Shown one piece after another: positions 1 through 64,000 of a stretch of DNA of 64,000 bases (position 1 is the stretch's first letter; every line of letters starts with the position of its first letter). The translations under genes and the position numbers were made by a program. The stretch comes from Ostreococcus lucimarinus (Eukaryota), in the NCBI GenBank assembly GCA_000092065.1, contig CP000601.1; one strand, given 5' to 3'. Under the pieces are notes generated by a model. The model made no database searches, was not told the DNA's origin, and was given only the letters and a program-made list of their open reading frames with translations.

Positions 1-702
1 GCGGGTGAAGGTCCTCATGGCGCCGTGGTGCACTACCGTGCTTCGAAAAAGAGCGCGAGGGCTATCGGTAAGGACAGCTTATTACTCTGCGACAGCGGCG
101 GCCAGTACGCGTGTGGCACGACGGATGTCACTCGAACGGTGCACTTCGGAACGCCCACCGCTCATCAAAAGGAGTGCTACACGCGCGTGCTCCAAGGTCA
201 CATCGCACTCGACCAAATGGTTTTCCCTGTCGGCACGAAAGGTTTCGTTCTCGACGCCTTTGCGCGATCGCACCTGTGGGCCAACGGCTTGGATTACCGT
301 CACGGCACCGGCCACGGCGTCGGCGCGGCGCTCAACGTGCACGAAGGTCCGCAAGGAATCTCTCCGCGTTTTGGAAACATGACGCCCCTTATGCCAGGAA
401 TGATCTTGAGCAACGAGCCGGGGTATTACGAAGACGGTGCGTTCGGTATCCGCATCGAGACGCTTCTGCAAGTGAAGGAGGCGAAGACTGCGCACAACTT
501 CGGAGACACTGGATTTTTATGCTTTGACGTCTTGACGTTGATCCCGATTCAAACGAAACTCATGGACTTGAGCATTATGAGTGAAAAAGAAATCGCGTGG
601 GTGAACGCGTATCACGAAAAAGTTTGGCAACAAATTTCCCCGCGAGTGTCGGGGGAGACTAAAACGTGGCTCGAACGCGCGTGTGCAAAGATTTCCAAGT
701 AG
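1..702 (+). CDS. Xaa-Pro aminopeptidase (aminopeptidase P), C-terminal part; the 5' end lies outside the window
   Basis: Frame 1 is open from base 1 and reads ...GPHGAVVHYRASKK...HGTGHGVGAALNVHEGPQGIS...NEPGYYEDGAFGIRIE..., which are the M24B metallopeptidase metal-ligand motifs. Stop at 700-702. Confidence 0.85.
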   Translation, partial: AGEGPHGAVVHYRASKKSARAIGKDSLLLCDSGGQYACGTTDVTRTVHFGTPTAHQKECYTRVLQGHIALDQMVFPVGTKGFVLDAFARSHLWANGLDYRHGTGHGVGAALNVHEGPQGISPRFGNMTPLMPGMILSNEPGYYEDGAFGIRIETLLQVKEAKTAHNFGDTGFLCFDVLTLIPIQTKLMDLSIMSEKEIAWVNAYHEKVWQQISPRVSGETKTWLERACAKISK

Positions 703-883
703 GCGGCGTAGATTTACGTGTTTTAATTTGATGTTGAATTCGAGGTTGTTTTCGGCGAAAATTTGAATGCGTCTCTCGTTACAACTTTATTTTAGGATCA
801 CATTCGTTCGTTGAACACAAAAGTATGGTACGACGTATTTTCTCACTGGGACTCTATACCGCTAAGATCAAGAAGCAAAGGCT

Positions 884-2287
884 TTAGATGGCCTTGTACT
901 CAACCTTGGTGATCTTACCCAACATGACGGCGGTGTTACCGTCCAAGAAAGCGATGCGGGAAAGACCTTCGCACTTCTTGAAGGAGTCGACGACGAGCGG
1001 GTGGACCGGCTCGAAGACGCACTCGGCGACTTCGTTGGACTTCAACGACATCGGGGACTCGAGCTTCTTACCGCCGGTTTCCTTGCCAACCTTGAAGTTG
1101 AGCGCGGTCAACTTGCACGCGGAGCGGCCGCATCGGACGAAACCGATGGGGCTGTAGCCCGCCTTGAGTTCACCCGGAATGTCCAAGGTTTGGATTTGCG
1201 CGGTGAACTCCTTGCACGGGGCGAGGGAGGTGTCCTTCTTGTAGATCATCACGTCACCGGTGCGCGGCATGTTGAGCTTGTCGAGACCCTTGATGTTCAT
1301 ACCGACGTTGTCACCCGGCGCGGCGGCTTCGACGCGCTTGTGGTGCATTTCGACGGTGAACACCTTACCACCGCACGGGTTGGAGGAGGTGTGGGTCGGG
1401 AGGAAGACGACGTCTTCACCCGGCTTGACGAGACCTTGCTCGACGCGACCGGCGAGGACATCACCGACACCCTTGATCTTGTAGACACCGGAAATCGGAA
1501 GGCGCATGGCGGCTTCCGTGTTGCGGTCCGGCTTGTCGACCATGTCGTTGAGGACGTTGAGGAGGCAGTCGATGTGGAACTTCTTGCCGCCGCCCATGTA
1601 GTCTTCGACGTCGACGCCGTTCCACCACGGCATCTTCGCGGACTTGGACAACAAGTTGTCGCCGTTCCAGCCAGAGATCGGGAGGACCGGGACGCTCTTC
1701 TCGACGTAATCCTTCTTCCAGCCGACCTTGATCAACATGTTCTTCATTTCGTTGCGAATTTCTTCGTAACGCTCTTGCTTGTAGCCAGCCATGTCGCAAT
1801 CCATCTTGTTGATGCCGCAAATGAGCTGCTTGACGCCGAGCAAGTTGAGAAGACGCGCGTGCTGGCGCGTTTGGCCTTGGACTTCACCAGCCTTGTGGTT
1901 ACCCTTTTGGATGGCGACCGTGAAGTTACCGTCCGCCGGCACCATGAGAAGCGCCACATCGGCTTGCGCCGCGCCGGAAATCATGTTCTTGATGAAATCG
2001 CGGTGACCCGGGGCGTCGATGATGGTGTAGTGCCACTTGTCCGTGAAGAATTCCTTGGTCGTGCAAGAAATCGTCACACCACGCTCACGCTCTTCCTTTT
2101 GGCGATCCATGTAGAACGCGAACGCGAAAGAAGACTTACCGAGCGCATCGGCTTCGGCGCGAAGCTTTTCGAGTTCGCGCTCCGGGATACCCCCGAGCTC
2201 GAATAACAAGCGACCGGTCGTCGTCGACTTACCGGAATCGACGTGACCGCAGATCACGATGGAAAGATGTTCCTTGCCTTCAGACAT
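884..2287 (-). CDS. EFL: Elongation factor-like GTPase EFL (the EF-1alpha paralog found in many algae)
   Basis: 467 aa. KEHLSIVICGHVDSGKST P-loop, DAPGHRDF, NKMD and the full EF-Tu domains II/III. The EFL-type N-terminus is consistent with a chlorophyte or prasinophyte. Confidence 0.9.
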   Translation of the reverse strand: MSEGKEHLSIVICGHVDSGKSTTTGRLLFELGGIPERELEKLRAEADALGKSSFAFAFYMDRQKEERERGVTISCTTKEFFTDKWHYTIIDAPGHRDFIKNMISGAAQADVALLMVPADGNFTVAIQKGNHKAGEVQGQTRQHARLLNLLGVKQLICGINKMDCDMAGYKQERYEEIRNEMKNMLIKVGWKKDYVEKSVPVLPISGWNGDNLLSKSAKMPWWNGVDVEDYMGGGKKFHIDCLLNVLNDMVDKPDRNTEAAMRLPISGVYKIKGVGDVLAGRVEQGLVKPGEDVVFLPTHTSSNPCGGKVFTVEMHHKRVEAAAPGDNVGMNIKGLDKLNMPRTGDVMIYKKDTSLAPCKEFTAQIQTLDIPGELKAGYSPIGFVRCGRSACKLTALNFKVGKETGGKKLESPMSLKSNEVAECVFEPVHPLVVDSFKKCEGLSRIAFLDGNTAVMLGKITKVEYKAI

Positions 2288-2901
2288 TGTGCGTTTATTT
2301 CAACTGTTTCGAGCCACGCGCGCATCGTCAGTCCCCCTTCCTCTCGTCTCGCCTCGTCCCGCGTCCAAACCTCCCGCCATCGCGCCGCCATCGGATCGCG
2401 ATCGTCAACCTCGCCCCCCCCCCTCGCTCGCGACCCTCGCGCGCGTCCCGCGCCGCCCGATCCATCGCGCGCGTATTCCTCCCGATCGTTTCCATCCGCG
2501 ACCGACGCCTCGCGCGTCGCATCGCGGCGTCACCGCGTCCGATCGTCGTCCGCGCGCCGTCCGCGATCGATCGTCGTCCGCGATCGATCGCGCGGCGCCC
2601 GCATCGCCTCGCCCTCGCGTCGTCGCGCGCCCTCGCGCGCGCGCCGCGACGCGCGCGAATATTTCCCACCGCCGCGTCCGTCGATCGCCGTCGCGCGCGC
2701 GTCGTTCGCCGCGCGCGGGCGCACCTTTGACCGTCGAAGAATGGCGCCGCCGCCGTCCTGGGGTCTTCGCGAGGATGCGTCGACGCGTGCGTTTCGTCGA
2801 CGGTTCATGACTCAAGAGTATGTGTCTTCGTATGGGTAAACAGTGTGAGTATCAGCAGAACGCCGCCCAGCCTCGACGGCCCGCGCGGCGGACGCCGCAG
2901 C

Positions 2902-3894
2902 ATGGCGCGCGCGCGCGCCGACGCGCGCGACGCGCGCGCGAGCGATTGGCGCGCGTTCGTCGCCGGCGTCGCGGGCGGCGCGTCGAGCACGCTCGCGCTG
3001 CACCCGCTCGACGTCGTGAAGACGCGGCTGCAGGTGCAGGACGACCCGGACGCGCGACGCGCGCGGTACGCGGGCGCGTGGCGAGGCGCGCGACGGATCG
3101 TCGCCGAGGAAGGCGCGCGCGGGATCTACGCGGGCGCCGCGCCGGCGATCGTCGGGAGCGCGGTGAGCTGGGGGGCGTATTTCGCGTGGTACGACGGCGC
3201 GCGGGCGCGGTACGCGGACGCGCTCGGACGAGAGCGAAACGGGGCGCTGCCGGCGGGCGCGAACATGATGGCGGCCACGGAGGCGGGGGTGGTGACGACG
3301 GTGCTGACGAACCCGATTTGGGTGGTGAAGACGCGGTTGCAGTTGCAGAGAGGAGGAGGATTAGGGGACGCGGCGAGCGAAGCGGCGAAGAGCGGCGAAA
3401 AGCGATACGCGGGATTCGTCGACGCGTTGGCGACGATCGCGCGAAAGGAAGGGTTGAGAGGGTTATACAAGGGACTCGTGCCGTCGATATGGCTCGTCTC
3501 GCACGGTTCGATACAGTTGACGGCGTACGAGTGGTTGAAGGAAATCGCGGCGAGCGGCAGAGCGAGACGCGCGCGAGGGGGCGCGGCGGACGTCGCCCCG
3601 GTCGAGGCTGGCGCCCTGGGCTTGGCGTCGAAATTCATCGCCGTGACCGCGACTTATCCAATTCAAGTCGTGCGCGCGCGCATTCAACAGCGCTCGGACG
3701 TCGGTAGACCCGCGGACGCCCCGACGTACGCGCGCTTCGGCGAAGCCGTCTCGCGCACCTTCGCTCGCGAGGGCGTTCGCGGCTTCTACAAGGGCTTCGC
3801 CCCCAACGTCGTTCGCGTGTTACCGAGTTCGGCCATCACGTTCGCCGCGTACGAGGGCGTTTTAGGCGTATTAAACGACGATCCCGTCGCGTAG
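2902..3894 (+). CDS. Mitochondrial carrier family protein, folate/FAD-transporter-like (SLC25A32-type)
   Basis: Three Mito_carr repeats (PLDVVKTRLQVQ, NPIWVVKTRLQLQ, YPIQVVRARIQQ). The ORF opens at 2845; I prefer the Met at 2902 as the start. Confidence 0.8.
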   Translation: MARARADARDARASDWRAFVAGVAGGASSTLALHPLDVVKTRLQVQDDPDARRARYAGAWRGARRIVAEEGARGIYAGAAPAIVGSAVSWGAYFAWYDGARARYADALGRERNGALPAGANMMAATEAGVVTTVLTNPIWVVKTRLQLQRGGGLGDAASEAAKSGEKRYAGFVDALATIARKEGLRGLYKGLVPSIWLVSHGSIQLTAYEWLKEIAASGRARRARGGAADVAPVEAGALGLASKFIAVTATYPIQVVRARIQQRSDVGRPADAPTYARFGEAVSRTFAREGVRGFYKGFAPNVVRVLPSSAITFAAYEGVLGVLNDDPVA

Positions 3895-3921
3895 CGTAGC
3901 GTAGCGTAGCGTAGCGTAGCC
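3890..3921. repeat. (TAGCG)6 pentanucleotide microsatellite directly after the carrier stop codon
   Basis: The sequence gcgtagcgtagcgtagcgtagcgtagcgtagcc. The gene's TAG stop (3892-3894) is the first repeat unit. Confidence 0.9.
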
Positions 3922-4003
3922 GTTTGCAACGCGTCCTCGCGCGAGGGCGCCTCGAAACGACGATTGGCTTCGCCGACCGACGCCTCGCGCACTTCGCGAC
4001 GCG

Positions 4004-5260
4004 ATGTCGCGCGCGCCCGACGTCGCGAGCGAGCGACGCGACGCGTCGCGCGTGTCCATGCCGTTCGCGCCCGGCGCGATCCCGCGAAGCGAGAGCTACG
4101 ACGCGTTCGTCGCGTCGGTGCCCGACTCGCGCGCGTCGCCGGTGAAATCGCTCGCGCGCGCGCGCGATGCCTCCGCGAGCGCGACGACGGGCGACGACGA
4201 GCGACCGCGCGTGATGCTGCTCCACTGCGGCGGCACGCTCGGGATGGGGGTGGAGTCGTTCGAGCTGCGAGAGGCGGACGTCGTCCCGCGCGCGGGTGGC
4301 AAGTACAGACCGCTGGGGGCGTCGAAATATCTGTTGGACGTGCAGGAGGTGATACCCGAGCTGCGAGATTTCGCGCGGCTGGACGTGGAGGTGTTGATGA
4401 ATAAAGACTCGAGCGAGATGGACGGAAAGGATTGGGTGACGCTCGCGCGGGCGCTGCACGAGAGGAGGGAGGAGTACTCGGCGTTCGTCGTGGCGCACGG
4501 AACGGATACGATGGCGTACGCGGCGAGCGCGCTGTCGTTGATGCTGGTTGGGTTCGGAAAGCCGATCGTGTTGACGGGCTCGCAGTTGCCTCTGTCGTTC
4601 GCGCGATCGGACGCGCGCCAAAATTTGATTGACGCCCTGACGTGCTGTTGCGCGAGTCGAAGCTGCGGAGGTACCGTGGATTTCGCGGAGGTGGCGATTT
4701 GTTTCGGCGGTAAGCTTTTACGCGGGAATCGCGCGTCAAAGACGAGCGCGACGGTGTACGCGGCGTTTAGTTCACCTTCGTATCCAGCGCTCGCGAGATT
4801 AGGAGTGGGGGTCGATTGGAACCACGCGCGTTTGTTACGGCCGGCGCCAGAGTACGCGCCGCAATTTGAGTTGAATTCGAACGTCATACGCGTCCCGGTG
4901 ATTCCTGGCTTAGACATCGAAAAGGCGTACGGCGATTTGTACGGTCGAGGCGTGCGAGGCATCATCTTGGAAGCGTTCGGCGTGGGAAACTTCCCGCAGA
5001 GCCTCGTCCCTTGGCTCACCAGCCAAGCGTCGCGCGGATTGCAAATCTACCTATCGACGCAGTGTCAAAGCGGCGAATTACGACCGGAGCTCTACGCCGC
5101 CGGTCTCGGCGCGTTAGCCGTAGGGGCCAAATCTGGCCCGGTCATGACCAGCGAGTGCGCCGTGGTCAAAATGATGCTCCACATCGCGAATCCCGAGCTC
5201 GAGCTCCACGTATCGTACTCTGGCGAAGCCGGCGACGTCGATTTTTGCGACATCAAGTGA
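4004..5260 (+). CDS. L-asparaginase, type I (cytosolic AnsA / 60 kDa lysophospholipase family)
   Basis: VMLLHCGGTLGM and FVVAHGTDTMAYAAS asparaginase signatures; 418 aa. Confidence 0.85.
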   Translation: MSRAPDVASERRDASRVSMPFAPGAIPRSESYDAFVASVPDSRASPVKSLARARDASASATTGDDERPRVMLLHCGGTLGMGVESFELREADVVPRAGGKYRPLGASKYLLDVQEVIPELRDFARLDVEVLMNKDSSEMDGKDWVTLARALHERREEYSAFVVAHGTDTMAYAASALSLMLVGFGKPIVLTGSQLPLSFARSDARQNLIDALTCCCASRSCGGTVDFAEVAICFGGKLLRGNRASKTSATVYAAFSSPSYPALARLGVGVDWNHARLLRPAPEYAPQFELNSNVIRVPVIPGLDIEKAYGDLYGRGVRGIILEAFGVGNFPQSLVPWLTSQASRGLQIYLSTQCQSGELRPELYAAGLGALAVGAKSGPVMTSECAVVKMMLHIANPELELHVSYSGEAGDVDFCDIK

Positions 5261-5518
5261 CCGCTCGCGCCTCGTTCCACGCACTATCCAAACCTAAAAG
5301 TAGCCCTTTTAATTTTAGCCACCGCGCGCCGAATCGACCGACCGCGCCGGCGTCGGGGCCACGGTCAAAATCGCGAACCGCCGCTGGACTCGCGAATGGC
5401 GACTTTGGATGGATGACTTTGGTCGGCATCAGATCGCGACGCGTCCACGACGCACGCGCGCATCGATCTCCCTTTGGACGCGCACACGCGCGCGTGAACG
5501 TGATCCCACGCCGTCGCG

Positions 5519-7286
5519 ATGTCGCTCAAGTCCATCAACCCCAACGCCGAGCTCATGAACGCCGATGCCGCGCTGTTCATGAACATCAACGCCGCCAAGG
5601 GTCTCCAAGACGTGATGAAGACGAATTTAGGCCCGAAAGGGACGATCAAGATGCTCGTCGACGGTGCTGGAGGTGCGTGTACGATCGTTTCGTCGATACA
5701 TCGCGGTTTCGCGCGTCACGGCGGCGCGTGAGAGATGCGCGGTGACGGTGATCTGTTGGATTTCGCGCGAACGCGGCGCGGCGTTGACTCTGTTGACCGA
5801 ACGACTGACGGCGATGTTGAAATCGATGTGCGTAGGTTTGAAGCTCACGAAGGATGGGAACGTGCTGCTGAGAGAGATGCAGATTCAAAACCCGACGGCG
5901 ATCATGATCGCGAGGACGGCGGTGGCGCAGGATGATATCACCGGGGACGGGACGACGACGACGGTGCTCGTCATCGGAGAGTTGTTGAAGCAAGCGGAGC
6001 GGTATTTGAATGAGGGTTTGCATCCGAGAGTGATCGTGGAGGGATTCGATGTGGCGAAACGCGAGTCGCTGAAGTTTTTGGAAACGTTCAAGCGCGCGGC
6101 GCCGGGTGTGGAAGCGCCGGATCGAGAAATGTTGTTGTGCGTGGCGCGCACGGCGTTGCGAACAAAGTTGCGGGAAGAGTTGGCTGATAAGTTGACGACG
6201 ATCGTCGTCGACGCTGTGTTGTGCATCGCCAAACCGGAAGAGTCGATCGATTTGCACATGGTGGAGATCATGACCATGAAGCATCAGACGGATGACGAAA
6301 CCAAATTGATTCAGGGTTTGGTCCTCGACCACGGGGCGAGACATCCGGATATGAAGAGATACGTGGAGGACGCGTTCGTGTTGACGTGTAACATCAGCCT
6401 GGAATACGAACGATCGGAGGTGAACTCGACGTTCATGTACACCGATGCGGAACAGCGCGAGAAGATGGTCGCCGCCGAGCGCGCGTACACCGATGAAACC
6501 GTGCGCAAGGTGATCGCGCTCAAGAAGCAGGTGTGCGACGGCAACGACAAGGGTTTCGTCGTCATCACACAAAAGGGGATCGACCCAATCTCTCTGGACA
6601 TGCTCTGTAAGGAAGGCATTATGGGACTTCGTCGCGCCAAGCGCCGAAACATGGAGCGTCTCGTCCTCGCATGTGGTGGTCAATGCATCAACTCTGTTGA
6701 GGAACTCTCGCCGGAAATTTTGGGCCACGCCGGCGAAGTGTACGAGTACGTCTTGGGCGAGGAAAAGTACACTTTTGTGGAAAAAGTCGTCAACCCGACG
6801 TCGTGCACGGTACTTTTAAAAGGCTCGAACGATCACACCATCGCACAGCTCAAGGATGCGGTGCGAGATGGCTTGCGGGCGGTGAAGAATGTGTTGACCG
6901 ACAAGGCCGTGGTTCCGGGCGCGGGTGCGTTTGAGATGGCCTTGAACAAGCACTTGAAGGAGAACGTCACCAAGATGGTCGAAGGTCGCGCGAAACGCGG
7001 CGTCGAGGCGTTTGCGGAAGCCATGCTCGTGGTCCCGAAGACACTCGCGGAGAACAGCGGTTACGATCCGCAAGACGCCATCATCGACATGCAAGAGGAG
7101 CACGACAGAGGCAACGTCGTCGGTTTCGATATCAGCATCGGCGAGCCCTTCGACCCCACCATGAGTGGTATCTACGACAACTTTCTCGTCAAACAGCAAA
7201 TTCTGCACTCTGCGCCCATCATCGCCACGCAGTTACTCTGCACGGATGAGGTTCTCAGAGCGGGCGTGAACATGCGCAAGCGATGA
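5519..7286 (+). CDS. CCT6: T-complex protein 1 subunit zeta (CCT6). Two exons, join(5519..5672,5836..7286)
   Basis: Exon 1 [11 protein letters not shown]...[14 protein letters not shown], exon 2 (G)[21 protein letters not shown]...GDGTTT... chaperonin signature. There is a frame change between the two ORFs. Donor is G|GTGCGT at 5673, branch site GACTGACG, acceptor CGTAG| at 5835. Confidence 0.9.
5673..5835 (+). other. Spliceosomal intron (163 nt, phase 1) in CCT6
   Basis: GTGCGTGT...ACTGAC...GTGCGTAG. Joining restores the conserved [19 protein letters not shown] sequence. Confidence 0.8.
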
Positions 7287-7380
7287 TCGACGCGAGTCAG
7301 AAACTTATAGAATTTAGTGGTGGTGCGTACGCACGTACGTAGTAGCAGCGTGTGTGAATCTACAAGGAAAGAATTGCTAA

Positions 7381-8340
7381 TTAAGCGCGCGTGAAAATGT
7401 ATATTCCGCCCGCGGCGGCGCGTCCGATCAACATGTCCTCGTCGCAAAACGTGAGATGATACGTGCCCACGGCGGCGCCAGCTTCTCCGCCGCCCATGGA
7501 CGTCAGAGCGCCCCGAAGCGGAAACTTCAGCTCGAGCTCTTTGATAAACATCAGCACTTGATGATTCAGCGACGACCGAGGCAAAATCGCCGGCGCCAAC
7601 AACGTCTCGGCGAGCGGCGAAATACTAATCTCGCTCACCTGCGCCTCTTGAAACGTCAACGCGATGCGCCGCCGCCCGACATCCTTAAAACTCGCCTGCA
7701 CGCGCAATCCGACGCCTCCCGGCGCGCCAACCTTCGCCTCGCTCAACAAAAACGGCACGCTCAGGCGTATCTCGTTCGTGATCCCCGTATTCGTCCCGTT
7801 CGCGCACCCGAAGCTCTGAAAAATATCCCCCACCTCGGGCACCCCCAACCTCTGCGACGCCATCAACAGCCCCAGCACGTCCGCCGCGTTCGTGTACGCC
7901 AACCGCCACTTCCCATCCAGCGCATCCCACTCGATCGTCTCGCTCGTCGTCAGCCGCTCGAGCGCGCCCGCCGCCGCCATGATCTCCGCCGCGTCGTCGC
8001 GCGTCGCCAGCGCCCCGCGATACGTCCCCGCGCACGCCTCCCGCAGCCGCGCCCTCGCGCGCGCGCGCGCCTCGTCCGCGCGCGCCTCCGCGTCGACGTC
8101 ACCACCCTTTCCTCGCGCGCGCGCGTCGTCGATCGCGCGCGTCGTCGTCGCGCGCGCCCGCTCGAACCTCGAACCGACCCCCGTCGACGTCGTCCTTCGC
8201 GGCGACGCCGCCGCGCGCGCGCGCGCGCGCGTCGCGTCCGCGCGCGCGACGGCGACGCGCATCGTCGCGATCGCGTCCCGTTCGCCCGAGCGCCGCGAAC
8301 TCGCGTCGCGCGCGCGTCGCGCGATTGTGACGCGCCACAT
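7381..8340 (-). CDS. Plastid-lipid-associated protein / fibrillin family protein (chloroplast)
   Basis: PAP_fibrillin-like core ERLTTSETIEWDALDGKWRLAYTNA...LVLMFIKELELKF. The Arg/Ala-rich N-terminus resembles a transit peptide. The start could instead be the Met at 8262. Confidence 0.65.
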   Translation of the reverse strand: MWRVTIARRARDASSRRSGERDAIATMRVAVARADATRARARAAASPRRTTSTGVGSRFERARATTTRAIDDARARGKGGDVDAEARADEARARARARLREACAGTYRGALATRDDAAEIMAAAGALERLTTSETIEWDALDGKWRLAYTNAADVLGLLMASQRLGVPEVGDIFQSFGCANGTNTGITNEIRLSVPFLLSEAKVGAPGGVGLRVQASFKDVGRRRIALTFQEAQVSEISISPLAETLLAPAILPRSSLNHQVLMFIKELELKFPLRGALTSMGGGEAGAAVGTYHLTFCDEDMLIGRAAAGGIYIFTRA

Positions 8341-8366
8341 CGCGCGCGATCGTATTCTCGACGCGA

Positions 8367-9302
8367 ATGCCGCCGCGCCCTCGCGCGGACGCGTCGGTGG
8401 ACCTCGCGCGCGCGCGCGCGAGCGCGGACGACGTCTCGCATCGCCTGTCGGACACGCGCGCGCGCACGGTGCAGGCGGTGGAGCTCACGGAGCGCGCGCT
8501 GAGGGAATTCAGAGACGCGGACGCGCGCGACGCATCGAAACCGCGATCGACGCTCGTCTCGCCGTACGACGGCGAGGAGGACGAGGAGGGCGGAGATAAC
8601 GAACTCACGGCGCTGGTGCGGCAGCTGGAGTCGTTCGCGGAGAAACGAACGGGGACGGGACAGGCGCCGCGAGGGGCGAACGGGACGAGCGGGACGACGC
8701 GCGGCGAACGGGAACGAGAACGGGAACGAGGAGGGGATAAATGGAGCGTGAAGAGCGGAGATAGCGGCGATGGACGATCGATGAACGATGAAAATTCGTT
8801 GGTCGGGTACTCGATGATGTACGGGAGCACGGTGGACGACGATGGGAGCGCGGCGGACGCGGATGAGCTCGCGAGCGAGTTTTCGGTTGATTTTTCGCTG
8901 CCGAGCGAACGCGTGGCTGGGGGTGCGACGGCGAGGAACGATAAAAAGAGCGAGCTCGGGAGCGTGAGTGGGCGGATAAACGCGGTGAGCGATAGTTTAA
9001 CGACGAGCAAGTCGCGATTGCACGAGAGCATCGCGAGCTTGGAGCTCGAAGCCGGGTTGACTGAAAACGGCGCCGAGATGGATTTCGAGCAGTACAAGGA
9101 CGACATGCCCGTGGTCGGGAACACGAAGACCGGTCAGGTCGTCATCGATTTAGCCGCGAGAGGCGTGAACTCGCTCAGTCGATCGAGTTCGCAGTTCATG
9201 GGCGAAGGCAAAGGCGGTCGGGGCGGCGACGGCGCCGAGCTCAGTCCGCTTGTGCGAATGTTCAATAGCGTGTGCGGCGGTTGTTGCGCCCTGCGCAAGT
9301 GA
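8367..9302 (+). CDS. Hypothetical protein, acidic and low-complexity, C-terminal CGGCC motif
   Basis: 311-aa ORF with non-repetitive coding-like composition in its C-terminal half. No recognisable domain. Start uncertain because it lies only 26 bp from the divergent fibrillin ORF. Confidence 0.35.
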   Translation: MPPRPRADASVDLARARASADDVSHRLSDTRARTVQAVELTERALREFRDADARDASKPRSTLVSPYDGEEDEEGGDNELTALVRQLESFAEKRTGTGQAPRGANGTSGTTRGERERERERGGDKWSVKSGDSGDGRSMNDENSLVGYSMMYGSTVDDDGSAADADELASEFSVDFSLPSERVAGGATARNDKKSELGSVSGRINAVSDSLTTSKSRLHESIASLELEAGLTENGAEMDFEQYKDDMPVVGNTKTGQVVIDLAARGVNSLSRSSSQFMGEGKGGRGGDGAELSPLVRMFNSVCGGCCALRK

Positions 9303-9461
9303 CGCCGCGCGCGAGATGACAACCACCACTAGCTACGGTGGGTGCGTGTAAAACTAAACAGCGCAGCGCGACGCGATTCGACGCGACGCGCGCGCTCGAA
9401 TCGAGACGAGCGTCTCTCGGCGCCGCCGCCGCCCTCGCGCGTCACTTCGAGCCCGCCCGCC

Positions 9462-10610
9462 ATGCCGCGACTCCTCTCTCCACGCGCCCTCGCGTCGTCG
9501 CGACTCTCCCTCGAAGCGACGGTGCTTCCGGGTCGTCGCGCGCGCGCCTCGCCGCGCGCGCGCGTCGCCGTCGCGCGGGCGTCCTCGCTGACCATCGCTC
9601 GACCGGACGACTGGCACCTGCACGTCCGCGACGCCTCAAAGCTCGCCGACGTCGTCCCGTTCACGTCGAAGACGTTCAAGCGCGCGCTGGTGATGCCGAA
9701 CCTGACGCCGCCCGTGCGCACGGCGAGCGAGGCTGAAAAGTACCGGGAACTCATCGCGAAGGCGGCGCCGGCGAGCGACGGATTCGAACCGCACATGACG
9801 CTGTATCTCACGGATAACACCACGGTAGAGCAAGTCGAGGAAGCGCACGCGTGTGGATTCGTGCGAGGGTATAAGCTGTACCCGGCAGGGGCGACGACGA
9901 ACAGTGAATTTGGGGTGACGGATGTGGCGAACGTGGCGAAGGCGACGAAACGCATGGCGGAACTGGGGCTGACGTTGCAAGTGCACGGAGAAGTGACGCA
10001 CGCGAGCGTGGACGTGTTCGATCGAGAGGCGAGATTCATTCAGGACGTTTTGATGCCGCTGTTGGATAGATCTCCGGATTTGAGGGTGGTGATGGAACAC
10101 ATCACGACGCGCGACGCCGCCGAGTTTGTCGCCGCGGCGGGGCCGAACGTCGCAGCGTCAGTGACGCCGCAACACGTGCTGTTCAATCGTAACGCCCTTT
10201 TCAAGGGTGGTTTAAGACCACATTTCTATTGCTTGCCCATCTTAAAGCGTGAGGAGCATCGCGAAGCCGTGCTCGCGGCGGCGACGAGCGGGAGCGGCAA
10301 GTTTTTCCTCGGCACCGACAGCGCGCCGCACCCCAAAGGCGCAAAGGAGGCCGCGTGCGGGTGCGCGGGTATCTTCTCTGCGCATGCCGCGTTGCCACTC
10401 TACGCCATGGCTTTCGAATCCGTCGACGCGCTCGACAAGCTCGAGGCGTTTGCGTCGCACAACGGAGCCGACTTTTACCGCGTCCCGCGTAACACCGAGA
10501 CGGTGACGTTGGAGAAGAAGGCTTGGAAAGTGCCGGATGAGTACAAGTTTGGTGACACTACGGTGGTGCCATTTTACGCGGGTGAGGAAATTCCGTGGAG
10601 CGTGGTGTAA
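9462..10610 (+). CDS. Dihydroorotase (type II, E. coli PyrC-like), probably organelle-targeted
   Basis: DDWHLHVRDA (metal-binding HxH), KLYPAGATTNS, HGE, FFLGTDSAPH motifs. The ORF opens at 9342 with an Arg/Ser-rich presequence. Confidence 0.85.
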   Translation: MPRLLSPRALASSRLSLEATVLPGRRARASPRARVAVARASSLTIARPDDWHLHVRDASKLADVVPFTSKTFKRALVMPNLTPPVRTASEAEKYRELIAKAAPASDGFEPHMTLYLTDNTTVEQVEEAHACGFVRGYKLYPAGATTNSEFGVTDVANVAKATKRMAELGLTLQVHGEVTHASVDVFDREARFIQDVLMPLLDRSPDLRVVMEHITTRDAAEFVAAAGPNVAASVTPQHVLFNRNALFKGGLRPHFYCLPILKREEHREAVLAAATSGSGKFFLGTDSAPHPKGAKEAACGCAGIFSAHAALPLYAMAFESVDALDKLEAFASHNGADFYRVPRNTETVTLEKKAWKVPDEYKFGDTTVVPFYAGEEIPWSVV

Positions 10611-10658
10611 TTAAAATCGACAACAAATTGTAGGAGACGCGGCGAAGATAATCAGCCA

Positions 10659-11750
10659 TTACAAATTGTACGCCTCGCAGCTCTTGACGCCGTTCTCCTT
10701 GCAAAACTCGATGCTCAAATCCCAAAGCTTCGCGTTAGACTCGGCGTTTTTCGCGCGCGGCGCCATGGCATCGGCGCCGAAACCGGCGAACGCTTTGGAT
10801 AAGAGAGGCATGCCGAACATGTACGTCGCGCTCTTGTGCATCTTGAACAGCTTGGACATTTTAATCTTGAACGGCATGTAAAGCGTCGCCTTTGTTATGG
10901 ACGGCAGCGACGCCGCGTTCACGCTCGTCATCGCTCCTTGCGCGGGCGTCAAGGCCAAGATGCTCATGATCTTTCGCAAAACCGGGTTGTAATCTCTCCA
11001 AATGTTGCTCGCCACGAAGCCCGGATCTGCGGCGGCGCAGACGATCTTGTTATCCGGATACGCCGCATCCAATCGTCGCTGCAGCTCCACCGTCATCGCC
11101 AAACACGCCAACTTGCTCGACCCGTAGTTCCCCTTCGTCTTACTCGCACCCTTGTAGTAGTACTGATACTTGTTTGACCCGAACCACGTCGTCACCGAAC
11201 TCAACGCCACCACCCTCGCGCCGTCGCTCTTCATCAACTGCGGCAACAACAACGACGTGAGCATGAAGTGTCCGAGATAATTCACCCCCATGCATATGTC
11301 GTACCCTTGTTTCGTCGTCTTCGGTCCACTGTATCCGCTCGCCCCGTTCAATCCCGCGTTATTCACCAAGACGTCCAATTTTTCATACTCCTTCCCAAAC
11401 TTTTCCGCGAACGCCCTGACGCTCGCGGCGTCGCTCAGATCGAGCGCCATCACCGCCACGTCGTTCGCGCCCCCGTTTGACGCGTACTCGAGCGCCGCCC
11501 TCGCTCTGTCGATCGAGCGACACGCCATGACGACGCGCGCGCCGGCGTCCGCGAGCAACCTGGCCGTCTGCAACCCGATCCCGGTGTTCGCGCCGGTGAC
11601 CACGGCGATCTTACCGCGCATGTCCACCGCGCACGCGGCGCGAATGCCCATGGCGCTTCGTTGGACGACGTCGACGACGGTCGGGCGCGATCGCGCGCGC
11701 GACGCGACGTCGCGGCGGAGTGACGACTTTATCCACTTCGCTCGGGACAC
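10659..11750 (-). CDS. Short-chain dehydrogenase/reductase (retinol dehydrogenase/WWOX-like SDR)
   Basis: GKIAVVTGANTGIG Rossmann motif, NNAG, and YGSSK (the YxxxK catalytic motif). Confidence 0.85.
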   Translation of the reverse strand: MSRAKWIKSSLRRDVASRARSRPTVVDVVQRSAMGIRAACAVDMRGKIAVVTGANTGIGLQTARLLADAGARVVMACRSIDRARAALEYASNGGANDVAVMALDLSDAASVRAFAEKFGKEYEKLDVLVNNAGLNGASGYSGPKTTKQGYDICMGVNYLGHFMLTSLLLPQLMKSDGARVVALSSVTTWFGSNKYQYYYKGASKTKGNYGSSKLACLAMTVELQRRLDAAYPDNKIVCAAADPGFVASNIWRDYNPVLRKIMSILALTPAQGAMTSVNAASLPSITKATLYMPFKIKMSKLFKMHKSATYMFGMPLLSKAFAGFGADAMAPRAKNAESNAKLWDLSIEFCKENGVKSCEAYNL

Positions 11751-11860
11751 TTTTCGGCGCGACTCCGAGGCGCGACGCGCACGTCGCGACGCGCCGACGC
11801 GCTTCGACCGGTCGCGCGCGCGCGGACGAGCGACGATAGACGCGGGCGATCGTCGAGACG

Positions 11861-12505
11861 ATGCCGGCGCCGACGCGACCGCCGACGCGACACCACCACT
11901 TCGAGACTGGGACGTACAAACCGAGCGGGCTGTTCCTGCCGGACGACGAGTACGGACGCGCTTTGGACGCGCTGGTGAAGGGCTGCGTCGATTGCTTGCT
12001 GACGAACGAAAAGGGAGAGGTTTTGCTCGGGCTGCGCAAGCACGAACCGGCGAAAGGGACGTGGTGGTACATCGGTGGACGGATGCGCACGGGGGAGACG
12101 GTGGAGGAGACGGCGAGACGGCACGCGAAGCGAGACATCGGGATCGAGATCGACACGGAGCGGTTTCGATTCGTGACCACGAGCACGATGAATTGGGAAT
12201 TTCGAGTGCAGGAGCCGGCGGGGAACGGGACGTGCGATATTAACGTGGTCCTCGCGGCGACGCTGACGGAGGAGGAAATCGCGCGCAAGACGATGTGCGC
12301 CGACGAATATTTAGATCAAAAATTTTGGTCCGTGGAGGACATCTTAGCCGTGACGGACGAAAAAGTGATTTTACCGCCGATTCACATCTCTGCAAAGAAA
12401 ATGGTGTGGTCTGAACGCGAGGATGCGATGTACGCGGCGGTGGCTCGCGGCGCGGACGACGCGGAAATCGCCCGACTCGCGCGCCGCGCGTACGAGTTCG
12501 CGTGA
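11861..12505 (+). CDS. Nudix-fold protein with a degenerate Nudix box
   Basis: GGRMRTGETVEETARRHAKRDIGIEI aligns to the Nudix box GX5EX7REUXEEXGU, but the three catalytic Glu positions read H, R and D. Confidence 0.5.
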   Translation: MPAPTRPPTRHHHFETGTYKPSGLFLPDDEYGRALDALVKGCVDCLLTNEKGEVLLGLRKHEPAKGTWWYIGGRMRTGETVEETARRHAKRDIGIEIDTERFRFVTTSTMNWEFRVQEPAGNGTCDINVVLAATLTEEEIARKTMCADEYLDQKFWSVEDILAVTDEKVILPPIHISAKKMVWSEREDAMYAAVARGADDAEIARLARRAYEFA

Positions 12506-12726
12506 AGCGTTCGACGTGGCGGACGCGGGCTTTCGCGAAGCCATAGTTAGACGCAATTGTTTTAATGATTGATGCGCAAATGTTTTCGTGTTGTTACACT
12601 AACTGACTAAGTAAGAAGTCTTCGATCATCGTCGTGAAAATTGGCGCGGCGGAGCGCACATCGTTAGCGCTGCCCATCCTTGCTTGAAAAAATGTTGTTT
12701 GTTTATCTTTGTCCGATATCGTTCGA

Positions 12727-13383
12727 TTAGAACAGCGCGGAGCCGCCCATGATCTTTTCGACGATCGGCAACGCGACGAGACCGATCATCGCACCGCGAC
12801 CGTTCGTCATCTCCGCCTCCGCGCGGAACGGCCCGAACGCCTCGGGCGCCTCGTCCAAGCCGTTCGGCGACGACTTCTTGAGCGCCGGCGCCAAAGAGGA
12901 CGCCAAGGTCAAGATCACGCAGGCCGGCACGAGGAAGAACCCGGCCGCCGGGTACGTGGACGTGCGCGTGATGCCGTCCGCGAGCGTGAACGTGCGTTCG
13001 TTGAACAATTGGTGCATGAAGCTCGTGTTCGACGTCAGCTCCACGTAGAGCGCCGCCGTCCACCCAATCATCGCCGCGCGACCGTTGATCGTCTCCACCG
13101 CGCGCGAGTCCTTGAACGCGAGCATGACGGAGTCGAGCATGGAGTTATCGTTCCCGAGCGGCGCCGCTTCGGCGATGGAGCCGTCGGCCGGGTCGATCGC
13201 GTCGACGCGCATCGTCGGCTGCTTGGACGCCGCGTCGGCATCCTTCCACTCGGAGTTCGCCTCTTCGACCGCCTTGGAGACGTCGTTTTCGGCGCGGACC
13301 GCGACGGAGGCGCGGCGGTGCGCGCGCTGCGTCTTGACGACGGCGCGGGCGGCGAGTTGGGGGCGAGTCGTGACGGCGAACAT
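12727..13383 (-). CDS. Light-harvesting-like (ELIP/LIL family) chlorophyll-binding protein, chloroplast
   Basis: Two LHC motifs, ETINGRAAMIGW and EMTNGRGAMIGL, in predicted helices. Transit-peptide-like N-terminus from MFAVTTRP. Confidence 0.7.
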   Translation of the reverse strand: MFAVTTRPQLAARAVVKTQRAHRRASVAVRAENDVSKAVEEANSEWKDADAASKQPTMRVDAIDPADGSIAEAAPLGNDNSMLDSVMLAFKDSRAVETINGRAAMIGWTAALYVELTSNTSFMHQLFNERTFTLADGITRTSTYPAAGFFLVPACVILTLASSLAPALKKSSPNGLDEAPEAFGPFRAEAEMTNGRGAMIGLVALPIVEKIMGGSALF

Positions 13384-13766
13384 GTCGTGCGTGCGTGTGC
13401 GAGAGTGACGCGATGCGGCGCGCCGTCGACGGTGACGTCGAATTTTGTCATTTTCGCGCGTCACTGTTTACGCATACGAGCGGTCGGTCGCGCGACACGA
13501 ATCGTCGACGTCGACGGTTCGCGCGTGACGTCACGCGACCGCGCGACGAAACGCGCGGTCGCCGCGGTCGACGCGGTCGACGCGCGCGCGGTCGGAGGCG
13601 AGGCGTCGGCGTCGGCGTCGCGCGCGACGCGCGAAGCCCGCGGGGCGCGCGGCGAAGGGCGCGGCGAGACGCGACGGTGCGCGCGACGACGCGATGGACG
13701 CTTTATGACTTTATGGGTCCTCGGGACGAGGGGGCGAATGTTACAAGTTTGAGCGATGCGCGCGAT

Positions 13767-15947
13767 TCATCGCCCGTCGCAGACGTCCGCGACGTCGTCC
13801 GGTCGTCCGACGATGACGTCTTCGCGGTCGATGGTGACCATGCCGAGCCTGGCGCCCTTGGGCTTTTTCACGTACTTAGGAGACGTGTACGAAACGTTGA
13901 CTTTGCCGCCCGTTCTCACTTTCGAATGAAAGCTCGCGACGTTGGCGGCGAATTGGATGTCGTCGTCTGAGGCGGTTTCGCCTGGTTGTTGGCGAAGGAT
14001 GACGTGCGCGCCCGGGGCGCCGCGAACGTGAAACCACACGTCTTGGTCTTGTCCGAAGAAAAGCGAAACCGCTTCGTTTCCGCGGCTATTTCTTCCGCAG
14101 TACACCTCCTTTCCACTCGGCGCGGTATAGATGCGAATGGCGTTCATCATCTCTTGCTTACGCGCTTGCTTACCGGTTTTCGGCTTCGCGCCGCCGCCCT
14201 TCTTCGCCGCCGCCATCGCGCGCGTCTTCGCGTCGGCGCCCTTGCCCGTGGGCTTTAAGAATCCACCGTCCACGAGTTCGGCGCCAATTTCCTCGATGAA
14301 CAATAAATCGTCGCGCGATTTGAACTCGCTGACTTCGAGAATACTAAATTCGACGCCCTCTAAATACTCAATCTCGCTCGCATTTTGTTCGATGAGCGGC
14401 TCGACGGCGTCGGCGGTGCGACGCAGCTTTCTCGTCTTTTTGTACAGCGCCTCGGCGGTGCCCACAGGACCTTTCTCGGGATCTACTTTAAACATCACTG
14501 TCTCGCCCGTGGTGAAGTCTTGACCCTCAAGCTCGCTCGAACCAGGCTTATAGTTGTAACTGTACGCCATCAACGCGTCGGCGAGCAGTTGAATTTCTTC
14601 GTGCCCGCTCGCCGCCTCTAATTGCTTGCGGAACCCAACGTCTTTGCTCGCCAACTTTTTCAGACGCGCGCGCACGGCTTGTAAAATGCGCGAGCGTTCG
14701 CGCTCGAACACGTCGGTTTCGCCCGCTTCGCCGTACACAGCGCCGAAAAGAGCGCCGATCGGCCCGCCGGCAACGCTCAAATCGTCGGCGGCGGGCGGCA
14801 AGACGACGCCCGCGGACGACGGGTGCAATAACAACTGCCCGAACTCTTCGCACCACGTGGCGTTTGCGAGCGTACCCGCACTGTCGGCATCACTTGAAAC
14901 GCTCGCAATCCATCGCATGAACTCATCGTACACGGCGACCCAATCGCTCGCACTCGCGGTTTCGACGCGCTCGCCATCGGCGACGCCCGCGCCGCGAATC
15001 AACGCCTTGGCCAAAGCCGGTGACACCCCTCGAAACGCGCGCACCATGCACTCATCCAAACGCGCTTCGCCCATATCACCACTGCGACCGCGTGCGACGT
15101 CGCGCAACACCGCGGTCCATCCGTCCACGCCCCCTTCAACCCCGGTCGTGGGATCGATCCCGGGCGCCGAGGGCGGCGGCTCGTACGCGTACCCGATCGC
15201 CAATCGCCGCACACTCGTCTGTTTCTCCCCAACCTGATACCCACACGCTAAAACTTCATCATTATTTTTACTATCAAGCAAGAACGCGTTGCTGTACCGC
15301 CCCATGACCTCACACAACAGCTCGTACTCTGCCTCACCTCCCGGCCTATCGCCGAATCGCAACCGACACGCGCGTTCCCACGCCGTCCCCACGCGCGCAT
15401 CCAGCAGCACCTTCCCCTTGAGCAGCGCGTTCGCGCTCTCGCCAAAACTAAGATTCATCCCCTTCTCCACCTTGGCCCCGCGCGCGCTCATCGCGACGTG
15501 CGCGGTCACCGGGTGCCAACTCACTCGCACGCTCCGCCGTCCATCCGCCGCGCGCGCGTCCAGCGTCATCGAGTGCGCGTCCACCTGCGCGCACGCGTCG
15601 ATCTTCACCGGCGTCGACAGCGCGTTTATCTCCCGCACGCTCGCGACGAGGGCGGTGTAATCGAACGTCGCGGGCGTCGCGCGCGCGGCGCGAACGACGA
15701 CGAGCGAGCGGCGGTGACGCGGCGACGGCGCGCGCCGCGGCGACGCGAGCGACGCGATGCGCCAACGCGCGCGCGCGGGGATGCGTGACGCGCGGTACAT
15801 GACGCCGAGCGCGGGCGCGGGCGGGCCGCGGGCGCGCCGCGGGCGGACGCGCGCGAGGGAAAGTGAGGACGCGGCGCGAGCGGGACGCGAAGCGTCTCGG
15901 CGAAAGGTTCGGCGCGCGAATGAATATCTGGCGATGAGCGTTGACAC
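13767..15947 (-). CDS. NFACT-family protein (bacterial FbpA/RqcH-like): NFACT-N plus NFACT-R/DUF814, probably organelle-targeted
   Basis: N-terminal FbpA-like domain (FDYTALVASVREIN...). C-terminal DUF814 with WFHVRGAPGAHVIL and the GKVNVSYTSPKYVKKPKG motif. Arg/Ala/Ser-rich presequence. 726 aa, bacterial-sized rather than NEMF-sized. Confidence 0.7.
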   Translation of the reverse strand: MSTLIARYSFARRTFRRDASRPARAASSLSLARVRPRRARGPPAPALGVMYRASRIPARARWRIASLASPRRAPSPRHRRSLVVVRAARATPATFDYTALVASVREINALSTPVKIDACAQVDAHSMTLDARAADGRRSVRVSWHPVTAHVAMSARGAKVEKGMNLSFGESANALLKGKVLLDARVGTAWERACRLRFGDRPGGEAEYELLCEVMGRYSNAFLLDSKNNDEVLACGYQVGEKQTSVRRLAIGYAYEPPPSAPGIDPTTGVEGGVDGWTAVLRDVARGRSGDMGEARLDECMVRAFRGVSPALAKALIRGAGVADGERVETASASDWVAVYDEFMRWIASVSSDADSAGTLANATWCEEFGQLLLHPSSAGVVLPPAADDLSVAGGPIGALFGAVYGEAGETDVFERERSRILQAVRARLKKLASKDVGFRKQLEAASGHEEIQLLADALMAYSYNYKPGSSELEGQDFTTGETVMFKVDPEKGPVGTAEALYKKTRKLRRTADAVEPLIEQNASEIEYLEGVEFSILEVSEFKSRDDLLFIEEIGAELVDGGFLKPTGKGADAKTRAMAAAKKGGGAKPKTGKQARKQEMMNAIRIYTAPSGKEVYCGRNSRGNEAVSLFFGQDQDVWFHVRGAPGAHVILRQQPGETASDDDIQFAANVASFHSKVRTGGKVNVSYTSPKYVKKPKGARLGMVTIDREDVIVGRPDDVADVCDGR

Positions 15948-15977
15948 GCGCGCGCGTTCGTTCGGTCGGTCGTTTGT

Positions 15978-17108
15978 CTAGGATGTCTTGGCCGATTTCG
16001 GGGTGACTTCCTCGGCGCGCGTCTCGCGAAGGAAGACGCGGTCTTCGGGCTTGTTGTTCTCTCGCTCTTCGTGCGCGTACGAAGACGCGATGGCGAGCAA
16101 GGACCCACAAGGACTGAAAGCGAGCGCTGAGATGGAGGTGGGGTAGCGGGGCGACTGAAAAAGTCGCTTTTTAGCGTCGCCATCCCAAAAATTGACGTAA
16201 CCGTCGCCGCCGCCCGTGGCGAATGTGCCGTGGACGGGATGAAACGCCACCGCGTGGACGGGATAAACAATCTCACCCACGCTCGCGTCATCGGTTTTGC
16301 GATGACACTTGAACGCATATTTTCGCTTGTCGTTCTCTTCATCGCGTATGAACTCCACCGCTACGCGTCCCTCGACGCTCGCGGCCACGAATCCATCGCC
16401 TCGGATATTTGCTGCGATGGCGCGCGTTTGAAACCGCATGCTCGAACGTCTATTTATCAACGGACGCGGCGGCGCTTCCGACGCGCGTCGTCCGTCATCA
16501 CCATCCACACCGCGCACTAAATCTCGCGTCTCGTACGCCAAAACTTGCCCATCGCTCGTCGCCACGAAAATCTTACCGTCTCTCAAATCCGCCGCGTAGC
16601 ACTTCCCAGCCGTCTTCGTCGTCGACACCGCGCGCCCTCGCTCGTCCTTCGTCAAATCCCACGCCCTAATCGTTCGATCCCAGCCAAACGTAAACAATTT
16701 CTTCGTCGCATCATCGTACTCCACCGCCGACACCGCGCCGTCGTCGTGCGCGCCGACGACGCGAAACGCGCCAGTTTTAAAATCGACGAGGCGCACCGAC
16801 CCGTCGAGGCATCCCACGCACGCCGCGTCCTCATCCGTCCCGACGAACGTCCCGCACAGCGCGGGCGCGCCCAAATCGATCGAGTTCAACGATTTCACGT
16901 CCCCGATCTCGCGCGCGCGGCACGCGTACCGCCGCGCGGTCCCGTCCCAGGACGTCACCAGGAGCGTCAACCGTCGCGCCATCCCATCGTCGTCGTCGTC
17001 GCGACCCTCTCCCGCGCTGACCGCGCAGAACCGCACCGCGCTGACGCCGTCGCCGAACGCCGCGCCTCCGGCCCCTCGCACGTCGCGACCGAGGTCTCGA
17101 TGCGCCAT
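15978..17108 (-). CDS. BUB3: WD40 mitotic checkpoint protein of the BUB3 (BUB3/RAE1) family
   Basis: YAFKCHR...VYPVHAVAFHPVHGTFATGGGDGYVNFWDGDAKKRLFQSPRYPTSISALAFS...LLAIASSY, which closely resembles plant BUB3. Confidence 0.75.
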   Translation of the reverse strand: MAHRDLGRDVRGAGGAAFGDGVSAVRFCAVSAGEGRDDDDDGMARRLTLLVTSWDGTARRYACRAREIGDVKSLNSIDLGAPALCGTFVGTDEDAACVGCLDGSVRLVDFKTGAFRVVGAHDDGAVSAVEYDDATKKLFTFGWDRTIRAWDLTKDERGRAVSTTKTAGKCYAADLRDGKIFVATSDGQVLAYETRDLVRGVDGDDGRRASEAPPRPLINRRSSMRFQTRAIAANIRGDGFVAASVEGRVAVEFIRDEENDKRKYAFKCHRKTDDASVGEIVYPVHAVAFHPVHGTFATGGGDGYVNFWDGDAKKRLFQSPRYPTSISALAFSPCGSLLAIASSYAHEERENNKPEDRVFLRETRAEEVTPKSAKTS

Positions 17109-17324
17109 CGCGCGCGCGCGTCTCGCGCGCGCACCGCGCGCGCGTCCCGACCGTCACCGCGACGACGTCGTCGTCGCCCGCGCGCGCATCGGTTTATCGC
17201 CGATCGACGACGGTCAAACGCGCGTTCGGGCGCCGTCTCGATCCATGTGCGATCGCGATGACGCGCGCATAAATAATCATCGCCGCGACCGAACGCGCAT
17301 TGCGACGCGCGCGAACGCCGTGTC

Positions 17325-20300
17325 GTGCGAGCGCGTCTCGCGCGGGCGTCGCGCGCGCACCGCATTTCGCGACGGCGGTCGATGCGGGCCCCGTCGCGCG
17401 CGCCGTGCGCGTCCGCGCGCCCGGAGGCCGGCGTCGTCGACGCCCTCGATGATCTCGCCGCCGTCGACGCCCGCGCGTGCGGCATCGGCAAGCTCACGAT
17501 CGCGCACGACGACGACGACGACGACGCGCGAGGTCTCCGCCATCGCGACCGCGGCGCGTTCGCCCTCGATTTGCGCGCGTGGTCGTTCACCGCGCGCACG
17601 CAGCCGGTCCGCGCGCTCGGGGCGTGCGCGCGAGACGCGTCCGTCGACATGCGCGTGCCGTTCAGGGACGAATACGAGCGACACAGGGCGTCGCGACCGG
17701 ACGAACGCGCGCCGCGAGGGGCGAGTTGGCGCATCCATCGAGTGCGAGGATGGCGCTTCGACCTGCGCGCGCTGTACGAGGAGGTGAAAAGACGCGGTGG
17801 CGCGGACGCGATCGATGGAAATCAAGGCTGGCGCGAGGTCGCGGAGGCGATCGGGGCGCACGGACGCGGATGCGCGGCGGGACACGCGGCGAGAGCGCTG
17901 CACGGGGCGTGGCTGGAGGCGTTCGCGCGCGACGCCAAGCGAAGAGAAGACGCGGTGAAGAGCGCGCAGTTCGACGCGGTGAAGGGAGAGATCGAACAAG
18001 ATGACGCGCTGGCGATCGATGCGCTGTGTGGGCTCGAATTTGGGGCGTCGGGCGCGCCCGAACGGCGAGTCAAGGTGGAAAATGTGCGTAATTCGTGCCA
18101 TATCTTCTTCGCGCGGGACCGGGATGACGGCGAATCGCACGCGTTCGCGGCGCGTGCGACGCGCGCGCGCGATGATGGGCGTCGCGATGACGTGCGACTG
18201 ACTTTTACGGCGCGTGTTTTCGCGACGCAGGGCCTCGATCTCGTCGCCTCGCAGCTCGCGGACGCGCCCGAGGGCGACGCCGACTGCGACGTGTGCGGCG
18301 CGAGCGGGAACGAAGACGCGATGATCCTGTGCGATGGGTGCGATCGAGGGTGCGTATACGACAATGCCACGCGAGAACGCGCGCGTGAAAATTATCTCGA
18401 TCGTTCGGACGCGCGTTCGGGGAGAGAGAGCGCTCGCGCGGCGCGCGAGGGCGCGGCGAACGCGCGCGTGGGCGACGGTTAGACGTGGGGTTTAGAGGCG
18501 CGCGGGGGAGAAGGAGCCGCGAAGGAGCGACGAGACTGACGAATGATGCGCGCGTAGGTCACATATGTACTGCTTAACGCCGAAGATGACTGAAGTGCCG
18601 AGTGGAGAGTGGTTTTGTGGACGATGCGAAGAGATTGACGCGGAGGTGGAGCGATTGAGCGCGGATGAAGGGACGCAGTTTACGCTCGGCGATTTCAACG
18701 AGGCGTGCATAGAATTTGATACGGCGTTCTTTGGCGAGGACGCCAAGCGAACTGGGATCGATATGCAGGTGATTGAGGAGTGTTTCTGGCGAATGGTTGA
18801 AGATGCGAGCTCGGTGGATGATGTTTGCGAGGTCAAATGCGGCACGGCGATTGACACGACAAAGTACGGAAGCGGGTTCCCGAGACACGGCGAAGCGCTT
18901 CAGGTAAAGATTGACGGCGTGAGCCCGGAATCTATCAAGCGCTGGTCAGAGTCGAAATGGAATCTCAACAACGTCGCGCGCGCGAGTGGGGAAAAGTCGT
19001 CGCTACTGGGCGCGTTGAAGGATGACGTGGCGGGCGTGACGACGCCATTCTTAGAAGTCGGAAGCACGTTTAGTTCCACGACTTGGCGTCGAGAAGAGCA
19101 TAACATGTACAGTATCACTTACAATCACTGGGGTGCCGCGAAACTGTGGTACTGCGTGCCGGCGAGTGCAGCGGACAAGTTGGAAGAATGCTTCCAGAAG
19201 GTGATGCCCGACGTCTACGAGGCGCACGTCAACGATTTGGGAAGCGTCTTTACGATGCTCTCGCCGAGCTTCTTGATGAGCGCGGGAGTGCCCGTGCACA
19301 CGTTGGAGCAATTCCCAGGAGAATACGTGGTGACGTATCCCGGGGCGTACTACGCGTCGTTCAACTGTGGATTGAACTGCACGGAGAGCGTCAACTTTGT
19401 GCCCGCTGACTGGCTCCCAGAGGGCTCGGCGAGCGTGGAGAGAAACCGATCGTACGCCAAGCGTTCATTGTTTAGTCACGACGAGTTGGTTTGCAGAGTA
19501 GCAAACAATCCTAGTTCGAGCATAGCGCCGCACTTGTGGCCCGAGATTGCGCGCTTGTACGCTGAAGAGGCAAACGGTCGCGCCGAGCTTTTCGCGTCTG
19601 GCGTGACGCGCAGCGCGCAAATGACGTCAGCAGACGACGACGACGACGACGATGGCTGCGAAAAGCCTCGTAAAGTACGATCTAGGTTTGACGATGCATC
19701 GAACTCTGGATCCGATGAGTGCGTTGTTTGTCGACACATTTTGTACTCGTCTGGCGTCGGGTGCTCGTGCGACGAGACGCGCAAGGCGTGCTTGCGACAC
19801 GTCAACGACTTGTGCAAATGTGCGATGTCGAAGAAGACGATGTTTTACAGAGAAACAGTGGCTGATTTAGAAAGTCTGGTGAAGAAGACGGAGAAGGCGC
19901 TTTCTCAGAAGGAACTAGCCAGCTTAAAATCCAAGCACAGCGACTTGGACTCAGTCACAGTGAACAAGAATCTCGTCAAGAAGGCTCAGGCTTGGGTGAA
20001 ACGAGTGGGCGAAGAGCTCGTCAAACCACCTTTGCCGCCGCTGGACAAGATGAGAAATTTACTCGCTGCGGGTGAAGAGTTTATTTGGGGTGGTGCTGAT
20101 ATGAAGGCGGCTCGAGAAGCGTACACTCGCGTGACGAACGCCGTCGCGTGGCAGACGAGTCTTGTGGCGCTGAAGCAAAGGCTTGGATCCAGTGCTGGTG
20201 CCGAGGCCGCGCACGATGACGCTGGTGAAGCGCGATTGAGATTGAACAGACTAAAAGAGCTCCTTGACAACCCACCGGTACCGATGCCTAAGGCTGATAC

Positions 20301-23300
20301 TCAACCTTTCCGCGATTTGCTCGCGGCGGGCTTGAAATTGGAGGAACGCATCAAGGCGGCTCTCGCCGAGGTACCGAATCCATCTCCTCGCGCTTGTACG
20401 ACGCTTCAAACTGAAGCGAATAAGTTTGGTGTGGAAGTCCCTTCATATAAAAAGCTGAAGGACGTCATCGTTAGAGCAGGCGCGTGGTCCACGAAGGTGC
20501 GCGGCGCGCTTCCAGGACGACGACAACTCCCGCCGCGCGAGGAACTAGCGAATGCTCGAGAGATCGAGGCGTTATACGAAGAGGCGCATGGATTACCCGT
20601 TCAGCAGAGCGAACTCTTGACTTTGCGCAAATCTTTAGAAGAGTTGAATTTTTGGCGCGCAAAGTCTGAGTCGCTGTTCGTCGCCAAGGTTGACGTGGAA
20701 GAAGCCGAGGCGCTTCTCAAGGAGGGCATGGCGTTGTCAACAAAACTCGACGAGGTCGACAGACTAGCCGATCAAATCAAAGCTGTCAAAGTGTGGGCCG
20801 ATCATGCTCGAGCGAGTGATTATCCGGGAGCAAGAGTGACGGATTTGCACATGCTTCTCGTCGAGGGTGAAAAGTTTAGCGTGCGAGTGGACGAAGTCGA
20901 GTGGTTGCGAAACCGTATCGTCGTCCGGGAGCTGGCAGAGAAATTGAAGGACATGGTTTCATCGAAGAAATATCCGCTCGCCGAAGTCGAAGCGGCCGTG
21001 CGGGCGGGTAACGAGTTCCTCGACTCCGAAGATAAAGAGGTTGCCCCAGATGAAGAAGCGCTGCTGGCGCAGTGCGAGAGCCACATCAACGCGGCGAAGA
21101 AGTGGAACGAGCGCGCGGCGGTGATGCTCAAATCTCTCGATAGTAAGGACCGACCGTCACTCGAAGACGCCGCGTCGCTCATCCGCGAAGGAAGCTCGAT
21201 TCCAATCTTTCTGAATGGATTCGACGTGCTTTCAGAAGCGGTCAATGTAGCCAAGTCTTGGTTGGATCGTGCACAACCTTGTTTGAAGGGAAAGCAGCTC
21301 ACTCGTCGCGGTGTGTCAAATCCGATTCCGCCGCTTTCCGAGGCGCAAGAGCTCATGAAAGAGTCTTCGAACTTGAAATTGTTTGTCAAGGAAGTTGAAG
21401 CTTTGGAAGAACGCGTCGAAGCCGCAGAAGAGTGGGACGTGGACGCGAAGGACGCCATCGAGCGCTGGCGAGAAGACGGCGCCGAGGTGACGTTGACCGA
21501 GCTTGAACTTTCGCACGAAGACTTTGGATTAGAATTACCAGCCATGGAGACAGTTCGCATTCGTTTAAAGTCGCTCAAGTGGGAAGAACGCGTCGCTAAG
21601 ATCATTGCACCCAAGGCGAAGCTCGTCGAGGACACCGTTTTGGACGAGCTCAGGGAAGAAATCGACGTGCTTCAAGACTTGAAAGAGGATCTTGTCGCTG
21701 AAATCATGAAACGGTACACGATTGTGGACGAATGGCGCAAGAAAGCGGATCGTTTGCTCGATCCTCCTCTCCTTGAAGACGGTCGATTGGCTCCGAGTGC
21801 ATCACCGGAGGAAATAGACGCCCTCATCGCCGAAGGCAAGGCACTTCCCGCTGACGTCTCGAAGGTAGAAGACCTCGAGGCGTCGTTGGCGGATCACGCA
21901 CAGTGGGTCGACACCGTTCGTAAGTGCTTGAACAGTGTCGCTGAAGGTCGATCTCGCCCTTCGATTGACGAATTATACGATCTTCTAGCGGAGGTGGAAG
22001 ATTTGACCTTCAAGTGCTCAGAGAGACAAGCGCTCACAAATGCGTGCAACGCCGCCACGGCGTGGACGGAGAGGCTCAACGCGTTGCTCTGGGCAAACGA
22101 TCAGGGTGAAGTCAAACAAGAAAAAACGCTTATCGAAATGTTGAGCAATGTTCTTGATTCCATCAAAGCTGGTGTGGAAGACATCACCGGGACTGGCGAA
22201 CCGCCGGAGACGGAGGAGGGTTAGTTCTGCCTTTGTCGACAAGCTGGAGGAATTCAAATGGTTGGATGTGATGATTGCGGTGACTGGTATCACTTAAAAT
22301 GTATCAATGTGACGCCTACTATGGCAAAGACGATGCACAATTACATCTGTCCGCCATGCATCGCGAAGAGTGGCAAGGCGAGCGCACTCTCGTTGGATAC
22401 GTATCGCTCGGTGCATCGCACCAATCGCCCAAACGTCATGCTTTTGCGAGAACTCCTCGGTGAAGCGCAGCGATTTCCTGGAGAAGTGCCAGAAGAAGCC
22501 GTGTTGAATCAAGTCATCAATACTCACGACGCGTGGCGATTGGAAGTACGAAAGACTTTGCATAGAAAGAGTATGAAGGAAGCACACGACAACGCCATCA
22601 GTCAAGCTTCGAAGATTGCCCAAGAAGCAGCGATGAGAGAATCTGAGGAACGCACACGACGAATCGCCGAAGCGTCGCTCGCGGCGACTGCAGAGAACCC
22701 CAATCCTCCAGCTTCTCTCACGCCATTACAGCAAGTCATGCTGATGGGTCAAGCTGTCACGTTCGCCGCAACGCAGCGCACGCACGCGTTGAACATTTCG
22801 CCGTGTTCGCAGGAGATTTCAGATGTCGTCACAAAGCAGCTCGGGCAACTTCAACAGCTCGCCATGCAACTCGCGATGTGCCAAGCTCAAATTCACATGG
22901 CTCCAGTTCGGTCTAGGCCCCACATCCTCCACGTCTTGATGATGCAGCAACAGCATCTAAAGATGACAAACGAGCACGAGGAAGAGCTGGCAAATGTTGG
23001 CGCTAGCAACTGGCTCATGGAAGCGACTCTGCAACTATCTGGAATGTCTGGCATGATGCCGCCGCCGACGGCGCAAGACACCGGCAAAGAACCTTCAACA
23101 TCCACGGGTCATGGTAGTCCAAGCGATATGTCTGCTCAGTTGAAGACGAACGAACCGATGATGGTTCCGCAGCAGTTCATGTTGCAACCGGCCATGCCAT
23201 CGCTTGTCGGCGACGCGTCTGGAATGCCCAAGCAAGAGATGGATTACACGTATGACATTCCTCGAAAAGATAATGTCGATCCAGCGCTGCAAGTGTACGC

Positions 23301-24087
23301 GGGCATGAAGGGTGCTCTGGCGATGGAGCTGGAACCTGTTGAGGAGACGCTCGCGTTGATGCGCGAAGTGTGCGGTCCGGCGTGGAGAGAACAAGCCACG
23401 CGGCTCATGACTGGTGCGCCGTTCCCGAGGTTGATCAAGCTTCACGAGCTCAAGGAATCTGCCATGGCTGCTGGTCTTTGCCCTGGTGCCGGCATTGATC
23501 CTTTGGCCGATCGCGCGCACGCGTTGGAGGTTGCTGGACAAATCTGGCTCGAACGCGCCGCCGCCGTCGTGCAAGACAAAACGATTCCTATCGAGGCGGC
23601 GCAGTTGCTGCTTCAAGAGGGTCGATCTTTGCCTTTATACTTGAAGGAGGAGCTCGAGGAGTTGGGAGAGCGATGCGAACTGTATTGCGTTTGCCGAAGC
23701 GCGTACGACGCTCTCAGGCCGATGATTTGCTGCGATCGATGCGATGGTTGGTTTCATTACGAGTGCATCGGCATGCAGTCGCCGGCGCCGGGCGAGGAAG
23801 ACGAAAACGCCGAAAACGTCAAGTTTGCCTGCCCAGAGTGCTGCGCGGCGCAAGGTATTCCGTACGTTCCGTTCCGTCCAGCGCCGAAGGACACGGACAA
23901 AGCGCCGGAGCGAGCCGCGCCTCCGCCGGCTGAAGAAGCTCCGGAGCCGCCAAAGACGGAAGAAGAAGCGAAGCCGCCCGCTAAACCAGAACCGGAAGTC
24001 GCGGACAACAAGAAGAAACGAAAAACGGTGGAGCCGACTCCGCCTGCTAATAAAAGTACCTCTAGTCGCAGCAGAAGACGAAAGTAG
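17325..24087 (+). CDS. KDM5/JARID1-type histone H3K4 demethylase (ARID, PHD1, JmjC, C5HC2 ZnF, PLU-1-like, PHD2, PHD3). It has one intron (18359..18557) and one in-frame TAG at 22222-22224
   Basis: ARID (WRFDLRALYEEVKRRGG...GWREV). PHD1 is split by the intron (CDVCG...LCDGCDRG | SHMYCLTPKMTEVPSGEWFCGRC). JmjC (HWGAAKLWYCVP...YVVTYPGAYYASFNCG). C5HC2 finger. C-terminal PHDs FCLCRQ...MVGCDDCGDWYHLKC...YICPPC and LYCVCR...MICCDRCDGWFHYEC...FACPEC. The three ORFs 17325.., 18565.. and 22258.. belong to a single gene. Confidence 0.8.
18359..18557 (+). other. Spliceosomal intron (199 nt, phase 2) inside PHD1 of the KDM5 gene
   Basis: GG|GTGCGTATAC ... GAGACTGACGAA ... GCGCGTAG|G. Splicing reconstitutes the PHD finger CDGCDRG-SHMYC across the frame change. 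Confidence 0.8.
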
Positions 24088-24135
24088 TTCTCTAGATTTA
24101 CAACATTTGACACAATAAACAACAACTTCAATAAT

Positions 24136-25362
24136 TCAACCGTCCAGGTGCTCGTCCCATCCCAGGTCTCGTTTCGGCTTGCGCCTACCGACCAACTTGG
24201 CCGCGTCCAGTTCGGTCAACAATTCAATTTCGTCGAGTGTTTCCTCGCTCACATCGATGTCGTCCGTCACCGCGAGCTTTTGACCCTTTCTATGACGCTC
24301 GACGAGTTCTTCGAGATATCCTTGCTTTGCGTAGTTCGGTATCAACCTAGACATGTACACGCCGCGCAAAATACGTTTTTCTTCCTCAGTCAAATCGCCG
24401 TGAAACCCTCGGCGGTTGATCCGGTCCGTCACGGCGTGCGACATCACGAGCGCGGCGGCGACGGAAATGTTCAAAGACTCGGTGAAGCCAAACATCGGAA
24501 TGTACACGGCGCCATCCCGCAGCGCTCGCGCCTCGTCCGAAACCCCCTCGCGCTCGTTCCCAAACACCACCGCCGTGGGCACGGTCCAATCGTAATGCGA
24601 CAGCGGCTGCGCGCCGTCAAACTCAGTCGTAAGAACGCGGTATCCTTTCGCCTTCGCGACTCTGAGCGCGCGTTCCGACGTCTCAAACTGCTCCACGTGT
24701 TGCCACTTCAGCGCCCCTCCCGACGTCCTCCCGCTCGCCTTGAACGACAGCCCCTTCGAGCTCACGATCGACGCGCACCCGATCCCCAGCGCCTCCGTCG
24801 TCCGACACACCGCCAAGATATTGCCGACGTCGTAGACGCCCTCTAGAATCGGCAGCAACGAAAAACTTCTATGCTCCAAAACGTTTTCCAGCCGCATGCG
24901 TCGCTCTTCCCCGACCATCGCCGTCGCGAGCGCCACCATCGTCTCCGTCTCGCACGTCGCCCTCGCGAACGCGAATCCATCGCCGTACGGGAATCTTTCC
25001 CTCTCGTCCTCGTTCGCGCGCGTCCCCAAATCTTCCCGCCGCGCCCGCACCAGCCCGTGAAACTCCAGCGCGTCCGGCGCCCACGCGCGCTGCCTTCGGT
25101 GCGCCTTCGCGCTCTTCGTCGCCACCGCGCCCGTGCGCGCCACCGCGCGCGTCGGTCGCGGCGTCGTGCGCTTCACGACGACGTCGTGCGGGCCGGCGTG
25201 CGCGCGCGACCCCGGTTCCGACACCGATTCCGATTCCGCCGCGTCGTCGTCGCGCGCGCGTCGCGTCGCCGGTCGAGCGACGCGCGCGGCGCGCTCGCGA
25301 GCGTCGCGTCGATTCGCGTCGATTCGCGATCCCGCGCCCGCGATCGCGCGCGTCGACGCCAT
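24136..25362 (-). CDS. SpoU/TrmH-family (SPOUT) RNA 2'-O-methyltransferase
   Basis: VVFGNEREGVS and IPMFGFTESLNISVAAAL SPOUT motifs. Arg-rich presequence. Confidence 0.8.
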   Translation of the reverse strand: MASTRAIAGAGSRIDANRRDARERAARVARPATRRARDDDAAESESVSEPGSRAHAGPHDVVVKRTTPRPTRAVARTGAVATKSAKAHRRQRAWAPDALEFHGLVRARREDLGTRANEDERERFPYGDGFAFARATCETETMVALATAMVGEERRMRLENVLEHRSFSLLPILEGVYDVGNILAVCRTTEALGIGCASIVSSKGLSFKASGRTSGGALKWQHVEQFETSERALRVAKAKGYRVLTTEFDGAQPLSHYDWTVPTAVVFGNEREGVSDEARALRDGAVYIPMFGFTESLNISVAAALVMSHAVTDRINRRGFHGDLTEEEKRILRGVYMSRLIPNYAKQGYLEELVERHRKGQKLAVTDDIDVSEETLDEIELLTELDAAKLVGRRKPKRDLGWDEHLDG

Positions 25363-25520
25363 TCGAATCGCCGCGCGACGCGAAGTGTCGACATCGCGTC
25401 GCGCGGCGATTCGAATCGCGTCGCGCTCGAACGGCGTCGCGTCCTCGCGACGCGCGCGCGATGACGCGCGAACGTCGCGCGCGCGCCGCGCGGTCGCGGG
25501 GCGCGCGCGCGCGCGAGACG

Positions 25521-27032
25521 ATGGCGGCGGTGACGCTCGGGACGTTTTTGGTGTTGGGACGCGCGGGCGCGTTTCGCGGCGCGAGCGCGCGGCGCGCGCC
25601 GCTACAGGCGATGGACGCGGGCGCGGGAAGCGCGGGAGGGACGGCGTCGCGGCCGGCGCGGCGATGGATGACGCACCTGCTGCGCGATCACCCGGAGATG
25701 CGATGCACGCAGATTCCGAGCAAGCCGGTGATCGTCGGCGGCGACGGCGGCGGCGCGGGAAAGCCGCTGATGGAATTCCTGAGGGATTCGAACGCGGTGA
25801 CGTTCGGACCGACGGATAAGGATGGGAACAGCGACGCGGAGCGGTTGAGCGGGTTGGATGACATGGTGGTGGACGTCATGGCGTTTTCGAAGCGGTTGCT
25901 GTACGAACCGGATGATTTGCCGATGGATTTGCAAGCGGATTTAGCGAAACATTTGTGCGATATGTTTGCGAGACAGGAGAAGTGGTTGCACCCGGGATTG
26001 ACGATGAATGGGATACAACACGATCAAGAGGTCGGGCGGTGGGGATGGAAGGATCCGTTGGCGATGTATTTGGTGCCGATTTGGAGAGACGTGTACGGGC
26101 CGTCGGTGACGTACGTGCACTTGGTGCGGGATCCGCGGACGCTGCCGCTCGGGAATTTGCACGACAAGGAGCGGGATTTACAAAAGGCGTACTTTGGTCA
26201 AGAGCGATGGGAGCAGTTGACGGCAAAATTTGAATCCGAGTGGGCGCATCTCTCCCAGCACCAGTCGATGACGAGCGTGAAGAAGGACGACGTGATTGAT
26301 TTATTGCGCACGACGGCGTACTGGACGTCCATCAACTTTGAGCTCGGGGCGCTCATCAAGGGCCCGCTCAAGAACTACGCCACGGTGCTCCGGGCGGAGG
26401 ATTTGGTGCAACCGGACATGGATCACTTCCGACGCGACGCCACCGGGAAAAAACCGGAAAAGTACCAAGCCGCGCAAAAAGTCATGCAAGAGCTCACGAC
26501 GCTCCTCAAGCTCCCGGCGAAACTTTCCAACACGCTGGGAAGCCACGAACACATGAAGCAAAACCTCCGACGGTTCACGATCCACCGCGAAAAGTTCGTC
26601 TACCGCACCGACTCCCCCATCATCGAAGTCCAAACCCGCATCGCCGAGAAGACGTTGGAACTCTTCGGCTACTCCGCCGACGCCGCGCTCTTCGTCTCGC
26701 GGCACCCGTCGTCGAGCGAGCCCCACGGCCATCGTCTCACCCCCGAGGGCGAGTACATGCACGAGGAGCACAGGTATACTCCCGACGATTTCGAGCCCAC
26801 GATCGAACCCGCGTCGGAGGGCGATCTTCCCGGCATCACCAACCACGTCCTCGGCGCTCAGCTCAAGTACACCGACCGCGTCGAGCTCGAGCGCGCCAAG
26901 ACGCGCGCGCCCGACACGGAGCAATCTCGCGCCGTCGAGGCCCAGCTCATGGAGGCTAAGAAGAAGACCTTTTTGCTCGAAACCACCAAAATCGACGGCA
27001 AGTCTCTCAAGGACGTCATCGACCATCTGTGA
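25521..27032 (+). CDS. Hypothetical type-II membrane protein, sulfotransferase-like
   Basis: N-terminal signal anchor MAAVTLGTFLVLG. WGWKDPLAMYLVPIW ... VHLVRDPR resembles the 5'PSB/3'PB regions of sulfotransferases. Only weak homology is visible. Confidence 0.4.
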   Translation: MAAVTLGTFLVLGRAGAFRGASARRAPLQAMDAGAGSAGGTASRPARRWMTHLLRDHPEMRCTQIPSKPVIVGGDGGGAGKPLMEFLRDSNAVTFGPTDKDGNSDAERLSGLDDMVVDVMAFSKRLLYEPDDLPMDLQADLAKHLCDMFARQEKWLHPGLTMNGIQHDQEVGRWGWKDPLAMYLVPIWRDVYGPSVTYVHLVRDPRTLPLGNLHDKERDLQKAYFGQERWEQLTAKFESEWAHLSQHQSMTSVKKDDVIDLLRTTAYWTSINFELGALIKGPLKNYATVLRAEDLVQPDMDHFRRDATGKKPEKYQAAQKVMQELTTLLKLPAKLSNTLGSHEHMKQNLRRFTIHREKFVYRTDSPIIEVQTRIAEKTLELFGYSADAALFVSRHPSSSEPHGHRLTPEGEYMHEEHRYTPDDFEPTIEPASEGDLPGITNHVLGAQLKYTDRVELERAKTRAPDTEQSRAVEAQLMEAKKKTFLLETTKIDGKSLKDVIDHL

Positions 27033-27135
27033 GGTGTAATTAAAACCAAACGCGCCTCGCGCGTCCCGCCGCGTCGCGAACGACCGTTCAAACCCGCGCG
27101 CTGGATGTGCGTCACATCGCGCCCGGTCGTCCGTC

Positions 27136-29355
27136 ATGGACGCCCCCGAGCTCGCGATCGCGCTGGACGAGCTCGCCATCTTACCTCCCGCGTCGCTCGC
27201 GCACGTTCCCACCCTGCGCGCCGCGCACGCCGCGCTCCGGTCGTCCCAGTGTCCCGGCGTCGCCGCCGCGCCCGCGCGCGACGTCGCCGACGCGCCCGAA
27301 CAGCTCGACGTCGACCGCCTCCACGACGTCTTCGACGCGTGCGCGCGCGCGGGGTGCGCGTCGGTGATCGCGCACTACGTCGACGAAGTGTGCCTGAGCG
27401 ACGATGGAAGGTTCTCGAGCGACGACGGCGCGGAGGCGTACGCGCGGGACGGGGCGTGCGCGAGCGCGTGGGCGCGAAGAGCGACGAGACGAGCGAGCGA
27501 AAGAGTGCACGCGAGCGCGGGAAGACCGCGAGAGGCGAGAGTGGCGGCGGTGGAGGACGCGATGCGAACGCTGGAGGCGGCGCGAAGGACGGTGGAGGCG
27601 CTGGGAGGATGGAGAGAGGACGGGGACGAGGCGAACGCGGAGCGAGAGGCGCTGCGAGCGACGGCGGATGAAGTGGTGACGAGACAGCTGCAGGCGGAGG
27701 CGCTGCTGTGGGCGGCGAGAGAGGGATTGAGTGATGCGGTGGGGGCGCGATACGGTGGACCGGCGGCGTGGGCGGGGGCGGTGCAACGGCGAAGGAGCGC
27801 GGCGGCGAACGGGGACGCGCGATTCGGAGGCGCAAACGCGACGACGTTTTTAGATGATTTACTCGCGGGGGTGGGCGAGCATCAGCCAGCGTATCCGTTC
27901 AAGACGGTGACGGATGCGGCGAAGTGCGTGTTCGTGGACGGGAGCGCGTCGCCGGCGGCGCTCGTGGCGAAGAAGTGTTTGTTTCTGTACTTTTTGCTCG
28001 ATTCCGGCTTGCCGCACGACGGGTCGCCGATGGAGTACGCGCGACAAGCGCGTATTCATCCGAGGTTGTTTCAAGAAACGCGCGCAGCGGTATTGCTCGA
28101 TGACTCAGAGAACGAGGCGTCGCTCGACGAGGCGTGCGCGCTCTTACCTCGCGTCGCGCATCCGTTGTTGCCGGTGAAGTTTATCGCGAGTTTAGCTCGA
28201 CGCGGTCGCGCGACGACGGCGTTAATGGTGGCGCGCGCGCGCGCGCCTTCGTCCTCGGACACCGAGGCCATAGGTTTAGATGTTTCAATCCGTCTCGCGT
28301 GCGGTCTCATCGCCGAGGCGTTTATCGCCGTCAGAGACGCGTTCAAGACGTTTCCCGAATTGCGCGGCGATTCAAAATCAGGCGCATACCTCGTGAGTCT
28401 GTTGTTAGATCACGGCGTCGAGAAGCTTTGCCTGGACAAGGTCCTCGAGCTTCCGTTTTACGGCGAGATGGAGAAGTTACTGCTCGACCTCTTGTGGGCG
28501 CGACGCTCGGAAGTTCCCGTGGAGACTGGAATTTTGTACTTGCTCAACCGAGGACGCGCGCTCGAGGCGTCCGAGTTGTTCTCCAAAGCCAGAAGTGAAG
28601 GGCGTTTAGAAGACGAGCACGCCGCGAAACTCGTGAAGCGAATGCAGGAGAGTTTGTCACGCTTGCCGGTGCCGCAAAAAGTACTCGTGGCGGAAGCCGC
28701 GAGGCAAAGAGGCGACGACGACGCCTTGTTGGCTCGCTCGCTCGTCGTGCGGGACGCATCGGAGGACGCTTTGGCCACCACCGCGAGCGCACTGTTGATC
28801 GATGAAGTCAAGGAATTCGAGGCCGTGTTGAAGAGCGAAGACGCCGCCGTCGGCATCTTGCCGTTTCTCAAACCACCCATCGAACTTGCGCGCGAGCGGC
28901 GAGAGCCGTCGATCGACAGCGCGACGGCGGCGTTGGCCACGACGATGTTGGTAAGCCCGGGCAAACCTTTGACGTTCGTTCGACCGCACGACGCGAAGGC
29001 CGATCGTCGCAGCGCGCTCGAACGCGGTCCGTCGTCCTCACCCGCTGGCATCAAATCTCTGATGACTCCGTCGGGCGCGCGAACTTCGAGCTACACGGTT
29101 CCCGAACCGACCATGTACGCCTCACCGTTCGGTGCGCGTCGTCGACCATCACTGGACGAGCCCACCGTCGCACCGCCGCCGAAGGATCACACCGCGTCTT
29201 TGCTGTTCGGCGCGCGTCCGACGCCGCTTCCCGGCGGAGACTTCCCATCCTTCCTCTCGCCCGCGCCCAAGCGCGCCGCGCGTGCATCGACGCGCGACGA
29301 ACGCGGCGATCCCTCCGACTCTCCTCGGCGTCGAAGCTCACGACTCGCGAAATAA
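27136..29355 (+). CDS. Hypothetical large protein (possible ELYS-like nucleoporin region); function unknown
   Basis: Continuous 739-aa ORF. The middle part (KCLFLYFLLDSGLPHD...LLLDHGVEKLCLD) is non-repetitive and coding-like. C-terminal Pro/Ser/Arg-rich tail. The ELYS assignment is a guess. Confidence 0.3.
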   Translation: MDAPELAIALDELAILPPASLAHVPTLRAAHAALRSSQCPGVAAAPARDVADAPEQLDVDRLHDVFDACARAGCASVIAHYVDEVCLSDDGRFSSDDGAEAYARDGACASAWARRATRRASERVHASAGRPREARVAAVEDAMRTLEAARRTVEALGGWREDGDEANAEREALRATADEVVTRQLQAEALLWAAREGLSDAVGARYGGPAAWAGAVQRRRSAAANGDARFGGANATTFLDDLLAGVGEHQPAYPFKTVTDAAKCVFVDGSASPAALVAKKCLFLYFLLDSGLPHDGSPMEYARQARIHPRLFQETRAAVLLDDSENEASLDEACALLPRVAHPLLPVKFIASLARRGRATTALMVARARAPSSSDTEAIGLDVSIRLACGLIAEAFIAVRDAFKTFPELRGDSKSGAYLVSLLLDHGVEKLCLDKVLELPFYGEMEKLLLDLLWARRSEVPVETGILYLLNRGRALEASELFSKARSEGRLEDEHAAKLVKRMQESLSRLPVPQKVLVAEAARQRGDDDALLARSLVVRDASEDALATTASALLIDEVKEFEAVLKSEDAAVGILPFLKPPIELARERREPSIDSATAALATTMLVSPGKPLTFVRPHDAKADRRSALERGPSSSPAGIKSLMTPSGARTSSYTVPEPTMYASPFGARRRPSLDEPTVAPPPKDHTASLLFGARPTPLPGGDFPSFLSPAPKRAARASTRDERGDPSDSPRRRSSRLAK

Positions 29356-29569
29356 CGATCGATCGACTGTATTTGAAACGTTTCCATTCGACGCGCGCGT
29401 TCCCGCCCGACCGCGCGAACCGCCCGACCGACGCGCGAACCGTCGCGGTTCCGTCTCGCGCTCTGGGCAACGGTCAGTGCGCGGGACATCGCCAGACGCC
29501 GACGCGCGCGCGGCGCGTCCGCGACGCGGCTCGCGTCGAACGAAAGAAAGCGCATCGTGGCGTCGTCAC

Positions 29570-32278
29570 ATGCCGTCGCGCGCGAGAGACGTCGCGCGAA
29601 CGACGCGCGACGTCGCCGCGAAAGAGATTGGATTGTTGAGCTCTGGAGCCACCACCGCGGAGCGAAGTTTTTGGGACGTCGTCGGCGCCGCCGTCGTTTC
29701 CGCGGACGATGACGACGCTTCGCGAGAGGACTCGAACGCGCCGCTGCGCGCGGGAAGCTGCGTGGCGATGTACGCGCTCGGGGCGAGGGAAGGACGAGGG
29801 ATGTACGCGGCGCGGGACGGCGGCGGTCGGTCGACGCGCGCGAACGACGCGCCGGCGGCGACGGAGGGGAAGCGCGCGCTGGAGTTTTCGTGCGCGACGC
29901 TTCGGCGAGACGGAGTTTCAACGTCGACGTCGGCGAGTGGGGGTGGCGCGGACATCGATTCGTTGATGCTCACGGCGAGAGACGCGTCGACGCAGTTGGT
30001 GGTGCTGAGATTTGGCGAATTCTACGGGTTTCGTTCGCACGCGGCGGGGGGGAAGCTTTTGCAAGCGAGACGCAAGGCTGCGAGCGAGCTGTGCTTTTAC
30101 AACTACAACTTTGGAGTGTGCGAACAATGGGAACTGGTGAGCGTCGATCACGAGCGTGCGACGTACGGACGGGCGATGCTGTTTAGGAATAGACGCTTCG
30201 AGCACGTGACGATCAACGCCGCGGTGGTGGAGGTGCCGAAGGAGTTTTTGCCAAAGTATGCGTTGGATGATATGAGTCTCTACGACGATGATTTGGCGTA
30301 CGTGGAATATGGGACGTCGTACTACGGCAGTGACACGGAATCCGAATCGTCGGTGCTCAATCTAAAACCTTTGGCGGCGCCACCGAGTCCGAGCGCCGCA
30401 GCAAACGCGTCGCCGTCGAAGCCAAAATCGAAACAGAAGCGAGTCGAACAGCAACCCGTGTTGATCGAGCCACCGAAACCGGCCGAGTCTGCACCAAGTT
30501 GGCTTTCCGCCGCCATAGTAGAAAAGTGGACGCGCATATTCAAAGACGAAATTGAAATCCGTCGCGGTGTGGAGCGGGAGCTGGAAGGTTTGCGAGAAGA
30601 GCTGAAAATAGTGGAGAAGAGCTGGATGAACTCGGTACAAACGGTACAGTTAGAGTTTGAGTCTATCAACAATGAAGCTTTGAAGACAATGCGCAAGACG
30701 ATGCAGCAAAAGATGCGAAAGCGCGTTCAAGCGGTTCAGGTGAAAGCGATAGAGCGCATGACGCGGACGTCTGCACGCGCGTTCAGGGATGAAACTTTTA
30801 AAAGGTGGAGAGCGTTTGCGGATAAGGAACGTCGAAAGCGCGTCGGCGTCGTTCGGTTCTTATTACGGGCTGATAGACGAGGTCTCGGCGCGGCGTTTGA
30901 TGCTTGGAAGAATTACGCGAACACTCGAAAGTTGAAGCGCGAGAGGGACGCGCTGTTGAGCGCGAGGCGACGCGAGAGTCTTGCTCGACAATTCTTTGAT
31001 AGATGGAAGTCGTGTGCTTCGGAATCAAATCAAACGCGTCGAATAGCCGCGAGGGCGCATAGACGTGCGTTGACTGATAAATCCAGAGAGCTGAAGCAAA
31101 AAGTGTTCGTATCGTGGTATTTGTACGCGAAACGAGGGAAGCATGTCGCAAAGATTCAGCGTCTCGCGGTGCACAAGATGCGTGAGCGTCTGATGTTTGA
31201 CGCGTTTGAGTGTTGGAAGAACCGAGCGGAAGAGAGAAAAAGTTTCACTCAACGTCTGATGCGGACGTTCGCGCGCTGGGATAACCGCACCGCATGCGCA
31301 GCGTTTTTGAAGTGGAAAGAAGTCGTGGACGATTCACGTCATGCAAAGAAGACGTACAACGGCGTGTTACTGTGCTGGAACAAGGACTCACGCAAGACGC
31401 TGACGAAGCTTCACTTTTTCGCATGGAGAACGACTGCTCGATTCGTACGGGTGCATCGCGAAAAGATGTATGCCGTCACGCGGGAACGCATGAAAAATAA
31501 CACAACGCGAATCGTCTTCCATAATTGGAAAATGCTGAGTGCGCGACGGCAGCGCGAGGAACAACATCAGAGAGGCGTCGTGCACGCGATGGCGTCGTTG
31601 CGGTTCAAATATATTCGAGCGAATTTCGACGCTTGGCGATCACAAACGATCAAGTCTGCGTTCCGTAAACACACTGTCTCAAAGTTTATGAACAAACTAC
31701 GTCGTTACGAACTGTTGAGAGCGTTCCAAGGCTGGAGATACCGCACGCATACGTTGAGAACGCAGAGACGAAGCGTAGCGGCGACGCTAACGAGATGGCG
31801 TCAACGTGTGTTGTTGAGTTCGTGGAACCAATGGAAGTTCGCCACTCAAGAGCACTCTAAGTTGATCGCTGTGAGCGCGTTAGCCATCTTTAACCGCCAA
31901 CGACAGTCTCGACTGCGCCGAAGTTTCGCGATTTGGCGCGGCATGTGGCGGGCGCAAATGGTCGCTCTCGTCAAGATGCGCGCGTCGCACCAGTTCGCCA
32001 CGCGTAATCATTACTTCACACGTTGGCGGAACGCGATTCGGCAGCGCGAAGAGATGCAACGAATGGTTGTTAGCAAGCGCGTGACTCATAACTTGTTCCT
32101 CGATTGGTATTGGGAAACGTTCGGCGAGCAGTTCACACGGCTCATCGAAGGCAACGATACAGACGAGTATCAGACTTTAGTTCGCGTGGACGATCCTGAG
32201 GTGGAACTATTCCACACGCCCTTGCGAACGCCTGAAAAGGTGTTCTGGAGTCCACCGAAACCGCGTAGGATTTTATAG
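29570..32278 (+). CDS. Sfi1-like centrin-binding repeat protein (basal body / spindle pole)
   Basis: At least 16 tandem roughly 33-aa repeats of the form Ax7LLx3Fx2W[KR] (FDAWKNY, FFDRWKS, FECWKNR, FARWDNR, FLKWKEV, FFAWRTT, FHNWKML, FDAWRSQ, FQGWRYR, LTRWRQR, WNQWKF, FAIWRGMW, FTRWRNA). The ORF opens at 29132 but overlaps the upstream gene, so I chose the Met at 29570. Confidence 0.55.
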   Translation: MPSRARDVARTTRDVAAKEIGLLSSGATTAERSFWDVVGAAVVSADDDDASREDSNAPLRAGSCVAMYALGAREGRGMYAARDGGGRSTRANDAPAATEGKRALEFSCATLRRDGVSTSTSASGGGADIDSLMLTARDASTQLVVLRFGEFYGFRSHAAGGKLLQARRKAASELCFYNYNFGVCEQWELVSVDHERATYGRAMLFRNRRFEHVTINAAVVEVPKEFLPKYALDDMSLYDDDLAYVEYGTSYYGSDTESESSVLNLKPLAAPPSPSAAANASPSKPKSKQKRVEQQPVLIEPPKPAESAPSWLSAAIVEKWTRIFKDEIEIRRGVERELEGLREELKIVEKSWMNSVQTVQLEFESINNEALKTMRKTMQQKMRKRVQAVQVKAIERMTRTSARAFRDETFKRWRAFADKERRKRVGVVRFLLRADRRGLGAAFDAWKNYANTRKLKRERDALLSARRRESLARQFFDRWKSCASESNQTRRIAARAHRRALTDKSRELKQKVFVSWYLYAKRGKHVAKIQRLAVHKMRERLMFDAFECWKNRAEERKSFTQRLMRTFARWDNRTACAAFLKWKEVVDDSRHAKKTYNGVLLCWNKDSRKTLTKLHFFAWRTTARFVRVHREKMYAVTRERMKNNTTRIVFHNWKMLSARRQREEQHQRGVVHAMASLRFKYIRANFDAWRSQTIKSAFRKHTVSKFMNKLRRYELLRAFQGWRYRTHTLRTQRRSVAATLTRWRQRVLLSSWNQWKFATQEHSKLIAVSALAIFNRQRQSRLRRSFAIWRGMWRAQMVALVKMRASHQFATRNHYFTRWRNAIRQREEMQRMVVSKRVTHNLFLDWYWETFGEQFTRLIEGNDTDEYQTLVRVDDPEVELFHTPLRTPEKVFWSPPKPRRIL

Positions 32279-32321
32279 TACATAATATTTGCGCGTTAAA
32301 AAATCATAAAATCTGAATCCG

Positions 32322-33272
32322 TCATTCATCCGTCGAACGGAAACTCTCCGACGTGCTCTCGACGACTCTTGTCATCGCCGTCGATACCTGCTTGCTCGCG
32401 AGCGCAATCTTTCCCACGATTTCTGCTAGATCTCGTCCTTTAGATTCACCGTTGGCCGCGCCTTGCAGTTGCGTCGACAGTTTTGCCGCGCTCTCCGTCG
32501 TTTCCTTCGCCGCTGAGATTGCCTCTGTGAGGGCGTTCTTCCGCCGCGCCTTTTCCGCCGCGCTCAAATTCTTCGCGTCTTCGTCAAACGCACCATCGTC
32601 TAAATAAATGCCCACGCTCTGCATGACTAGCCCGAGCTCAAGCGACAAACGCCTGACGTACTCAGTCGCATCGTCTCCCAAATCCCGAAAATCCTTCGTC
32701 GGATCTTTCATCTTTGCCGTGAAATCGTTTACGAGCGACTCGACGTACTCCGTCGCATCCAATTTCGACAACGCCTCCCGCGTTTCCGCCGCCAACGCCT
32801 CCACCTCTCGCGCGCTCTCTTCCATCGCTTGCAGCGTCTCCGGTAGCTCCTTCGCAGTGTTTTTCGCTAACGCCTCCACTTCATTCGCCGCGCTTTCCGC
32901 CGCCGTCGCCGCCGCGTCGACGCTCGCGCTCAGCTCCCGCAGCGACCGCACGAGCGGCGCCACCGCGCCCACCGTCGTCAGCAGCGCCGCGCCGGCGGCG
33001 GCAAATGCGAACGACGTGACGTCGCGCCCGGCGACGGCGACGAGCGGCGGTTTCGGCGCCGCACGCGACGACGCCGTCGACGTTTGCGTCGTCGACCGCG
33101 ACGGCGGCGCCCAGCGGCCGGCGGCGTTCGCGCGCGCGCTGTGGCGCGTTGCGCGTCGAACGTTCGCGTTGCGCGTCGAGCGCGCGCGAACGCTCGGACG
33201 CGAAGCGAACGAAGCGCTCGACGCGAGACGCATGCGCACCGAGGCGTGAAGGTCGCGCGATTGTGGCGTCAC
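32322..33272 (-). CDS. Hypothetical protein with presequence, one transmembrane segment and a coiled-coil region
   Basis: 316-aa ORF with an Arg/Ser-rich N-terminus, a hydrophobic segment FAFAAAGAALLTTVGAVAPLV, then an Ala/Glu/Lys-rich helical region. Confidence 0.35.
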   Translation of the reverse strand: MTPQSRDLHASVRMRLASSASFASRPSVRARSTRNANVRRATRHSARANAAGRWAPPSRSTTQTSTASSRAAPKPPLVAVAGRDVTSFAFAAAGAALLTTVGAVAPLVRSLRELSASVDAAATAAESAANEVEALAKNTAKELPETLQAMEESAREVEALAAETREALSKLDATEYVESLVNDFTAKMKDPTKDFRDLGDDATEYVRRLSLELGLVMQSVGIYLDDGAFDEDAKNLSAAEKARRKNALTEAISAAKETTESAAKLSTQLQGAANGESKGRDLAEIVGKIALASKQVSTAMTRVVESTSESFRSTDE

Positions 33273-33317
33273 CAGCCGCGGGGACGCGACGACTCGCGAG
33301 ACTAAACAATCAATGCG

Positions 33318-34880
33318 TTACAAGCTACGGTCGATCGCCTTGAGAGCGTCGGCTGTGGAGACAAACTTTTCTCGTGGTTTTCCGCGCGCAGCGCCGCGCT
33401 CGCGCTCGAGGCGATCGATTTGAATCCAGTCGGCGGCGCGCACGACGCGGACGCCGCGCTTCTCGAGGAGGCGGTCGACGCCGTCCTCGACAGGATCGGG
33501 AGGTGGGGCGACGGCGAAATCGGCAGCCATTTTTGCGATAGTTTCGTCGGCACACGTGAGATTGGTGCCGATGATTCCTGTTGGTCCGCGTTTGAGCCAG
33601 CCGGTGACGTAGAGACGAGGAATGGTATCGGCGGAATCCGCCGAGACGGCGACGGCGCCGTACGCGTTTGGCACAACGCGATTCTTTTCGTCGAATGGCA
33701 GTCGCAATTGAGTCAAGGATTCGTCTTTGACGGTCATTTGAATCGGTTCTGCACGATATCCCACTGAACGCAGCGCTAAGGCGGTGGGAACCATCTCCGT
33801 TTCGCCAGATGCGATGGATTTTCGCGCGCCGGCGGCGCCGACGAGTTCGTTCCTACCGAGCTTCATCCAACTCAACACACCATTTTCACCCCCGAACGCT
33901 AGTGGACTTGCGAGAAATCGCACATTGAGTATTTTTGTGCATCCATCCTCGCTCGCACACTCCCCTGCGGTCTTTCTCTTGACGAACGCCTCGTGCGCTC
34001 GCCGCCGCGGTCTGTTCTCCGCCAACTCGGCTTCGTCTTCGGGCTCCAGCGTGAGGTTCTCGTCCGAAATCACCACTCTTACGTTCCGCAAATTCAACAG
34101 CTCGCGCAACTCCTTCGGTGAAAATGAAGCTTGCGCTACCCCGCGTCGCCCGATCACGGACACGGCGCGCACGGGATGGGCGCGCAGCACCTCCAGCGCG
34201 TGCTCGCAAATATCCGTCCCCGCGAGCGCATCCGCGTCTCGTAACAACACCCGCGCGCAATCGATGGCGACGTTCCCGACCCCGATCACCGCCACGTGTG
34301 CATCACCATCACGACTACGCAAAGCCTCCACTACCGCCGCGTGCGTCGCGCTCTGCGGCCCGTGTTCGGGATCGCCGTTGAACCACGCGACGAACTCTCT
34401 CGCTCCGAGCACGCCTCGGTGTTCGCCCTCTCCCGGTACCTCCAAACGTCTGTCTCCGCTCGTCCCGCACGCGAGCACGACGCCGTGGTAGCTATCATAA
34501 AGTTCTCCTAAACTCACGTCTCGCCCGAGTTGGACGTTGCCGTAAAACGCGACGTCGTCTCGCGTCGTGAGCGTTTCATGAAACTTGTTCGTCACGAGCT
34601 TCGTCTCCGCGTGGTCGGGCGCGACACCGTAGCGCACCAAACCGAATGGCGCGGGGTAGCGTTCGAACACGTCTACTTTTGCGCCATCGAACGTCTTCGT
34701 GAGCGCCAAGACGGCGTACATGCCCGCGGGACCGCTGCCGACGACGGCGAATCGCCGCGGACTCGGCCCGGCGGCGGATGAGGATGCGCGAAGCGCGAGC
34801 GCGTGCGGAAGATCTACGCGCGCGCACGACGCGTGTGCATCGCGTGCGAACGTCGCGAGACGTCGCGCGAGTCGCGACAT
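33318..34880 (-). CDS. NADPH:adrenodoxin oxidoreductase (ferredoxin-NADP+ reductase, adrenodoxin-reductase type), mitochondrial
   Basis: FAVVGSGPAGMYAV FAD-binding GxGxxG, a second NADP-binding VAVIGVGNVAIDCARVL, and LYVTGWLKRGPTGIIGTN near the C-terminus. Confidence 0.85.
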   Translation of the reverse strand: MSRLARRLATFARDAHASCARVDLPHALALRASSSAAGPSPRRFAVVGSGPAGMYAVLALTKTFDGAKVDVFERYPAPFGLVRYGVAPDHAETKLVTNKFHETLTTRDDVAFYGNVQLGRDVSLGELYDSYHGVVLACGTSGDRRLEVPGEGEHRGVLGAREFVAWFNGDPEHGPQSATHAAVVEALRSRDGDAHVAVIGVGNVAIDCARVLLRDADALAGTDICEHALEVLRAHPVRAVSVIGRRGVAQASFSPKELRELLNLRNVRVVISDENLTLEPEDEAELAENRPRRRAHEAFVKRKTAGECASEDGCTKILNVRFLASPLAFGGENGVLSWMKLGRNELVGAAGARKSIASGETEMVPTALALRSVGYRAEPIQMTVKDESLTQLRLPFDEKNRVVPNAYGAVAVSADSADTIPRLYVTGWLKRGPTGIIGTNLTCADETIAKMAADFAVAPPPDPVEDGVDRLLEKRGVRVVRAADWIQIDRLERERGAARGKPREKFVSTADALKAIDRSL

Positions 34881-35178
34881 GACGCACGCCGACGCGCACG
34901 CGCGGGACTCTGACGCCCATCACGCGGCGCGCGAGCCCAACCGTCGAATCGGCGAGACTGCGAAACGTTCCAAGCCCAATAATCAACGCGCATCTACATC
35001 GAAAATCAAAATCATCATCACAAACAGAAGAAACAACACAAATCAAACAAGCGAGCGAGCAAGCAACCCAGCGCCGTTTCACTCTAAATCATTTCACGCG
35101 TATCGTTGAGCGGGACGCTGCTCGCGTCGTTTGCGCGCGGCGTAGTATACAAAAGGGCGCGCGGGGCATTCCTCGACG

Positions 35179-35960
35179 TCACGCATAATACTTTTCTTGT
35201 CCTAGCCCATCGCAACTCACTTTACGATATTTGACGTCGACGATGCCGCGGTGCCTGATCGCGATGGAATCGAACGCCGCGTAGCTCAAATCAAAGTGGC
35301 GCGCGTTTTGTTCGCCACCGCAGCACCATCGTTGATTACTGACGCGTGAACACGTGTTCGTCAGTCTCGAGCGCGCGCCGCAAAAGATTGATCGAATTTT
35401 TATCGATCGAGAAATTGCGACACCGACGAATTTCCTCACCTCGGATTTGGATGGCCACACGGGCAACTGTCTGTGATTAGCACTGTGATCGATTTCTCGC
35501 CGTCGCCGTTCGCGCAGCCCGCCCACGGGCCGAGCGCGCTGTCGGCCAGTCCTCGCTGCCGACCCGCGACGCACATCACTTCATAACACGCGCCGCACTC
35601 GTCCGTGAGCCCGTGATCGTATCCACCTGCGCAGTTTATGTTTTCAGAGTTGAAATTCCACGCAGCAGCGTCGGTGTTCAACGTACCGTCGGTATTCAAC
35701 GCGGCCACGTAGTGACTCGGAATGTTCGAGCCGTATTTACAGCTCCCGGTATAAATCGACATGCCGTCGGGGCCTGGACCATTCGGTCCGCCGTACCACG
35801 TGGCCGTCCCGCCTTCGCGCCAACCGAGTCCGTCTTCCGCGCGCGCGGCGCCGCGCCGCGACGAGGCGAGCGCAAACGCGAACGCCAGAAGATGCGTGGT
35901 TCGGGACGCGCGCGGCGCGCGACGGGCGGTGCGAGTGGCGAAATCGCGATTGGGAGGCAT
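35179..35960 (-). CDS. Expansin-like / RlpA-like double-psi beta-barrel (DPBB) secreted protein. Two exons, complement(join(35179..35338,35440..35960))
   Basis: Signal peptide, then GTATWYGG...GSCKYG...CGACYEVMC...ITVLITDSCPCG in exon 1. Exon 2 is in another frame and reads ...NQRWCCGGEQNARHFDLSYAAFDSIAIRHRGIVDVKYRKVSC, which is the expansin HFDLS/YRRV core. Confidence 0.65.
35339..35439 (-). other. Spliceosomal intron (101 nt, phase 2) in the expansin-like gene
   Basis: On the minus strand: CCGAG|GTGAGGAAATT ... GAGACTGACGAA ... CGCGTCAG|T. Joining restores ...CPCGHPNP-S-NQRW... in frame. Confidence 0.7.
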
Positions 35961-36137
35961 GTCGTTTCGTTTCGCTCGGCGGTCGTTTCGAGTCGGGCGT
36001 GAACGTGCGGCGCGGTGTGAGGCTGGTGCCAGGCTCGTTCGAGACCGAGAACGACGACATCGGCGAGATCGGGCGACGCGACGAACATTGTTAGGAAATG
36101 TGCGTGATTAGTGGCATTGAATGTTTCGAGCGAGATT

Positions 36138-37259
36138 TCACGATCCTCGACGCGCGGAGCGGCGACGGACGGTCGAAGAGGGTGACGCTGTCGGTTTTGC
36201 GTCGGCGCGCGCGACGGCGACTGTGGTTTTTCTCGCGCGAGCCGTTTTGGGCGCGGCGGCGGCGGCGGTTTTCGGCTTCCCACTCATCGCGTACGCGAGA
36301 CCGCCGGTGACAACCATGACGGCGCTGATGGCGCCATTGTAACTCAAACACTGTCTCGCGTCGTCCGAGCAAAATAAGACGTGCGAAAACGCGATGACGC
36401 CGACGCTGCGAATCGCGTTCGAGAGCGCCAACTGCGTGGCGCCCGCTCTGGCGACGACAGCCATCATCATCTTCACCATGAACGCCCGACTGAGCATGTT
36501 TCCTAGGTGCACCTTTAAAATCGATGACACATCTCGCGGCGAGGCGTTGTAATACGCCCATACCATCCCGTCCATATCGCGCGCCGTCCTCGCGAGCGTG
36601 TAAATCGCAAACGCCGCCAACCCGCACGTTCCCATCAGCATCGTCTGCGCGTTCCCGCTCAGACTCGATTTCGACGCGCTCAGGTATTCCATGACCAATC
36701 CCCGAAACCCATAACTCACCGTCGCCGCGTTCGCGATCAAGATCCCCCTCGCGTCGATCGCCGTCCCGCGCCTCGCCGCCTCGTCCGCCACGTCCTTCGC
36801 CTTCACCGCCAGCCCACAAATCACCACCGCGATCGCCCCAATCTGCCCCTTAGTGAACGTGCGTTTCAGCACCACCTTCGACAGCAACGCCGAGAGCGGA
36901 ATGAGCAACCCAGAGATGGTTTGGTACAGCGGTCCCCCGAGCGCTCGCATCGCCTCGAACGCGCACGTCAGCCCAAACAAATCAAACACCGGCAGCAACA
37001 GCGCCGCGCGCGGGAACTTTCCCGCGCGCCTCGCCGTCGCCGTCACTCGCCCGTCTCTTCTCGCGCGTAATCGCGCCATCAGGACGCCCGCGCTCGCGCT
37101 CGCGGCGTCGCTCGCGTAAATCATGCCCGTCAACGGCTGCGCCTCCGGCGACACCAATCGCGCGTCCAACACGCGCTGCGCCGTGAGAAAGTAACACACG
37201 CCGAACGCGACGTGCGCGCACATCGCCGGGATCGCGCTCTTCGGCGCGTCGCGCGCCAT
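36138..37259 (-). CDS. Multi-pass membrane transporter of the drug/metabolite-transporter (SLC35/nucleotide-sugar-transporter-like) type
   Basis: 373-aa ORF with about 9-10 hydrophobic helices and a short Lys/Arg-rich C-terminal tail. No sharper signature is visible. Confidence 0.45.
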   Translation of the reverse strand: MARDAPKSAIPAMCAHVAFGVCYFLTAQRVLDARLVSPEAQPLTGMIYASDAASASAGVLMARLRARRDGRVTATARRAGKFPRAALLLPVFDLFGLTCAFEAMRALGGPLYQTISGLLIPLSALLSKVVLKRTFTKGQIGAIAVVICGLAVKAKDVADEAARRGTAIDARGILIANAATVSYGFRGLVMEYLSASKSSLSGNAQTMLMGTCGLAAFAIYTLARTARDMDGMVWAYYNASPRDVSSILKVHLGNMLSRAFMVKMMMAVVARAGATQLALSNAIRSVGVIAFSHVLFCSDDARQCLSYNGAISAVMVVTGGLAYAMSGKPKTAAAAAPKTARARKTTVAVARADAKPTASPSSTVRRRSARRGS

Positions 37260-37339
37260 CGCGGCCGCGTCGCGAAGTGTCGCGACGCGCCGCGAGCGCC
37301 GCCCCCTCGCGACACTTGGCGACGCGACGAAAACTCGAA

Positions 37340-39829
37340 ATGCCGCGCGCGTCGACCGCCGACGCGGACGCGGACGGGAGCGACGTCGAGTTTAACCCCT
37401 CGTTCACGTTCGACGCGTCGGACGACGACGACGGGCGCGGGACGCGCGCGGGACGAGCGACGAAGGGACGCGGCGGCGGCGGCGGCGGACGCGCGGCGAC
37501 CGAGGCGTGGAACTTTGGCGACGCGCGCGAGGCGCGCGCGCGCGAGCTGCGAGCGAACAAGATGACGAGCGTGGACGAGAAGATCGCGCGGGCGAGAGGG
37601 CGCGGGAGGCGAGGGAGCGCGAGCGCGGGTGGGTCGGAGGACGAGTACGGGAGCGACTCGGAGGACGCGCCGCTGCCGGGCGAGGACGACGGCGAGACGG
37701 ATGACGACGCGAGCGTCAGTGGAGACAGCGAGAGTGGTGAGGAGAGCGAGAGCGGTGATGATGACGACGACGAGAGCGAGAGCGAGCGCGAGCGCGAGCG
37801 CGAGCGCGAGGAGGAAGAGGAGGATGGGACGAGCGAAGGCGAGGAAGAGCGCGAGGCGCGCGAGGAAGACGCGGCGAAGGACGAGAAAGCAAAGACGCCC
37901 ACGGCGACGGCGACGTCGTCGGAGAGTGATTCCGAGTCGGAGGATGGGTTTCAAGAGCGCGCGGTCGTCAAGGGGGCGAAAGGGGACACGACGTTCGACG
38001 CGAAGGCGTTCGACGAGTTGCACCTGTCGCGGCCGCTGACGCGAGCGTGCGAGGCGCTCGGGTATAAGAAACCGACACCGATTCAGGCGGCGGTGATTCC
38101 GATCGCGATGACTGGTCGCGACGTCTGCGGGCGAGCGGTAACGGGGAGCGGGAAGACGGCGGCGTTTATGCTGCCGCAGTTGGAGCGGATGTTACATCGA
38201 GGACCGAGGCCGGCGGCGGCGACGCACGTGTTGGTCTTGGTGCCGACGCGCGAACTTGCGGTTCAGGTGCATCAAATGACGGAAAGTCTCGCGCAGTTTA
38301 CAACAATTCGAGCCGTGCTCGTCGTCGGTGGATTGTCGGCGAACGTGCAAGCAGCTGCGCTGCGCACTCGACCCGAAATTGTCGTGGCGACGCCCGGTCG
38401 CGTCATCGACCACGTGCGAAACACGCACTCGTTTGGGCTAGAAGATCTCGCGACGTTGATTTTAGACGAAGCCGATCGTTTGCTGGAGATGGGATTCTTG
38501 GAAGAGATCAAAGAAATTGTTCGACAATGCCCGAAGAAGCGCCAAACGTTATTATTCAGCGCCACGCTCACCGCCGGCGTCGAGGCGCTGGCGAGTCTTT
38601 CGATGAAGAATCCGGCGAGGCTTTCCGCGGACACGCTCGGCACGACGCCCAAGCGGTTGGTGGAGGAAGTGTTAAAGCTCAAACCTAACCAAAGTGCTCA
38701 GAAAGAGGCGTTCTTGATGGCCATTGTGAGTCGTTCTTACGACAAGTCGACCATTATATTTTCCCAAACCAAGCAAGAGGCGCATCGTTTGAAGATCATC
38801 ATGGGTTTAAGCGACATCAAAGCGGGTGAGTTACACGGGGACATGACGCAGACGCAGCGCTTAGCAGCGCTCGATGAATTTAGGACGGGCACAGTCACGC
38901 ATTTGATCGCCACAGACGTCGCCGCCAGAGGCTTGGATATTCCATCCGTCGACGCGGTGATTTCGTTCGACGCGCCGAAGACTTTGGCGAGCTATTTACA
39001 CCGAGTCGGGCGCACAGCGCGCGCGGGGAAGAAAGGCACGGCGTTGACCTTCATGGAAGAATCCGATCGTAAACTAGTCAAAACCATAGCAAAACGAGGG
39101 GCGAACCTCAAAGCGCGAATCGTGCCCGGGAACATCGTCGCCGAGTGGCACAAGAAAATCGAGGATATGGAGGAGCAAATTGTGCAAATCAACTACGAAG
39201 AGCGCACCGAACGTCAGCTTCAAAAGGCCGAAATGGAGGCAAATAAGGCTTCGAACATTCTCGAGCACGCGGCTGAGATCAAATCGCGACCGGCGAAGAC
39301 ATGGTTCCAGAGCGAACGCGACAAACGCAACGCGCAAAAAGACGCGCTCAAGGCGATGGAAACAGCCGAAATGGACTTGATGGATCGAAAGTCTCACCGC
39401 AAGGGCGCCAAGCGCCGACAGGAAGCGGCCGGTCCCGATCGTTTACCCGACAGCAAGCGCGCGCGACGCAAACTCGCGCAACAGGCGCTATACAAAAAGG
39501 AGCGCGGCGACGACGACACCCCTCGAGGCGGCTTTCGCGTGACCAAGGGCGTCAAATCCGTCAAAGCCATCGAACGCGAGGCCCGCTTGACCGGCGGCGT
39601 CGCCACCAAAGTCGTCCGCATGGTCAAAAACGCGCGCGATCCCAAGGCCAAGGCCAAGCGCGCCGCGCGCGCCGACGTCCACGACGACGACGACGCGCGC
39701 GTCCAATCCTCCGGCCGCGGCGCCGATTTCCGCGGAGGATTTCGCGGCGCGAGCCCGGGCGCCCCCGCCAAGCCCTTCAAGACCGCCCGCGGCAAGTTCA
39801 AGAGCGCCAGCAAGTACCGCAGAAAGTAG
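37340..39829 (+). CDS. DEAD-box ATP-dependent RNA helicase (DDX27/Drs1-like, ribosome biogenesis)
   Basis: Q-motif FDELHLSRPL...PTPIQ, AVTGSGKT, PTRELA, DEAD (LILDEADRLLEMGF), SAT, HRVGRTARAG. Long acidic N-terminus and Lys/Arg-rich C-terminus. The ORF opens at 37277; I prefer the Met at 37340. Confidence 0.85.
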   Translation: MPRASTADADADGSDVEFNPSFTFDASDDDDGRGTRAGRATKGRGGGGGGRAATEAWNFGDAREARARELRANKMTSVDEKIARARGRGRRGSASAGGSEDEYGSDSEDAPLPGEDDGETDDDASVSGDSESGEESESGDDDDDESESEREREREREEEEEDGTSEGEEEREAREEDAAKDEKAKTPTATATSSESDSESEDGFQERAVVKGAKGDTTFDAKAFDELHLSRPLTRACEALGYKKPTPIQAAVIPIAMTGRDVCGRAVTGSGKTAAFMLPQLERMLHRGPRPAAATHVLVLVPTRELAVQVHQMTESLAQFTTIRAVLVVGGLSANVQAAALRTRPEIVVATPGRVIDHVRNTHSFGLEDLATLILDEADRLLEMGFLEEIKEIVRQCPKKRQTLLFSATLTAGVEALASLSMKNPARLSADTLGTTPKRLVEEVLKLKPNQSAQKEAFLMAIVSRSYDKSTIIFSQTKQEAHRLKIIMGLSDIKAGELHGDMTQTQRLAALDEFRTGTVTHLIATDVAARGLDIPSVDAVISFDAPKTLASYLHRVGRTARAGKKGTALTFMEESDRKLVKTIAKRGANLKARIVPGNIVAEWHKKIEDMEEQIVQINYEERTERQLQKAEMEANKASNILEHAAEIKSRPAKTWFQSERDKRNAQKDALKAMETAEMDLMDRKSHRKGAKRRQEAAGPDRLPDSKRARRKLAQQALYKKERGDDDTPRGGFRVTKGVKSVKAIEREARLTGGVATKVVRMVKNARDPKAKAKRAARADVHDDDDARVQSSGRGADFRGGFRGASPGAPAKPFKTARGKFKSASKYRRK

Positions 39830-40023
39830 TTTTGTCGCGCATCTCCCTCATTCCGTCGATTTCGTCCGCATCCGCGCCTTCGTCTCGTCGCTTCGTCCCC
39901 TCGTCGGCGCGCCGCGAATCCGTCTCGCGCCGGCGCCCGCGCGCGCCCAACCGACACGATGACGCGATCGCGCGTCCGCACAGCCCGGCGCGCCGCGATC
40001 GCGCGACCCGGTCGCGCGACGAG

Positions 40024-41160
40024 ATGACGATCGCGTCGCTCCGCCGCGCGTCTCCGCGCGCCGCGGCGACGCGCCGTGAACGCGCGACGACGACGACGAC
40101 GCGATCGCGCGGCGCGCGATCGACGCGCGCGATCGACGCGCGCGCGCGCCGCGGACGCGTCTGCGGCGGCGACGCACCGCGAGGAGACGTGCGAACGCGC
40201 GCGAAACCGCCGCAGCGCGACACGGGGATCGCGAAAGAGGACGAGGCGTTCGAGGACGCGGACGACGAGGACGACGGCGCGGCGGGCGCGAGCGAGGACG
40301 GCGCGCGAGGCGGAAACCGGGAAACGTCGACGTCCGTGGAGGAGAAGGGAGGAATGAAGACGACGCGAAAGCGAGGATTCGATCGTGGAGAAGGTGGGTA
40401 TCAGTCGAGGTGGTGGACGACGAAGAGAGATTGCCCGGATGGGCGAAGCGGATCGAGCGAGACGCGGTGGGCGAAGTGCGATTTTAGCGGTTACAAGGAG
40501 CTCGGGTTCGAGAAGAGCGGATTTAACGACACGGGTGAGACGTGGTGGGAGACGTGGCGAGAGATCTATTGCCGGGATGATTTTACGGGCGTCGAACACA
40601 TCGAGAGGAGCGCCGATAAGTGGGCGCGAGACGCGCAGAGTAAGGAGTGGCAGGAGAAGTGGTGGGAGCGGTACTACGCCAACGGCGCCGTCGAGCGAGG
40701 GGTGGAAAAGAGCGGGCGAGAGGTTCGACAGGCGTGGTGGGAGAAGTGGGGAGAGCAGTACGATGGCGAGGGCGCGACGCTGAAGTGGACGGATAAGTGG
40801 GCGGAGAACGGCATGGGGATGCGATGGGGCGATAAATGGGAAGAGCGCCGAAGCAAGATTGGCAGCGGACGCAAGAGCGGGGAGACGTGGCGCGTCGGTG
40901 AAGATGGCGAACGGTTCAGCCGGACGTGGGGAGAAGTGTTATCCCCCGATGGTAGCGTGCGAAAGTTTGGGAACAGCACTACGGGGGAGAGTTGGGACAC
41001 AACCGTGGTCGAGAACGTGTACTTTGACAAGAGCAAGCCGCCGACGTGGCAAGAGGTGTTGAGTTCGAGCGAACGCTTAATGTCGATAGAATTGACGCCT
41101 GTGAGCCAAGACGACGACGACGACGACGATAAGTGGTCGCTCGCGAGAAACGCGCCATAA
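40024..41160 (+). CDS. Tryptophan-rich repeat protein, ESV1/LESV-like (candidate starch-granule-associated protein), chloroplast-targeted
   Basis: C-terminal half is built from W/E/K-rich repeats: SRWWTTKRD, ETWWETWREIY, KEWQEKWWERYY, QAWWEKWGEQYDGEG, LKWTDKWAENG, MRWGDKWEERR, ETWRVGEDGERFSRTWGE. Ends in a poly-Asp run. The ORF is open from 39301 but overlaps the helicase 3' end, so I chose the Met at 40024. Confidence 0.45.
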   Translation: MTIASLRRASPRAAATRRERATTTTTRSRGARSTRAIDARARRGRVCGGDAPRGDVRTRAKPPQRDTGIAKEDEAFEDADDEDDGAAGASEDGARGGNRETSTSVEEKGGMKTTRKRGFDRGEGGYQSRWWTTKRDCPDGRSGSSETRWAKCDFSGYKELGFEKSGFNDTGETWWETWREIYCRDDFTGVEHIERSADKWARDAQSKEWQEKWWERYYANGAVERGVEKSGREVRQAWWEKWGEQYDGEGATLKWTDKWAENGMGMRWGDKWEERRSKIGSGRKSGETWRVGEDGERFSRTWGEVLSPDGSVRKFGNSTTGESWDTTVVENVYFDKSKPPTWQEVLSSSERLMSIELTPVSQDDDDDDDKWSLARNAP

Positions 41161-41220
41161 TTAAGTACTATTCAATTAATTTAACGAAATCTTTCTCTTT
41201 CAATTACACAAGTTCATCAT

Positions 41221-42525
41221 TTAGAATTCCATCCCAGACTGTTGCTCCGCCTTGGCTTGACGCGTCTTTGCGGTGAGCCGCTCGATGTTTTCCCTCGCGC
41301 ACGCGTTCCAGAACGTGTCGTTAAAAGTTTTGATCGCCCCGTCTAAGGTTTGCGCACCGGAATCCAGATCGACGACGGTGGGCACGAGTTCCGGATTGAA
41401 GGAATCCGCGGTGGCGGGATCCATGGGCACGCACACACGCCCAGTTTTTGGGTGAACGCAAAACGGACCCTTCAACAAGTGATTCATGTGTCTAGACACC
41501 TCGATATCGACTCGAGGGTAGATGTGCCAGAGGATTATCTTTTCGAGCGCACCGGTAAGCTTGTAATTATTTTTCTTCAAAGAGTCTTGCACGCGGCGCT
41601 CGATGACACCCCAGCGGTCGACCGAGTTGAGCGAACTCGTCGCAAACTCCGACGCGAGATCCTCTCTAATGTTTTCGTCGGGAATCAGATTGAGGAGTTG
41701 CTCGAGCTTGGTTTTGTCCTCGAGAATTCGCTGCGTGGGCAAGTACGACTCGATCCAATATTGTTTCAAGACGCCGTCGTACGCGCGCTTCACCGAAGGG
41801 TGCATCGGCGTCGACGACAACACGCGGCGCCCCTGACCCTCGCCCTTGACGACGGCGAAATACTCGGCAACCGCAGAGCGAGCTTCGTCGCTCAACTTTC
41901 TCGCGCGCTCATCGCTGATCCAGCAGTGAATACCGCGACGACCGGAATAGACCCACAACAAGTGCTTGAAACCGAAATCCTCGCGCAAGCCGACGTCGAG
42001 CACCTTGAGCGCCACCGTCATCAACGGCCAGCACTTTCCACAGATCCCAGCCTCCTTGCAGCACGTCCGCACGTCGTCGTAATCCGTCATATCGATATCA
42101 AAAACCAACTCCCGCTCCTCCGGTTTTAACTCCACCGTGTGCCTGTCGGACGGTCTGCGGTTACAAATCGGCCCGAATTCGATGCGCGCCGGCTTTTTCC
42201 GCTCCACGTTTGTCTTAAAATCCTTCGCGTCCACGAAACTCTGATACCGCGCAAAAATCTCTCCCCCGCCCTCTTCTTGTTCCTTATCCAGCACGAAACA
42301 AAACTCCCGCCGGCTCGGGTACGTCTTCTCCGCCCTCGCGTGTCGTTCGTCGTTTCCGTGCGCCAACCACTTGAACAACAGATCCGCCGGGTAAAATTGT
42401 TTATAATACCTATACATCAAGCTCTTCACCCGCGCCTTCCCCACGTTCCCCGTGTTGAGCGCGACGTTTTCCTTCTCCCCATCCTCCGTCTTCAATCGCT
42501 TCGTCTCCGGTTCGACCGTCGCCAT
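41221..42525 (-). CDS. PRI1: DNA primase small (catalytic) subunit PRI1/p48
   Basis: RELVFDIDMTDYDDVRTCC (catalytic DxD), FKHLLWVYSGRRGIHCWISD, HPKTGRVCVPMD. The ORF is open upstream to 42822; I prefer the Met at 42525 (MATVEPETKRLK). Confidence 0.85.
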   Translation of the reverse strand: MATVEPETKRLKTEDGEKENVALNTGNVGKARVKSLMYRYYKQFYPADLLFKWLAHGNDERHARAEKTYPSRREFCFVLDKEQEEGGGEIFARYQSFVDAKDFKTNVERKKPARIEFGPICNRRPSDRHTVELKPEERELVFDIDMTDYDDVRTCCKEAGICGKCWPLMTVALKVLDVGLREDFGFKHLLWVYSGRRGIHCWISDERARKLSDEARSAVAEYFAVVKGEGQGRRVLSSTPMHPSVKRAYDGVLKQYWIESYLPTQRILEDKTKLEQLLNLIPDENIREDLASEFATSSLNSVDRWGVIERRVQDSLKKNNYKLTGALEKIILWHIYPRVDIEVSRHMNHLLKGPFCVHPKTGRVCVPMDPATADSFNPELVPTVVDLDSGAQTLDGAIKTFNDTFWNACARENIERLTAKTRQAKAEQQSGMEF

Positions 42526-42778
42526 CCTTTGTCGATCGTCACCGCGTCGATCGTCACCGCGTCGGCGCGTCTCCCGCGTCGTCTCTCGCGTCGTCTCGCG
42601 TTTGTTCTCGCGTTCGTTCGCGCGTCCGACGCCTCGAAAGCTTCGCCGCGCGCGCGCGTCTCCCGCGTCGCGTCGCGTCGCGCCGCGCGTCGCGCAGTCG
42701 CGCGGTCGTCGCTGGAATTTTAAATTTTTCGCGCCACCTGTCGCGGCGTTTGAAAATCCTCCCGTGTGTGTCTTCGCA

Positions 42779-42835
42779 CTGTTTACCCATACGTGTCGGA
42801 AATCTTGTGACTGTTTACCCATACGTGTCGGAAAT
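42779..42835. repeat. Two copies of a 25-bp direct repeat CTGTTTACCCATACGTGTCGGAAAT in the divergent primase/USP promoter
   Basis: Copies at 42779-42803 and 42811-42835, 7 bp apart. The second copy ends immediately 5' of the USP ATG (..GGAAATG). Confidence 0.85.
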
Positions 42836-44777
42836 GAACGCGCGCGCGCGCGCCGACGCCGCGCGACGACGGACGACGACGCGCGCGATGGCCGCGATGG
42901 ACGACGCGCGCGCGAGCGCGACGGCCGTCGTCGACGCGCACGTCGCGCGCGGCGCGCTGACGACGGACGACGCGCGGACGCTGCGCGAAACGATCGCGCT
43001 GGGACAAGCGCATCTGATCGCGGATTGGCCGGCGCCGGGCGTGGACGACGAGAGGAAGCGCGCGTTCGTCGAGGAAGTGCGACGGGCGGATCGGGGGTAC
43101 CCGGGGGGGGTGGCGAAGTACGTGTCGAACGCGCGCGAGCTGCTGAGGGCGTCGAAGGAGGGGAAGAATCCGTTCGAGGGATGGACGCCGAGCGTGCCCA
43201 CGGGGAAGACGGTGGAGTACGGATCGGCGGCGCACGAGATTCTGGAGAAGATTGGGATGCGGGAGACGGCGGAGACGTGCTTCGTGCTCGTCGCGGGGGG
43301 GTTGGGAGAGCGATTGGGGTACTCGGGGATCAAGGTCGCGCTGCCGGTGGAGCGGGCGACGAACGCGTGCTATTTGGAGTTGTACGTGAAGAATATCTTG
43401 GCGATGGAGAAACGCGCGGAGGGTGCGGAGGGTGCGACGAACGCGGGTGGGTGCGGGTGCTTCGGCGGTGGCGGCGCGAAGGCGAAATCGTCCACGAAGA
43501 TTCCGTTGGCGATCATGACGTCGGAGGACACGCACGCGCTGACGCTCGATTTGCTCGAACGCAACGATTACTTTGGCGCGTCTCGCGATCAAATCACGCT
43601 CATGAAGCAAGAAAAGGTGCCGTGCTTGATGGATAACGATGCACGTTTGGCGGTGAAAGACGACGATCCTTACAAGCTCGCGCTCAAGCCGCACGGCCAC
43701 GGTGACGTGCACTCTCTCCTGCACACGAGCGGGTTGTTATCAAAGTGGATGAGCCAAGGCAAGAAGTGGGTCGTCTTCTTTCAAGACACGAACTCGCTCG
43801 TGTTCCGCGTCATCCCTGGTGCGCTCGGGGTGTCGAAGACGATGAATCTTGAGTTCAATTCTTTGTGCGTTCCGCGAAAAGCCAAGGAAGCGGTCGGTGC
43901 GATTTCGTTGCTAACTCACGAGGATGGACGCAAGATGACCATCAACGTCGAATACAACCAGCTCGATCCGCTTTTGCGAGCCACTACGAATCCCGAAGGC
44001 GACGTCAACGATGCCACGGGCTTCTCCCCATTCCCGGGTAACATCAATCAGCTCATCGTGAGTCTTCCAGAGTACGCAAAACAACTCAAGAAGACTGGCG
44101 GCGCGATCGAAGAATTCGTCAATCCCAAGTACAAGGATGAGACAAAGACGGCTTTCAAATCGCCGACGCGATTGGAGTGCATGATGCAAGACTATCCCAA
44201 GAGCCTCGGATCGAAGGCTAAGGTTGGTTTCACCGTCTTTGCGAACTGGATTGGCTACAGCCCGGTGAAGAACTCTCCGGCGGACGGTTTGGCCAAGTTC
44301 AAATCTAACGGCCCGACGCACACGGCGACGAGCGGCGAGTTTGAGTTTTACGAATCGTGCGCAAACTTGTTGCGTTTGGCCGGTGCCGACGTCCCCGCCG
44401 CCGCCGTCGACGCTGAATTCAACGGTATGAAGCTTCCCATGGGTCCACGTGTTGTGCTCGGTCCGGATGTCGCCACATCTTTTGATGAACTCAAGTCGAA
44501 AGTCGGCGCCGTCAAGTTGGGCGCGAAGAGCGCGCTCGTCGTCGAAGGCTCTGGCGTCAATTTGAAAAACGTCGAAGTGGATGGTGCGCTCGTCATCAAG
44601 GCGTGCGAGGGCGCGGAAGTCATCGTCGATGGTTTGAAAGTGACGAACAAGGGTTGGCAGTGGAAGCCGACCGGCAAAGGTGCGCCCGAAGTCGACGCGC
44701 TCGCGGGATTCGTCGTGAAGAAAAACGAAACGGCCGAGTACGTCTTCGACAAGCCTGGCAAGTACACGCTCCCGTAA
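42834..44777 (+). CDS. USP: UDP-sugar pyrophosphorylase (USP; UDP-glucose/GlcNAc pyrophosphorylase superfamily)
   Basis: CFVLVAGGLGERLGYSGIKVALPVE, PHGHGDVH and NSLVF motifs typical of plant USP. 648 aa from the Met at 42834. Confidence 0.85.
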   Translation: MNARARADAARRRTTTRAMAAMDDARASATAVVDAHVARGALTTDDARTLRETIALGQAHLIADWPAPGVDDERKRAFVEEVRRADRGYPGGVAKYVSNARELLRASKEGKNPFEGWTPSVPTGKTVEYGSAAHEILEKIGMRETAETCFVLVAGGLGERLGYSGIKVALPVERATNACYLELYVKNILAMEKRAEGAEGATNAGGCGCFGGGGAKAKSSTKIPLAIMTSEDTHALTLDLLERNDYFGASRDQITLMKQEKVPCLMDNDARLAVKDDDPYKLALKPHGHGDVHSLLHTSGLLSKWMSQGKKWVVFFQDTNSLVFRVIPGALGVSKTMNLEFNSLCVPRKAKEAVGAISLLTHEDGRKMTINVEYNQLDPLLRATTNPEGDVNDATGFSPFPGNINQLIVSLPEYAKQLKKTGGAIEEFVNPKYKDETKTAFKSPTRLECMMQDYPKSLGSKAKVGFTVFANWIGYSPVKNSPADGLAKFKSNGPTHTATSGEFEFYESCANLLRLAGADVPAAAVDAEFNGMKLPMGPRVVLGPDVATSFDELKSKVGAVKLGAKSALVVEGSGVNLKNVEVDGALVIKACEGAEVIVDGLKVTNKGWQWKPTGKGAPEVDALAGFVVKKNETAEYVFDKPGKYTLP

Positions 44778-45107
44778 GCGTTTCTCTTCTCCCTCGTCCT
44801 AGTAAAAACCACCAGCGACGCAAAAACACGCCATTTGAATTGAAATAACAACACGAATGAATACTTTGTGGACGCACGTGATTACTTTATTACAGTTGCT
44901 CGCGGGAGACAGCGCTGGGCCATCGCCTTCGAGGCGTGCGCGGCATCGTCGAAGTGAGGTGGGACATTTTCAAAATGGTCATGTGCCCCGTTTCCGGCGA
45001 CCTTCTGTCGATAGTGGCTTAAATAACGCACGGAGTGTCGCGAAACGCGGAGACAGAGCTCTCAAATTCATTACAAGCCGACTCGCGTAAAGTAGTCGTT
45101 AATTTAT

Positions 45108-46343
45108 TCACGCGTCGTTCGCGACTTTCATCGTGCCGCAGCACTTGGTCGCCTGACGCGTTTCGGTCGTCGATTGGTGTCCGCAATAAAGTTTGTACGG
45201 ACCTTGGCATCCGCACCAGAAGCACGCACAACCGCTCACGCAGCCCATCAATGGACCACAATATTTATTGTCGTGATCGTACCGGAGCGAAAAGTCGCGC
45301 TTTGTCGTTCGGTCACACACCGCGATTTGGTTGAAGTACTCGCAAAAATCGTCAAACTCCATCCAAAACACGCCGTCGTGATGATCGTTCACGTACGCGA
45401 GCTCCTTCGCGATGGCCGGGTGTTTGTCCCATTCTTTCGATCCATCAGCCCAAGCGCCCTTCCATTCAAACGTCGACCACGGATTGCGAAGCTTGATGAA
45501 ACGCTTTCCACCGACGCCCCAAGAGCGTCCAGCCCAACGCACGGAGATGACGGAGAACAAGTGACCGGACACCAAGCCGGTGGTTTCGTCTTTGCTCTCG
45601 CCATTTTTAGTCATCCTCGACACGGCGATCAGGGACTTGATGCTGTCGTACTGGGTCAGGATGTTGAACAATTTATCGCGCACGATGTTTTCCTCGACTT
45701 CTTCGTGATAGATGCGATCCTTCTTACCGCCGTCACCGGGCTTACCGATAAACTTCATGTTGTGTCGCCGCCACGTGCGTTCGACGTCCATGCGCTTCTT
45801 GAGCAAGAAGACGTTATCGCCCGTGAGCGCGTGCGTGGCCCACGTGCCGAACCCGCCGTCCAGCGCGGCGTAGCTCCCCATAAACTTAGCCATCGCCTTC
45901 TCCACGATCAAAGGCCAAAACTCGTTGTTGTGCGGTTGCATAAATATCGGATTCTTCGTCCCCTTGTAACAAGGAATGAGATCGTCCACCGTCACGGTGA
46001 CCCACCTCTTCTCCTTGCCGTCGTAAAACCGCACGCGATACTTGCCGCGAAGCGACTTTTCCCCGTTCAATATCAACCGTTTGATCGCTCCCGGGTGTTC
46101 CGCCAGGCACGCCAGCGCGCTCACCAACCAACAATCCCCGAGCTGGCCCTGCACGCAGTCCCGAGGTTCGATGATTCCCTGATACAGCACCATCGGCTTG
46201 TCCTCGCTCCCCGCGCTCAGGTCGTCGACGCGCGCCCAATCGCACCCGCGAAATTCGCAATCCACCCCGAGCGCCGCGTCGCCCGCCCAGACCTTATCCT
46301 CGTACCGAAAGCATTCCAGCAGGCAACAGCACAGCGATCCCAT
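45108..46343 (-). CDS. Calpain-like cysteine protease (CysPc catalytic domain), probably N-terminally acylated
   Basis: QGQLGDCWLVSALACLA (catalytic Cys), later His/Asn regions (GHLFSV, NPW). The Met at 46343 gives MGSLCCC, a myristoylation/palmitoylation-type N-terminus. The ORF is open to 46532. Confidence 0.75.
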   Translation of the reverse strand: MGSLCCCLLECFRYEDKVWAGDAALGVDCEFRGCDWARVDDLSAGSEDKPMVLYQGIIEPRDCVQGQLGDCWLVSALACLAEHPGAIKRLILNGEKSLRGKYRVRFYDGKEKRWVTVTVDDLIPCYKGTKNPIFMQPHNNEFWPLIVEKAMAKFMGSYAALDGGFGTWATHALTGDNVFLLKKRMDVERTWRRHNMKFIGKPGDGGKKDRIYHEEVEENIVRDKLFNILTQYDSIKSLIAVSRMTKNGESKDETTGLVSGHLFSVISVRWAGRSWGVGGKRFIKLRNPWSTFEWKGAWADGSKEWDKHPAIAKELAYVNDHHDGVFWMEFDDFCEYFNQIAVCDRTTKRDFSLRYDHDNKYCGPLMGCVSGCACFWCGCQGPYKLYCGHQSTTETRQATKCCGTMKVANDA

Positions 46344-46606
46344 CGCGCCGCGCGCGCCCAGCCGCGCGTACGCGCCGAGGCACGGCGTCAGATACGCATC
46401 GATCGCGTTCCACGCGAGGACGAACGGCGCGACGAGCGCCGCGACCGCGGGGTGCCCGTTCCCGGCGCAGTGCGTCGCCGCGCACGATTCCTGCGACTCG
46501 ACGTCGCGCGCGTTCGAGCGCGCGGGCGCCATGGCGCGCGTCGACGTGACGCCCGACCGTTCGTTCGCGGTCGGTCGACGCGCGCGTCGCCACAGCGCCG
46601 CGCGCG

Positions 46607-48661
46607 ATGTCGAGCGACGGCGACGACGGCGACGACGGCCGAGGGCGCGACGACGGCGACGACGGCGACGACGCGCGGCGCGCGGGCGCGTCGCGCGCGC
46701 GCGCGGACGCGAGAGGGACGAATAATCATCGCAATCACGACGATGGCGTTCGAAATCAACGACGACGACGGTCGAGCGACGACGCGCGCGACGGCGCAGA
46801 CGACGAGACGACGAACGCGCGAGCGACCGACGGTGACGACGAACGAACGGACGCGCGACTGTTCCCGCCGACGCGCGCGGACGAGGAGGGGACGAAGACG
46901 CGGACGCGCGGGGACGAGGCGACGCGCGGGACGAACGAGGCGAAGGAAAACGACGACGAGGGGCGAAGGAAAGCGAACGAGCGCGGGAAAACGCGCGGGA
47001 GGGAAGGCGATGGCGGCGTGGGAGCGACGGGGGGGTCGATCGTGGACGCGGCGAGGGAGAGCGCGACGGCGGGGTTGGCGGTGTGCGGAAACGTGTACGT
47101 GCGGAGCGTGGAGAATAAGCTGCCGCCGGGAGTGCGATCGGTGGTGAAGGGCGCGAGGTGCGAGGTGCGGACGTTCGCGGATGTATTCTTTGCGACGATG
47201 TTCGCGTCGTGCGCGCTGACGGTGCGCGTGGTGGGGGCGGGGGCGGGGGCGGCGCGACGCGCGGGCGAACGGACGATGTCGACGGCGGGGGAGGCGAGCG
47301 CGAGAATCGCGCGCGAGGTCAAGATGAAGACGATGACGATCGCCAAGGGCGGGAACGACCGCAAAGAAGCGCGTGGGGAGGCGTCGAAGGCGTCTGAACC
47401 GTCGTCGGTGGCCTCGTTGGCGAAGGAGAAGACGAAAGAGGCGTTGCGAGGGCTCGACGACGCCAAGCTGGCCGCGCTGGCGAGCGTGAAATCTTTCTTC
47501 GATGACCGAAATAAACCAGGCGGGGACGGGACGAAGTCGAAAAAGAGTGGCGAAGCGTCCGGGTCGAAGTCGAAAAACGCGAAGAAGAAGTCGGTCGATG
47601 TGACGAAGACCAATGGCGACGCGAAGCCGCGGCGGAAGAAGTCGGTCGCGACGGAGGATGGGAAACTGAAAAGGCGCGTCGATCCTTTGCGAAGCCTCGT
47701 GAGCGAAGAAACGTCTAAAAAGGTTAAAGAAAAGTTAAAAGGGTTTGAGGATGCCGTTGGAAGTTGGCCAATGGTGCAAGCGGTGAAGCCACGCGTGGAT
47801 GGCTTCGTTGAAGCGTTCGCGGAGCGTCAACGCGTCGTCGTCGCCAAGCTGCACTCGTCCACCGAAGGCGGCGTCGACACCATACGCGGTGCGCGTGCGA
47901 GCTTGGTCCATCACGCTAAGGGCTTAAAAACACGCGTCGAGGATGGTGTCACCGGCGCGCGCGGTATTTTGGCTGGTGGAATCGCGAGCACGAGTAGACT
48001 CGTATCTCCGCTCCTCCGTCACGACAGGAGCGCGACGCAAAAAAGTCGACTGAAGACGTTTTTAAACCCTGGTTCGAGCGGACGTGCGATTATGAGAGAT
48101 GACGAGTACAGCGCTGCACAGATTGAGCGGCACCACGAGCTGAGTAAACAAGTGGAGCGCGCGGCGAAGCTTTCTCGCGAGGCGGATGGCGAGTTGCTCG
48201 CCAAGCCGCTGCGCGTCGTCGTGCAGCCGGAGGACAATCTGTTCGACATCGCCAGCATCGCTGGCATCAGCGTCATGGATCTCGCGCGCTACAACAACTT
48301 GCGTCCGCATCCAGAGAGCCACTTCCTCAAGATTGACCCCGGCCAGGTCCTGTACGTCCCTTCGCGGTCTTTGCTCGACCGCCTTCCCGCGATCGATCGC
48401 GCTAGAGAGCCCAAATACGAGCTCTCCGTCCGCGTCACCGACGTCCCGCGCGCGGCACCACCACCGACCGCTTCGTCTCGCCTCGTGCATCCATCGCGTC
48501 ACTCCAGGCACAAATCCGTGCGCGAATCCGACGACGCGTTGGAGTCATCCAACTTTGCCGCGTCTCTGGGCGTCTCGCTCGCCCTGTGCGCCGCCGCGCT
48601 CGCCCTGCGCAGCGTTCGCGAAGCCATGAATTCCGACGACGAAGACGTCAACGACGCCTAA
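46607..48661 (+). CDS. LysM-domain protein with a long acidic low-complexity N-terminus
   Basis: LysM near the C-terminus: LRVVVQPEDNLFDIASIAGISVMDLARYNNLRPHPESHFLKIDPGQVLYVP. C-terminal hydrophobic segment. The N-terminus is encoded by a (GACGGCGAC)n repeat. Start uncertain. Confidence 0.45.
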   Translation: MSSDGDDGDDGRGRDDGDDGDDARRAGASRARADARGTNNHRNHDDGVRNQRRRRSSDDARDGADDETTNARATDGDDERTDARLFPPTRADEEGTKTRTRGDEATRGTNEAKENDDEGRRKANERGKTRGREGDGGVGATGGSIVDAARESATAGLAVCGNVYVRSVENKLPPGVRSVVKGARCEVRTFADVFFATMFASCALTVRVVGAGAGAARRAGERTMSTAGEASARIAREVKMKTMTIAKGGNDRKEARGEASKASEPSSVASLAKEKTKEALRGLDDAKLAALASVKSFFDDRNKPGGDGTKSKKSGEASGSKSKNAKKKSVDVTKTNGDAKPRRKKSVATEDGKLKRRVDPLRSLVSEETSKKVKEKLKGFEDAVGSWPMVQAVKPRVDGFVEAFAERQRVVVAKLHSSTEGGVDTIRGARASLVHHAKGLKTRVEDGVTGARGILAGGIASTSRLVSPLLRHDRSATQKSRLKTFLNPGSSGRAIMRDDEYSAAQIERHHELSKQVERAAKLSREADGELLAKPLRVVVQPEDNLFDIASIAGISVMDLARYNNLRPHPESHFLKIDPGQVLYVPSRSLLDRLPAIDRAREPKYELSVRVTDVPRAAPPPTASSRLVHPSRHSRHKSVRESDDALESSNFAASLGVSLALCAAALALRSVREAMNSDDEDVNDA

Positions 48662-48838
48662 CTCGCGCGCGAATCGTTCATTGTATATCTCATTTACCGC
48701 TAGCGCACAATTCCACGACCCCTCCCACGCGTCTCGATCGCCGACAGACTTTACCCGCGCGCGTCCCGGCGGGGACAGTCACCGGGCAATTCTTTCGAAT
48801 CGCGCATTCGCAATCGGTCAAATCGCGACTCGTGCGCG

Positions 48839-49720
48839 ATGCCGACCGCGCTCCGAGCGAGCCGCGCGCGAACGCCGACGAGCGAAAGCGCGCACGCGGT
48901 CGATGGCTTGCCCGGCACGCAACCGCGCGCGAAGAAAACAAAGGAAGTGAGCGGCGAATCGCTCGGCAAGTACCGAGGCGTGTACAAGTGGAAAAATGGA
49001 AAATACCGCGCGATGATCAATAGCGAGGGCAAGACGTACGGGCTGGGCGTGTTTAGCGACGTCGAGGCGGCGGCGATGGCGTTCGACCGGGCGAGCATCG
49101 TGCTCGGGAGGCAACCGAAGAATTTCGCGACGTCGAATCGGTATGAATTTGAGTTGGACGAGCTCTCAAAGTTGAACGGGAACATACAAGCGTTGCGAAG
49201 GATGACGAGCGATAGGGCGCCGGATAAGTCGAAGAGTATGAGCGTGTATAGAGGCGTGCACCGGTGCTCGCGAACGGGACGATATCGGAGCGAGATTGAA
49301 CACAACGGTAAAAAGTTTAGCTTGGGAGTGCACGCAAAGGAGGAGGACGCCGCGAGGACGTACGATCAAGCGGCTATAGTGTGTCTCGGCGGATTGGCCG
49401 TGACGAACTTCGATCGGCAGGAGTACCAACTCGCGCATTTAGACCATTTTGCGGGTGATTTAGACAAATATAGAGCGAGCTTACACATCAAGATTCGAAG
49501 ACAAGGTACCTCTCGATCCCGTTGTACGAGCAAGCACGAGGGTGTACGCAAGTACGAACACACCTGGAAGAGCGGTAAGAAGACTGTCAAATGGCGTGCC
49601 GAAGTTAAGGTTGAGGGTAAATCGAAACAGTTGGGTTATTTCCGTTCCGAGGACGAAGCGGCTCAGGCGGTGAAGACATTCCGCGTTGGGTACGCCGCCA
49701 CGGCCACGGCGGGCGCCTAG
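48839..49720 (+). CDS. AP2/ERF-domain transcription factor with three AP2 domains
   Basis: YRGVYKWKNGKYRAMI...LGVFSDVEAAAMAFDRASI; YRGVHRCSRTGRYRSEIEHNGKKFSLGVHAKEEDAARTYDQAAI; HEGVRKYEHTWKSGKKTVKWRAEVKVEGKSKQLGYFRSEDEAAQAV. Confidence 0.75.
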   Translation: MPTALRASRARTPTSESAHAVDGLPGTQPRAKKTKEVSGESLGKYRGVYKWKNGKYRAMINSEGKTYGLGVFSDVEAAAMAFDRASIVLGRQPKNFATSNRYEFELDELSKLNGNIQALRRMTSDRAPDKSKSMSVYRGVHRCSRTGRYRSEIEHNGKKFSLGVHAKEEDAARTYDQAAIVCLGGLAVTNFDRQEYQLAHLDHFAGDLDKYRASLHIKIRRQGTSRSRCTSKHEGVRKYEHTWKSGKKTVKWRAEVKVEGKSKQLGYFRSEDEAAQAVKTFRVGYAATATAGA

Positions 49721-49792
49721 ACTAGTTCCAACTACTTTTACATGCAATAACATCACAACGAATCTACAAATACCGACTACGAATACTAAAGA

Positions 49793-50557
49793 CTACGAAT
49801 ACTGAGGCCGACCGAGCCACACCGGCAACGAACTGCGACACAACGGACACGAATCGTCTCGCGCCAGCCACTCCTTCACGCAGCGCTCGTGAAACACGTG
49901 CGAAGCGCTGCACGGCATCGCCACGACCACTTCATCCGTCGCGTAGCAATCGAAACAAATTGAACACTTCATCCCTACTTCGTCATCGCGTGGTTTACGA
50001 TATCTCAGCGCTTCCACGCTCACCGTGGACGCCGCCGCGCGCGAACCTTCGCTCTCGTCAAAGTCTCGTTCTAAACCGTCGACGAGACTTTCAAGAGATC
50101 GTCGGCGCGCGGCTAAAATCAAACGCAGCGCCTCGTTCACGACACCATCGACGTTCTCATCCATCGTCTCGTCCTTCGTCTTCGTCTTCGTCTTCGGTGC
50201 CGTCTCGTCCTCGCGCGGCGCCGTCGCCGTCGCCTCGCGCGTCTCGGCCAACGTCGCCAACGCCGCCACCAGCGCCTCCCGATCGCTCCCACCGACCGCG
50301 TCGCGACACGCCTCGATCGCGCGCACGCCGACGTCCCACGCCTCCGCGCGCGCATCGCCGTATCGACTCTTCAGCGTCGTCGCGACGCGCCGTCCCGCGC
50401 GAGCCAGCGCGACGCTCACGCGCGCGTCGCCTTCGTCTCGCGCCCTCGCCGCGCGCTCGATCGCGCGCGCGCCGTCGCTGAACGTCGACCGCTTTCCCAA
50501 CGCCTCGATCGCGCCGTCGAGCGCGCGCGCGCGCGCGTCGTCGTCGGCGCGCGACAT
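49793..50557 (-). CDS. RING-H2 zinc-finger protein (putative E3 ubiquitin ligase)
   Basis: C-terminal CSICFDCY...MPCSASHVFHERCVKEWL...CPLCR RING-H2 (C3H2C3). Confidence 0.7.
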   Translation of the reverse strand: MSRADDDARARALDGAIEALGKRSTFSDGARAIERAARARDEGDARVSVALARAGRRVATTLKSRYGDARAEAWDVGVRAIEACRDAVGGSDREALVAALATLAETREATATAPREDETAPKTKTKTKDETMDENVDGVVNEALRLILAARRRSLESLVDGLERDFDESEGSRAAASTVSVEALRYRKPRDDEVGMKCSICFDCYATDEVVVAMPCSASHVFHERCVKEWLARDDSCPLCRSSLPVWLGRPQYS

Positions 50558-50577
50558 GACGCGGCACTGTGTGACGC

Positions 50578-51684
50578 ATGCGCGTTCGCCCGTCCGCGAT
50601 GGCGACGGCGTCGAGCGCGCGCGCGGCGACGCACGCGTCCGCGGCGGCGCGGCGCGGATCGACGCACGCGATGCGCGCGCGAGGAGGGGCGCCGCGCGTC
50701 GTCGCGCGCGTCGCGGGGACGGTTTTGGGGATTTGGGCGATGGCGCACTTGGCGCGCGCGACGTCTCGCGCGTTCGCGCCGACGCTCAACGCGCACCGCG
50801 ATCGAAGCGGACGGTGCGAGGAGACGCCGGGGAAGTGGGACGTCGACGCGGCGCGAGCGCGGGCGCGGGCGCTGACGGCAGAGAGCGAGGCGATGCGCGC
50901 GGATGGGTTCGCGGTGCTGCTGAATACGTTTGAAAGACCGGATTTGTTGAAGACGGCGCTGAGACACTACGGGAAATGCCGAGGCGTGGAGGAGATACGC
51001 GTGGTGTGGAGCGAAAAACGCGACGCACCGCGAGAGGGGACGGCGGAGGATGGATACTTTGTGAAGAAGAAGCCGGGATTGGTGCGATACGACGCGCACG
51101 CGGAATCGACGAGCATACAGAATAGATTTGAACCGTTGGATGATTTGCGCACCAGGGCGGTGTTTAACGTGGATGAGGACGTGAGAATTCCGTGTGAGAC
51201 TTTATATAGAGGATTTAAGGCGTGGCAGAAGCACCCTGACGCGTTGGTGGGGTATTACGCGAGGAATTATGCGCCGGCGAAGAAGCCGAGCGACGGGTGC
51301 TCGTGGAGATACGTCGCGAACGAGTTTCAACTTTGGTGGAGTGGGAAGTACAGTATCATCCTCACCAAGGCGGCGTTCATGGATCAAAAATATTTAAAAC
51401 TGTATAAGGAGCATTTACCCGACGGTGTGCGGGAATACATCGACAAGGGGGGGGGGAATTGCGAGGACATCGCGATGCAATTTTTAATCTCCTCGATTAC
51501 GCGCGAGGCGCCCGTGTACGTGCCGGCAAGTTTGATGTATTACACCAAGGCTAAGTTGGGTGGAGTTGGCGTCGCTGGAATTAGCAGTGGTGCGGGACAT
51601 CACCTCAAGCGCGGTGATTGCATCACGGATTTCCAGACGATGTTTGGCGCCGAACACATACCCCTCGTGGAAACGTATCAATAG
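50578..51684 (+). CDS. Glycosyltransferase family 64 (exostosin-like / GINT1-type alpha-1,4-N-acetylhexosaminyltransferase), type II membrane protein
   Basis: Signal anchor VVARVAGTVLGIWAMA. GT64 core FAVLLNTFERPDLL...HYGKCRGVEEIRVVWSE...NRFEPL...AVFNVDEDV...LVGYYAR...SIILTKAAFMDQKYL...NCEDIAMQFLIS. Confidence 0.75.
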   Translation: MRVRPSAMATASSARAATHASAAARRGSTHAMRARGGAPRVVARVAGTVLGIWAMAHLARATSRAFAPTLNAHRDRSGRCEETPGKWDVDAARARARALTAESEAMRADGFAVLLNTFERPDLLKTALRHYGKCRGVEEIRVVWSEKRDAPREGTAEDGYFVKKKPGLVRYDAHAESTSIQNRFEPLDDLRTRAVFNVDEDVRIPCETLYRGFKAWQKHPDALVGYYARNYAPAKKPSDGCSWRYVANEFQLWWSGKYSIILTKAAFMDQKYLKLYKEHLPDGVREYIDKGGGNCEDIAMQFLISSITREAPVYVPASLMYYTKAKLGGVGVAGISSGAGHHLKRGDCITDFQTMFGAEHIPLVETYQ

Positions 51685-51727
51685 CGAGCAATGCATTACA
51701 TATATTCACGCGTCAGCAATCACGCGC

Positions 51728-53146
51728 TCACACCGCGTTTTCGAGGTACTTGCGCGTGAATTCGTCGCTCTCGCCGAGCTTGAAAGCGCGAGAGTGAATT
51801 TCGAGCACCGAACCCACGCGCATGTCGCGCAAGTCGTAAAACGCGCCCGTCTCGTCGCGCTTCCTGACTCTGGCGCGCTCCAGAAACTTGCTCGAGCAAC
51901 TGTCCTTTGACGCTTGTTCGAAAATTGACAACGTCTTGTCACCGACGTGGAACGAGACCACAAAACGACGCGAAGCATCGAATTCGCACACTTCATCAGC
52001 GTCGCTGATCGGGACCATTTCGGCGCGAAACTGCAAAACGATTTCGTCATCCTTCGCGACGTCCTTGCGCGGCGGCTTGGGAATGAGCGAAATGCAGTTT
52101 TGCAAGCTGTCCTCTTCGCTCCCGATGGCGAGACCTGTGTGCTCAGGTATGCGATGCGCTGGAACAGTATCCTCGGGCTCGGTGACGTCGTGCGGCTCGA
52201 AAGCAGCCTCCGTCAACTCGCCCGGGAATTTCGTCAGGTACCACGACTTCGTGAATTCGTCGCAGTCGTAGATGAAGAAATCTCTCTTGTACACTCGAAT
52301 CGTGTCCCCGACGTGCAAGTCTTCCGCGGTGACATAATCGAAATCATCGTTCGCTAGACCTCTGGCGTTCGCATCTTCATCGCGCAGAGGTAATCTGGAC
52401 CTGTGCAGAAGCGTCGAAGACATCCCGCTTCCTCGCCCCGATTTGTTCGCTTCGACTTCGGTGATGGCGACGGTGTCGTCGATGAGAAAGAACGTCAGAA
52501 CAAATCTTCGCCTGTCGCCGAATTTCGACCTGTCGTCCCAAACGCAGTAGAAGCGAAGCACTTGCTTGTCGTGCGTGAGAAATTTCCCTCGAGCATCCTT
52601 CTTCGTAGAACGCGCGGCGCGACGCGCGAGCCGAACCTCCTCCCACGACGGACCGACGCCGTCGGGTTCGCGCTCATCATTCGGGACATCGACGCCGACG
52701 CGTCCGAGGTAATCGCGCGTGAATCCATCGCAGCGATAAATTTTAAACTCGAACCCGTAGATCGTTACCGCTTTGCCAACGTTTAAATCTCCCAAAGTCA
52801 CGCCGCGCACGACGTGACGCTTGAGAAACGCGCCTTGGGGCATGCCGCTGTTCTCCACGCGCGGTTCCGTGATTTTGATCGATCCGTCCTCGAGGAAAAA
52901 GTAAATGACGCATTTCCGGCATCTCGCGCTCTCCTTTTGACCGTTTTCGACGGTTTCATCAAAATACGCGTTAAATCGCAAGACGAGCCCGTGCAATTTA
53001 ACGTACTCGGGCGCGTACGCCTTCGCCTCGCCGCGCGCGGGCGCGTCCGCGAACGCGTTCGCGTCGAACACATCGACCTCGCCGTCCGAGTCTCGAGGAA
53101 TCGCGTAGCCATTCACAAAACTCAGCGATTGCGTCTTCGGTTTCAT
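51728..53146 (-). CDS. EFHC/Rib72-like flagellar protofilament-ribbon protein with three DM10 domains
   Basis: SLSFVNGYAIPR N-terminus and DM10 repeats (LVLRFNAYFDE...RKCVIYFFLEDGSIKITEP; QVLRFYCVWDD...FVLTFFLIDDTVAITE; VLQFRAEMV...FVVSFHVGDKTLSIFE). No C-terminal EF-hand, so EFHC2-like. The ORF opens at 53260; I prefer the Met at 53146. Confidence 0.8.
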   Translation of the reverse strand: MKPKTQSLSFVNGYAIPRDSDGEVDVFDANAFADAPARGEAKAYAPEYVKLHGLVLRFNAYFDETVENGQKESARCRKCVIYFFLEDGSIKITEPRVENSGMPQGAFLKRHVVRGVTLGDLNVGKAVTIYGFEFKIYRCDGFTRDYLGRVGVDVPNDEREPDGVGPSWEEVRLARRAARSTKKDARGKFLTHDKQVLRFYCVWDDRSKFGDRRRFVLTFFLIDDTVAITEVEANKSGRGSGMSSTLLHRSRLPLRDEDANARGLANDDFDYVTAEDLHVGDTIRVYKRDFFIYDCDEFTKSWYLTKFPGELTEAAFEPHDVTEPEDTVPAHRIPEHTGLAIGSEEDSLQNCISLIPKPPRKDVAKDDEIVLQFRAEMVPISDADEVCEFDASRRFVVSFHVGDKTLSIFEQASKDSCSSKFLERARVRKRDETGAFYDLRDMRVGSVLEIHSRAFKLGESDEFTRKYLENAV

Positions 53147-53356
53147 CGATGCCTGCGCGCGACGACGCATCGACGCTCCGTCGTGAGTCGTTCGAGTCGA
53201 GTCTTCGCGCGCGCGCGACGGCCGCCATCCGCGCGCGACGACGCACCGTCGGCGTTCCAATCATCCCCGGAAGATTCGCCAGAGTCACGCACTCCACCGC
53301 GCGCCGCGTCCTCGCGTTCGTTTCGCCCTCCATCGCGTTCGTTCACCGCTCTCCGC

Positions 53357-53393
53357 GCGTCGCGATGCGTCGCGATGCGTCGCGATGCGTCGC
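53357..53393. repeat. Three tandem 10-mers (CGCGATGCGT)x3 in the EFHC 5' region
   Basis: gcgtcgcgatgcgtcgcgatgcgtcgcgatgcgtcgc, located about 210 bp upstream of the minus-strand EFHC start. Confidence 0.85.
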
Positions 53394-53667
53394 TTCGCCG
53401 ACTTCTATTTTCGGCGCTTCGCCTCCCCGACGACGCGCGCGCGGGAAGCGCGCCCGTAACAACGAACGCTGTTACGTCGTTCGACGCGGCCGTCACCGCG
53501 CCGCGCGTCGACGACCGCCTCGCGCGCGCGTCGACGACGACGCGTCGCGATCGACGCGGCGTCGCGCGTCGCTCGACCGTCCCGCGCGCGCGCCGCGCAT
53601 TCGCGCGTCGTCGTCGACGCGCGCGCGACGCATGCGGCACAGGATCGTCGAGCGACGCGCGCGCGCG

Positions 53668-54015
53668 ATGCACGCCGACCAGTTCCGCGATCCCGCGCGC
53701 GAGGACGAGGACGACGACGACGACGACGACGAGATGGACGCGCGGGCGCGGGCGCGGGCGTGGGCGCGACTGCCGACGAAGACGAAGTGCCTGGGACCGA
53801 CGCTGCTCGCGCTGGGGACGGCGATGCTCGGGACGCGCGCGCTCTTCGCGCTGGGCGCGATCGAGGCGGACGCGCACGCGGCGCGAGGGACGACGACGGC
53901 GCTGACGGTGGTGGGAGGGATGTGCGCGCTGGCGGGAGGGTACGCGACGACGGTGATGTGGATGACGGCGCGAGGCGCGCGCGGGTGGTCGTACGAGATG
54001 ATTCCGGGGGAGTGA
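53668..54015 (+). CDS. Candidate small two-transmembrane protein (about 115 aa) with a poly-Asp N-terminus
   Basis: MHADQFRDPAREDEDDDDDDDEMD... followed by two hydrophobic segments (LGPTLLALGTAMLGTRALFALGAI; ALTVVGGMCALAGGYATTVMWM). Lies between the EFHC and kinase genes. No homology is recognisable; the call rests on composition and hydrophobic profile only. Confidence 0.25.
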   Translation: MHADQFRDPAREDEDDDDDDDEMDARARARAWARLPTKTKCLGPTLLALGTAMLGTRALFALGAIEADAHAARGTTTALTVVGGMCALAGGYATTVMWMTARGARGWSYEMIPGE

Positions 54016-54080
54016 GGACGACGGGTTCGGGACGCGAGGCGGCGTCGGGTGATGTTACAGAGTCGATGTGAAGCGCGCGT

Positions 54081-55791
54081 CTAGGCGCGTTCGGAGAGCT
54101 CGGCGACGCGGGCGCGGAGACGGGCGTTCTCGTCGCGAAGCTCGGCGATGGCGGTCGCTTGGGCTTGGGCTTGGGCGTAGAGATCGCGGAGGGCGGCGGA
54201 GACGGAGGCGGCGGATTGCGCGACTTCGGAAAAGTAGCGTAGATCCACGCCCATGTCGTCCGCGCCGGCTTCGGAGTGCACGGTGAATCGACCTTTTTGT
54301 ACCGCCTTCTTTGTGCGCGAAACGCCCGGCGCGGGTGAGCTCGCGGGCGTGGGAGACGTGCTTCGGCTGCCGCGCTGGTTGTCCTCGATGATGTCAAACC
54401 GTCCTCGTCGCTGCACCGTTTGCGACGTCGCCGACGACTCGGGCGCGTCTTCGGTGATGATTTCGAATCGGCCTTTCTTCTCGATGCTCCTCTTTTCGCC
54501 CATGTGCATGTTTTCGAGCGCGTTCGCCGCGGCGATGGCGTTGGATTCAGCCACCGCGGGATCGTCCATCGCCGCCGCCTGCGCCTTCAATTCGTCGACG
54601 TCAAAATTCCAATTAGACACCCCGTGCTTGTAAGCTTCGTTCGAAGCGGCTTCCGCTTGCGCCTCACCCACGGCGTTCGATTCCGCGCGCCGTTTCGCCT
54701 CGCGTTCGGCGAGCATGCGCGTGCGATCGCCCAGAGAAGGGATGTTTTCGAGCAACGTCTTCGCGAGCCAATCGGCTTTCTTCGCCTCCTTCAAAAATTT
54801 GTGCTCCAAAAGCTTGCTCGCCGGCGGGCGCTTGGACGGATCCTTTTGCAGGCAAAGACTGACGAACTCGCGAAGGGCGCGAGAGAAATGCCGACCGTCT
54901 TCGGGTTGCTCTTCGAGCGTCGGCGCTGGGTTTTGAAGCGTCATCAAGAGCACCTTCATCGGCGGAAACTTGGAAAACGGCGCGTGCCCGTGGCACAACT
55001 CCAGCACCGTGATCCCGAGCGACCAAATGTCGGCGTGAAAATCGTACCCGTTCTCTTGCTCCATCACCTCTGGCGCCATCCAGCACGGCGTGCCGACAAA
55101 AGTCTGGTGCGACCGCGGTCGGCCTCCCGAACCCCAACACGAAGCGCTCACGCCGAAATCGGCCAGCTTCACCGCCCCGTTCTCATCCACCAAAATGTTC
55201 CCAGCCTTGATGTCTCGATGAATATTCCCATTACGATGAAAGTAATCCAGCGCCTTGAGCGCCGCCTTGACGATGCACGCGATGACGGGTTCCTCGAAAC
55301 CTCCCGGATGCGACCACTTCATCAAATTCAGCGCCGATCCCCCCGCGAGATACGGCATCACCACCCAAAGCGACGCCTCGTTCACGAACGAGCTATAATA
55401 TTTCACCAAATTCGGATGACTCAGCATGCTCATCGTCTGCGCCTCGCGTCGGATCTCGTCCAGGTGTTCCGGCTCGTGTTCCTCGAGATCCAAAACCTTC
55501 ACCGCGACGACTTCGTCGTTCGTCGCGCATCGCGCTCGCCACACCTGCGTCGCGCGCCGACACCATCGCTCGCCCGTCAGTCCCGCGTCCGTCTCGCGTC
55601 ATCGCGCGCGCGTCGTCTCGCGCGTCGTCGTCGCGTCGCGTCGCGTCGCGTCGCGTCGTTCGCCTCGCGCGCACCGTCGCGCTCACGCCGTGCCCGATCT
55701 CCTCGAGCAGCTCGTACGCCGACGCGTTCGTGGGGTACGCCGACGGCGCGCCCGGCGCGTCGCTCGCGCCCTCGCTCGCGTCGCTCGCCAT
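54081..55791 (-). CDS. STE20-family Ser/Thr kinase of the OSR1/SPAK (Fray) type. Two exons, complement(join(54081..55544,55675..55791))
   Basis: Exon 1 MASDASEG...YPTNASAYELLEEIGHGVSAT (Gly-loop). Exon 2 VWRARCATNDEVVAVKVLDLE...HRDIKAGNILVD...DFGVS...YPPMKVLLMTLQNPAPTLEE...SLCLQKDPSKRP, with strong similarity to OSR1/SPAK. The C-terminal tail contains KKGRFEI, RRGRFDI and KGRFTV motifs and a terminal coiled coil. Confidence 0.8.
55545..55674 (-). other. Spliceosomal intron (130 nt, phase 0) between the Gly-loop exon and the rest of the kinase
   Basis: On the minus strand: ACG|GTGCGCGCGAGG...(GACGCGAC)n...GGGACTGACGGG...GACGCAG|GTGTGG. Joining gives GVSAT-VWRARC, matching the kinase subdomain I-II spacing. 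Confidence 0.75.
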
Positions 55792-55975
55792 GGCGCGCGT
55801 CGCGCGCGTCGATCGTCCGCGCGCGCGCCGCGAAGTGCGACGCCGCGAAGCGCGACGCCGCACGATGTCGCGCGCGCGCGGACGCGCGGCCGCGGCGGCG
55901 CCGACGCGCGCGCGCGCGAGGCGACGCGCGCGAAAGGGCGGTCGTCGAGCGACGCGCGTCGCGCGCGCGCGCGCG

Positions 55976-56007
<32 letters not shown>

Positions 56008-56017
56008 TGGACGCATG

Positions 56018-56767
56018 CGAGAGGACGAACTGCGCGCGGCGATCGACGAAGCGAGAGAGATCCTCGCCGAGGCCGCGCGAATGGCGAACGAACAGGCGCG
56101 CGCGGAGCTCGCGCGAACGTTCGACGCGGGCGACGGACGCGGCGCGGCGTTCGAGTGCGTGCGGGTGGAGGAGTTTTTGAAGGGGAAGGGCGCGCGAACG
56201 CTCGACGCGGAGCGCGCGGCGAGGGAGCTGTACATCGGGGACGCGTACTTTCAAGACGTCGAAAAGTTGATGGTGCAGTTCGATCGGTTGGAGCGCGCGC
56301 TGGGAGGGGTGCCGGGAATGAACGTGGGCGCGCTCGTGGGGCGGTGCACGGAGGTGGCGACGTGCGACATCGCGAGGGCGACGGCGAACTTGTTGACGCT
56401 GCGAGGGGCGTTTAAGGTGGGAAAGATTAGCGCCATGGTGATGGATTGTCCGAAACTGTTGATGTGTGACGATTTGGAAGATCGCATACGGCGCACGCAA
56501 GCGTGCATCACGCGGATTTGGGCTTCGGAGAGCGACGAGGATACGATTTACGCGATCTCAGAGGAACCAAATTTGCTCTTCACGCTGTGCGATTTGCCGA
56601 TCTTCGCGGAAGATATCTCGGTCGATATTTCAGAGCTTCCGATGTCGGTGCAAGGTGCGTGTGTTGTCGTCGCGCGCGCGCGCGTTCGTCGTCGAACGGC
56701 GTTTGTTTCTAACCATTCTTCGCGTGTAGAGGCGCTCGTTTTCGCGACTCGAAGGTTCAAAGCTTAA
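56018..56767 (+). CDS. Hypothetical protein (possible mTERF-like repeats). The 3' end may carry a 75-nt intron at 56655..56729
   Basis: ORF 55730..56767. The Met at 56018 follows a (GAC)11 poly-Asp run. LLTLRGAFKVGKISAMVMDCPKLLMCDDLEDRI resembles mTERF repeats. Near the 3' end there is a CAAG|GTGCGTGT donor, a TTCTAACC branch site and a TGTAG| acceptor. The candidate intron length is a multiple of 3, so both isoforms stay in frame. Confidence 0.3.
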   Translation, partial: REDELRAAIDEAREILAEAARMANEQARAELARTFDAGDGRGAAFECVRVEEFLKGKGARTLDAERAARELYIGDAYFQDVEKLMVQFDRLERALGGVPGMNVGALVGRCTEVATCDIARATANLLTLRGAFKVGKISAMVMDCPKLLMCDDLEDRIRRTQACITRIWASESDEDTIYAISEEPNLLFTLCDLPIFAEDISVDISELPMSVQGACVVVARARVRRRTAFVSNHSSRVEALVFATRRFKA

Positions 56768-56922
56768 CGGTTCATAGACTCACCTCCGGTGGTTTTCCAC
56801 GCTCTACGCGCGCAGCGATGCTCGTGTACGCGTGTGGCATGGAGAACGAGTGATAATGTGTTCGTGTTGTATTCTATCTATAGGCATTTGTGCATTATAA
56901 AACGCAGGCTTGTAAAACGATT

Positions 56923-58524
56923 TCATTTGTAGAATTTCTTCTTGGCTGGGGATTGCGCGGCGCCGGTAAAACCGGCGTACGAACTAAGCTGCGGGATTTC
57001 CACTCCATCAGCCTTGGCTTTTTCCATGGCGGCGATCCTGCGCGGATCCCATTCGTCTAGCACGGCGAGCGGCAAATCGTTCGGGTGTCGCGCCACCACG
57101 TACCCCCAAACTTCGCTACGAGGCAACTTTTTGTGCCACGCCAACACATCGCGCTGCATCGACCCGAAACAGCAGTACCAGAACGACAGAAACGGTGAGG
57201 TACGTTCACCCAGGGCGCCTATGTGCGTTCGCTTGCGACGCGCCTTGGCGCTTTCTTCGCTTTGACCTTTGGCGGCGCGCGCCTTCACCATCGCCTTGGG
57301 TGTCCAATAATAATAACGCTTCTTCGGCGCGATGTAGAATGGCAAGATTTGCGCTCGAGCGGCACCACCACCGTGACGCTTGATACCATCGTCATTCTCC
57401 TCGACGTCATCTTCGTTGTTTTCCTCGTCTTTGCGCTGAAGCTCGAGCGATTTCGCCTTTTCCTTCCCTCGCGAGCCGCCCGTGAGCAACGCGGGCAGGT
57501 AGTAATCCTTGTGAATGACGTACGAGGGCAAGAGCAGCATGTACGGACGGCCGTGTGCAGCAAGATTTTCTGCCGCAAACGTCACGCACTTCTCTATGTG
57601 GTCAGCAGAGTACGGTGGATTTGTCAGGAAGACGTCGTGCTCGGGCACGCGCCCCTCTTCGATGACTTTGTAAAAATCTTCGTTGCGATTGATGACGTTC
57701 GTGAATCCAATCAAAGCCAAGTTCCTTCGCGTACCTCCGGCGCAGTAGTAAGGGTCATAAATCACCAGGTCGGCGGGCGTTTTATTCAAGCGCCCGCACG
57801 CCGCCTTTAAGAAATTCGCTACGTTTTCGTGCGCCTCAGGCGACGTCTCGCAGTGGTCGTCCGCGTCCGTCTCGAACGGATGCTCTACCTCCGCCGGCGC
57901 CTTAAATTCTTCCGCTAACTTCGCGTTCCCCTTAAAGATCGCCGGTATCGTCTCCCCACGCTCGTTCAAAACCGCCCCTTTCTCTTTTCTCTCATCCTTT
58001 TTCTTCTCCGCCGGTTTCCAATACGTATAGCTCTGCGTCGCGTCGTCCCACGTCCCGATCCTGACGTGTTCCCCATTCGCCGTACGCTCCGTGCTCGAGT
58101 ACACGGCTTTAGACTTTTTATCCACGAGCACTAATTCGTCGTTCATCACCACGCCCTCGACGTTAAACGTGCCGTGGAACACCTTGTCTTCGTCGTCGGC
58201 GTTCGCCGCGTCGCCGCCGCCTTCCGTCTCGTCCGTTCCTCGCGGTCGTCCCTCTTCCAGTTTACGCCGTTTTGCGCGCGCTTGCTTGGCCTTGCGCTTC
58301 TTTTCTCGCGCGCGTTCGAGCTTGGACGCGCGATTCGCGCTCACGCGCGCGTCGGCGTCGGTTTTATCGTCGCCGCCGCCGCCGCTCGTCGTCGGCGGCG
58401 ACGCGTCGGCGGCGGCGCTCGCGTCGTCGGCGCCCTCGGCGAGCTCGCGCGCGCGCACGCGAGCGATGAAATCGTCCTCATCGCTCGAGCCTTCGTCGAA
58501 GCGGGAGAGATCGGGCGCGGTCAT
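56923..58524 (-). CDS. Hypothetical protein with an amino-methyltransferase-like NPPY motif; Lys/Glu-rich N-terminus
   Basis: LVIYDPYYCAGG ... DVFLTNPPYSADHIEKC (the N/D-PP-Y/F motif IV of N6-adenine/amino MTases). No precise family can be assigned by eye. Confidence 0.4.
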   Translation of the reverse strand: MTAPDLSRFDEGSSDEDDFIARVRARELAEGADDASAAADASPPTTSGGGGDDKTDADARVSANRASKLERAREKKRKAKQARAKRRKLEEGRPRGTDETEGGGDAANADDEDKVFHGTFNVEGVVMNDELVLVDKKSKAVYSSTERTANGEHVRIGTWDDATQSYTYWKPAEKKKDERKEKGAVLNERGETIPAIFKGNAKLAEEFKAPAEVEHPFETDADDHCETSPEAHENVANFLKAACGRLNKTPADLVIYDPYYCAGGTRRNLALIGFTNVINRNEDFYKVIEEGRVPEHDVFLTNPPYSADHIEKCVTFAAENLAAHGRPYMLLLPSYVIHKDYYLPALLTGGSRGKEKAKSLELQRKDEENNEDDVEENDDGIKRHGGGAARAQILPFYIAPKKRYYYWTPKAMVKARAAKGQSEESAKARRKRTHIGALGERTSPFLSFWYCCFGSMQRDVLAWHKKLPRSEVWGYVVARHPNDLPLAVLDEWDPRRIAAMEKAKADGVEIPQLSSYAGFTGAAQSPAKKKFYK

Positions 58525-58591
58525 CGCGCGCGCGAGGCGGCGTCTGCGGCGAGTCGAGGCGAATCGGTGTCGTGTACTACAAAGGATTTTA

Positions 58592-59560
58592 TTACGCGGT
58601 ACCGCGCTTGACGTATCGAGCGGGTTGTCCAGGGGCGAGCGGAGGTAAGACTTCCATGTCTTGCATCTCCCCGCCGCCCTCGCCGGTGGTGATCAACGCG
58701 ATCTCAACCTTGTGCTCGTCGCCGTCGATGCGCGTCGCCGCGGCGATGACGCCCGGACCGAAAAACGTCGTAATCTTGCTCACGCGATCGGTCCACTCGG
58801 TGAAGTCCATCTTGGGCGAATCGAACTCGAGGCACAACGCGTAACGATCGTTGATGATCTGTTCGGACAACCCCACGAGCTCGGGGGCTTGGTTTCTTCG
58901 CAAACCGCCCGGTCGGTTGAAGCGGAAAATAATCTTCAGCGCCTCCTCCAAATGTTGCTCATCTCCGTATCTGTATCGCGTCACGTCCCCTCGCACTTGA
59001 GTCAAGATCGGCGTCGTTTGTTCCTCCCGCACTTTCAAAGCGTCCTCGTACGTCACGAGCTTCAACGGTTCCAACTCGGCGTACTTCAGCGCGAAGCCGA
59101 TGAGCGAAATCGGAAAGCCGTAAATCAACATCAACGCCGAGATGTCCGCCCCCGGCAGGAACGAAAAGTACGCGCAGAACCCGTACAGCAGCAGAGGCAA
59201 TCCAACGCTCAGACCGATCGTGCCGAACGACGTCGTGCTCAGCAGCGCGGCTTCCTTTTCGTCGGACACCTTTCGAGACCCGCGGCGCAGCTCAAACGTC
59301 GTCGTCGTCGCCGCCGCCGCCGCGCCCGCCGCGCCCGCCGCGCCCGCGCTCGCGCCGCTCTTCCACGCGTCGATCCACGCCTGCGCCTCCTTCGCGCGCG
59401 CGTCCGGGCTCGCGATCGCCGCGCTCGCGCGCGCGCGGACGGCGGACCGAGCGGATAAGACGCGACGCGCCGTCGTCGTCGTCGTCGTCGCGCGACGCGC
59501 GGGCGCCGCGCGCGCGGGCGGCATCGCGCGCGTCATCGCGTGCGTCATCGCGGCGTGCAT
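58592..59560 (-). CDS. Hypothetical chloroplast membrane protein (DUF2854-like, two transmembrane segments)
   Basis: Transit-like N-terminus, hydrophobic GLPLLLYGFCAYFSFLPGADISALMLIYGFPISLIGFALKYAELEP, then a soluble C-terminal domain. The family name is tentative. Confidence 0.35.
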   Translation of the reverse strand: MHAAMTHAMTRAMPPARAAPARRATTTTTTARRVLSARSAVRARASAAIASPDARAKEAQAWIDAWKSGASAGAAGAAGAAAAATTTTFELRRGSRKVSDEKEAALLSTTSFGTIGLSVGLPLLLYGFCAYFSFLPGADISALMLIYGFPISLIGFALKYAELEPLKLVTYEDALKVREEQTTPILTQVRGDVTRYRYGDEQHLEEALKIIFRFNRPGGLRRNQAPELVGLSEQIINDRYALCLEFDSPKMDFTEWTDRVSKITTFFGPGVIAAATRIDGDEHKVEIALITTGEGGGEMQDMEVLPPLAPGQPARYVKRGTA

Positions 59561-59775
59561 TCGATCGGCGTCGGGCGCGTTCGCGGCGCGCGACGGATTG
59601 TGAAGCGCGCGGTGGATGCGTGACGTCGGCTGACGTCAGCCCTCGGGACGCGAGGCGAGGCCGCGCGAGCGGGACGTCGCGAGGGACGACGACGCGCGAG
59701 GGACGACGACGCGCGTTCGAAAGGATATAAATTAATAATGAATGCGACGACACGAGGGAGATAGGAAGAGAGAGA

Positions 59776-60819
59776 CTAAGGGAAAACGGTGAGGAAGCCG
59801 GAGACGTCGAAGCGCTCGGGGGGCGCGAGGACACTGGAAGGTCCGCGGCGAAGAAAGAGCCAAGATAAGGCGTGGAATAAAGCCACGGCGAAAGCGGCGA
59901 ATGGGGAAGGGTACTCCATCGCGAATTCCATCGCGAATGATGCGATTTTGACGGCGGATTCCGCGGCGCGGGTGTAGGAAACCGACCCGGGCGTCGCATC
60001 CGGCGGAGGCGTCGACGCGAGTTCACGCAGCGCGTCAACTTCCGCTTCAAGCTGCGCTCTTTCACGCTTACACGCCTTATACTTGTCGTGCATGATTTTT
60101 GCGTGCTTTTTCTCGCGTTTGATGGACGATTTGACCTCTGCGCGATATTCATCGAGGTTGTTCAACGCCTCGCGAAGACGCGATTCGCTGACGCGCAAGG
60201 CGTCTTGTAATTCGCCCATTCTCGCGTCCATGCCTCGCCTCTTCGCCTCACTCTTTTCAACTTCATCACATTTTGCTCGAAGCGCGCTCGCCAGCCACTC
60301 TTCGTTTTCAGACGCCGTCTCCAAAGCTTTATTAAACCGCTTCTCCGCGCGGGCGCTCTCCGCCGCCGCCGTCGATTTCGCCTTCGCCAACTCCACCCGC
60401 AGTTCGTTCTCGACCGCCATCGCCGCCGTGGATTCACTCAATCGACTCTTCAACGCTCGCATCGGCGTCGATTCCCGCGCTCGCGAGCCGTTCGTCACGT
60501 CTCGGAGCGGCGCCGCGGTCGACGTCGTCGCCTTGAGCCTCGCATTCTCCGCCCGCAACGCCGCGCACTTCGCCTCCATCGCCGCGTACTTCCCATCACC
60601 GGTGGTATTTCGCGTTTTTTCCACGATTTCTTCCAGCTCCGCGATTCTTCGTTCGAGCACGCGGGCGTAGGACGCGGCGTCGAGTTCGTCGACGGCGGTT
60701 GAAGATGAATCGTCAAGCGTTCTTTCCCCCGTCGACCACGTGCTCGGTTTCACCGTCGCGGGAGAGTGAAATAGCCGCGCGGTCGGGCTCGAGTGCTCGA
60801 AACGCATCGTCGGAGGCAT
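59776..60819 (-). CDS. Hypothetical coiled-coil protein with a C-terminal transmembrane anchor (tail-anchored)
   Basis: Long heptad-like Ala/Glu/Arg/Lys-rich region (RIAELEEIVEK..., AALRAENARLKA...) and the C-terminal hydrophobic FAAFAVALFHALSWLFL. Confidence 0.35.
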   Translation of the reverse strand: MPPTMRFEHSSPTARLFHSPATVKPSTWSTGERTLDDSSSTAVDELDAASYARVLERRIAELEEIVEKTRNTTGDGKYAAMEAKCAALRAENARLKATTSTAAPLRDVTNGSRARESTPMRALKSRLSESTAAMAVENELRVELAKAKSTAAAESARAEKRFNKALETASENEEWLASALRAKCDEVEKSEAKRRGMDARMGELQDALRVSESRLREALNNLDEYRAEVKSSIKREKKHAKIMHDKYKACKRERAQLEAEVDALRELASTPPPDATPGSVSYTRAAESAVKIASFAMEFAMEYPSPFAAFAVALFHALSWLFLRRGPSSVLAPPERFDVSGFLTVFP

Positions 60820-60891
60820 GACGCGCGGCTAGCGGGGCGCGACGAGCGCGAGCGTCGTCGAGGAGGCGCGGAATGACGCGATTATGGTGAT

Positions 60892-63012
60892 TTACAAGAC
60901 CGGGATGCGGTGGACCGCGTTTTTCGTGGACATCGGAGCGTACTGGAGCAAAAGTTCGATCTCACCCTTGGCTACGCCTTGAAGCTTGAAAACGTCCTTC
61001 ATTATGACGTTTTGGCGGACGAGTGAGACGTCGATCTCCACAAAGCCGAGCGAGACTTCAAAACCTCTGATTTCGATTCTGAGCGGGTCGACGTCTGGAA
61101 TGACGTTGTAAAAGACGAAACGTTCGTTGAACTTGGGCTGCGAAGTCTTCAATTTGCGCGCACTCGTGTACGTTTGCTTTGCACAAGACACGTGAGCCAT
61201 GGGATTCGGCGGCAAGTCCTTGACACGAAGCAAATTGCGACCTTCGAGAAGTTCGACGGTGAGCAAACCTTGCTCGTAATCCTCATCGAATTCATCCGGA
61301 GCGCCGGTGTCGATGTACTCGAGCTCGACTGTCATCGTCGGGTGCATGAACTTTTTCCCACCAGGTGTTTTCGTCTTGTTCTGTTCCTCGATGCATCGGT
61401 AAAAGTATTTCATGCGCGCCTCATCCGCTTCTTCTTCGCTTTTTTTGTGCCACTCGGTGATTTCGTTGCTGCGAGTCATGATTTGTTCGTGCGTGTAGCC
61501 GTCGGCGGCGGCGAAATACTCGAGTGGGCACTCTTTCTTGTAGTACGTTGGATCGATGAAAGGGAGTTCGAGAACAATCGGACCTGGCCCGCGATCGGCG
61601 ATTTCTCCGCACGTGATCGATGCCTCGCCATAGTTGGAGATACGCTCGGCGCCCTGTTTAAGGAGGCGGAACGTCAAGGGAGTTTCTCGATCGCACAACA
61701 CAAACGAGTCTTCGACGCCATCCCAGCTCGGTGCGTCTCCTAAACGCGGTGGTGTACTCAGCTGGCGCTGCTCGCGAGTCCAATACTTGATAAAGTAATT
61801 GTCCGATTTGAGCATGTTTCGCATCAGCGAAGAAGCCTTGCCTTTCTTGCGCGAGAGGCGGCTATAGTTGCGTCGCTTGTAGAACGCATTTCCCTTCAGG
61901 AATCTAATTCGCATCATCCCCGTCGAAGACTCCTCGATACCGCTGGCCTCCATTATGGGTATGTGCAGTTTATAAGGATATAAGAGCATCTTCTCGATGG
62001 ACGATTTCACGGTGCGCTTGACGAAACCGTGCATGAAGGGGAGCGCCATGAGATCGATTCCGCCCGGAAGGAACAATCCAAAGTCCAAAATCTCAGGCAT
62101 ACCCATCAAGCAAGCTTCGATCGCACCGAGACATGGAATGATATCTACCAACGGATCAAAAGTCACTTGCACCAAGCACTTCAGCTGAAGCTGGCGTAAA
62201 GACACCGGAAATCGTATCCCAAACGCGTACAACGTGACGATGATTTCGCACGACGAAGCCCACGTGAGCTCGATGTCCAAGATGGAATTCTCCATGTGAG
62301 ACGAGTGCGAGCGAATCCCACAAAGCGTCGGTGCGCGCGGACCGAGTGTAAATTTCTCAAAACCAATCCAAGTCACGCTCTCGGGAAGCATGTCGCGTAA
62401 AATCGGCTCGACACTCTCCTTCACCGTCTTGCTCACCCCGGTGTCAATGTTCGGCCAAGCCGCGTCGATCACTCGATTGAGCCAATGCACGCGATTGAAC
62501 GACGCGTCTTCCGTCCATTTCGGCGAATACGTGTTGAATAACGTCTTAAATTCATCCTTAAAGTGTATCTGATCCTGTTCGTTCGTCTCCAACTCCTTCT
62601 TCGCTCGCACGCTCTCCAACCACGTCAACGAGGGCGATGCATCCGCATCCTTTCGCCTGCGACGACTTATCAGCACTCGTCTCACGTAGTCTTTATCCCT
62701 CGTGCGCTTACTCCACACCGTGAGCATCGCCCCGAGGACGAATCCGATCGCCGTCGTCGCCGTCGCCACCGCGATTTGCGTCGTCGTCGCCCGAATCAAC
62801 CACCGCACCGCTTTCACGACGAATTCCAGCGCGCGCACCGTCGCGTTCGACGTCACGCTCGTCTTCGCGTCCACCGTCATCGTCGCCGCGCCTTTCGTCG
62901 CTTCCATCGCCGCGCGCTTCGCCATCGCTCGCGCCGATGCAGAATTCCCGATCGTCCCCGTCGTCGCCGTCGTCGCCGCCGTCGCCGCGCTCCTCAGCCG
63001 CGCGAACGGCAT
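60892..63012 (-). CDS. Extended-synaptotagmin/tricalbin-like lipid-transfer protein (transmembrane, SMP domain, C-terminal C2 domain)
   Basis: Transmembrane IAVATATTAIGFVLGAMLTVW. SMP domain (ASFNRVHWLNRVIDAAWPNID...). C2 near the C-terminus (LLTVELLEGRNLLRVKDLPPNPMAHVSCAKQ...). The ORF is open to 63516 through Arg-rich low complexity; I prefer the Met at 63012, with 62925 as an alternative. Confidence 0.65.
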   Translation of the reverse strand: MPFARLRSAATAATTATTGTIGNSASARAMAKRAAMEATKGAATMTVDAKTSVTSNATVRALEFVVKAVRWLIRATTTQIAVATATTAIGFVLGAMLTVWSKRTRDKDYVRRVLISRRRRKDADASPSLTWLESVRAKKELETNEQDQIHFKDEFKTLFNTYSPKWTEDASFNRVHWLNRVIDAAWPNIDTGVSKTVKESVEPILRDMLPESVTWIGFEKFTLGPRAPTLCGIRSHSSHMENSILDIELTWASSCEIIVTLYAFGIRFPVSLRQLQLKCLVQVTFDPLVDIIPCLGAIEACLMGMPEILDFGLFLPGGIDLMALPFMHGFVKRTVKSSIEKMLLYPYKLHIPIMEASGIEESSTGMMRIRFLKGNAFYKRRNYSRLSRKKGKASSLMRNMLKSDNYFIKYWTREQRQLSTPPRLGDAPSWDGVEDSFVLCDRETPLTFRLLKQGAERISNYGEASITCGEIADRGPGPIVLELPFIDPTYYKKECPLEYFAAADGYTHEQIMTRSNEITEWHKKSEEEADEARMKYFYRCIEEQNKTKTPGGKKFMHPTMTVELEYIDTGAPDEFDEDYEQGLLTVELLEGRNLLRVKDLPPNPMAHVSCAKQTYTSARKLKTSQPKFNERFVFYNVIPDVDPLRIEIRGFEVSLGFVEIDVSLVRQNVIMKDVFKLQGVAKGEIELLLQYAPMSTKNAVHRIPVL

Positions 63013-63128
63013 GCCTCGCGTCCCGCGCGCGACGTCGATTCGCGCGCCGACGTCGATTCGCTCGCCGCGCGCCGCGCCGCGCGCGCGCCGAGTCGTGACG
63101 ACGCCGCACTCTCGCGCGCGTCGCGCCG

Positions 63129-64000
63129 ATGCTTCGCGGCGCGCGCGCCGCGACGAACGCGACGCGCGCGACGAACGCGACGAACGCGCGCGCGCGCGCG
63201 CCCTCGCGAAGCGCGTACGGCGTCGCGCGGACGTTCGTCGCGCGCGTGGACGCCGGCGCGGGCGAGCGCGGGGCGACGGTCGCGCTGAGCGACGCGCTGC
63301 GCGCGCACCTGCCGAGCGAATACGCGAGCGCGACGAGCGCGAAGCGAGAGATACGACGGAAGAATGTGCTCGTGAACGGAACGGTGCGCTCGGTCGGGGA
63401 CGCGGTCGCGGACGGGGACGTGGTCGAGGTGCTGGCGCGGATTCGACCGTCCTCGCCGGTTGCGGCGGCGCACAGAGCGGGCGAGAGAGCCGTCGCGCTG
63501 GCGCGGGACGACCCACACTTTGCGATCATGGTGAAGCCGGATGACTGCGTGAGCGTGGGGAAGGGAAGCGATCCGATGAAGTGGAGCGCGGAGCGGCTGT
63601 GCGCGACGGCGCTGACGCCGACGCCGGAGGGCGTCGAAGGCGCGTTGTCGAGGCCTCGGCCGGTGCATCGGTTGGACGAACTCACGGGAGGATTGCTGGT
63701 GTGCGCGAAGACGCGGATGGCGATGACGGCGCTGTCGGCGGCGTTCGAGAAGCGAGAAGTGCGGAAAAGGTATCGGGCGGTGCTGCGAGGACGCGTCGAA
63801 TCGAAGAAGGGGGTGGTCGACGTCCCGCTCGGCGGTCTGGAGGCGCTCACCGAATATAGCGTCGTGCGCGAGTACGAAAGCGAGGAATACGGCGGTATCT
63901 TGACGTTGATTGATTTTTTCCCGAAAACTGGGCGCACGCATCAGCTTCGGCGCCACGCCAAAGCGCTCTGCGCTCCCATCCTCGGCGACGTCAAGTACGA
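63129..64000 (+). CDS. RluA-family pseudouridine synthase with an N-terminal S4 domain; the 3' end lies outside the window
   Basis: Frame 0 from the Met at 63129. S4-like LSDALRAHLPSEY...IRRKNVLVNGTVRSVGDAVADGDVVEV. Catalytic motif PVHRLDELTGGLLVCAK. GRTHQLRRHAKALCAPILGDVKY at the window edge. Not in the ORF track because it runs off the end. Confidence 0.75.
   Translation, partial: MLRGARAATNATRATNATNARARAPSRSAYGVARTFVARVDAGAGERGATVALSDALRAHLPSEYASATSAKREIRRKNVLVNGTVRSVGDAVADGDVVEVLARIRPSSPVAAAHRAGERAVALARDDPHFAIMVKPDDCVSVGKGSDPMKWSAERLCATALTPTPEGVEGALSRPRPVHRLDELTGGLLVCAKTRMAMTALSAAFEKREVRKRYRAVLRGRVESKKGVVDVPLGGLEALTEYSVVREYESEEYGGILTLIDFFPKTGRTHQLRRHAKALCAPILGDVKY

What the first reader, a model, noticed from the sequence alone, without database searches (positions are those of the whole stretch)
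13767..15947. Nuclear-encoded bacterial-type NFACT (FbpA/RqcH-like) protein with an organelle-type presequence
The protein has NFACT-N plus NFACT-R/DUF814 (WFHVRGAPGAHVIL, VSYTSPKYVKKPKG) in a bacterial-sized architecture, not the long coiled-coil NEMF/Rqc2 form, and is preceded by an Arg/Ala/Ser-rich extension. Bacterial RqcH adds Ala tails to stalled 50S-bound nascent chains. A nuclear copy with a transit-like presequence suggests ribosome-associated quality control operating in the plastid or mitochondrion, which is little characterised.
Basis: partly seen in the sequence, partly recalled or inferred. Interest (0 to 1): 0.55.

Follow-up and report, generated by a model that had tools for sequence, protein, structure and literature searches.

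The report
Cyanobacterial-type RqcH with plastid leader
A nuclear gene of the green alga Ostreococcus lucimarinus encodes a ribosome-rescue protein (RqcH) inherited from cyanobacteria and fitted with an organelle-import leader, which suggests that chloroplasts of algae and mosses keep the bacterial alanine-tailing step that Arabidopsis is reported to lack.

Summary
The ORF is real. The true CDS is 13767-15800 (-), 677 aa from the first ATG. The protein is a full-length bacterial-type RqcH with NFACT-N, HhH, coiled-coil/M and NFACT-R domains and no NFACT-C. A family profile matches B. subtilis RqcH at E=7e-102 over its whole length, but human NEMF only at 8e-9 over about 120 N-terminal residues. 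The tRNA-Ala motif residues are kept: D47, E142-R143 (Bacillaceae D97-R98, the B. subtilis numbering) and E164-V-M. The nearest bacterial relatives are cyanobacteria. In NJ trees, algal plus cyanobacterial sequences split from all other bacteria in 200/200 bootstraps. Orthologues occur only in plastid-bearing eukaryotes among those I could name: green algae, Klebsormidium, mosses, a red alga, Vitrella and Mallomonas. All full-length ones carry N-terminal extensions. Those from complex-plastid lineages start with a signal peptide, in Vitrella and one unnamed relative followed by Phe. No vascular-plant hit appeared, and a 2025 preprint reports no bacterial-like RqcH in Arabidopsis. The best reading is a plastid RqcH that adds Ala tails to nascent chains stuck on split 50S subunits. 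Localisation and activity are inferred, not shown. It is a new member of a known kind, of moderate interest.

The parts
13767..15800 (-). Complete intronless CDS of the RqcH-like protein (677 aa plus stop), Ostreococcus lucimarinus CCE9901 nuclear genome
   Evidence: The ORF is and the first ATG. It has the same start and length as P0001 and is identical to NCBI protein P0002 outside two stretches spliced out of that model. Against L081 there are no indels, with 50 synonymous and 15 non-synonymous codon differences in the mature part.
15801..15947 (-).
   Evidence: There are 3-nt and 16-nt indels against L081 and the frame is not conserved. The upstream WD40 gene ends at 15978.
15666..15800 (-). 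45-aa organelle-type presequence MYRASRIPARARWRIASLASPRRAPSPRHRRSLVVVRAARATPAT; inferred plastid transit peptide with a possible V-R-A processing site
   Evidence: Composition is. pLDDT is about 30, i.e. predicted disordered. It lies upstream of the residue that aligns to bacterial residue 3-5. It is kept in frame in P0001 with 3 of 45 substitutions. The neighbouring LHC-like protein has a similar ...SVAVRA|E end.
14235..15662 (-). Pfam NFACT_N match (NFACT-N, HhH and coiled-coil/middle domains), residues 47-522 of the 677-aa protein
   Evidence: Pfam PF05833, E=1.2e-91; coordinates checked by translation.
15372..15377 (-). E142-R143, which aligns to D97-R98 of four Bacillaceae RqcH sequences (the numbering published for the B. 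subtilis tRNA-Ala-selecting DR motif)
   Evidence: Aligned to D97-R98 of four Bacillaceae RqcH. The motif is E-R in all three cyanobacteria displayed, and [ED] at this position in all 13 cyanobacterial rows. R is invariant in all 66 sequences. The function of the DR motif is from PMC8373112.
15303..15311 (-). E164-V165-M166, which aligns to E121-[IM]-M123 of the same four Bacillaceae RqcH sequences, followed by G-R-x-S-N
   Evidence: E164 is invariant in all 66 sequences.
14334..14720 (-). Two long coiled-coil helices flanking a small beta-hairpin M domain (residues 361-489)
   Evidence: AlphaFold model: helices 361-397 and 444-489, strands 423-427 and 434-438, pLDDT about 85-90. Foldseek's best matches are B. 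subtilis RqcH on the 50S subunit.
13854..14129 (-). NFACT-R (DUF814) domain, residues 558-649, containing WFHVRGAPGAHVIL and VSYTSPKYVKKPKG
   Evidence: Pfam PF05670 E=2.2e-8 and PF18297 E=3.2e-5. W589, H591, G597 and H599 are invariant in all 66 sequences, and P596 in 63 of 66.

Best explanation
This is a nuclear gene, acquired from the cyanobacterial ancestor of the plastid, for a bacterial-type RqcH that is imported into the chloroplast of Ostreococcus.

Proposed mechanism, with each step marked.

(1) The 45-aa basic, acid-free presequence directs import and is removed near ...VVVRA|A. This is inferred.

(2) Collided or stalled plastid 70S ribosomes are split, probably by the cyanobacterial-type MutS2 proteins reported in plastids. 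This is from the literature, not tested here.

(3) The mature protein binds the 50S subunit that still holds peptidyl-tRNA. Its NFACT-N/HhH head, which keeps D47, E142-R143 and E164-V-M, selects plastid tRNA-Ala. The coiled-coil/M and NFACT-R parts hold the subunit and the P-site tRNA. This is inferred from homology and fold match to B. subtilis RqcH-50S structures.

(4) Together with an S4-domain partner it adds an mRNA-independent C-terminal poly-alanine tail. The partner is more likely the YlmH/Sll1252 type than RqcP, because about half of the cyanobacterial genomes analysed pair RqcH with YlmH and have no RqcP or Hsp15. This is inferred.

(5) The tail marks the truncated protein for a stromal protease. 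Clp is the obvious candidate.

Green plastids have no tmRNA/SmpB, so this would be their main way to tag aborted chains.
For: Domain content and size are bacterial. Pfam gives NFACT_N 1.2e-91 plus NFACT-R and no NFACT-C, and the protein ends 28 residues after NFACT-R.

The family profile matches B. subtilis RqcH at E=7e-102 over residues 2-562, but NEMF only at 8e-9 over about 120 residues. With the single sequence, NEMF and Rqc2 are not found even at E<=10.

The AlphaFold model (pLDDT 78) shows the NFACT-N / HhH / CC-M / NFACT-R order. Foldseek's top five hits are RqcH on the 50S subunit (E=1e-32 to 1e-22), ahead of NEMF (2e-20) and Rqc2 (2e-15).

The motifs needed for tRNA-Ala selection align exactly to D97-R98 and E121-x-M123 of Bacillaceae RqcH. 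The role of the DR motif is from PMC8373112.

Cyanobacterial ancestry. The top bacterial-length hits among 1.84e9 representatives are a Cyanophyceae MAG (2.7e-77), Synechococcus PCC 7336 (2.2e-75) and a Gloeobacterales bin (3e-69). Firmicute loci in the genome scan reach only 1e-39 to 1e-30. With the moss orthologue as query, cyanobacteria score about 1e-127 and Bacillaceae about 1e-46. NJ bootstrap support for (eukaryotes + cyanobacteria | other bacteria) is 100/100 and 200/200.

The gene is nuclear and under selection. It has the same GC as its neighbours, lies among eukaryotic genes (CCT, KDM5-like, WD40), keeps synteny in two other Ostreococcus contigs, and shows 50 synonymous against 15 non-synonymous codon differences.

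Targeting. All 17 eukaryotic orthologues whose domain start could be located, including this protein, have a 30-214 aa extension poor in D/E in nearly all, and the sampled bacterial proteins start within a few residues of the conserved domain. The Vitrella and Mallomonas orthologues and four unnamed relatives start with a hydrophobic signal peptide (max Kyte-Doolittle 2.65-3.8); in Vitrella (..GAS|F) and unnamed P0084 (..SHA|F) it is followed by Phe. This is the bipartite form used for complex plastids, not for mitochondria.

All named eukaryotic carriers are plastid-bearing.

Context from papers. Green plastids lack tmRNA (PMC6514570; 10.1101/2025.09.02.673837). Plastid MutS2 acts in ribosome rescue (same preprint). 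Half of cyanobacteria pair RqcH with YlmH and have no RqcP (10.1101/2024.03.03.583159). YlmH/Sll1252 homologues exist in Chlamydomonas and Arabidopsis (PMC10743179).
Against: No targeting predictor and no localisation data could be used. I found nothing for Chlamydomonas Cre14.g627150 in the searchable full texts, and nothing for that gene number or NFACT in the held supplements of the chloroplast protein atlas preprint or the plastid/mitochondrial atlas paper.

The presequence composition is not specific here, because the non-coding 49 codons upstream translate into similar R/A/S-rich sequence. An Arg two residues before the putative cut (V-R-A|A) also fits mitochondrial processing. Dual targeting cannot be excluded.

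The S4-domain partner, MutS2 and plastid tRNA-Ala of Ostreococcus itself were not checked.

Arabidopsis plastids do without RqcH, so the step is dispensable in at least one green lineage.

The trees are distance trees without an archaeal/NEMF outgroup. Eukaryote monophyly is unresolved (51/200).
Confidence: 0.7

Rival explanations
1. The protein is a bacterial-type RqcH that is imported into mitochondria, or into both organelles, and serves mitoribosome quality control.
For: The presequence is Arg-rich, free of acidic residues and has net charge +12, with Arg at -2 of a possible cleavage site. This fits mitochondrial presequences as well. Green-algal transit peptides and presequences are hard to tell apart (own knowledge). 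No predictor was run.
Against: The ancestry is cyanobacterial, not alphaproteobacterial. All named eukaryotic carriers have plastids. Orthologues in complex-plastid algae begin with an ER signal peptide plus a transit-like region, which is the plastid route. The presequence has four prolines in 45 residues, which is unfavourable for one long amphipathic helix (sequence).
Confidence: 0.12
2. The protein is plastid-located but no longer makes Ala tails. It would use the NFACT scaffold for something else, such as sensing or holding obstructed 50S subunits, blocking subunit re-joining, or another RNA-related role.
For: D97 is replaced by Glu, as in cyanobacteria. Some orthologues have lost motif residues: Vitrella has N-R and V-Q, and 5 of 18 eukaryotic sequences have Q at the M166 position. 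No plastid ClpX is known to read the tail (own knowledge). Angiosperm plastids lack the protein. The S4 partner in Ostreococcus was not verified.
Against: In the Ostreococcus protein every motif residue tested is present. [DE]-R also occurs as E-R in 8 of 14 non-cyanobacterial bacterial sequences sampled, so Glu is a normal variant. The whole architecture is kept under purifying selection.
Confidence: 0.13
3. The protein is a cytosolic NEMF/Rqc2 paralogue acting on 60S subunits.
For: It belongs to the same superfamily. Foldseek also finds NEMF (2e-20) and Rqc2 (2e-15).
Against: There is no NFACT-C domain and the size is bacterial. The profile scores 7e-102 against RqcH and 8e-9 against NEMF. 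It lies in the cyanobacterial clade with 200/200 support. An N-terminal presequence is present. A separate Zn-knuckle NEMF is mentioned for Ostreococcus in PMC4075521.
Confidence: 0.02
4. The gene is bacterial contamination, or a recent lineage-specific horizontal transfer unrelated to the plastid.
For: The protein looks bacterial and the gene has no introns.
Against: The gene is embedded between eukaryotic nuclear genes with the same GC content. The gene order is syntenic in two other Ostreococcus assemblies. Orthologues are on chromosomes of Micromonas, Chlamydomonas, Sphagnum, Physcomitrium and Klebsormidium. It has a eukaryote-specific presequence.
Confidence: 0.01

Closest known systems
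Bacillus subtilis RqcH (YloA), with structures 7AQC, 7AS8, 7OPE and 8S1U
   Same: It has the same domain order (NFACT-N, HhH, coiled coil with M hairpin, NFACT-R), no NFACT-C, and a similar mature length (about 630 against 570 aa). The profile match is full length at E=7e-102. The residues that align to D97-R98 and E121-x-M123 of close Bacillaceae relatives (the published B. subtilis numbering) are conserved. It is the best structural match.
   Different: Identity to the Bacillaceae RqcH sequences compared is only about 23-25%. D97 is Glu. The gene is nuclear and carries a 45-aa import leader. There are Mamiellophyceae-specific insertions in the HhH-to-coiled-coil linker. The likely partner is YlmH-type rather than RqcP. 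The Ala-tail reader, ClpXP in Bacillus, is not known for plastids.
Cyanobacterial RqcH (for example Synechococcus PCC 7336 WP_017326483.1, a Gloeobacterales bin, Fischerella); annotated but not studied experimentally as far as I could find
   Same: These are the closest bacterial relatives, at 30-33% identity over conserved columns. They share the P-W-E-R-V and E-x-M-G-[RK]-Y-S-N signatures and the N-terminal (M)QP-x-D-[FL]-T-T-L start.
   Different: They have no presequence and are encoded in a bacterial genome.
Eukaryotic NEMF / Rqc2 / Arabidopsis EMB1441 (cytosolic RQC)
   Same: It shares the NFACT-N and NFACT-R domains and probably the same chemistry, namely template-free C-terminal tailing on the large subunit.
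   Different: NEMF is about 1000 aa, has NFACT-C (plus a Zn knuckle in plants), works on 60S subunits with Listerin, and descends from the archaeal form (PMC4075521). The window protein lacks all of these features.
Plant plastid MutS2A/MutS2B (10.1101/2025.09.02.673837)
   Same: These are also cyanobacterium-derived, nuclear-encoded factors assigned to plastid ribosome rescue. They are the expected upstream splitting step of the same pathway.
   Different: They belong to an unrelated protein family. They are present in Arabidopsis, whereas the RqcH orthologue is not.

Membership tests
Bacterial RqcH (Rqc2 homolog, FbpA/YloA family) | Architecture NFACT-N + HhH + coiled coil/M + NFACT-R, without NFACT-C | tested here: met
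   Pfam hits and the absence of PF11923-type NFACT-C. Secondary-structure order in the AlphaFold model. Foldseek top hits are RqcH chains.
Bacterial RqcH (Rqc2 homolog, FbpA/YloA family) | Full-length sequence homology to experimentally characterised RqcH | tested here: met
   The single sequence scores E=3.7e-37. The family profile scores E=7e-102 over RqcH residues 2-562.
Bacterial RqcH (Rqc2 homolog, FbpA/YloA family) | NFACT-N residues needed for tRNA-Ala selection (D97-R98, and E121-I-M123 in B. subtilis) | tested here: met
   E142-R143 and E164-V-M166 align to these positions in four Bacillaceae orthologues with the same numbering. D-to-E is the normal state in cyanobacteria and in many other bacteria.
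Bacterial RqcH (Rqc2 homolog, FbpA/YloA family) | Binds 50S-peptidyl-tRNA and adds poly-Ala tails | not testable with these tools
   This needs biochemistry or mass spectrometry.
Bacterial RqcH (Rqc2 homolog, FbpA/YloA family) | S4-domain cofactor (RqcP or YlmH) encoded in the same organism | not tested
The literature shows YlmH/Sll1252 homologues in Chlamydomonas and Arabidopsis (PMC10743179).
Eukaryotic NEMF/Rqc2 | C-terminal NFACT-C (DUF3441) domain and archaeal-type ancestry | tested here: not met
   There is no NFACT-C hit, and the protein ends 28 aa after NFACT-R. NEMF matches only at E=8e-9 over about 120 residues. The protein lies in the cyanobacterial clade with 200/200 support.
Nuclear genes of cyanobacterial (endosymbiotic) origin for plastid proteins | Cyanobacteria are the closest prokaryotic relatives | tested here: met
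   (E-value gap of 30-80 orders of magnitude to other bacteria). (100/100 and 200/200 bootstrap).
Nuclear genes of cyanobacterial (endosymbiotic) origin for plastid proteins | N-terminal transit peptide on the Ostreococcus protein | tested here: inconclusive
   A 45-aa basic, acid-free, disordered extension is present and kept in frame. Plastid and mitochondrial signals cannot be separated without a trained predictor, and composition is non-specific in this GC-rich genome.
Nuclear genes of cyanobacterial (endosymbiotic) origin for plastid proteins | Orthologues in complex-plastid lineages carry bipartite (signal peptide + transit peptide) leaders | tested here: met
   Vitrella MNRCVLALVYPLVLLLFLFF...GAS|F, Mallomonas, and unnamed P0084 (MRPLLLLLLLLLLLPVLLHISHA|F), P0096, P0103 and P0074. 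Judged by hydrophobicity and by eye, not by SignalP or ASAFind.
Nuclear genes of cyanobacterial (endosymbiotic) origin for plastid proteins | Experimental plastid localisation | not testable with these tools
   Nothing was found for the Chlamydomonas orthologue in the searchable papers or held supplements.

The most novel reading that the evidence does not exclude
Plastids of algae and bryophytes run a complete cyanobacterial-type ribosome-associated quality control: MutS2 splitting, then RqcH plus a YlmH-type S4 protein, then poly-Ala tailing, then stromal proteolysis. In the tmRNA-less green lineage this would be the only system that tags aborted plastid-encoded proteins. It would have been lost on the way to vascular or seed plants, which would explain why no RqcH step can be found in Arabidopsis plastids.
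Probability: 0.45. Interest if true: 0.65.

Novelty: new member of a known kind. Interest (0 to 1): 0.5.

Why it matters
Work on plastid ribosome rescue has only just begun. The 2025 MutS2 preprint states that the other players in plastids are entirely uncharacterised and that Arabidopsis has no bacterial-like RqcH or RqcP.

This gene and its orthologues in Chlamydomonas (CHLRE_14g627150), Physcomitrium, Klebsormidium, red algae and complex-plastid algae show that the candidate for the downstream factor exists in many plastid-bearing lineages. Several of these are genetically tractable.

That makes three questions directly testable. Do organelles make alanine tails? What reads those tails without ClpX? 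Why could vascular plants drop the step?

The gene is also a clean example of an endosymbiotic-transfer gene retained in some lineages and lost in others. In addition, it corrects a public gene model.

Tried and rejected
(1) The GTG start at 15947 given by the ORF lister is rejected. The first ATG is at 15800 and the upstream frame is broken by indels in a close relative.

(2) Presequence composition as proof of targeting is rejected as insufficient, because the non-coding upstream frame looks the same.

(3) The genome-contig scan was biased by its two peptide patterns. It returned only picocyanobacteria (26% identity) and Firmicutes at nearly equal E-values and was not decisive alone. The exhaustive HMMER search plus name look-ups resolved the question.

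(4) The alignment-seeded word search returned almost only Mamiellophyceae and added no taxa.

(5) I looked for localisation or interactome evidence for the Chlamydomonas orthologue in three places. The chloroplast-ribosome interactome paper has no mention and no held supplements. The plastid/mitochondrial atlas supplements gave nothing. The chloroplast protein atlas supplements gave nothing for the gene number or for NFACT. A full-text search for Cre14.g627150 found no papers.

(6) I searched the literature for any description of a plastid RqcH using RqcH with chloroplast, NFACT with plastid, Rqc2 with plastid and algae, and Chlamydomonas, Physcomitrium and RqcH. Only the MutS2 preprint was relevant, and it reports absence in Arabidopsis.

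(7) I could not obtain the Ostreococcus cytosolic NEMF, YlmH or MutS2.

(8) No maximum-likelihood tree software was available. I used NJ on Kimura-corrected distances with bootstrap instead.
Full report
**What is there**

The stop-to-stop frame 13767-15947 on the minus strand is real. The ORF lister starts it at a GTG, but the window is eukaryotic nuclear DNA. It has 53-68% GC and carries neighbours such as a CCT chaperonin subunit, a KDM5-like ARID/JmjC/PHD set, a WD40 protein, a NUDIX hydrolase and an LHC-like protein.

The first ATG is codon 50 (window 15800). That start gives 677 aa, the length of the environmental protein P0001 (97% identical), which begins at the same Met, as does the NCBI protein of Ostreococcus lucimarinus CCE9901 (P0002). 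P0002 is identical to the window translation except for two stretches spliced out of that model, so the window is O. lucimarinus CCE9901.

Comparison with the syntenic contig L081 shows a 3-nt and a 16-nt indel in the 147 nt upstream of the ATG. The 2034-nt CDS has none, and its mature part shows 50 synonymous against 15 non-synonymous codon differences. The CDS is therefore 13767-15800, is intronless and is under purifying selection.

**What the protein is**

Pfam finds NFACT_N (E=1.2e-91), which covers the NFACT-N, HhH and coiled-coil/middle parts, and NFACT-R (2.2e-8). It finds no NFACT-C, and the protein ends 28 residues after NFACT-R.

Against all PDB sequences, the single protein hits B. 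subtilis RqcH at about 4e-37 and finds no NEMF or Rqc2 even at E<=10. A profile of nine family members hits RqcH at 7e-102 over residues 2-562. It hits human NEMF only at 8e-9 over about 120 N-terminal residues.

An AlphaFold model (mean pLDDT 78) shows the following parts:
- a disordered segment at residues 1-41
- a beta-rich NFACT-N domain
- helical HhH modules
- two long helices (361-397 and 444-489) flanking a small hairpin
- an alpha/beta NFACT-R domain

Foldseek's five best PDB matches are RqcH bound to 50S subunits (1e-32 to 1e-22), ahead of NEMF (2e-20) and yeast Rqc2 (2e-15).

The functional residues align as follows:
- E142-R143 aligns to D97-R98 of four Bacillaceae orthologues.
- E164-V-M166 aligns to E121-[IM]-M123 of the same orthologues.
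- D47 aligns to D4.

The DR pair is the motif whose mutation abolishes tRNA-Ala selection and tailing (PMC8373112). Glu at the first position is the usual state in cyanobacteria (12 of 13 sampled). It also occurs in 8 of 14 other bacteria sampled, so it is a normal variant.

**Where it comes from**

An exhaustive HMMER search of 1.84 billion cluster representatives gave 10,079 hits. After the Mamiellophyceae, the list contains two kinds of protein at 1e-98 to 1e-45:
- proteins of 650-950 aa whose match starts 40-215 residues in
- proteins of about 575-595 aa whose match starts at residue 3-5

Name look-ups identified the second kind as cyanobacteria: a Cyanophyceae MAG at 2.7e-77, Synechococcus PCC 7336 at 2.2e-75 and a Gloeobacterales bin at 3e-69.

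The first kind are algae and plants: Pedinophyceae, Vitrella brassicaformis, MMETSP transcripts, Chlamydomonas reinhardtii CHLRE_14g627150, Sphagnum magellanicum, the red alga Hildenbrandia rubra, the synurophyte Mallomonas annulata and Flechtneria.

Searching with the Sphagnum protein returned, in order:
- other mosses (S. fallax, Ceratodon, Physcomitrium)
- Klebsormidium
- about 90 further proteins at 1e-134 to 1e-95 and 36-41% identity, every named bacterial one a cyanobacterium, with three algal sequences among them
- Bacillaceae at about 1e-46

No vascular plant was listed.

NJ trees on columns with at least 80% occupancy separate (eukaryotes + cyanobacteria) from all named other bacteria. 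Support is 100/100 with 66 sequences and 200/200 with 49 named sequences. Relationships inside that group are unresolved. Eukaryote monophyly has 51/200 support, so one transfer followed by spread with secondary plastids is likely but not shown.

**Targeting**

The extension ahead of the conserved F-D-Y-T start is 45 aa, with 27% Arg, 22% Ala, no Asp or Glu and net charge +12. It is predicted disordered and is kept in frame in the close relative, with 3 of 45 substitutions. It ends ...SLVVVRA|ARATPAT. This resembles the ...SVAVRA|E end of the leader of the neighbouring LHC-like protein, which must be plastidial.

Composition alone is weak evidence. The non-coding upstream frame is equally Arg/Ala/Ser-rich, and an Arg at -2 also suits mitochondrial processing.

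The comparative pattern carries the weight. All 17 eukaryotic orthologues whose domain start could be located, including this protein, have an extension of 30-214 aa. The sampled bacterial proteins start within a few residues of the conserved domain.

Orthologues from lineages with complex plastids start with a strongly hydrophobic signal peptide followed by a transit-like stretch, and in Vitrella and P0084 a Phe follows the signal peptide. Examples are Vitrella MNRCVLALVYPLVLLLFLFF...GAS|F, unnamed P0084 MRPLLLLLLLLLLLPVLLHISHA|F, and Mallomonas. That bipartite form is the route into complex plastids, not into mitochondria.

Three lines of evidence point the same way: cyanobacterial ancestry, occurrence only in plastid-bearing taxa among those named, and these bipartite leaders. 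Together they make the plastid the most likely destination. Mitochondrial or dual targeting is not excluded for Ostreococcus itself.

**How it most likely works**

By homology with the B. subtilis system, the mature protein would bind plastid 50S subunits that retain peptidyl-tRNA after a stalled ribosome has been split. Its NFACT-N/HhH head would recruit plastid tRNA-Ala to the A site. It would then drive template-free addition of alanines.

In bacteria this needs an S4-domain processivity factor. About half of the cyanobacterial genomes analysed pair RqcH with YlmH (Sll1252) and have no RqcP or Hsp15 (10.1101/2024.03.03.583159). Sll1252 homologues are reported in Chlamydomonas and Arabidopsis (PMC10743179).

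The splitting step is plausibly carried out by the cyanobacterial-type MutS2 proteins. These are now implicated in plastid ribosome rescue, and in Chlamydomonas they co-purify with plastid ribosomes (10.1101/2025.09.02.673837).

Green plastids have no tmRNA/SmpB (PMC6514570), so an Ala tail would be their only known C-terminal degron tag.

Everything after 'the protein has the RqcH architecture and motifs' is inference. Binding, tailing, the partner in Ostreococcus and the protease that reads the tail are untested.

**Comparison with what is known, and novelty**

The family and its mechanism are well known in bacteria. The protein is auto-annotated as 'NFACT RNA-binding domain-containing protein' by UniRef, and some environmental relatives as 'YloA/Tae2 family protein' by JGI, so it is not a new kind of protein.

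In the searchable literature I found no description of an organellar RqcH. The one paper that looks for it reports a single eukaryotic-type Rqc2 (EMB1441), no bacterial-like RqcH and no RqcP in Arabidopsis. It calls the rest of plastid RQC uncharacterised.

The data here add four points:
- The cyanobacterial RqcH was transferred to the nucleus.
- It is retained with plastid-type leaders across green algae, Klebsormidium, mosses, a red alga and algae with secondary plastids.
- It was not found in vascular plants in my search, which was limited by the word index.
- Tractable organisms (Chlamydomonas, Physcomitrium) carry it.

I rate it a new member of a known kind, of moderate interest.

**Limits**

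- No targeting predictor was available.
- There is no outgroup-rooted maximum-likelihood tree.
- Only a minority of database hits carry organism names, so the taxonomic statements rest on about 16 named eukaryotes.
- The Ostreococcus NEMF, YlmH, MutS2 and plastid tRNA-Ala were not verified directly. NEMF is taken from PMC4075521.

Noticed in passing
window 13767-15800 (-); NCBI protein P0002: The public O. lucimarinus gene model (634 aa) removes two in-frame stretches as introns: QLLLHPSSAGVVLPPAADDLS, and VDGGFLKPTGKGADAKTRAMAAAK. Both are conserved in other Mamiellophyceae, and the second aligns to B. subtilis RqcH (ELVEGKYLRP). The uninterrupted 677-aa ORF is the better model.
   Followed up: partly
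window 15801-15947: The non-coding leader between the upstream WD40 gene's stop (15978) and the ATG translates in frame into Arg/Ala/Ser-rich sequence that looks like a transit peptide. This is a warning that such composition arises by chance in this GC-rich genome.
   Followed up: yes
window 12727-13464 (-): The next gene downstream encodes a small LHC-like (chlorophyll a/b-binding family) protein whose N-terminal leader ends ...SVAVRA|E. It served as a local example of a plastid transit peptide. The order WD40 - rqcH - LHC-like - NUDIX - short-chain dehydrogenase is kept in two other Ostreococcus contigs (L081, L082).
   Followed up: partly
window 17325-24087 (+): Three consecutive same-strand ORFs carry ARID (17325-18482), JmjC + zf-C5HC2 + PLU-1 (18565-22224) and PHD (22258-24087). 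Together they make up the domain set of a KDM5/JARID1 histone demethylase. They may be one gene with short introns or frame changes.
   Followed up: no
locus L004 (CALPNT020000005.1, labelled Bifidobacterium breve MAG): This contig carries an rqcH that clusters tightly with freshwater Synechococcus/Cyanobium sequences, next to Synechococcus UW140. It is probably a mis-binned cyanobacterial contig.
   Followed up: no
P0060 (Chlamydomonas CHLRE_14g627150v5), P0064 (Vitrella): The Chlamydomonas orthologue is 941 aa with a 214-aa Ala/Ser-rich N-terminal extension. The Vitrella orthologue has N-R instead of [DE]-R and V-Q instead of x-M at the tRNA-Ala motifs, so tail specificity or activity may differ in some lineages.
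   Followed up: no
one search hit list (query Sphagnum P0045): Mosses (Sphagnum, Ceratodon, Physcomitrium) and Klebsormidium have the plastid-type RqcH, but no vascular plant appeared among the 120 best hits. Together with the reported absence in Arabidopsis, this suggests loss within land plants. Arabidopsis still keeps the YlmH/Sll1252 homologue AT1G53120.
   Followed up: partly

Follow-up and report, generated by a model that had tools for sequence, protein, structure and literature searches.

The in-frame TAG at positions 22222–22224 of a 64,000-nucleotide stretch of Ostreococcus lucimarinus DNA (contig CP000601.1, one strand; hereafter the window) is most probably a nonsense allele private to strain CCE9901 that splits one KDM5-like gene. 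Conspecific sequences have CAG (Gln) here and differ from the window by a single base at 22222 (C to T in the window), the stop is confined to this strain, the gene is continuous in all relatives, and the domains on the two sides of the stop are those of a single KDM5-type protein. Both the 609-aa ORF downstream of the stop and the neighbouring ORFs are identical in sequence to proteins of O. lucimarinus CCE9901.

One KDM5-like gene interrupted at codon 1496

Joining the three exons listed in Table 1 yields a 2116-aa translation with one stop, at codon 1496, the TAG being the sole interruption of exon 3. The two introns removed in this model share a GTGCGT donor and a GACTGAC element: intron 1 opens at 18084 and has an acceptor of the form ...GACTGAC...CAG before exon 2, and intron 2 opens at 18350 and closes with GACTGACG...GCGCGTAG, its last base being 18557. 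The spliced protein is collinear end to end with the curated O. tauri protein XP_022840230.1 (72% identity, residues 1–2110 against 1–2124). Besides the domains placed in the table, Pfam profiles identified an ARID domain (E=1.6e-6, residues 120–181 of the spliced protein), PHD1, which is recovered after splicing (E=1.5e-12, residues 253–297), and a KDM5_C-hel match in the upstream ORF (E=7.3e-7). A JmjN domain was sought in the spliced N-terminal 571 aa and gave no Pfam match at E<=1; by eye, the stretch FALDLRAWSFTARTQ resembles a remnant of the JmjN/ARID linker. The best PDB matches to the JmjC region were human KDM5C, KDM5A and KDM5B (E=3.6e-45 to 7e-44), and the top named homologues were plant JMJ17/KDM5 proteins.

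Table 1. Features of the KDM5-like gene, in coordinates of the window.
Feature	Position	Strand	Description
Exon 1, KDM5-like gene	17382..18083	+	Start Met through ARID, last residues ...RVKVEN
Exon 2	18231..18349	+	First portion of PHD1, CDVCGASGNEDAMILCDGCDRG
Exon 3	18558..24087	+	Single long coding exon: rest of PHD1, JmjC, C5HC2, PLU-1, PHD2, PHD3
JmjC	19051..19398	+	Pfam E=2.8e-31, residues 163–278 of the 1219-aa ORF
C5HC2 zinc finger	19720..19878	+	Pfam zf-C5HC2 E=5.6e-14, residues 386–438
PLU-1-like helical domain, best-matching stretch	21103..22086	+	Pfam PLU-1 E=1.3e-61, residues 847–1174
Premature TAG	22222..22224	+	Codon 1496 of the spliced CDS
PHD2 CLCRQAGGIQMVGCDDCGDWYHLKC...YICPPC	22228..22359	+	Pfam PHD profile 1–47 of 47
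609-aa ORF	22258..24087	+	C-terminal third of the KDM5-like protein
PHD3 YCVCRSAYDALRPMICCDRCDGWFHYEC...FACPEC	23686..23841	+	Pfam PHD, residues 477–528 of the 609-aa ORF
Normal gene terminator, likewise TAG	24085..24087	+	Same end in all environmental ORFs

An earlier sequence-only reading of the window had proposed that the 1219-aa ORF at 18565..22224 and the 609-aa ORF lie in one shared frame, parted by a TAG in the context GGT TAG TTC, that the 11 codons between this TAG and the first Met (FCLCRQAGGIQ) supply the Cys pair completing a PHD finger, and that the downstream ORF is no independent gene. All of this is borne out. In a translation begun at 22225, and so taking in the 11 codons, the Pfam PHD profile aligns over its full length (1–47 of 47) with residues 2–45, indicating that PHD2 begins at the Cys of FCLC, directly past the TAG; alignments to the solved Spp1 and CFP1 PHD fingers likewise start at residues just ahead of the first Cys. 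The opening pair of zinc ligands in PHD2 thereby falls upstream of the annotated Met at 22258, and orthologues run unbroken over the start of the 609-aa ORF. Because the orthologues are collinear across the stop, the two ORFs are to be read as one interrupted KDM5-type gene. At NCBI the exact 609-aa sequence stands alone as a ‘predicted protein’ (XP_001421121.1 / XP_001422833.1), and this separate-gene annotation is an artefact of the stop.

The codon in conspecifics and relatives

All 16 conspecific environmental contigs (L001, L004–L008 and L014–L023), which come from Kiel, Tara and other metagenomes and are ~99.8–99.9% identical to the window, carry CAG at the site; the contig L001, for example, has 99.886% identity to the window over 7.9 kb. 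One CAG-bearing protein haplotype by itself (P0064) has entries in 57 blocks of the collection. Sequences from the other Ostreococcus clades (n=5) have CAG or CAA at this codon, and both XP_022840230.1 and an MMETSP transcript ORF read EEGQFCLCRQ, continuous through ...ETEEGQFCLCRQ...; EEGQFCLCRQ is also the reading in a more distant relative, which is 39% identical. Uninterrupted exon-3 ORFs of 1839–1841 aa (1809–1814 aa in two clades) were present in the 16 conspecific contigs and the five other clades. Comparison with related KDM5 loci had been put forward earlier as a check, and its outcome is that no relative has the stop.

The same alignments bear on whether the TAG is spliced out as part of a short or weak spliceosomal intron, for instance 22174..22224 (GTGGAA...TAG) or 22220..22249 (GTTAGT...AG). 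There is a phase-0 GT at 22174 that could use the TAG as its acceptor, and GTTAGT at 22220 is donor-like, but the interval encodes VEDITGTGEPPETEEGQ, whose amino acids are conserved with synonymous third-position changes over six clades. The residues flanking the codon are indeed near-invariant between clades while third codon positions vary, and since this variation is of the synonymous type, the stretch is coding rather than intronic. Moreover, both the MMETSP ORF, which derives from a transcript, and the curated O. tauri model retain the interval, and excising 22220..22249 would remove the first two zinc ligands of PHD2. The splice signals that this genome otherwise uses (GTGCGY, GTRMG, RACTGAC, CTRAC) are all absent from 22050–22400, so that the surroundings of the TAG do not correspond to an Ostreococcus-type intron with its GTGCGY donor, RACTGAC branch, YAG acceptor and non-coding conservation. 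The sequence-only reading, too, had found no convincing intron here; the phase-0 GTGGAA hexamer that it mentioned exists, at 22174 and not at 22171. On the grounds of codon-level conservation, the transcript-derived ORF and the missing splice signals we rejected an intron around the TAG, which we regard as exceedingly improbable.

The nonsense mutation looks recent, as the downstream ORF has acquired no more than one or two private changes of its own. In 17.5 kb there are 8 SNPs private to the strain, the TAG among them, which is an ordinary density. That the locus is an old pseudogene under relaxed constraint was also considered and discarded, since the 6.7-kb gene has 4 private SNPs and the 10.9 kb on its flanks have another 4.

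Decoding of the TAG and fidelity of the reference

Programmed readthrough, in which ribosomes would decode the TAG often enough to be useful (a near-cognate tRNA reading it as Gln, for instance) and so make a full-length protein by design, draws on three features: beyond the stop the frame stays open over 620 codons, a PHD finger starts right after the stop, and Gln, which is commonly inserted by near-cognate decoding at UAG, is also the ancestral residue at codon 1496. A programmed signal would be expected to be conserved, however, and its absence from 16/16 conspecific contigs, five congeneric clades and one more distant sequence therefore counts against it; what is conserved among the orthologues is the extension downstream of the stop and not the stop codon itself. 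Furthermore, the context UAG-UUC-UGC corresponds to no known readthrough motif (UAG-CAR-YYA, UGA-CGG/CUA, UAG-G plus a hairpin), the predicted RNA structure in 22222–22321 is no better than that of shuffled sequences (MFE −19.6 kcal/mol; mean of the shuffles −20.85; z = 0.42), and three other genes in the window end in TAG. A search for a suppressor tRNA found no tRNA gene within the window. Akin to programmed UAG readthrough of the TMV replicase type and to leaky eukaryotic stops, the KDM5-like gene has an in-frame UAG followed by a long, functional-looking extension, but its stop is unconserved and comes without a readthrough context or predicted downstream structure, and it does not qualify as such a case. 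Given this non-conservation, context and lack of structure we rejected programmed readthrough, which we hold to be very improbable.

The identity of the ancestral residue would also suit a strain-specific change of the genetic code by which TAG stands for Gln, as it does in some other eukaryotes. Against this, TAG closes the KDM5-like gene itself, a BUB3-like gene and a 902-aa gene, ends that fall at the same positions in conspecific environmental contigs with ORFs called under the standard stop set, and conspecifics at 99.9% identity have CAG at codon 1496. Since TAG ends other genes in the window, reassignment was dismissed, and we consider it the least probable of all the explanations, barely worth entertaining.

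A more serious competitor is that the CCE9901 reference contains an error of base calling or consensus, in which case the strain would truly carry CAG and an intact 2116-aa gene. Four points are in keeping with such an error: (i) one base is changed; (ii) TAG occurs in CCE9901-derived sequence only, with CAG in 16/16 wild conspecific contigs; (iii) the downstream ORF is fully intact, which is expected after a sequencing error as well; (iv) the origin of the read set that confirms the TAG, SRR1179203, was not found in a literature search. On the other side, the same TAG is present in the Logan assembly built directly from this separate SRA read set (an 18.9-kb contig, 100% identical over 11,026 bp), and 7 other private SNPs in 17.5 kb mark private differences as normal for the strain. 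The CCE9901 reference is, we assume, a finished Sanger genome, and an accession in the range of SRR1179203 presumably denotes a later short-read run. Because the TAG recurs in the SRR1179203 assembly, the evidence favours a true allele over a base-call error, and we infer the former, a reference error being unlikely; if SRR1179203 and the reference go back to the same DNA or data, an error may have been propagated, or the mutation may belong to a sub-line. The region occurs twice in the CCE9901 assembly, on a 528,469-bp chromosome with ABO99414.1 and on the chromosome with ABP01192.1, and each copy bears the identical 609-aa model; the assembly probably contains a small chromosome that was duplicated recently. 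Both assembly copies of the duplicated segment appear to carry the stop, but they are not independent confirmation, as identical duplicates share reads. Duplication inside the window was looked for separately, and the pairs of ORFs of equal length (467 and 533 aa) had no DNA or protein similarity. Of the four causes offered by the sequence-only reading, then, the nonsense allele and the base error are retained, and readthrough and the weak intron are left unsupported.

Predicted consequences and comparison with known systems

Under the private nonsense allele that we favour, the transition at 22222 would have converted codon 1496 from CAG to TAG within the last of three exons. As TAG serves as an ordinary stop codon in this genome, translation is expected to halt at 22222, and the predicted product is a protein of 1495 aa (ARID, PHD1, JmjC, C5HC2, PLU-1) in place of 2116 aa. 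Such a truncation, which we deduce from the DNA sequence, would remove 621 residues from the C-terminus, among them those of PHD2 and PHD3, and the 609-aa ORF would be what is left, still intact, of the frame. The KDM5-like mRNA is possibly destabilised in CCE9901.

The solved fingers closest to PHD2 are those of Spp1, CFP1, BPTF, ING4 and TAF3, and those closest to PHD3 are DIDO1, Pps, PHF2, BPTF and PHF8; by sequence similarity, both C-terminal fingers resemble H3K4me3-reading PHDs. If the allele is real, a widely used reference strain would lack two fingers of the H3K4me3-reader type, which could colour epigenomic results. It is possible, if rather doubtful, that CCE9901 is a natural reader-module knock-out of its sole KDM5-like protein, affecting both duplicate copies of what would be a genus-wide pseudo-demethylase. 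Should that be true, the strain would offer a ready-made separation-of-function mutant, and its nucleosome, methylation and RNA data sets may not represent wild O. lucimarinus. In a minor variant of this knock-out reading, near-cognate insertion of Gln at the UAG would restore a trickle of the exact wild-type protein. The main value of the finding lies in curation: the CCE9901 models ought to be joined into one, with a flag for the disruption, since a proteome taken at face value leads to a truncated KDM5 and an orphan ‘PHD protein’ being scored in comparative studies.

In alignments of the JmjC region to human KDM5A, KDM5B and KDM5C chains (5ceh_A and others), the motif WHIEDH corresponds to WRREEH, with the Glu kept, and AYHSGFN corresponds to AYYASFN; the Fe(II) HxE...H triad of KDM5A is H483, E485 and H571. 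These substitutions are common to six Ostreococcus clades, and the next relatives (P0007–P0009) keep the ligands, having WHFEDH with SYHGGFN or AYHAGFN. The upstream ORF had been described earlier as the catalytic half of a demethylase; a KDM5-type JmjC domain is indeed there, but two of its three Fe(II) ligands are substituted. With two of three ligands replaced, H3K4me2/3 demethylase activity is predicted to be absent, and the Ostreococcus ‘demethylase’ is probably non-catalytic. This replacement across Ostreococcus may outweigh the TAG in biological interest.

The protein shares with the KDM5/JARID1 H3K4me3 demethylases (Lid, RBR-2, plant JMJ17) the order ARID, PHD1, JmjC, C5HC2, PLU-1, PHD2 and PHD3. 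It differs from them in the His-to-Arg and His-to-Tyr changes at two of the three Fe(II) ligands, in giving no Pfam match for the JmjN domain that precedes ARID in that family and, in CCE9901, in being cut by the TAG, which leaves PHD2 and PHD3 off the same polypeptide. Akin to the catalytically inactive JARID2 (Jumonji), whose chains were matched at E ~6e-24, the Ostreococcus protein has a JmjC fold in which metal-binding residues are substituted; its role is thus presumably that of a scaffold or reader. Unlike JARID2, however, it is much nearer KDM5 (157 versus 88 bits) and retains the KDM5-type PLU-1 domain and C-terminal PHD fingers. As to the stop itself, the KDM5-like locus resembles an ordinary nonsense allele of a laboratory or reference strain in having a single transition that creates a stop inside a conserved ORF in one strain only, an intact downstream frame, and a 3' piece called as a separate gene. 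There is no mechanistic difference between the two; what is unusual here is the position of the locus in a segment that was assembled twice.

One reading frame interrupted by TAG

The stop lies in the context ...GAG GAG GGT TAG TTC TGC CTT TGT CGA CAA..., and the two ORFs that flank it (1219 aa and 609 aa) are in the same frame, as the sequence-only reading had described: continuous translation meets this single internal stop, followed by the 11 codons FCLCRQAGGIQ before the first Met of the downstream ORF. The domains assigned to the two parts were likewise recovered with Pfam, the upstream ORF matching JmjC, KDM5_C-hel, zf-C5HC2 and PLU-1 and the downstream ORF two PHD fingers. With the 11 post-TAG codons added, the first of these fingers matched the PHD profile over its full length (1-47 of 47, residues 2-45), which means that the finger starts with the Cys that directly follows the TAG, and the '(V/A)YCIC' of the solved Spp1 and CFP1 PHD fingers aligns onto 'QFCLC'.

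Two upstream introns, each with a GTGCGT donor, a GACTGAC branch and a YAG acceptor, complete the gene model. The spliced CDS of 2116 codons is collinear with O. tauri (residues 1-2110) and has a stop at codon 1496 as its sole defect, so that a product of 1495 aa is expected in CCE9901; the predicted protein would lack the last 621 residues, PHD2 and PHD3 among them. The closest solved relatives of these two fingers are those of Spp1, CFP1, BPTF, ING4, TAF3, DIDO1, PHF2 and PHF8 and the PHD3 fingers of KDM5A and KDM5B, all of which we take to be H3K4me3 readers.

Base composition changes sharply within the gene (GC 0.72 and GC3 0.78 in exons 1-2, 17382-18349; GC 0.55 and GC3 about 0.6 in exon 3, 18558-24087), and across the window as a whole GC varies in mosaic fashion between 2-kb blocks, from 0.53 to 0.68. 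Two in-frame 3-nt length polymorphisms were also seen: the poly-Asp tract at 19633 has 7 Asp in the window and 8 in 16 of 16 environmental contigs, and CTC at 20527-20529 is missing from two conspecific contigs (L018 and L019).

Features of the KDM5-like gene (window coordinates)
Feature	Position	Detail	Basis
CDS of KDM5-like gene	17382..18083 + 18231..18349 + 18558..24087		Intron signals
Upstream ORF	18565..22224	1219 aa	
In-frame TAG	22222-22224		
Downstream ORF	22258..24087	609 aa	
JmjC domain	19051-19398	Ligand motifs about 19090-19110 and 19350-19370	Alignment to human KDM5A/KDM5B/KDM5C

The codon in relatives

A full-length protein search recovered uninterrupted ORFs of 1809-1841 aa, which had been called from genomic contigs and start at the long exon's first ATG. 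They fall into one cluster ~99.7% identical to the window and five clusters 73-75% identical, one of which includes O. tauri, and all of them read ...GEPPETEEGQFCLCRQAGG... across the site. The conspecific environmental contig L001, 99.886% identical to window 17499-25395, carries CAG where the window has TAG; together with 15 further conspecific contigs gathered from Tara Oceans and other metagenomes, the base at 22222 is C in 16 of 16. In the five other Ostreococcus clades the codon is CAG (O. tauri) or CAA. The site is read through without a break in the 2129-aa curated protein of O. tauri, XP_022840230.1, and in a 2096-aa ORF derived from an MMETSP transcript, and a relative outside the genus (39% identical) likewise has EEGQFCLCRQ. 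Across the 27 codons displayed around the site, amino acids are nearly invariant between clades and third positions freely variable, which we read as the mark of purifying selection on a coding region. The split is real in the sequence, and the main inference of the earlier reading, that this is one gene, interrupted, was right.

A weak spliceosomal intron removing the TAG had been offered as one of four causes. A phase-0 donor-like hexamer, GTGGAA, is indeed present (at 22174, not at 22171 as stated, the sole correction to an otherwise accurate description of the split ORFs), but none of the genome's own donor or branch motifs occurs within 22050-22400, the candidate intron intervals code either for conserved residues or for the zinc ligands with which PHD2 begins, and a sister-clade transcript ORF keeps these intervals; we therefore reject it. 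Programmed readthrough, also proposed, is rejected as well: the stop is found in none of the relatives compared, UAG-UUC-UGC is not known as a readthrough context, and the predicted fold of the 100 nt downstream of the TAG is no more stable than that of shuffled sequence (z = 0.42). Background near-cognate readthrough restoring Gln may occur, and would be incidental. A change of genetic code is rejected because TAG ends the KDM5-like gene itself, a BUB3-like gene and a 902-aa gene, with the same ends in wild contigs; no tRNA genes were found in the 64-kb window. This leaves the other two proposed causes, a nonsense allele or, less likely, a sequence error.

Probable strain allele, assembly and annotation

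We consider it likely that the TAG is a real strain allele, a private CAG-to-TAG transition, and unlikely that it is an error in the CCE9901 reference. The exact 1219-aa and 609-aa products lie on one 18,886-bp contig in the Logan assembly of SRA run SRR1179203, the fetched part of which is 100% identical to window 16258-27283, TAG included. Since the window and its wild conspecifics are distinguished by ~1 site per kb, the run almost certainly derives, on this sequence identity, from CCE9901 itself, and its recovery of T at 22222 from putatively separate reads argues against a base-call error. Over 17.5 kb there are 8 SNPs private to the strain, the TAG among them; they divide equally, four in each, between the 6.7-kb gene and the adjoining 10.9 kb, and only one or two private substitutions lie 3' of the stop. 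This distribution gives no sign of long-standing decay of the gene, which suggests that the nonsense event is recent. The cause is mundane.

Every annotated gene tested, from 884 to 58524, has two GenBank/RefSeq protein accessions in CCE9901, in the ABO99262-99420 and ABP01186-01284 series, indicating that a segment of at least 58 kb, and probably the whole window, is present twice in the assembly; one copy sits on the 528,469-bp chromosome. (EF-1alpha has three accessions.) The 609-aa model is identical at both copies, implying the stop in both and an assembly with no intact copy; as identical duplicates share reads, the second copy is no independent confirmation.

By exact-sequence look-up, ORF 25461..27032 is XP_001422834.1 and several other ORFs of the window match CCE9901 'predicted proteins', which identifies the window as Ostreococcus lucimarinus CCE9901. 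The 609-aa ORF stands in NCBI as a 'predicted protein' or 'PHD-type domain-containing protein' (XP_001421121.1 / XP_001422833.1), so that public annotation makes the 3' fragment a gene of its own; the finding is worth an annotation correction and a caveat for users of CCE9901. Another annotation shortfall is likely at 24136-25362 (- strand), where a 408-aa ORF for a SpoU/TrmL-like methyltransferase is conserved over its whole length in many environmental contigs and is listed by NCBI for CCE9901 only as a 'predicted protein, partial' of 216 aa (ABO99272.1 / ABP01274.1). The exact sequence of a 533-aa ATG ORF at 41221-42822 (- strand) is absent from a collection of 15 billion proteins, which does contain those of seven further long ORFs from this window; it may be intron-interrupted or not a real gene.

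Substituted metal ligands in the JmjC domain

Substitutions affect two of the three residues that serve as Fe(II) ligands in the JmjC domain: WHIEDH of human KDM5A/KDM5B/KDM5C is WRREEH here, the first metal-binding His having become Arg, and AYHSGFN is AYYASFN, the distal His having become Tyr. Both substitutions are common to six of six Ostreococcus clades, XP_022840230.1 and the MMETSP ORF; the next relatives (P0007-P0009, 39-41% identity) keep both His, in WHFEDH and in SYHGGFN or AYHAGFN. No JmjN domain was matched by Pfam at E<=1 in the spliced N-terminus 5' of the ARID (17382-17740), and all that is visible upstream of the ARID is a remnant similar to the JmjN/ARID linker of KDM5.

Judged by architecture and descent, the Ostreococcus protein is a member of the KDM5 family. 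The earlier label of a KDM5 demethylase with a catalytic half thus holds for the family and, given the two substituted ligands, probably not for the activity: across the genus, the Ostreococcus 'KDM5' is probably a pseudo-demethylase. If it is not an active demethylase, the PHD reader fingers cut off by the TAG may be much of the protein's role. Akin to JARID2, the Ostreococcus KDM5-like protein is probably also inactive as a demethylase.
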